64,000 bases of DNA from Stylophora pistillata (taxonomy: Eukaryota). The stretch is taken from the NCBI RefSeq assembly GCF_002571385.2, contig NW_019218085.1, positions 1 to 64,000 on the forward strand, given 5' to 3'. The translations under genes were made by a program, and so were the position numbers. Below, piece after piece: positions 1 to 64,000 of this stretch. The number at the start of each line of letters is the position of its first letter. The stretch's first letter is position 1. A model generated the notes under the pieces. That model did no database searches and was not told the origin of the DNA. It worked only from the letters and a program-made list of their open reading frames with translations.

Positions 1-611
1 AATATCATGAAATAAAACTTTAAAATATCAATTCTTTAGGATAAAAGAATAAAACAAAAAACGTCTTTTTAAGATCAGAAAATAAAACTTTCAAAAATCA
101 CTTCACTGTACATAGATAGCTGTTTCACCCTTGTACAAATAGTTTCATCCCTGTCACCAGTTGGAAACGTTCATTCTTAGCTATGTACGATAATTGCTAC
201 ACGAAAATTACCTCATAAACAACTAAACCCCTGGTAATGAGATGAAACTTAGAACAATCACGTCACGTTACAACAGTAGTGACAACGAAATTTCCCATAT
301 GAACAACGTTAAGTAACAGTGATCAAATCTCAGCTGAGCGCAAAGCCAAGCTGAGATTTAGCCTACAAAAAGGAAGCAAACTATGTGCTGCTAAACAGGT
401 CAGTTAGGTAAGTGGGCGCATCCATAAAGGTTCTTAAAGGAATAGACACAGCACCCTCACATTATCAGCGAACATGCACCTCTGTGAGGCATGTTTGTGC
501 AATCACTACACCGTCACGCAGACATTTTCGACTTAATCCCAATAAAACTCCAGGAAATTTTACGGTGAAATTTTCAGTTATGATATATCAAATAGCAACT
601 AAATATACTTT

Positions 612-3600
612 TCACGCCGCGTCAATTGATTCTTTGGTGGCCTTTGCATCAAATGCTTTTAACTTATCAGCAGCATCAGTTCTCCTTGCTTTTTCCTTCA
701 CCACAGTAGCAAACTCCCCAACAGTCAGTTCTGGCCTTTCAGCCACCAACCATTCAATTACTGCTTCTGATTTTCCCTCCTGAAGCCTCGCTTTTATTTT
801 GTTGTGGGTGGCACCATACCAACGAGCAATTGCCTCATAGGGAAGTTTTCCACAAACTGGTGCGTCTAAAAGTTCGCAGATTTCTTCCTGTTCACTGGAG
901 TTTAATAAGTCTCTTAGAGGCTTGGAATCTGAAACAAAGATGAATCAGAACAATATACGTTGAGGAATACATATGCATGGCACATATTGGCTCAAAGGTT
1001 CTGTGACGTACTAGCTGACTAAATACTTTTAATATGCTCGTTTCATCCATTATACCTCTCTACCGTACTGTACCTTTACTCAAAATACTTTTTCCTGAAT
1101 AAATGAGATTCAGTTCACGTTTTTTACAACTAAGGGCTTAGACGACAAATGAACTTTGCAAGTATAACTCTGAAATTTAAATTACTAGCTGCCACAGCAA
1201 TTCATGTTATTTCACTAAAGGTTTTAACATCAGTAAGAGCTCAAACTTGAGCCATTCAAATTGGATTGAGTTGACATGCAAGGCCTTCATTCTCTCAGCC
1301 CTGAATTTCTGCAGATATATAAGATAAATATGCAATTCTCCCATGATATAATACATAACATGTAGTCTTAGAAATTCAACCATCCACAGAGAAGGATTCA
1401 GGTCCACCTTAGGCATGCCAAACATAATAATTACCTGACGTAATTACCAGCTTGTCTGCATTTTGGCACGAGCTTGTACAGGCCTTTCCATCACTCTAGA
1501 AAGGAAACCAAAACTTAGTCTTGTACATTGCAATTAGCTCACCTGTAAATGAATGTTGTAGGAGCTATCACAGTGCATGCATGACGGCAAATATACCCCT
1601 TTCATCTGAGTTACCTAAAATTAATAGTTTTGAGGCAAAAATATTTCCATGCAACCCTTGATATTTACAGACATCCAGACTTCACAAGGAAATAAGTGGA
1701 ATTTGGAAACAAAGTTGATGAGTAAGTCAGGTCTCATTTTACAATTTCCTTGGCTCCTTTTTAATTCTAGACCATTTAGTTTTTCCTTAAATATTGCAAC
1801 ATTACGCATGCATGAATAGGATGGATGCAATTCACTTGTGTATCTTTGATAACTAATTCCCTACTGTATGCCAGACTTGCATAATGATCATGGATAATAA
1901 TGGACATACAGTGCCACATCTCTTTTACAAAATATAGGGTAACCCCTGAACATTTCAGCTTCAAATGGGAGAGATTTCCCTTTTTTTTTTCAATGTACAA
2001 GTGGAGGAGATCGATATTTAAAACAATTTAAAAATTCCATGTTCTCCTAATTATAGCCTATCTCGCTACTTTATTCATTTAGTACCTCTAAAGGTGGTTT
2101 GGACAATTCAACTTGCACTGATCCAGAATTGTAATGAACCTCAGTTCTTCTCTTCTTGTATGTTCCCCCATGTGTTTGTGAAAATTGTTAAGACTGCCAT
2201 CACCATACATGTATATGTTGTAGTTCAATTTTATACTTAGTTCAAATTTTATTTTACTTTGTTCTCGGTCATGTTAATGTATGATAATGGTCGAGTTTGA
2301 AACAAAGGAAAATAACATTTGAACCAAGGATAAAATATATATTTGAAGTATAGCAACAGATTAATCGTCATTAACCTCATTCAAAAACTCCTGAGTATAA
2401 TATCATGTCTATTAGTGAATGCAGCTTGCACAGGCAAGACTTAACCTTTGTGAAAGTAATGATAGTATAAAGGGGAAATTTAACACAACAAAGGTTAATT
2501 GTGACAATTTTAGTAGATCTGATTTCACATACAAAGATAATACCTAAACCTCCATTATATTCATTTGGTCTCTGACAGTGCACCACATGTATTAGTTTCC
2601 CGACTGAAATTTACCTGGATTAACAGAACTATGTTTAGGTGGCCGTAACTTGCAAAACCATAACAGGCACATTCCAACCACAAACAACAGAACCAGTACC
2701 AGTACCACAGCTGTGACTGTAATTAATGTACATGAGTCATCGTGATCACTGCTTTTGGAAGCAAACTGGCCATGAACCCTAAGCTGGGTTATATTTTTTA
2801 ATCTGTAACCCCACTGGCATTGGCACCAGTTGTGACTGTGTGACTTGATATAGACGTTGTGGGAGCTAAACTCTGACTTGATTCAGTGGTAGACTGAGGT
2901 ACAAATTTTGGGGTTGATTTAATATTGCATCTGTTAACGCTGCTATGGAAAGAGCAGATCATGCTTGATTGAGATCCCAACTTTCCTTTACATTCATCCT
3001 CCTCCACATCTTGGTCATCATTGCAACACTTGGAACATTTCAAGCAATCTCCTTTGGATGCATCATAATACCTGTTCAAGATGAAAAGTAATTAAGGAAC
3101 AAAACTTTATCTTTTTTGGCTGGCAGATATTGTAAAAGTAAAGTTGACCCCTCCATTTTTTCAAGGTTTGAGCCTTTTGCCTGACGGTGTCATTGTAGTT
3201 GAATCACGTCAACTATAGAAAAACTAAAATCATTGATTTCTAAATAAATGTGAATCCAACAAAGGACATTCCATTAGGTTCTAGTTTTTCTAATATTCTT
3301 TAGTCATCTTGGAATTTGAAATATTTTTGCAAAAAAAGCCCACATTCAAAACCGGAGAACCCAGAAAAATTACCATTCAGTGGAGTTTATTTAGGACAAG
3401 AACCAACCACAAATAACCTGCAAATATCCCCGCACCATCCCTGCTCCCGTGATTAAGGATACATTTCACTCCTAAACAATTACAATTTATTGCTGGCATT
3501 AAAAACTATCAATTTGAAACCAATTAATGGGCAAATACCAGGTAATCTGACCACCTATCAAAACCAGACAAGGAACATTCTGTAGCCAGTCAGATTTACT

Positions 3601-6249
3601 GTTGGAACAAACCATGGCCCTCTCCCCCCTCCCCCAAGCCACTTTATGTACAAGAAGTTACCTGTCTTTGCTGTAACATCTCTTTCCACATTCGATGTCT
3701 GCCTGACGAGAGCAGTTTTTTATCACCACCTGATCTTTGGCGCAATATGAACATGGAGTGCAGACAGAAGTGCTATGTTCATTGGAAAATGACCTTCCCA
3801 GTTGGCATGCAACACAGTGACCCATTGTATTAGATGGTAATGGTTTGGAATTTCCACATTCTGGTGAGGCAGTTTGACCAGGAGGGCAAGTTTGACAGTC
3901 AATACATTCTGTTGTGCCATCTTCCTTTTCAATCCAGTATTGGGTTTTCTTGCAAGGATTTGTAGGCTTAAGAGGCAAAAAATACTTGTACTTCACTTCA
4001 GATGTTTCTAAGATGAGGTGGAAAATTATGGGGAATAACTCATGGAGTCCTTTAGAGAGTATATAGATCTCTTCCTTGTTGAGAAAAAGGCTTGTAATTC
4101 ATAATAAAATTTAAAAGAATGAGATGTTTCCAAAAGTGAGCACACTATTATATGGGACCTGATCCCCCCTCCCATCACTTCCCTTCCTCTAAAATATGAT
4201 GCTGCCATAGTATAATTTCGGCCGAGGGTCCGTTAGTGTCAAGCTGTTTCGAGGCTTAGGCAAACATTGGGTTTAACGAGAGATTGCACCCAGGGTGGAG
4301 GACACTCAACTCCTTTACAATCAACTGAATCTCCTTTATTACTTGAATCAAGGTTCTTATGTACATAATTGTAGCTAAATCAAACGTGATACAAAATACA
4401 GAAGATAATACGAGTTTCGATCCCTTGGAATAAACAACTTAATAACCACATATCAAGTTTCCATATTCCATGCGACACATTATTAAGTAGGAATATTTTC
4501 ATGAATACTCTAACAACAAAGGGTTACACATAAATCATATTTCTGGTGGTAATTATGTGATCAAAGCTTACTTTAGAATTGTTTGTCATGCTTTGTCATG
4601 CTATGCTTAACTTTACAACACTGCAATAAACTGGAAAAGTTTTGGTGGATTTATAACTTTATTCATACATGCATGGTTAGAAAATCCTTTAGCATAACAC
4701 ATCAGTAAAACATCTTATTCTATCTTGCTAAATTAATCTAACTAATAAGATAAGATATATTAGACATTTTGACATATAATATTTGTGATGTGATGTTATA
4801 ATAAGTTAGAACTAACTTGATCTCCACTGAGGTTAAAAGTAATTCACTGCATATCTTTAGGATTGAATAATCAACTTATAACACCACCCACTGAAAATTT
4901 ATTGACAGATAGATTATGATATTAACATTACATTTTTCACTTAAATTAGGAAAGTTAGCTTAAACTCGATTGTTCATGGTATTTTCATAATTTCAAGTAC
5001 TGTTATAAATTTCAACAGTGTCTAAAACAATTTTTAACTACATTTACTACTAATTAAGTGGTAATATCACTTTGTGTTGTGTTACTGTTATCAAATAATA
5101 CTGTTATCTGCACATTAATTGTCATAAAATTATATAATTTATCAAATTACTTTTATTATCATCTTCGATACAAATACATCTAAATTAGTCTTTCCACCTA
5201 GTCAAAATGTAGCTTATGCTGTTGTATAATAATATTTTAACTAATCAAAAAATTAATGCATTTCTGTACAGAGGACACTGACTTTCTACAGACTTCTAAT
5301 TAACACTTAGTTCTATAGAGGTGCCTAGCTCCTAATTGAGGGGCCGGGGGGCATGGGGTGTTCTGAACAAAATAAAAGAAATACAGCAATTTAACCAAAG
5401 AAATATTATCAACACACTGACACTGCAATTGGATAATTAACCACAGGTTGTCAAAAAGTAGTTTTTAAAAGGGTAAAAGAATAAACTGCAACACCGGAAA
5501 TGCTTTATCTTACTGAACAAGCTCGGTTTAAAATCATAAACATTGTACTCTGTAAGGTTTGAGATCATCTTGCAAGTCATTCTTCACTGCAATACTGCAT
5601 CGAAAAAAGGGTCAATACTGCAACATCACAAACCCCACTGTCCCCTCCCTAATTTCTTTTTACTGTATCCCTTGATTCAAATCTACAGTTTATAAGAATA
5701 GAACAAATGATCACTAGTTCAAGAAGCTCCTGACAATCAAACAATTTTTTTTAATTCTCCCTGTCATAATTACCACAAAAAATATTAAAATAATTAACAG
5801 CGGAAAATCTAATTATTGATGTTATGGCATAAATTAAAGGCTTAAGGTCTTCTCAAATAAACATGAAATTATCAATTTTAGTGAAAATAGGTTACAATAG
5901 TTTTAAATCTTTTTCAATTGGCTAATACACAAATTAAACATTCTCATTCTTTAAGCTTTTTCCATAAACACTCCTCCTGAATACAACTATGTAAATAACA
6001 TCATTCAATAACAATTCACTCTGCAAAAAGATCAATCTACTGATAGTTTTTAAATATTTTCAGATTAAAGCATATTTGAAACTAGTTTGAAATTAATCAA
6101 GTTGGTAACTGTGGTTGACACTGTTTACTTTTTCAGCTACCACTGTCAATTACACTGGTATGCATTAATCACTGAAAGCAATAATCTTATATGTAGAAAC
6201 ATACCTTTGCAGATACTGTTGGGAAAACTAAACAAGCAACGAGCAACAT
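612..6249 (-). CDS. Gene A: TNFR-superfamily death receptor (EDAR/TROY/XEDAR-type cysteine-rich domains, TM, death domain); frame broken just before the TM
   Basis: Signal exon 6249-6205 (MLLVACLVFPTVSAK). Cysteine-rich exons 3966-3662 and 3071-2615 with GT-AG junctions in matching phase. TM-like TLITVTAVVLVLVLLFVVGMCLLWF lies in a different frame after the TAA at 2798-2800. Small linker exons at ~1614-1543 and ~1496-1435. Last exon 928-612 encodes a death-domain-like sequence (EEICELLDAPVCGKLPYEAIARWYG...EAVIEWLVAERPELTVGEF). At least one linker exon between 2615 and 1614 is unresolved. Confidence 0.8.
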
Positions 6250-7591
6250 CCCAAAAAACTGCAAAAAAAAATTAGATTTGATATTTATAAATCAACTCTT
6301 ATAATAATAAAATACCTCCTTTGCTTTAACTTTAAAGCACATTTCTCTGTTTACATATTTCAAGAGAGACCAAGTACAACAGATGATGTCACACAATTAA
6401 AGCGACAGAAAGAATGATGCAATATGGTTCAGAGTATTTCCTTAAGAGTGTGAATAATACTTAAAAAGTAGATGATGCAATATAATGATGTATGCCAGGA
6501 ATAATGATCAGCCATATCAATGTAACAAGTGCTCACTGAAATTAAGCGTAATATACTGATATAGCATATCAAGCAGCTCAAGGGCAAAAATTAATAGCAA
6601 CTAACTGTTAAACTAATGATCATGAAGTGAGTCGAATAAATGGGATTCGATCCGTGGTACAAAGTGTACTTCGTCTGCTGTGTTATTTTATCTCTATACA
6701 TCGTTTACATACATTTACGATCTCTTCTGAAACATAAATGCGACAATTCAAAGCCTGGACTTATTTTATTTTAATATCATCCACTTCTGGCAATTTCTTC
6801 CACTAGCAAACGTCAGATGATGCAAAAAAATCTTTTGTTTTAAGAACATGATTACGTTAGCACATTCGATCTTCTTTTTATGGCGTGATACGCCTCCCAA
6901 CACGCCTACGCATGCAAATTTATTGCGCAGACTTTAAACGGCAAAAAAATGGAGGAAAAATCCTCTTAAATCAGCGATAGTGCGGCTCTAAAATACCAAG
7001 AAAGTTCAAAATATTGCTCACCTTTTGATAAAAAGACAGATGATTGCTATCCTTGTGAGACGGTTGCAGTCGCTTTCTTATGACGTATCTCTTTTCAGCG
7101 CTAACCACCTATATCAGAGATAGACGTTCGGAGAGAAAATATTGCGTTAATCTCGAGAGTTTATATACTAAATCTTTAAACGAGAAAACCATTATAAACA
7201 AGCAAAACGAAATGACAAAATCGTACCATTTTCTCTAATGGCGTCGTGGTTTTTCAAAGGGTTCGAAATCTCGACGGAAGCGACTGCTAAAAACGGATAT
7301 TCCAAGACCTTGCTCGTGAAATATCCATTTGGCATTTTCCGTGGAAAATCTCTTACTGAATTCTCAAATTCGCGGAGATGCGAACACCAAGACTTTCAAC
7401 AAGAGCAGCAGCAAACTTTCTTCGAAGGTTCTTTAAAATACGCTAGTCGCCTATTGTTTACAAGTAGTGTTACGTCACTCGATTTCATTCATTCAGTACT
7501 ATCCAATCAAATGTAACCTGATCATTTCGGACTGACTACTGATTATCATCACATGATATTCTTGTGACTGATAGCATGACAAAATAATGGC

Positions 7592-7601
7592 GGGAATTTC
7601 C
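7592..7601. promoter_or_regulatory. kappaB (NF-kB) consensus site upstream of gene A
   Basis: GGGAATTTCC matches GGGRNNYYCC exactly. A weaker GGCATTTTCC lies at ~7331. Confidence 0.45.
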
Positions 7602-7750
7602 CTTGCCTTTCCTTCCACCAGAATTCTTTACATTATTGCACGTAGCTTTTAATTTGAGAAACTACGCGTAGATAGCAATTCCTACATGAAGGCGCGCTCG
7701 AATTCGCAACTCTAATTCTGATAACATGACAAAATAATTTACTATTCTAT

Positions 7751-7882
7751 GGGCCTGATTACATGAGCCGGGCTGGCCCTGTTAGCAGGGCTGATTTCTT
7801 TTGTTTTGGTTTTCGCCAAAGCGTGAAAACAAAAGAAATCAGCCCGGCTAACCGGGCCAGCTCGGCTCATGTAATCAGCCCC
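7751..7882. mobile_element. Palindromic MITE
   Basis: gggcctgattacatgagccgggctggccc ... gggccagctcggctcatgtaatcagcccc form long terminal inverted repeats (TIRs); TAT flanks both ends. Confidence 0.75.
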
Positions 7883-8198
7883 TATATTCACCTACGAGCG
7901 CGGGATTTCTGCCCGAAAACATTGTAATTGTTGTAGAAATAAAAGACTTAAACCATCTTTTTACACCGAATTGGAGGTGGCTAACAGTGGATATTTACCA
8001 ACTGCTGCGTGGCGAGATAAATATCTACAACCAGCTTGAGTGAATACATGCAGTTGTTAATTACTCCGCATGGCGCTCAAAATGAGAATGAAACCGTCAC
8101 CTGTTATTTGCTAACAGTGCTCATCTGATGTATATACCAAGGTAGGTGATAGCTCGAGACAAGCCTGGCAAAGAAGTATCAGTTCTGATCCTTTTAAA

Positions 8199-8386
8199 CA
8201 AGGACCGCGGAGCGAGGTGTAAAGTGGGAGGGTTGACAATTGAAAATAATTTTTTCACGTTGAAAACCGAAAAAAAGGAATAAAATCATAGTAATCATTT
8301 TTCTTTTTAGCGTAAAAAGTAGGGGCGGGGGCGCAAAAAAGTGGTGGGGTCGCGGCCCTACCGTCCCTCCCCCTCCGCGGTCCCTG
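8199..8386. mobile_element. Short non-autonomous DNA element (hAT-like MITE)
   Basis: Termini caaggaccgcggag / ctccgcggtccctg are near-perfect inverted repeats with GC-rich ends. No clear TSD. Confidence 0.5.
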
Positions 8387-9243
8387 TTAAATGAGGTGAA
8401 ACGAAAAACTATACAAGACAAAAGGCGGAATTCCAAACAAAGCGTGTCTAAAAGAACCAGTGTTTCTGTAAATTACTGTGATTCTGAAGCCAAAAGGGAA
8501 GAAATTTGTCTGGGAGTTCTACACAATTACATTTGTAAAAAATAACAGTAATTAAAGGATCCATTCTGTGTGGACAATATTGATCAGTTTTATGGTTATC
8601 GATTTTAGGGATTTCGACGAATGTAAAGGGTACAGAGGACAATATAGAATAAAAAAAGGACCCAGACTTGTAAGGCACTGTGATTTTGCAACGGGATTAA
8701 GTTGTATTGTTTACTTTCTTTTATCCAATTTTTTCTTTCTTTTCTATTCTTTTGTTTGATTGCTTGTTCAATTGTTCTGCTTTGTTTTGTTTTTTAATTT
8801 TTTATCTTTTGTTTGATATTATTTATTTTGAAATCAGATGGAATGCACAGCCGAGAAATTTCAGTCGCGGAGCACTATTATTTAACAATGTGCATGCTAG
8901 TTGTTTAAATTAAGAAATTCTTTCAGGCAAGAGAAAAAAACCTTTTTATTACTAGCGGTGTGAGCTATTTACATTTCAAAAACTCACAGCAGAGACAGTC
9001 GTCAGCTCTAATTTCATAATCATTAGTTTGATGACTTATACGGGGACTTAGTGAAAAGTGTAATACATTTTACACGACTATTAATAGAATACGAAGCATT
9101 CAAATATAACTATAGCCTGCACTTCCCTGAGGTGCTACTGGCTAGATATTGATGTAACCATGGAATATAAACTTGTAATACGTTCCTTGTTTTTCACGAT
9201 AAGCCCCAAAGCTTATTCGCCTTTATCAAAACCATCACCATCA

Positions 9244-9802
9244 ATGGCGTCTGGTAGTGATGCGAAGCCCGTAGACTTTTGGCATCGAAATCTTTCGAAA
9301 ATACCCAAAATTACTAACGCTTTTGCAGAGAAATTCGCTGAAGATAATATTCCAATACAAGTGACAATCGACAGAGGGTATAAATTCTTCCACAAAGAAT
9401 TTATTCATGATATTTAAGGTAAATTTTTTTGCATCATTTTTGTCACCTTTAGTGATCTTGTACTGATTTTTTAAGGCTCATAAGCGTTTGATTTCTCTTT
9501 CTTGTTTAGTTAAACTTTGCAAAGAAGATGTTGGACCGACTATTCGTGCGAAATGCTTTAGAAATCAAAGGAAACACAAGGATCGAAATAAGCTATCCGT
9601 CTGCTTTGAACTTTCTACCACAGCTAAACTGATCATCAAATTTATGTGCTCTAGTGCCAATGGAAACGATGTTTGTCACCATGTCCTTGGTTTGTTATTT
9701 ACTATCGCTCATTTTCAGCTCCTAGGGTATAAAAGTGTCCCCCCTGTCATTTCAAAGACACAAAAACCCCAGGTAAAAAGTGTTGTAATAAACATACCAT
9801 GA
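9244..9802 (+). pseudogene. Truncated SWIM-finger ORF of ISL2EU copy 1 (YqaJ part missing)
   Basis: RGYKFF...FIHDI*, an intron, then IRAKCFRNQRK...CSSANGNDVCHHVLGLLF...SKTQKPQ. Aligns by eye with the ORF at 45594 (CSCVAGVEGYCHHVVGLL). Confidence 0.65.
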
Positions 9803-9804
9803 TA

Positions 9805-11907
9805 CGTATATAAGAACGATCCTTCGCAGTAAAGCACTATTTGAGCAATAGTGCTAATCAGACCTGAAAAAAATTTCAGGCCTGTACGGGATTCGAACCA
9901 CTGACCTCTGCGATACTAGTGCAGCGCTCTACCAATTGAGCTAACAAGCCAACTGGGAGCAGGCCATCAAATTAATTCGATATAAACCCGTAGATGATAA
10001 ATCAAACAACAACAAACATATGAAACATATGTGTGAACTGCGGTTATGAGACGTATATGAGAACGATCCTTCGCAGTAAAGCACTATTTGAGCAATAGTG
10101 AAAATCAGACCTGAAAAAAATTTCAGGCCTGTACGGGATTCGAACCACTGACCTCTGCGATACTAGTGCAGCGCTCTACCAATTGAGCTAACAAGCCAAC
10201 TGGGAGCAGGCCATCAAATTAATTCGATATAAACCCGTAGATGATAAATCAAACAACAACAAACATATGAAACATATGTGTGAACTGCGGTTATGAGACG
10301 TATATGAGAACGATCCTTCGCAGTAAAGCACTATTTGAGCAATAGTGAAAATCAGACCTGAAAAAAATTTCAGGCCTGTACGGGATTCGAACCACTGACC
10401 TCTGCGATACTAGTGCAGCGCTCTACCAATTGAGCTAACAAGCCAACTGGGAGCAGGCCATCAAATTAATTCGATATAAACCCGTAGATGATAAATCAAA
10501 CAACAACAAACATATGAAACATATGTGTGAACTGCGGTTATGAGACGTATATGAGAACGATCCTTCGCAGTAAAGCACTATTTGAGCAATAGTGGAAATC
10601 AGACCTGAAAAAAATTTCAGGCCTGTACGGGATTCGAACCACTGACCTCTGCGATACTAGTGCAGCGCTCTACCAATTGAGCTAACAAGCCAACTGGGAG
10701 CAGGCCATCAAATTAATTCGATATAAACCCGTAGATGATAAATCAAACAACAACAAACATATGAAACATATGTGTGAACTGCGGTTATGAGACGTATATG
10801 AGAACGATCCTTCGCAGTAAAGCACTATTTGAGCAATAGTGAAAATCAGACCTGAAAAAAATTTCAGGCCTGTACGGGATTCGAACCACTGACCTCTGCG
10901 ATACTAGTGCAGCGCTCTACCAATTGAGCTAACAAGCCAACTGGGAGCAGGCCATCAAATTAATTCGATATAAACCCGTAGATGATAAATCAAACAACAA
11001 CAAACATATGAAACATATGTGTGAACTGCGGTTNCCGTACAGGCCTGAAATTTTTTTCAGGTCTGATTTCCACTATTGCTCAAATAGTGCTTTACTGCGA
11101 AGGATCGTTCTCATATACGTCTCATAACCGCAGTTCACACATATGTTTCATATGTTTGTTGTTGTTTGATTTATCATCTACGGGTTTATATCGAATTAAT
11201 TTGATGGCCTGCTCCCAGTTGGCTTGTTAGCTCAATTGGTAGAGCGCTGCACTAGTATCGCAGAGGTCAGTGGTTCGAATCCCGTACAGGCCTGAAATTT
11301 TTTTCAGGTCTGATTTCCACTATTGCTCAAATAGTGCTTTACTGCGAAGGATCGTTCTCATATACGTCTCATAACCGCAGTTCACACATATGTTTCATAT
11401 GTTTGTTGTTGTTTGATTTATCATCTACGGGTTTATATCGAATTAATTTGATGGCCTGCTCCCAGTTGGCTTGTTAGCTCAATTGGTAGAGCGCTGCACT
11501 AGTATCGCAGAGGTCAGTGGTTCGAATCCCGTACAGGCCTGAAATTTTTTTCAGGTCTGATTTTCACTATTGCTCAAATAGTGCTTTACTGCGAAGGATC
11601 GTTCTCATATACGTCTCATAACCGCAGTTCACACATATGTTTCATATGTTTGTTGTTGTTTGATTTATCATCTACGGGTTTATGTCGAATTAATTTGATG
11701 GCCTGCTCCCAGTTGGCTTGTTAGCTCAATTGGTAGAGCGCTGCACTAGTATCGCAGAGGTCAGTGGTTCGAATCCCGTACAGGCCTGAAATTTTTTTCA
11801 GGTCTGATTTCCACTATTGCTCAAATAGTGCTTTACTGCGAAGGATCGTTCTTATATACGTCTCATAACCGCAGTTCACTCATATGTTTCATATGTTTGT
11901 TGTTGTT
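9805..11907. repeat. 247-bp tandem array of a tRNA-derived unit in two inverted arms (~5 and ~3.5 copies), with a 12-bp TSD
   Basis: gaacgatcc recurs at 9814, 10061 and 10308. Orientation flips at the n at 11034. The unit contains a tRNA-like cloverleaf (e.g. 11221-11293, A/B boxes, AGT anticodon, mismatched T-stem). CATACCATGATA occurs at 9793-9804 and 11908-11919. Confidence 0.9.
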
Positions 11908-12222
11908 CATACCATGATAGTTGATATTTTTTAGTTCTCTAAAATTAAAATTGCTTATAACCTTGTAACACAACAGCTGCATAATATTCTATTCAACATT
12001 GTATGTGTCTTTAATAAATAAATAAACTTTGGCTGTAACCTAGCAGCTTGAAAACATAAAGTTGAACGGTTGTTACAAAAATTTAAACATAGAGTTTGAA
12101 CACCTAATCTAAGAAATAGACCTAGAACAAAACGTTTATTTCATTAATTTTTCACTTGGCTTTAAGTTTTTATTTTTTCATGAGTACAGCGTACTCCCTC
12201 TGTGTTTAAAAATTAGTAAAAT

Positions 12223-13412
12223 CTACGATTTTTCATAGAACAAAGGAACTTGAAAATTAGTAATCAAACATGCAAAAGCCCAGATTTGATTTATACTACC
12301 AGCTACAGTCAGTGGGATTACACGATCAAAGTAGTGAAACTCTTTAATCCTGCATATATATCTTTCTACATGAACCCTTAAGTTAGTTATTTGCTTATTA
12401 TGAGAAAGTTCTTTCTTAGAGAATTTGCCCTTACTCTGGAGAAAAGCAGGCATTGCCACACTGCACCCTAATGGTTGTAAAAGCTCCTCTATTACAAAGT
12501 CTTTATCAGCCATAGTTTTATCACCTGGTTCAAGTAAATCCAGTAGACCTGACTGCTTAGCAATTTCCTTATCAGATATGCTGCCTCCAAAAAGAGAACT
12601 TATGTGAATAATTTCCCCTTATGGTGATATGACCACATTGCCTTGTAGGTAGTGTGGCTTTTATAGGAGGAGTAACAGCAGCTATTTAAAACCATACTTG
12701 ATGGTGTTTGCACCTTTATTTCAGAGGCATCTATGATAACACGGCTCGTAGGATACAATGACTTGAAACACTTTGGCATATGCTTGTCGATAATACTTCT
12801 AGCTGGCCAAATGGGACTAGTTCCCAAAACAAAATAGAGAAAATTAATCCACGAAATAAAAACTCTGCTTACGGTTGACTCAGAAATATTAAATTCCCTT
12901 GCTAGTTTCTCATTGAAAGTGCCTAGCCTTAACTTGGTAACACATAAATAGAATTGATCAAATAAACTAAGTTTACATGCCCTAATGGCATTTCCGGTCT
13001 TGTTTATTTCATTTTCTCCTTTATTCCTTACTCTCTGAAACTGCGACCACGAGTACATTTTTTCAGCTGTTGGCCTCAAAGCATTAAATGTACTTACAAG
13101 AACTTCAAATGAGAAAAATCCAGTGTGAAACCTTACACTCTTGTTAGACATGCCTTGCAATTGTCTGTACAATGATTCTTTCTTTAGCAGTTTTTCTAGT
13201 TCCTCGATGCGCTTTTGTGCTGCCTCCAATAGGTCTTCTACGGAGAACTGCCTACTTACCGAGAAAGTTTCGCTGGTATCGCGTCTAATTTGAACCATCC
13301 ATTGTCTTCTAAGCGCTTTGTCTTTAGGAAACTGATGGAATGTTAAGTTATTAAGTGCTTTTGATCTATTATTGCTGCACTTGGGAACACTGCAGTGATC
13401 TTTGTTCGGCAT
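12223..13412 (-). pseudogene. THAP-HTH-DDE (HARBI1/DDE_Tnp_4-like) transposase, frameshifted
   Basis: N-terminal HCSVPKCSN...FHQFPKD...W...IRRD (THAP, C-terminal half missing); RVIIDASE, YSSYKSHTTYK, MADKDF and RVHVERYI motifs; frameshift near 12640. Confidence 0.85.
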
Positions 13413-13691
13413 GATTCGATTACCTGAGGCGATCAGGAACCACGCGGCGCCTCGTTCTCATGTAAACACATTACGTCATTTTCAAGACGGCGGGGGAGTG
13501 ATAAGGGCAAATTAGGAAAAAAGGCATTCTTTACAAGTGCTGCTGTGCACCGACTTAAGTCTACAAACTGATGTCTTTCTCTACAAATATCTAACATCTC
13601 TAAGGCAGTGATTATACGTACTATTTCCTTATTTTCCTATTCCTTTAAGTGTGTACATTCAAATTTTAGACCATTTTAGTACATTTTTATG

Positions 13692-16600
13692 CTACACTGG
13701 AATTGGCTCATACAAATAGGGCTCAAGAATTTCTACAACATCAAAGCGCTTAACATTTCTAGCTTGAAGAATATGCACTAATTCTGCTACAGTGAACAGC
13801 GGTTGCCTAGCTATCAGCGCCCCCAACATCACCATGCTAGGACTTCCTTCAGGAGTTAGTATCTCATCTCTAAAACGCTGAATCTCTTCCTCGCTGAATC
13901 CAAGGGATGCTCCAACATGTCGCCAATTGCCTTTTCCTTTGAGTGGCCTATCCAGTGTCATGCAAACAGTATGAAACACTTCTTTTGGGAGTTTTTCAAG
14001 ATAAAGGGACGCCTTTTCTTCATTAATAATGACTGGATCTACAAAAAATATATATATGGGTTATTAAGTGCAGCACAGGTAATGCTGTTCACTGAATGAA
14101 AATGGTTGATGGTCAAGTCGCCAAGGGTTACTTGTTACTGGTGAAAGTTTCAATGTCACTCCTTTACATTTGCCTGCAGTTTGAAAGATTGACTAGGGAA
14201 AAATGTCACTATTACATGAGCATCATTTGATTAATACTATTTTTTGGGCAATTAGGTTAATTAGCACCTCTTTCACAGTGGTTCACTCTGTTTCAGTTAC
14301 TCTAACTGTATTCTCCTTCGCAGTCGTTGTGTAGTCTCGTCACACAACGCGCTCTCTCCTTAGTATAATGAGAGGAGGAGAGACAGCGTTGCGTGACGAT
14401 TCCAAACAACGGCTGCGAATGAGACTATTCGAAAAGTCAATGAAGGCACAGCATATGGCCTTACCACACGAGTTCCTGCCTGTCACTAGACGATGGCGGT
14501 CATTACTGAAGCTTGGTTGCCGCTCCTCAGGCCTCCTAAATGGGTCCTAAAGAAATAAGTGCATTAACTTTTAAATAATGGAACGGTAGGCAGTAAAGTT
14601 ATACTATTTCTACACGAACACTCAAAAAGTAAATTCCGATTTACTAAATTAGTACATTACATAATCATGCTATATGGCTCGTGTGAAAGAGAATGAAGGA
14701 ATATTTACACCTGATTGGATGTCAGTGAGACTTAATGGTTGTTTTTTTTTTAGTGGCTTTAAAAGTTACATTTTCAAATAATACACTGTATGCAAATAGT
14801 CTTAGATATAAGGAGCTAAACAAGTTCAAATGATTAGAAAAGCACTAGTTTCCGAGTAAAAATAACAGACGTTAACCGAACTTATTGCCAAAAATTTTTC
14901 AATCTTAAAGAATGAACTACTTCAAATTATTAATTTAAGATAAAAGGACACCTACCTCTTTAATCGAGGCAACTGCACAAATTGTGGTTGTTGAATCTCC
15001 AGTAGTTAGTTCAAATATACAAAGGAAATCTCTGTTGCGACCATTGTCATGTTTAAAAACTATTTCTGCTCTGGGTATCATTTGATAGGATTCCTTCAAA
15101 TGTTTTTGTGTGATACACTGTGAGATTAAAAGAATATAAGTCAGGTGAAATTTCATTCTTTTCTATCTAGAAATGGGAACATCAACGTAAATGATCAATA
15201 GTATAAATACAATTTTTATATAAATCATTCCCTGCAATCAACCTGACCTTCTTCCCTTTTCAAATTTCTTTAATTACACTTTTCATTCTTTAAAGTTTCC
15301 AAATTTCTCTGAAAGGAAATGTCTAGTACCTTTTTGTGTACTTTTACTTGTCTTACTTTTTTGTGTATCCATTGCAGGAAAAAACATACGGTCCTATAGT
15401 TATTGAATACACGATGATGGTTTTCTTCCTTTAACAGTATAATTTCTTATTTGCATTAGAAAACATTTACCAAATCCGACAAAACTACAAGTTTTTTTTA
15501 AAAAATGTTAGGATTGGGACAGGGTTCAAAGGGTTGTATAAAAAATGTTATGCATGGATTAAAAAAAGTTAAATAACTGTAGAGTTATAGAGAAAGTATT
15601 AAACTGCAGTTGTGGAACTACCTCTGGTTTAATCTCTCCAACAGTCCACCCCTCGACTGGCTGTTTTACAGAAATCTTGATAGCAGTTTCAATTGCCACA
15701 GTTTCGACATAGATAGACTGAGGGGAACCCAACAAAATTCTTCCACTTGACCTCTCTTCTTGCATGATTTTCTGGAAAAAGGAAATATGTGTTTATAAGA
15801 CAATTTGCAAATTCACCTTATCACGTTGTGTTGATTACAAAACCATACAGTGAGAAAGTGAGAGTGGTCTCCAGTATGAGAGTTGTGTGCTTTATCTTTT
15901 TTTCACCCAGTGATAGTTAATTGTTACAGAATTACTTAACATATGGCAAGTGTGGATAAATTATATTTTGGTTTCAGATTAGGTCCACGCTTGCTTACGT
16001 TCCTCACCCTAGAAGAGTGAAGTACCAGAATACCAGTAATTTGGCAGTGTATATTTACCCATCAGTACCTGTCTCAGATGTGACTTTAATCCTGGGCCCT
16101 TAAACAAGCCTTGCAGTTTGTTTGGAGAATATATTACAAGAAGGTGTCAAAAATAACATTTTTCAGTGTTCATGTACCTGTGCCTTCTAATGTAAATCTC
16201 ATGTTAATTGTATATCAATCAAAATGAAGTCTATTCAAATGAACTAAACAAATGTTTAATTGTATAAGTACCTCTAATGATGCCTCACAGTCATCAAAGA
16301 CATACAAATATGCTGTGTAGTCCATGCCAACTGTACCCTCTCCACCAAAAACAGCACACTGAAGGCGCTTCTTTGTTGGTTTGCCATTGTCCATTGATGT
16401 ACCATTGACTACGTAGGAACTAAGATTATCCACTTGAAAGCTGACTTCATTATTGTGGACTTCAAACTGATTTTCCTTCTTCCACCATATTGTTTCATTA
16501 TGTGGTAGAGAGCTTTTTAATGTGATTTCCCAGTCATTACTTAAAAAAACCAAAGCACTATGTGGTATTCTAACTTGCACTGGTTTGGATAGTTGCTTCC

Positions 16601-18776
16601 CATATGGATGAAACTTTATCACAGGGCTAAGCTGCACTTCACCAGATTGAGGAGAAAGCATGCAGTAAACATCCCAACATATCTCCAATCTTATTTCTTG
16701 AGCATCATTGAAGAAACTCTCTGTATCGCTGAACTGGACTAAAACACCTGATTTATCAAAAGATAAGGTCTCCTGTGCTCCATGAGCTATCGGCTCCTCC
16801 AATGATATCGAGAGACTATGGCCATGGGGCACTGGAAAAAAAAAATTACATGACAAGCTTAAGGTGTAGTATTAGCGAGTCCAATCTGCTCACTTGCTAA
16901 GGTGCTAACTGACTGGATCACAAAAAGTAAACAATAAGCTGAATTATTGCTGTCTTTATTTCTGTTTTAAAACCTCTCTATAAGGTTCTCAATCACTTTA
17001 AGTAAAAAAAATTGCTTGAATTGATGTTTCTTACTTAACCTGTAATTAACAACTTCCCATAAAGAATTTAAACTATATACATTCAAGCAAGCATAATATA
17101 GTTTTTAACACTTTCCTCATTAATCCTTGAAAAGTTGAAGTAAAAAACCTTTTCTTGAAATTAACTTCCATCTAATTTCTTTATATTTGTTTCAATAAAT
17201 CTTGAATAATTGTGATTATTTACACATGAATTCATAATAACATTTTAAAAAATTAATTTGAATATCATTTCATCAGTATTCAATTCAACCTTTTGTATAT
17301 ACATCAGTTAAATGTATGAAACGATGAAACCTTACCTTCCTCTAAAGATGGCTGCAACTTGGCATAAAAAAATCTACTTAGAGAACCTCTATTCTTTCTG
17401 TATTTCAAGTATCCCAACAACAACGATGCCATGATTGCAAAAATTATCCCTACTATCATCACTGTCAATAAAGTGGTAGTGATTGTGGTTTTCTGTTCAA
17501 TGACAGTCCCAATTTTGCTTCCTTCCTGACATACTGTGATGGATCTCTGAGTGTAACTACACTGTGTACTCTTTGGCATACTGTGTCTCACACATTCAGG
17601 AATTTGAACATCTTTTTCATCACCACAGCAGGCAGAGCATGGCTTGCATTCTGTTCCATTCATACTATAAAATCCTTTATTACAATTTCCACAAACCCTA
17701 TCGTGTGTCAGATTGCAGGGTGTCATTTCTATCTGTCCAACTGAACAAGTAGCTGAGCATGTCTTGCAAGGGTGTGTACCTGGCTTTTCGGAATATGTTT
17801 TACCAAGAGAGCATTTCATACATTTGACATCATCAATACTCTCTAGTATATGTCCACTTCCACATGGAATAGAAGGCGATGTTCCTGCTGGACAGCTCTT
17901 ACAATCCACACAGTGTGCACTCCCTTTTTTGTTTGTTACAACAAGGTATTGGTTATCTCTACATTTTGGTGCTTGACAATGGATAGCATTGGCATCACAT
18001 CTTTGATAGAATGGCATGTTTTTACATTCATCTTTCACACTATTGCTTGTTTCAGTGTGGTTGGGGAGAAATGAGCAACAAAAGGAACATGGCTGACAAT
18101 CTCCAGTTAATCCTTCACTATAGAAGCCTTTATCACATTGTCCACACACCGAATTTGAAGTAAAATTGCATTTCTTTATTTCTCTTTCATGATCTGCACA
18201 TATTCCACATGGACTGCAAGATCTAATATCATGAGCCATAGAATATGTTTTTCCAAGCTCACACTTTTTGCACTCAATGCGGGTTCCATATTTAACCAAA
18301 TTATTGCACTGCGGAGTCAAGCCATATCCAGGAGGACACTTAGGGCAACTGATGCAAGAATAGTTACCCATCACATCTTCAACTTTAAACTGGTTCCACC
18401 TACACCGTAGGGAATAACTTGCAGCACATACATATATAATCTAGAGGATAAAAAAAACAATATACGAAATAACCATGCAAACTTAGTATAATCATGTTTG
18501 GAAAATTTAGAATGATGCAACTCTATCTCAAAATGGATGAAATGTGTAATGTTAATGTTCTCTTTATCGAACCTAACCTTGAGATATTTGGCATGAACTC
18601 TTAAGAGACAGTTTTTACAGTCATGACAACTGATGTTTGTGGACCTATTTTTTACAAAGTATTTTGAAATCAATTGATCAACTATTTCTGTAAGAAAGTT
18701 GGCAATAAAGCTAATGAAGGGGCAATATACTCACAAAGAACGACAGCAAGAAGAAAAATGACAATGTCTTGGCCAT
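13692..18776 (-). CDS. Gene B: chimeric receptor - signal peptide, duplicated TNFR cysteine-rich module, TM, ZU5, UPA, death domain
   Basis: Seven phase-compatible GT-AG exons: 18776-18735, 18440-17336, 16831-16272, 15771-15622, 15117-14956, 14546-14465, 14038-13692. ZU5 motif LSPVIKFHPYGKQLSKPVQVRIPHS; UPA motif KKRLQCAVFG...YLYVFDDCEASLE; death domain GNWRHVGASLGFSEEEI...SPSMVML. No stops seen. Confidence 0.88.
14309..14428. mobile_element. Small palindromic MITE in a gene B intron
   Basis: ttcgcagtcgttg...gtcacacaacgc...ctctcc pairs with ggagag...gcgttgcgtgac...caacggctgcgaa. Confidence 0.6.
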
Positions 18777-19507
18777 GCTCAAACCACTTAGTAATCCCTG
18801 CAAAAGAAAGGACGACCTTTGTAAAAACGCAACTTCGTTCAGTTCAATAATGCGCACCGAGCACTAGCAGTGGGATGAAACATTTCGTTGACATAATTCC
18901 TCTACAGTTGCTTACTCAGCACATGCTTTCCAAAAATATGATTACGCAGCATAATTTTATGCTTACTTCGTAGCAAGCCTTTTTAGCACAAAATGCCTGA
19001 CTAATACCCATAACAAAAATAGCGCCTCTGAATTCCGAATTTTAATTTTTTTCGAAGAACAGTAGCAATTATAACATCTTAACTATAAAGATCATACGTT
19101 TAAAACGTCTTTGAGGTAGGGCTACGTCTATCACGACGGTTACGTTAAGCGTCTACCGGAAACAAGACTAAATTACAATTTTGTTGGATCAAGCTACATT
19201 TTACATGCTTTTGACGATCTCCTTGTTATCAAAGATACAAAAACTTTTTAATACTTACAAATTGAAATTGTAAATGGGAACTATGAACGTGGTTCCCCGA
19301 CAGCAGTTGGTGTACGAGCGGGTTCGACCGAACTTACGTCCCTAAACATCTGTATAATTGTGGTGTAAGTATTCGGGGATTCCCCGACGAGATTGCGTCA
19401 CGTCCGGAGAGGGAATGAGAAATACGCTTAGCTTGCCAATTTTTATTTTGTTCGAAGTCATTGTAGGCGGCATTCAAATATGGCAGTTCCATGAGGATTG
19501 TTCTGTA
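18777..19507. promoter_or_regulatory. Divergent promoter of genes B/C
   Basis: Start codons ~730 bp apart; GGGGATTCCCC (kappaB) at 19375-19385, followed by TGCGTCA (CRE/AP-1-like). Confidence 0.6.
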
Positions 19508-21858
19508 ATGAGTGGAAACGAACGGTTTGATTATGGGAAGGCCGTCCAGGCAAATTGTGCCAACTGTGGGGTTGTACAGATTCCTTCCAGGGTGTCGCTT
19601 AACACTTCATGCCCACGATGTAAAGGGGTTCTTGTTTTGAACACTGTCGACTTGCACTCACAAAGGAGAAGCACAGACAATCGAGAGCAAAACTTACTTC
19701 TCCAGGATGATAACGAAGATTTGGAGAACACAACACTGGCTCCTTCGACTGAGGATTCTGCCGAGTTGGACACGGTGTCTCTACAACATCTGAGCTTAGC
19801 GACTGATGAAAACCTTTCTGGTTTACCGCTACAGGAGAGCTTTGAAGCAAGTTCAAGTCGACGAAAAGCAAGCACGTACCCAAGTAAACTTTCGAAGACT
19901 CCGACTGAGGGAAATGACGAAAACGGAATAAATGGCGTGTGCCAGACTTGTGGTAGGTAGTTTATGTAACAGTTACGATTAGTGGAGAAATCGAATTGAC
20001 AATTACATAGTCGGAACTTCCTCCAAGCCGATGAAAATTTAAACTGACTTCCAGTTAATAAGCATAAGAGAGGACCAACAAGAATCACAATCATCTTTAC
20101 ACATCTTTGCTTTTTCTGTTATTTTAGGGGAGTTGAACTCGACCCACGAATGTCTGTCTTGCTTCATAGCAGTATTCAAGCGAGGAGTTATCTCTGGAAA
20201 GAATCGAAGTCTTGTCGTGTACATTATTCCGAAGGAAAAATTCGATTTGGTAAGATAAGGATTTTTCTCTCCTCTAGCCGCTAGACATTTCCTTTTGAAT
20301 TAGTTCCGAGAATTTGGTGTTGAATCAAGATAGCACTTTCTACATCATAACTGTTCGCGCGTTTTTATTGCCTGTATGGATATTATAGTGAGAGGGTAAA
20401 CAAGTAGTCGTGCTCATAAACTATCAGTCAAATCCTTCAAAAAATCTGTGAGTTTGATCGCACGAAAGTTGTTCCTTAAGAAAACCGTGTGGGGGCACAA
20501 TACTTACTGCGTCCTCAACTACACAACATTTCCAAACTTTTGAACAATTATGTACATCTAATTGAATAGAAGTTTACAATATTGGTCGAGAAACTCCTAC
20601 CAAAGGTATTAGATTAGATTCAAGATAACGTAGACATTGACCAATCTGTTCATGGTCAATTTCGGTCTCACAGGTGTTTGCCAAAATCGTCCAAAATGAA
20701 GCAGCTGCATACGAAGGAACCGAGATAGCTGTGATCGATGACAAAAGAACCTTCTTCTGCTATCATCCTCAAATGGCAATCCAAAATGAGTTAACAATCA
20801 TTTTTAAAATGGATTGTGGCGAATGTTTCGCTTTGATCAGTCCTGCGGTAAGTAACACTTTAAATCCTGAACAATTCTCAGTCTGAGCTTTATTACTACA
20901 TTTTAATTTACTCTTTAGCATAAATTGTTGTGGATAGCCTAGGATTAGCCGGGCATTAAGAGCCTGGGGCTTGCCAAGTTTAATACCACTTAATAGAATT
21001 ACCCTGCTCATTATAATAATAATTTACATTTCTAGAGCGCTAAAATTATAAAATATTCTAAAGCGCTTTACAACATATTAACTACAAATATTAAAATGAT
21101 AAACGACAAGTATTTCATTGTTGGGTTTGATTCATTGTTGGGTTTGATTCTAGAATAGTACTTATTCTACGCTGTATACAGATCTTCTTAAAATGGCAGG
21201 TCGACCAGGCACCCTATTTGCATCCTGTTATGTTAGGACATTCTTAAAATGAAAATAAATTTGTTATCAACTAGCCAAAAAGTTGCGTAATCCGAGAGTA
21301 CAAAAACTGAGAATTGATAATATTTCAATAGTCAACCACCCTTGGTGTCCAACATGTACTTGCAAAAAGTGAAGAGAGAATATTTCCTGGCGCTCATGTC
21401 AAGCTGGTCACTGCATATGTTGGAGAGGAAAATACTCTTCGTGAAGACAAAGTGAGAATGGCACTGCTGAGTGGACAAGCGAGACTGGGCATTCTCATTC
21501 CTACTAAGGTATGGCTTTAGTAAAATTGATATCTTTAACCAACTTCTGTGTTCGTATTGTTCGAGTCACCAATAACAAAACTGAAGATTTTCTTCCTCTT
21601 CAGCACTGATAACATTCATATCAGATCTTTTCATTCACAACCCAACTTCTAAAATTGCAATTGACTCGAACATCATTTCAATTTGGCTTTACCAATTGTG
21701 TACATTTCTCTATTTAATTGTTATTAGAAATTGGTTATGATTTAATTAACCAATCGAATTTTTTTTCATGATCTTCTAATTTGTTTTTGCAGAGCTCCCC
21801 ATCGATAACAGTCTTACCTCTAAAGGGGTTGCTTCTTCAGATAGTAAACTGTTTGTAG
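19508..21858 (+). CDS. Gene C: cytosolic protein - CxxC..CxxC ribbon, acidic region with TRAF motifs, stand-alone UPA-like domain
   Basis: Exons 19508-19952, 20128-20249, 20674-20847, 21332-21508 and 21793-21858 splice in phase. Motifs CANC-x13-CPRC, PLQES, PTEGND. Exon pattern and sequence parallel genes E and G. Last exon tentative. Confidence 0.7.
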
Positions 21859-23591
21859 TTGTATCTGACAAATGAAACAAACAACTGCGACCAACTCAAA
21901 CATAAAGGATCGAATGATTTTTAGTCGACAAAACGTATTTATAGAGTGTTTTAAAGAAAGCTCCCCCTCCTCCTCCGCAGTAACAAGCTGAACTGCTTAC
22001 TACTGGCAGAGTACTGCTGGATTATGACAATCCAGAATAGGTACTTCCTTATCAACGGCCAGCTAACATCTTGTCTCCCAGTATTCTGTGTTACACACAG
22101 AAAGTGCTAATCAATATAATTATGAATTTCTGTATTCTTAGGTTCATCATACACCAACCGATGTCCTTGATGGTCTAAACTACTCAGGTACAAAACTTAA
22201 AATTTCTTTTTAAATGTTCAGTTCAAACGAATTTTCGTGTAAATTAGTGAACGTACTTTTCTTGATCTCGATATCAGTCTGGAAATCAAAACATCGAAAG
22301 AAAGCTCTCTTGAAACGTGAAATATATCATGCTTCANCACGGTGTCTCAAAACCGCAAATATTGTAAGGGATACTTCATATAACGACAAACAAAGCGAGC
22401 TTAAGTTTTGTATGGCAAAATTAGAAGATTATTTGCCTGCTGGTAAAGGGCTAAGCTGCCTCGGGATGACCTTGGAACGAGCTTAATACCAGACGACATC
22501 GCTGCTAAGCCTTTGGCTTATGAAAATCCTGCGGCGCTGAAATCAACTGGAAACAGCAATTGTTTGTGTAGTTAAGTGCCGTATTTTAGCCAGTACAAAA
22601 AGAACAAAAGTGTCTCTATTATCTTAATATTTTTTATCGTGGCCATCGACTTAGGTGGGGACCGGTTCGAGCAATAAGAGTGTGAGGGCCTGGCACTAGC
22701 ACATTGATCTTCGTTGCGTTTTCGTTCCGTTTCGGCGAAGCACTCTTAGTTGAATCTAGGTACAGAAAGATGGCCCCCATATGTCTTATACACAGAGCTT
22801 AACAGGGTACCAGCATAGTTCCAACTAAATGGAAATAATAAGAGAAAGATACCCGAAGCCTTCACAAGAACGTTCTTCGAACGGACAAACACGCTTATTG
22901 AGATGTAGGACTCTGTTACCGTTACACGGCTTTTGTTAAGTATGTATATTGCGTTAAATGAAAACATTTTGTTGAAAGGTTAAATTTTGTGCTTAACTAT
23001 AAATTAAGGTAAGTTATACCATGGGTTCCATGAGGAATTACGTTTTCTTTAGTTTGCGGCAAATTCAGCGGCGAAGCCGCGATCGTAGCGTGGCAAGCAA
23101 GAAACCAAAAAAAGAAAAACCAAACACTTGTTTTTGGCGACCAAACCCTTCTATCTGGCGACCAAAATTTTTAGGTTAGTCGCCAGTTGGCTCCCTTAGG
23201 AAAAAGTTAATTTCTGACCCTGATTGCCTGAAAGTTACTTGCTTAAAGCTGTGTAATCTCTGATATCCTTCATTCAGTACCGAAAGAAAAACTACATCCG
23301 TTATGCTTTCAAAGGCATACCACTACTAATGAATGAATCATTTGAATTAAAGTTACTTGACGGGAGATGAGGGAATTTCAGATCTAAAGATCCGCTAACA
23401 TACCTTATAATCTTTTCACTTTTCCTATTCCCTCTTTAAAAAAATTGCGAAAAATATGTCATCTACACTATATCTTGGTTCTTAGTCTTGTTCTGACGAT
23501 CAAATCAAAACAAAAGGGCGTGTACCCAATGTAATGCCTCCAGTTTGTGAAGGCAGAAGTTCACGTTTCGGAACCTTCATCTGGTCGATTA

Positions 23592-25481
23592 TCAAGCTTG
23601 CAGCAGAATGATGCAGTCTCCGATGTTTTGTTCTTTTCCCTTTCCACTTTTCGCATCAGTGAGATTTGCCACATTTGTGACTTGTTCTCCCTCTGAAGGA
23701 AAAAACTAATAGTTACGACATGGTCAACTCAGCAAAGACTTTTGCAAATCAATCCCAGCAAATTGACCTTCATCCATTAGAAGGCTAACAAAGCCCTCAA
23801 CAAGTACAAAAAAACTCACCATTTACAGCATTTGAAAAAAAGCTCTGGTTTGTTTTCTGGATTGGATTCTACAATGAAACAAATAAAGAATAAAACTCTT
23901 TCTCTCGTCACATCTCTCGATCCAAAAGATCAGAAAAACGTACTGATGACGATAACTACACTGCTGGTAAACTCTCATTGGTGTTGTCGATTAAATTTGA
24001 CAGTTTTCATCGACCCATTTATACCTTTAACTCCAAATGATTAGTTTCTGGTTCTAAACAAAAAATGTGACCCGAACCAGGAAAAAAAAAATTTAAAAAC
24101 AAATGACTCGATCCAAATCAAAATAGACTAAAACGGAGGCCACTATGTCTCCTACAAATTAACACATTTAAATCAAAATCATTTTTTGCTGTAAACGTAC
24201 CTCTGAATGTACCTCCTTTAAAGCAGTGCTTGCATAAATTAAAGTTTGACAGGATGCTTGAGTCAAAACAATAGTGGCGAAGAAGCTGCTTTTCTTTTCG
24301 TTGGATGTTGAGCTAAATACCAGGTTGCACCTGGGAAATGAACTGAAAGAGTTCTTCAGAGATGCATAGCTGATTCCCTAGATAAAGGAGAACAAGATGC
24401 AAACGTTTTCAAAATCATCAAGGGTTACTAACACTTTCAGGGGCCTACAAACAAAGTTCATCATCAGGCTCAACATACTTAAAATCTTAATAAAAGCTTT
24501 AAGTTTCATTTTTCCTAGAAAACTCGCACAGTGCTCAAAAAATGCCTGCAAAATACCATTGGTTGACCACTCTCCAGCTTCCAGCCATGCATATCCTTTA
24601 CACCAATTTTCACATCCTCTTCACGTATAACAGAAAAATCAAGAGATTCAACTGATGACATCGGCTTTCCTCCTTCCTTTTTCTCCATCCTCAAAAGGTT
24701 CTGTGGAGCAAAGTCAGACAAGTTCGTTCAAACAGATTACTTACAGAAATAGATCTATTAAAGTTAAGTAAAATAACCGACCATCTATGGAAGTTATGAT
24801 CTTTCATGAATTAGACCTGCAAAAATTATAAATCAAAATTACATATACTTATAATTACCTCATAGATCCTAATTAAGACTTCAGNGAGAGGTGTCTCTCC
24901 TCGGCAAGATAGGGTAACCCTGGAAGGCGAGACAAGTTTTCTCATGTAAACATCTCGTCTTGCCCACCCAAGGCGCGACAACACGAACAGAAAAACCAGC
25001 CCGTGCATTTTACAGCTTTTCTTTTCCTTGTCATCCGCCACTTTGTCGAATACGTGACCTGGCCTGGCCGAACGAGGGTTACCAGATGTCAAATTTCATG
25101 TAAACGCTCCGTAAACTTGTCTCGCGGGGAAGGCTGTCTCAGGTACCCGAGACTATTTCAATGGGGCCTAAATCAAACATGGCCGTCTGATCGTCGCCCC
25201 GATAAACGATCGCGAGCTGGTAACATCTTGAAAACTTCAGCCTCAGTCTAATGCGAATTGGTACTGATCAAAGTTGGCGTTCTATTGCCATTCCTTTCCT
25301 TTTATGCTCCCTACACCTAATATAAGTACAATAAAAATAACCAGCAGATTTTAGCGGACGTTTGGCTCAAGAGGTTTTCACTTCCGCTTGACATTTCACC
25401 GTTTTTGAGATATGAAATGATACAAGACAACCTTACCAAGACACAGAAGAAAACATAGTGTCTAAGTTGACAAAACTCCAT
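23592..25481 (-). CDS. Gene D: paralog of receptor F; ectodomain and ZU5 exons absent across an assembly break
   Basis: Signal exon 25481-25437 (MEFCQLRHYVFFCVL). UPA exons at ~24700-24557 and ~24378-24214, linker exon ~23888-23820 and last exon ~23693-23592 are all open and collinear with F. Intron homology to F stops at the n at 24884. Confidence 0.7.
24885..25168. mobile_element. Non-autonomous DNA transposon fragment, truncated at a contig break
   Basis: GC-richer insert with internal inverted motifs (gcgagacaagttt / aaacttgtctcgc), ending in atggggcc; absent from paralog F. Confidence 0.5.
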
Positions 25482-25927
25482 TTCTTTAACCTCGACTGAC
25501 CGCCAAAGGTAACGGCTACCTTGAGTTTACAACTGCAGAAAATTGGTCGATTGGAAGAGACGGTGTTGACCCTCTCCGGTGACAAATATATCGACAAGAA
25601 TTGGCAAATGTGAATATTCCTTCGAGACGCCACTCGATGGATATGTTTTGATATGAACGATTGCTAGATCTTCCCAACAGAAAGGAAGAAGTTGACAACT
25701 AACTCTGTACTGTTCTTCAAGGAAATAATCACTCTTGATTCAGAATATTTGACATGCTGGCCTTTCACTTTCGAAGGGGTTTCCCCGAAGTTTGTCTCAG
25801 TCAACCAATCAGCGTTAACAGGAAACATCACCAAGCCAACGAGAAGCCAATAAGAGGCGCCCTCTTTTAGTTCCCTTTTTTCTAGGAAAGGGATAAATTG
25901 ATGTAAAAGAAAGCAAAACGGCTGAAA
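25482..25927. promoter_or_regulatory. Divergent promoter of genes D/E with adjacent IRF-type and kappaB sites
   Basis: CTTTCACTTTC (GAAAGTGAAAG on -) at 25762-25772; GGGGTTTCCCC at 25776-25786; CCAAT boxes at ~25805 and ~25847. Start codons 446 bp apart. Confidence 0.6.
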
Positions 25928-61500: not shown

Positions 61501-64000
61501 ATGGGCGGTTGTTTTGGAAGCACAATCTCTCTTGTCGCAAGGAAACACTCGAACTCTGCTGAGGTTGTCAAATTTCGATTTGTTATGTCAGCAAGGCGAA
61601 GCACCTATGCTGGAGGAGAAAGCCAGCCGAACGATCGTTTCAGATCGGTAACGGATGCCTCTCACATCAAAGCGCCAAAGAGACAATGTAGTTGCCTAGA
61701 GCTTGTTCGAGAAACCATTCCTGCTCTGGCGAATTCTTCTCACAAAGGGCAGCTGGGTAGAATAGGGATCATAGGCGGATGTCAGGAGTAAGTAGTTCGA
61801 TGAAGATAATCATAAGATAACTGATTATGCGTCATCCTTCGTGAACCTACCCCAGATTAAAATCCTGTCCTATGTTGTTGAAGGATCTAATCTTCCCTCA
61901 CGAGCCGGCTTTGCTGCCCGAGGGGGCAACTGAAGGAAATTTTCAACCCAGGGTGTGCTCCTGGGGCCTTCAAACACCGGCTCTGTTGAAGAAAAATACG
62001 GTTCATTTTCATATCAGATTTAAGTCCTTTGGTGACCCCGGTCAATTTTGTGTTTCACATATATGCCCACCCTGTTTTCTTGTGAAGAGAGGGTAACAAA
62101 GTGGGGGGAGGGGGGTGGGGGGTCATGATCTCGTTTCACGCGAGAATTTAGAAAAAGTCACGTGTCATGTGTACTTTAAACAGTATTTAAAGCATGATCA
62201 GGAATTTTAAAGGGAAGACTTCAAATCCCACCATATCATGCCTTTTTGTAAAGTTTACAAATAAATTATGGGCTTAATCGTGCATCATATATAAACCATT
62301 CCCCACCCTCCTCAAACACCATAACCCACAAGGCAGCACATACCCAACTGGACTAATATCTGAGGGCTTCCTAGTTTACTAATTGTATTAGTTCTTTGAA
62401 AAATAGCATCTCATTCCTATAAGTTCTCACTCCAGATAAAGGTGGCATCTCTGATCCATGGAATTCTTTTGTAGTTACTTATTCACCTTTTAAACCCTAA
62501 GAGTGATCAGCATCTGACTTCTCCTTACATAAGTCATGCTGAGTTATTCATTAAGATCGCGAGAATACAGGAAATAATTGCTAGCCTAAGAAGCTTTAAT
62601 TAATAAATATTCTTCTTGTCAATACCATTAATATTTAAAAGTTACATTTTGTCTTATGATCATTTTGCAGGTATACAGGTGCACCTTATTTTGCAGCGAT
62701 ATCAGCTTTGAAAGCTGTGAGTCTCAATTTTGAAGTTCTTAACTTTTCATCAATACAAATTTAAAAGACCATGAAAGGCTTGTTCAAGATAAATTCTGCA
62801 AACTCCTTGTCAACAGTCTTATAATTTGGAGAAATCCAAGACGTTGAAAAGCCAGAAGGACATCTGAAATAGACAAATGACACAAACAAATGGATAAAAA
62901 TAAAACAAATTATGATAAACTTGAAAAGTCATGCCACTGCTTCGCAAGCTTACCGAAATCCAATCCAGTTAATTCTTGCCCTGTTTTGCCCATTTGTGAC
63001 CTAATTTAGTTTGTTGGTGTTTCCTATATGTGTTAGTCTTCAGCATTAAACCACCATGATGAATACTATGATATTAAAGTTAATTACTACTTGGTTGGTT
63101 GCATTGCTCCTTGCTGAATTTGCTGCAAAGTTCATTGCTGAATTTGCTGCAAAGTTCATCGCTGATAATGCACAACTTCGCTCCTGTGAACATTATCAGG
63201 GGGTTTCCAAGGTGGGAGTTAAAGTTCATTGACCATGACTGTACTAGTTGACTAATATAAACCACTGAAATCATGAAAGAAATATGAGTGTACATCATCT
63301 GTCATTACCACACAAATCCGGTATTTTTCTATGATACTAAAAAAAATAACAAGCTTCCATTGATCATTTTGTAGGGTGCAGATTTGTCCCATGTGTTCTG
63401 CACAAGTGATGCAGCTGTGGTTATTAAATCATACAGCCCTGAACTTATTGTTCATCCTGTTCTGTGAGTATTGTCAATACTAATTTGACAAAGTAACCTC
63501 CACTCATGGCTCCCCCCTCCTGAACAGAACAATATATTGAATGATGTACTGCTTTTTAAGTGTTCAAAAGCTTCTTACCTTTTCCAACAAGCTAAAGTAC
63601 TTCTACAGATGCAATTGAAAATTTGTCTCCCAGATCTTATAATTATTTTAACTCTTTAACTTCTATAAGTGACCAAGACAGACTTTCTCCTTACAATATC
63701 AAGCAGACAAGTGATCAAGTGATAAGAATGAAGGTACTCATTAGGAATTGTTAGTTGATCCAATTACCAAATTCTCCAAACTAACACCATAGAAATTGTA
63801 TGGCAGAGCGTAGGGAGATTTACCAATGGGATCATGGGAGTGAAAGGGTGAACTGACTGTAGAATTTCTGTGTGTCAAATGACTACTTTTAGGGACAGAA
63901 AAACAGCTGTAAAAGAGGTCAAAGACTGGCTTCCAAGACTTCACTGCATTGTAGTTGGCCCAGGAATGGGTAGAAATCCAACCATCATTGAAAATGTCAA
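61501..64000 (+). CDS. NAXD: ATP-dependent (S)-NAD(P)H-hydrate dehydratase, 5' part (runs off the window)
   Basis: Exons ending at 61787, then 62671-62716, 63375-63463 and 63893-end give [39 protein letters not shown]...[12 protein letters not shown]...[16 protein letters not shown]. Start could be 61501 or 61585. Confidence 0.93.

What the first reader, a model, noticed from the sequence alone, without database searches (positions are those of the whole stretch)
13692..18776. Intact TNFR/UNC5 chimera: TNFR ectodomain on a full ZU5-UPA-DD tail
Gene B joins an EDAR/TROY-like ectodomain to the intracellular supramodule of netrin dependence receptors through a phase-1 intron, the typical signature of exon shuffling. 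Vertebrate TNFRs lack this architecture. I recall coral TNFR surveys noting ZU5-bearing members, so the architecture may be partly known. Inference: a ZU5-latched, autoinhibited death receptor controlled by a TNF-family ligand.
Basis: partly seen in the sequence, partly recalled or inferred. Interest (0 to 1): 0.7.

Follow-up and report, generated by a model that had tools for sequence, protein, structure and literature searches.

The report
Coral TNF receptor with ZU5-UPA insert
A stony coral transcribes one spliced gene for a TNF-type surface receptor that carries, between its membrane anchor and its death domain, the ZU5-UPA unit known from netrin receptors and inflammasome sensors; the unit was likely slotted into an ordinary death-receptor gene before corals and sea anemones split, and it likely tunes receptor clustering rather than locking the death domain.

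Summary
The gene is real. It has seven coding exons (18776-13692, minus strand) and encodes 815 aa: signal peptide, two cysteine-rich units, TM, ZU5, UPA, death domain (DD). All six introns appear in all four RNA runs laid, including the phase-1 junction. The protein is identical to Stylophora pistillata XP_022798271.1, and relatives occur across stony corals and in Nematostella. TNFR+ZU5+DD is already listed in a 2016 supplementary table, though not discussed in that paper's text.

The 'UNC5 chimera' reading is only partly right. The ZU5-UPA unit is UNC5-like in fold (Z 22.7 to 3G5B) but lies outside UNC5 in a tree. The DD is closer to those of ZU5-less TNFRs in the same cluster than to coral UNC5's. 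Phase-1 introns flank the ZU5-UPA-linker block on both sides, and neighbouring genes lack either that block or the DD. Insertion of a cassette into a TNFR-DD gene therefore fits better than transplant of a whole UNC5 tail.

The latch is unsupported: UNC5b's interface Val619 is Gln468 here, and the self-cleavage motif is lost. Ligand and output are untested. Verdict: a variant of a known kind, of moderate interest.

The parts
19259..19290 (-). 3' end of a non-coding first exon (5' UTR); intron 18798-19258; upstream extent not determined
   Evidence: loose read ends at 18797 in X21 (4 reads), X24 (9 reads) and an X13 contig match the window from 19259; GT/AG contexts
18735..18776 (-). coding exon 1, aa 1-14, signal peptide start; phase-0 intron follows
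17336..18440 (-). coding exon 2, aa 15-382: rest of signal peptide, two duplicated cysteine-rich units (about 27-169 and 174-318; 38% identical over 115 aa), TM, juxtamembrane; ends in phase 1
   Evidence: Pfam TNFR_c6, internal BLAST, read joints
17403..17471 (-). transmembrane helix, about aa 338-360
   Evidence: hydropathy, helix in model
17337..17348 (-). candidate TRAF2-type motif at aa 379-382 in a low-confidence (likely disordered) juxtamembrane stretch; motif pattern recalled
   Evidence: pattern found in the juxtamembrane of 6 of 9 family members scanned; pLDDT under 50 at 362-390; untested
16272..16831 (-). coding exon 3, aa 383-569: whole ZU5 (about 393-530) and start of UPA; starts phase 1, ends phase 0
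   Evidence: Pfam ZU5, 3G5B match, joints
16575..16577 (-). Gln468, equivalent of UNC5b Val619 in the ZU5-DD interface
   Evidence: alignment to 3G5B with numbering checked against PMC3210808; family column
16419..16427 (-). Asn518-Leu519-Ser520 at the site of the HF/S autoproteolysis motif of PIDD1 (motif not kept)
15622..15771 (-). coding exon 4, aa 570-619, UPA (phase 0-0)
   Evidence: both flanking introns align exactly with introns of coral UNC5; the ZO-1-like gene has phase-0 introns at the matching motifs
14956..15117 (-). coding exon 5, aa 620-673, end of UPA (phase 0-0)
14465..14546 (-). coding exon 6, aa 674-700, low-confidence linker (phase 0-1); closes the 1-1 symmetric block of exons 3-6
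13692..14038 (-). coding exon 7, aa 701-815, death domain (about 709-810); starts in phase 1, like the DD exons of ZU5-less TNFRs in the cluster
   Evidence: Pfam Death
13000..13691 (-). likely 3' UTR, at least 690 nt, running into a THAP/DDE transposon remnant on the same strand
   Evidence: continuous stranded read depth to the edge of the laid stretch; Pfam THAP, HTH_Tnp_4 and DDE_Tnp_4

Best explanation
This is one transcribed, seven-exon gene for a type-I TNF-receptor-family protein with a ZU5-UPA unit between membrane and death domain; the unit was likely inserted as a phase 1-1 exon block into an ordinary TNFR-death-domain gene in an early hexacorallian, and it likely works as a rigid, non-self-cleaving scaffold that tunes clustering rather than as an UNC5-type lock. 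Shown: splicing, domain order and fold; a coral-wide family with a Nematostella member; neighbouring genes that lack the block or lack the DD. Inferred steps: (1) a trimeric TNF-family ligand would bind the cysteine-rich units and cluster receptors; (2) the short juxtamembrane stretch would recruit a TRAF; (3) the clustered DDs would nucleate a DD adaptor assembly giving NF-kB/JNK or caspase-8 output; (4) ZU5-UPA, the best-kept cytoplasmic part, would set the threshold by self-association or by binding a partner, as UPA does in NLRP1/CARD8. DD-less and CRD-less paralogues would act as modulators. Odds by step: gene real 0.98; cassette insertion rather than whole-tail transplant about 0.65; scaffold rather than latch about 0.5; TNF-family ligand about 0.65.
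For: RNA joints for 6 of 6 introns in 4 of 4 runs. Exons 3-6 are flanked by phase-1 introns on both sides. ZU5-less TNFR-DD genes at G000:C334:150.9-153.6 kb and 159.2-161.3 kb end the TM exon and start the DD exon in phase 1. A genome search with the DD exon gave 62 matches of 65 candidates: the best non-copy is the C334 161 kb ZU5-less TNFR (E 2.6e-8), and coral UNC5's DD is not among them. Pairwise scores are 131 against 49, with coral UNC5 ranked 50 of 57. In the DD tree (58 rows, 98 columns) a starred split (96/92) puts all 7 UNC5 and 6 UNC5CL-like rows away from the gene B and TNFR DDs; the AU test rejects B+UNC5 at p 0.024. In the ZU5-UPA tree (34 rows, 289 columns) 14 TNFR-cluster rows including Nematostella form a starred group (99/96) apart from UNC5 plus UNC5CL-like (99/96); the AU test rejects grouping with coral UNC5 (p 0.031) or with all UNC5 (p 0.045). 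The Val619 column is hydrophobic in 9 of 9 UNC5-type rows and aliphatic or aromatic in 0 of 14 TNFR-cluster rows (2 Cys); HF/S is kept in 0 of 14. UPA identity exceeds both ZU5 and DD identity in 13 of 13 comparisons. A window paralogue keeps ZU5-UPA with no DD, so the unit persists without a DD to lock. The genome has 19 TNF-domain matches of 20 candidates. UPA-driven oligomerisation in NLRP1: PMC7794362 abstract.
Against: DD trees rest on 98 columns. Under the mixture model the split stays but is unstarred (SH-aLRT 82-89). Leave-out profiles are mixed: gene B's DD scores 37.4 bits to the TNFR-DD profile and 28.4 to the UNC5 profile, but 2 of 6 B-type DDs score higher to UNC5. The AU p-values are marginal and the tests were run after the trees were seen; grouping with UNC5 plus UNC5CL-like is not rejected (p 0.156). 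The genomic DD rows were chosen by likeness to gene B. The best solved-structure match for the tail is UNC5b, by sequence and by fold. Gain of the block cannot be told from loss in ZU5-less genes without a root. A polar Val619-equivalent also occurs in 5 of 6 UNC5CL-like proteins, which do have DDs, so one residue does not exclude a latch with a different surface. The ectodomain's best solved match is p75NTR, which binds neurotrophins rather than TNF ligands (established knowledge). No ligand, adaptor or output was tested.
Confidence: 0.55

Rival explanations
1. One reading: the whole ZU5-UPA-DD tail of an UNC5-type gene was fused to a TNFR ectodomain, and ZU5 holds the DD shut until ligand state opens it, as in UNC5b.
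For: Same domain order and spacing; best sequence and fold match is 3G5B. Two UPA introns fall at the same aligned position and phase as in coral UNC5. His473 matches UNC5b His624. 2 of 6 B-type DDs score best to an UNC5 profile. The closed ZU5-UPA-DD state is described for UNC5b and ankyrin-B (passages of PMC8358048 and PMC9162469).
Against: Phase-0 introns at the matching UPA motifs occur in the coral ZO-1-like gene too, so they do not single out UNC5. My coral UNC5 model (not RNA-checked) has an intron inside ZU5 and a phase-0 last exon, unlike gene B. DD affinity lies with ZU5-less TNFRs. Val619 is Gln. DD exons have been exchanged between paralogues: two sister ZU5-UPA rows (100/99) carry different DD types, which fits poorly with a co-evolved ZU5-DD interface. 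Weak: the AlphaFold model superposes on 3G5B only over ZU5-UPA, not the DD.
Confidence: 0.25
2. Self-cleaving receptor of the PIDD1/UNC5CL/NLRP1 type: autoproteolysis at the end of ZU5 frees a UPA-DD fragment that oligomerises.
For: The fold matches the FIIND of CARD8 and NLRP1 (Z 18.0). Gene B keeps a Ser at the nucleophile position. UPA is the best-kept part.
Against: The motif reads Asn-Leu-Ser. His and Phe are lost, and the nucleophile position is Leu in most close relatives. PMC3210808 section 6 and passages show that Phe and Ser are needed in CARD8.
Confidence: 0.08
3. The ZU5-UPA-DD form is the ancestral coral death receptor, and the ZU5-less TNFR-DD genes arose from it by loss of the 1-1 block; the unit is a cytoskeletal or junction anchor, as ZU5 is in ZO-1 and ankyrins.
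For: The family reaches Nematostella. Symmetric blocks are lost as easily as gained. The second-best sequence match of the ZU5 is ZO-1.
Against: ZU5 is listed for 10 rows of PMC4979521 Table S1, all Acropora, while that table covers many phyla. DD-bearing TNFRs without ZU5 are the rule in Hydra and bilaterians. No anchor partner is known.
Confidence: 0.12

Closest known systems
ZU5-bearing TNFRs of Acropora digitifera (PMC4979521 supplementary Table S1, e.g. 02522Acd and 07000Acd: TNFRSF + ZU5 + Death)
   Same: Same order of TNFR repeats, ZU5 and DD in one protein; 10 ZU5 rows are listed. NCBI A. digitifera proteins align to gene B over nearly the full length.
   Different: The table lists no UPA (0 hits) and the main text never mentions ZU5 (0 hits). 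No origin, exon structure or mechanism is given. Several Acropora members carry a different DD type.
UNC5 netrin receptors (UNC5b cytoplasmic domain, PDB 3G5B; coral UNC5 at G000:C635)
   Same: Type-I receptor with ZU5-UPA-DD tail; ZU5-UPA fold Z 22.7, rmsd 3.0; two shared UPA introns; no HF/S in UNC5b either.
   Different: CRD ectodomain instead of Ig-Ig-TSP1; juxtamembrane about 35 aa instead of over 100; ZU5-UPA outside UNC5 in the tree; DD closer to TNFR DDs; Val619 replaced by Gln.
Death-domain TNFRs (p75NTR/TNFRSF16, DR5, EDAR; cnidarian EDAR/p75-like TNFRs)
   Same: Signal peptide, CRDs, single TM, C-terminal DD; ectodomain best matches p75NTR; DD weakly matches MALT1 and p75NTR by sequence.
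   Different: About 280 extra residues (ZU5-UPA) before the DD, and a duplicated ectodomain of two units. That vertebrate TNFRs lack ZU5 is recalled and was not tested here.
PIDD1, UNC5CL, NLRP1/CARD8 (autoproteolytic ZU5-UPA-death-fold proteins)
   Same: ZU5-UPA followed by a death fold; Z 18.0 to the CARD8 and NLRP1 FIIND. The DD's top structural matches are Tube, IRAK4 and MyD88.
   Different: The HF/S or SF/S motif is absent, and the protein has a ligand-type ectodomain.

Membership tests
TNF receptor superfamily | extracellular TNFR cysteine-rich domains | tested here: met
   Pfam TNFR_c6 63.4 bits against cut-off 29.4; profile matches to p75NTR and DR5
TNF receptor superfamily | signal peptide and single TM helix (type I) | tested here: met
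   two hydrophobic segments, aa 1-27 and 331-361; helices in model
TNF receptor superfamily | binds a TNF-family ligand | not tested
   19 TNF-domain matches exist in the genome; no pair was modelled or assayed
Death receptors (DD-bearing TNFRs) | C-terminal death domain | tested here: met
   Pfam Death 26.9 bits against 22.6; helical bundle, Z 11.9-13.1 to MyD88, IRAK4 and Tube DDs
Death receptors (DD-bearing TNFRs) | recruits FADD/TRADD-type adaptor and triggers apoptosis | not testable with these tools
   needs co-IP and cell assays
EDAR/TROY/XEDAR subfamily | ectodomain and DD closest to EDAR/TROY | tested here: inconclusive
   EDAR chain matched at E 1.2e-3, below p75NTR (4e-14) and DR5 (1e-6); TROY not among the hits; no tree with vertebrate rows was built
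UNC5 netrin receptors | Ig-Ig-TSP1 ectodomain | tested here: not met
   only TNFR_c6 on the ectodomain exon; the genome's true UNC5 lies on C635
UNC5 netrin receptors | cytoplasmic ZU5-UPA-DD order and fold | tested here: met
UNC5 netrin receptors | ZU5-UPA and DD descend from UNC5 | tested here: inconclusive
   trees place both outside UNC5; AU p 0.024-0.045 against, but p 0.156 for sisterhood with UNC5 plus UNC5CL-like; DD profile scores mixed
UNC5 netrin receptors | hydrophobic ZU5 surface residue (Val619) facing the DD | tested here: not met
   Gln468; hydrophobic in 9 of 9 UNC5-type rows, aliphatic or aromatic in 0 of 14 TNFR-cluster rows; interface role from PMC3210808 section 6
UNC5 netrin receptors | closed, autoinhibited ZU5-DD conformation | tested here: inconclusive
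   the full-length model (pTM 0.43) superposes on 3G5B only over ZU5-UPA; domain placement in such a model is unreliable
Autoproteolytic ZU5 proteins (PIDD1, UNC5CL, NLRP1, CARD8) | HF/S or SF/S motif before the last ZU5 strand | tested here: not met
   Asn-Leu-Ser; motif kept in 0 of 14 family rows

The most novel reading that the evidence does not exclude
Hexacorallians run a modular TNF-receptor cluster in which phase-1 exon blocks (ectodomain-TM, ZU5-UPA-linker, DD) are mixed into death receptors, DD-less receptors and CRD-less membrane adaptors. In the boldest form, ZU5-UPA turns a TNF receptor into a conformational switch of the dependence-receptor kind, killing or signalling when ligand is absent, built independently of UNC5.
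Probability: 0.15. Interest if true: 0.75.

Novelty: new variant of a known kind. Interest (0 to 1): 0.42.

Why it matters
Coral TNFRs are tied to heat-stress responses and TNF-induced apoptosis (PMC4979521, text read), yet about a quarter of the 40 Acropora TNFRs listed carry a ZU5 (10 rows in Table S1) that none of the papers found here discusses. This gene gives a clean, RNA-confirmed example with natural controls next door (no ZU5-UPA; no DD). That makes it directly testable whether ZU5-UPA sets the firing threshold of a death receptor, and whether UNC5-style autoinhibition is portable. It also flags a misleading automatic name (UniRef 'Netrin receptor UNC5B'). It is not a new kind of system.

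Tried and rejected
Complex prediction of ZU5-UPA (aa 400-675) with the DD (aa 708-815) gave no answer: score 0.00 in two runs, my alignment not used, controls not folded. It is no evidence either way.

The first AlphaFold run on 14 sequences was poor (pLDDT 55) and was replaced by a 70-sequence run (pLDDT 81). A genome search with Pfam UPA found nothing; this reflects split exons, not absence.

G000:C354 first looked like UNC5 but is a ZO-1-like gene (PDZ-like exons upstream, read by eye). The true UNC5 is on C635. Shared UPA introns were rejected as proof of an UNC5 donor because the ZO-1-like gene has them too. The UNC5b Glu666 equivalent falls in a gapped part of the alignment and was not used. 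A search from the Nematostella protein returned only itself and one unnamed protein, so the range beyond Hexacorallia is open.

I recall that a Val619Gln mutant opens UNC5b; a full-text search for it returned 4 unrelated papers, so this stays recall. Quistad 2014, Liao 2014 and Heinz 2012 were not held, and the first may show ZU5 in a figure. Earlier scan findings held nothing on this locus or architecture. 23 read variants in the coding region (10 synonymous, 13 missense, no stop) are only the best-supported rows shown, and were not used as a test of selection.
Full report
OBSERVATION. The minus strand holds seven coding exons: 18776-18735, 18440-17336, 16831-16272, 15771-15622, 15117-14956, 14546-14465 and 14038-13692. 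All introns are GT-AG with phases 0,1,0,0,0,1, and the frame is open for 815 aa. Pfam on the exons finds TNFR_c6, ZU5 and Death above their cut-offs; UPA is weak because it is split over three exons. Laying two raw-read runs and two contig sets shows all six introns in all four. The TM/ZU5 intron has 35 reads from 22 starts in X24, and intron depth is near zero. The protein is identical to P0010, Stylophora pistillata XP_022798271.1/PFX20795.1, named 'Netrin receptor UNC5B' in UniRef. The ectodomain is two duplicated units (38% identical over 115 aa). Its best solved matches are p75NTR, then DR5, then EDAR, so 'EDAR/TROY-like' is not shown.

FAMILY. A search with the ZU5 exon gave 9 longer proteins, 6 with both TNFR and ZU5 on record. 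A profile search gave 55 proteins, 9 of them covering at least 96% of the query. Named members come from Stylophora, Oculina, Montipora and several Acropora species. A tail-only profile against 1.84 billion representatives gave 587 hits at E 0.001, of which 150 were listed. I scanned 44 of the longer ones with Pfam and looked up names for 20 listed hits. One is Nematostella XP_001637776 (TNFR + ZU5; UPA by alignment; its DD is degenerate and was missed by my DD profile). The architecture therefore likely predates the coral-anemone split (inference). No named member outside Hexacorallia was seen, but most hits are unnamed.

NEIGHBOURHOOD. The gene sits in a tandem TNFR cluster (window; G000 contigs C334, C1609, C630). 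Three other layouts occur. Type A is CRD-TM-DD without ZU5-UPA (window 4098-612; C334 150.9-153.6 kb and 159.2-161.3 kb). Type C is CRD-TM-ZU5-UPA with a short non-DD tail; its UPA, linker and last-exon joints are seen in reads (window 49849-42525). CRD-less TM-ZU5-UPA forms also occur (P0097, P0102, P0105; an exon of this kind at C334 129.8 kb). In the two C334 type A genes the TM exon ends and the DD exon starts in phase 1, as in gene B. Exons 3-6 of gene B are thus a symmetric 1-1 block, and removing it gives a type A gene.

ORIGIN OF THE TAIL. The true coral UNC5 (Ig-Ig-TSP1-TM-ZU5-UPA-DD, read by eye from ORFs) is on C635. Two phase-0 introns in UPA align exactly between it and gene B, but the ZO-1-like gene has phase-0 introns at the matching motifs, so they mark the old ZU5-UPA module and not the donor. 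In my UNC5 model, which is not RNA-checked, ZU5 has an intron that gene B lacks and the last exon starts in phase 0.

In the ZU5-UPA tree (34 rows, 289 columns) the 14 TNFR-cluster rows (11 with CRDs, 3 CRD-less) form a starred group (99/96), and UNC5 plus UNC5CL-like rows form another (99/96). AU tests reject grouping with coral UNC5 (p 0.031) or all UNC5 (p 0.045), but not with UNC5 plus UNC5CL-like together (p 0.156).

For the DD, a genome search returned 62 matches of 65 candidates. The best non-copy is the ZU5-less TNFR at C334 161 kb, and the UNC5 DD is absent. Pairwise scores are 131 against 49. The DD tree used 58 of 66 extracted rows (left out: one poor match and seven near-duplicate or redundant rows). 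It has a starred split (96/92) between UNC5/UNC5CL-like and the side with gene B and the TNFR DDs, and the AU test rejects B+UNC5 at p 0.024. Against this, the split is unstarred under the mixture model on 39 rows; leave-out profiles favour the TNFR type in only 4 of 6 B-type DDs; the genomic rows were picked by likeness to gene B; and the tests followed the trees. Some Acropora members carry a DD nested among type A DDs (100/99) while a sister ZU5-UPA row carries a B-type DD, which points to repeated exchange of the last exon. On balance, cassette insertion is more likely (about 0.65) than whole-tail transplant; loss from an ancestral form is not excluded.

MECHANISM. The 70-sequence AlphaFold model (pLDDT 80.9, pTM 0.43) aligns to UNC5b 3G5B over residues 391-671 (Z 22.7, rmsd 3.0, 268 residues), and to ankyrin-B, CARD8 and NLRP1 (Z 18.0-18.4). 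The DD is outside that superposition and best matches the Tube, IRAK4 and MyD88 DDs (Z 11.9-13.1). ZU5-UPA is thus predicted as one rigid unit; the DD's position is undetermined.

In UNC5b, ZU5 binds the DD and suppresses apoptosis (passages of PMC8358048 and PMC9162469), and Val619 lies in that interface (PMC3210808 section 6). The aligned residue here is Gln468. The column is hydrophobic in 9 of 9 UNC5-type rows and aliphatic or aromatic in 0 of 14 TNFR-cluster rows, but also polar in 5 of 6 UNC5CL-like rows. The HF/S self-cleavage site reads Asn-Leu-Ser and the nucleophile is not conserved in the family. UPA is more conserved than ZU5 and DD in 13 of 13 comparisons, and ZU5-UPA persists in DD-less paralogues. 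UPA promotes oligomerisation in NLRP1 (PMC7794362, abstract). A TRAF2-type pattern (recalled consensus) occurs in the juxtamembrane of 6 of 9 members scanned; chance is not negligible for so short a motif.

I therefore favour this sequence: ligand clustering through the CRDs, TRAF and DD-adaptor recruitment, and ZU5-UPA acting as an uncleaved scaffold that sets the threshold. All of these steps are inferred. The genome has 19 TNF-domain matches of 20 candidates; none was tested against this receptor. A Hydra preprint (passages) links the EDAR-like cnidarian TNFR to differentiation rather than death, so 'death receptor' describes the domain, not a shown output.

WHAT IS KNOWN. PMC4979521 (parts 1-2 of 4 of the text, term searches, and term searches of supplementary Table S1) lists ZU5 in 10 rows, all A. 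digitifera, with TNFRSF + ZU5 + Death in 02522Acd and 07000Acd. Its text has no 'ZU5' and the table no 'UPA'. Ten full-text searches turned up no held paper that discusses a TNFR-ZU5 architecture, judged from listings and abstracts plus passages of PMC8195603, PMC10084454, PMC8260672 and two preprints. Quistad 2014, Liao 2014 and Heinz 2012 were not held, Wang 2009 was seen only second-hand, and bioRxiv supplements are closed, so prior mention cannot be excluded.

VERDICT. This is a TNF-receptor-family member by domain tests, not an UNC5, and not an autoproteolytic ZU5 protein. It is a new variant of a known kind: the architecture is in print in a table, while the UPA, the 1-1 cassette, the modular cluster and the missing latch residue were not found described. 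Interest 0.42.

Noticed in passing
window 49849-42525 (-): Paralogue C: CRD-TM-ZU5-UPA with a short non-DD tail; tail joints seen in reads. Its TM/ZU5 intron (about 45200-48100) holds YqaJ/alkaline-exonuclease-like frames and THAP/DDE-like frames read by eye. The cleavage-site position reads His-Phe-Ala.
   Followed up: partly
window 4098-612 (-): Paralogue A: short CRD-TM-DD receptor without ZU5-UPA; the stalk/TM exon changes frame near 2800 in this assembly, and the public model PFX20797.1 skips the stalk. RNA not checked.
   Followed up: partly
G000:C334:129769-131897 (L018, L019); P0097, P0102, P0105: CRD-less signal-TM-ZU5-UPA forms in the TNFR cluster. The three proteins have His-Leu-Ser at the cleavage site, which resembles the GAIN/GPS motif (recalled) and may self-cleave.
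   Followed up: no
G000:C354:106300-108850 (L028, L029, L046): A ZO-1-like gene whose ZU5 is followed by a UPA-like region and keeps an intact His-Phe-Ser motif; a candidate self-cleaving junction scaffold.
   Followed up: partly
G000:C635:139400-154300 (L065, L066): Coral UNC5 has His-Phe-Thr at the autoproteolysis position, unlike the bilaterian UNC5 rows aligned, and an extra domain-sized exon after TSP1.
   Followed up: partly
window 9799-11907: Two head-to-head arrays of a 247-bp unit (5 and 3.5 copies, 99% alike), carrying 8 tRNA-Thr(AGT) genes in all, meeting near 11034; a real inversion or an assembly join.
   Followed up: no
window 12223-13457 (-): Frameshifted THAP/DDE_Tnp_4 transposon remnant directly downstream; gene B's likely 3' UTR reads into it.
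   Followed up: partly
window 13511-15798 and 23225-24884 versus G000:C334:1-10300; window 36635-57019 versus C1609: Near-duplicate stretches (84-96% identity): recent segmental copies or uncollapsed haplotypes. C334:201.4-206.9 kb holds a B-type copy broken by stops and frame changes.
   Followed up: no
window 19259-19960: Gene B's first exon lies about 200 bases from a plus-strand gene starting near 19480-19510 with a weak zinc-ribbon match: a possible shared bidirectional promoter.
   Followed up: no
G000 genome-wide: At least 34 ZU5 matches of 39 candidates, including unexplained arrays on C28, C746, C95 and C574, and a divergent ZU5-UPA pair on C77 that joins the TNFR-cluster group in the tree.
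   Followed up: no
window 40516-41187 and 60818-61378 (-): Two copies of a BMT5-like rRNA methyltransferase frame, the first cut by an assembly gap.
   Followed up: no
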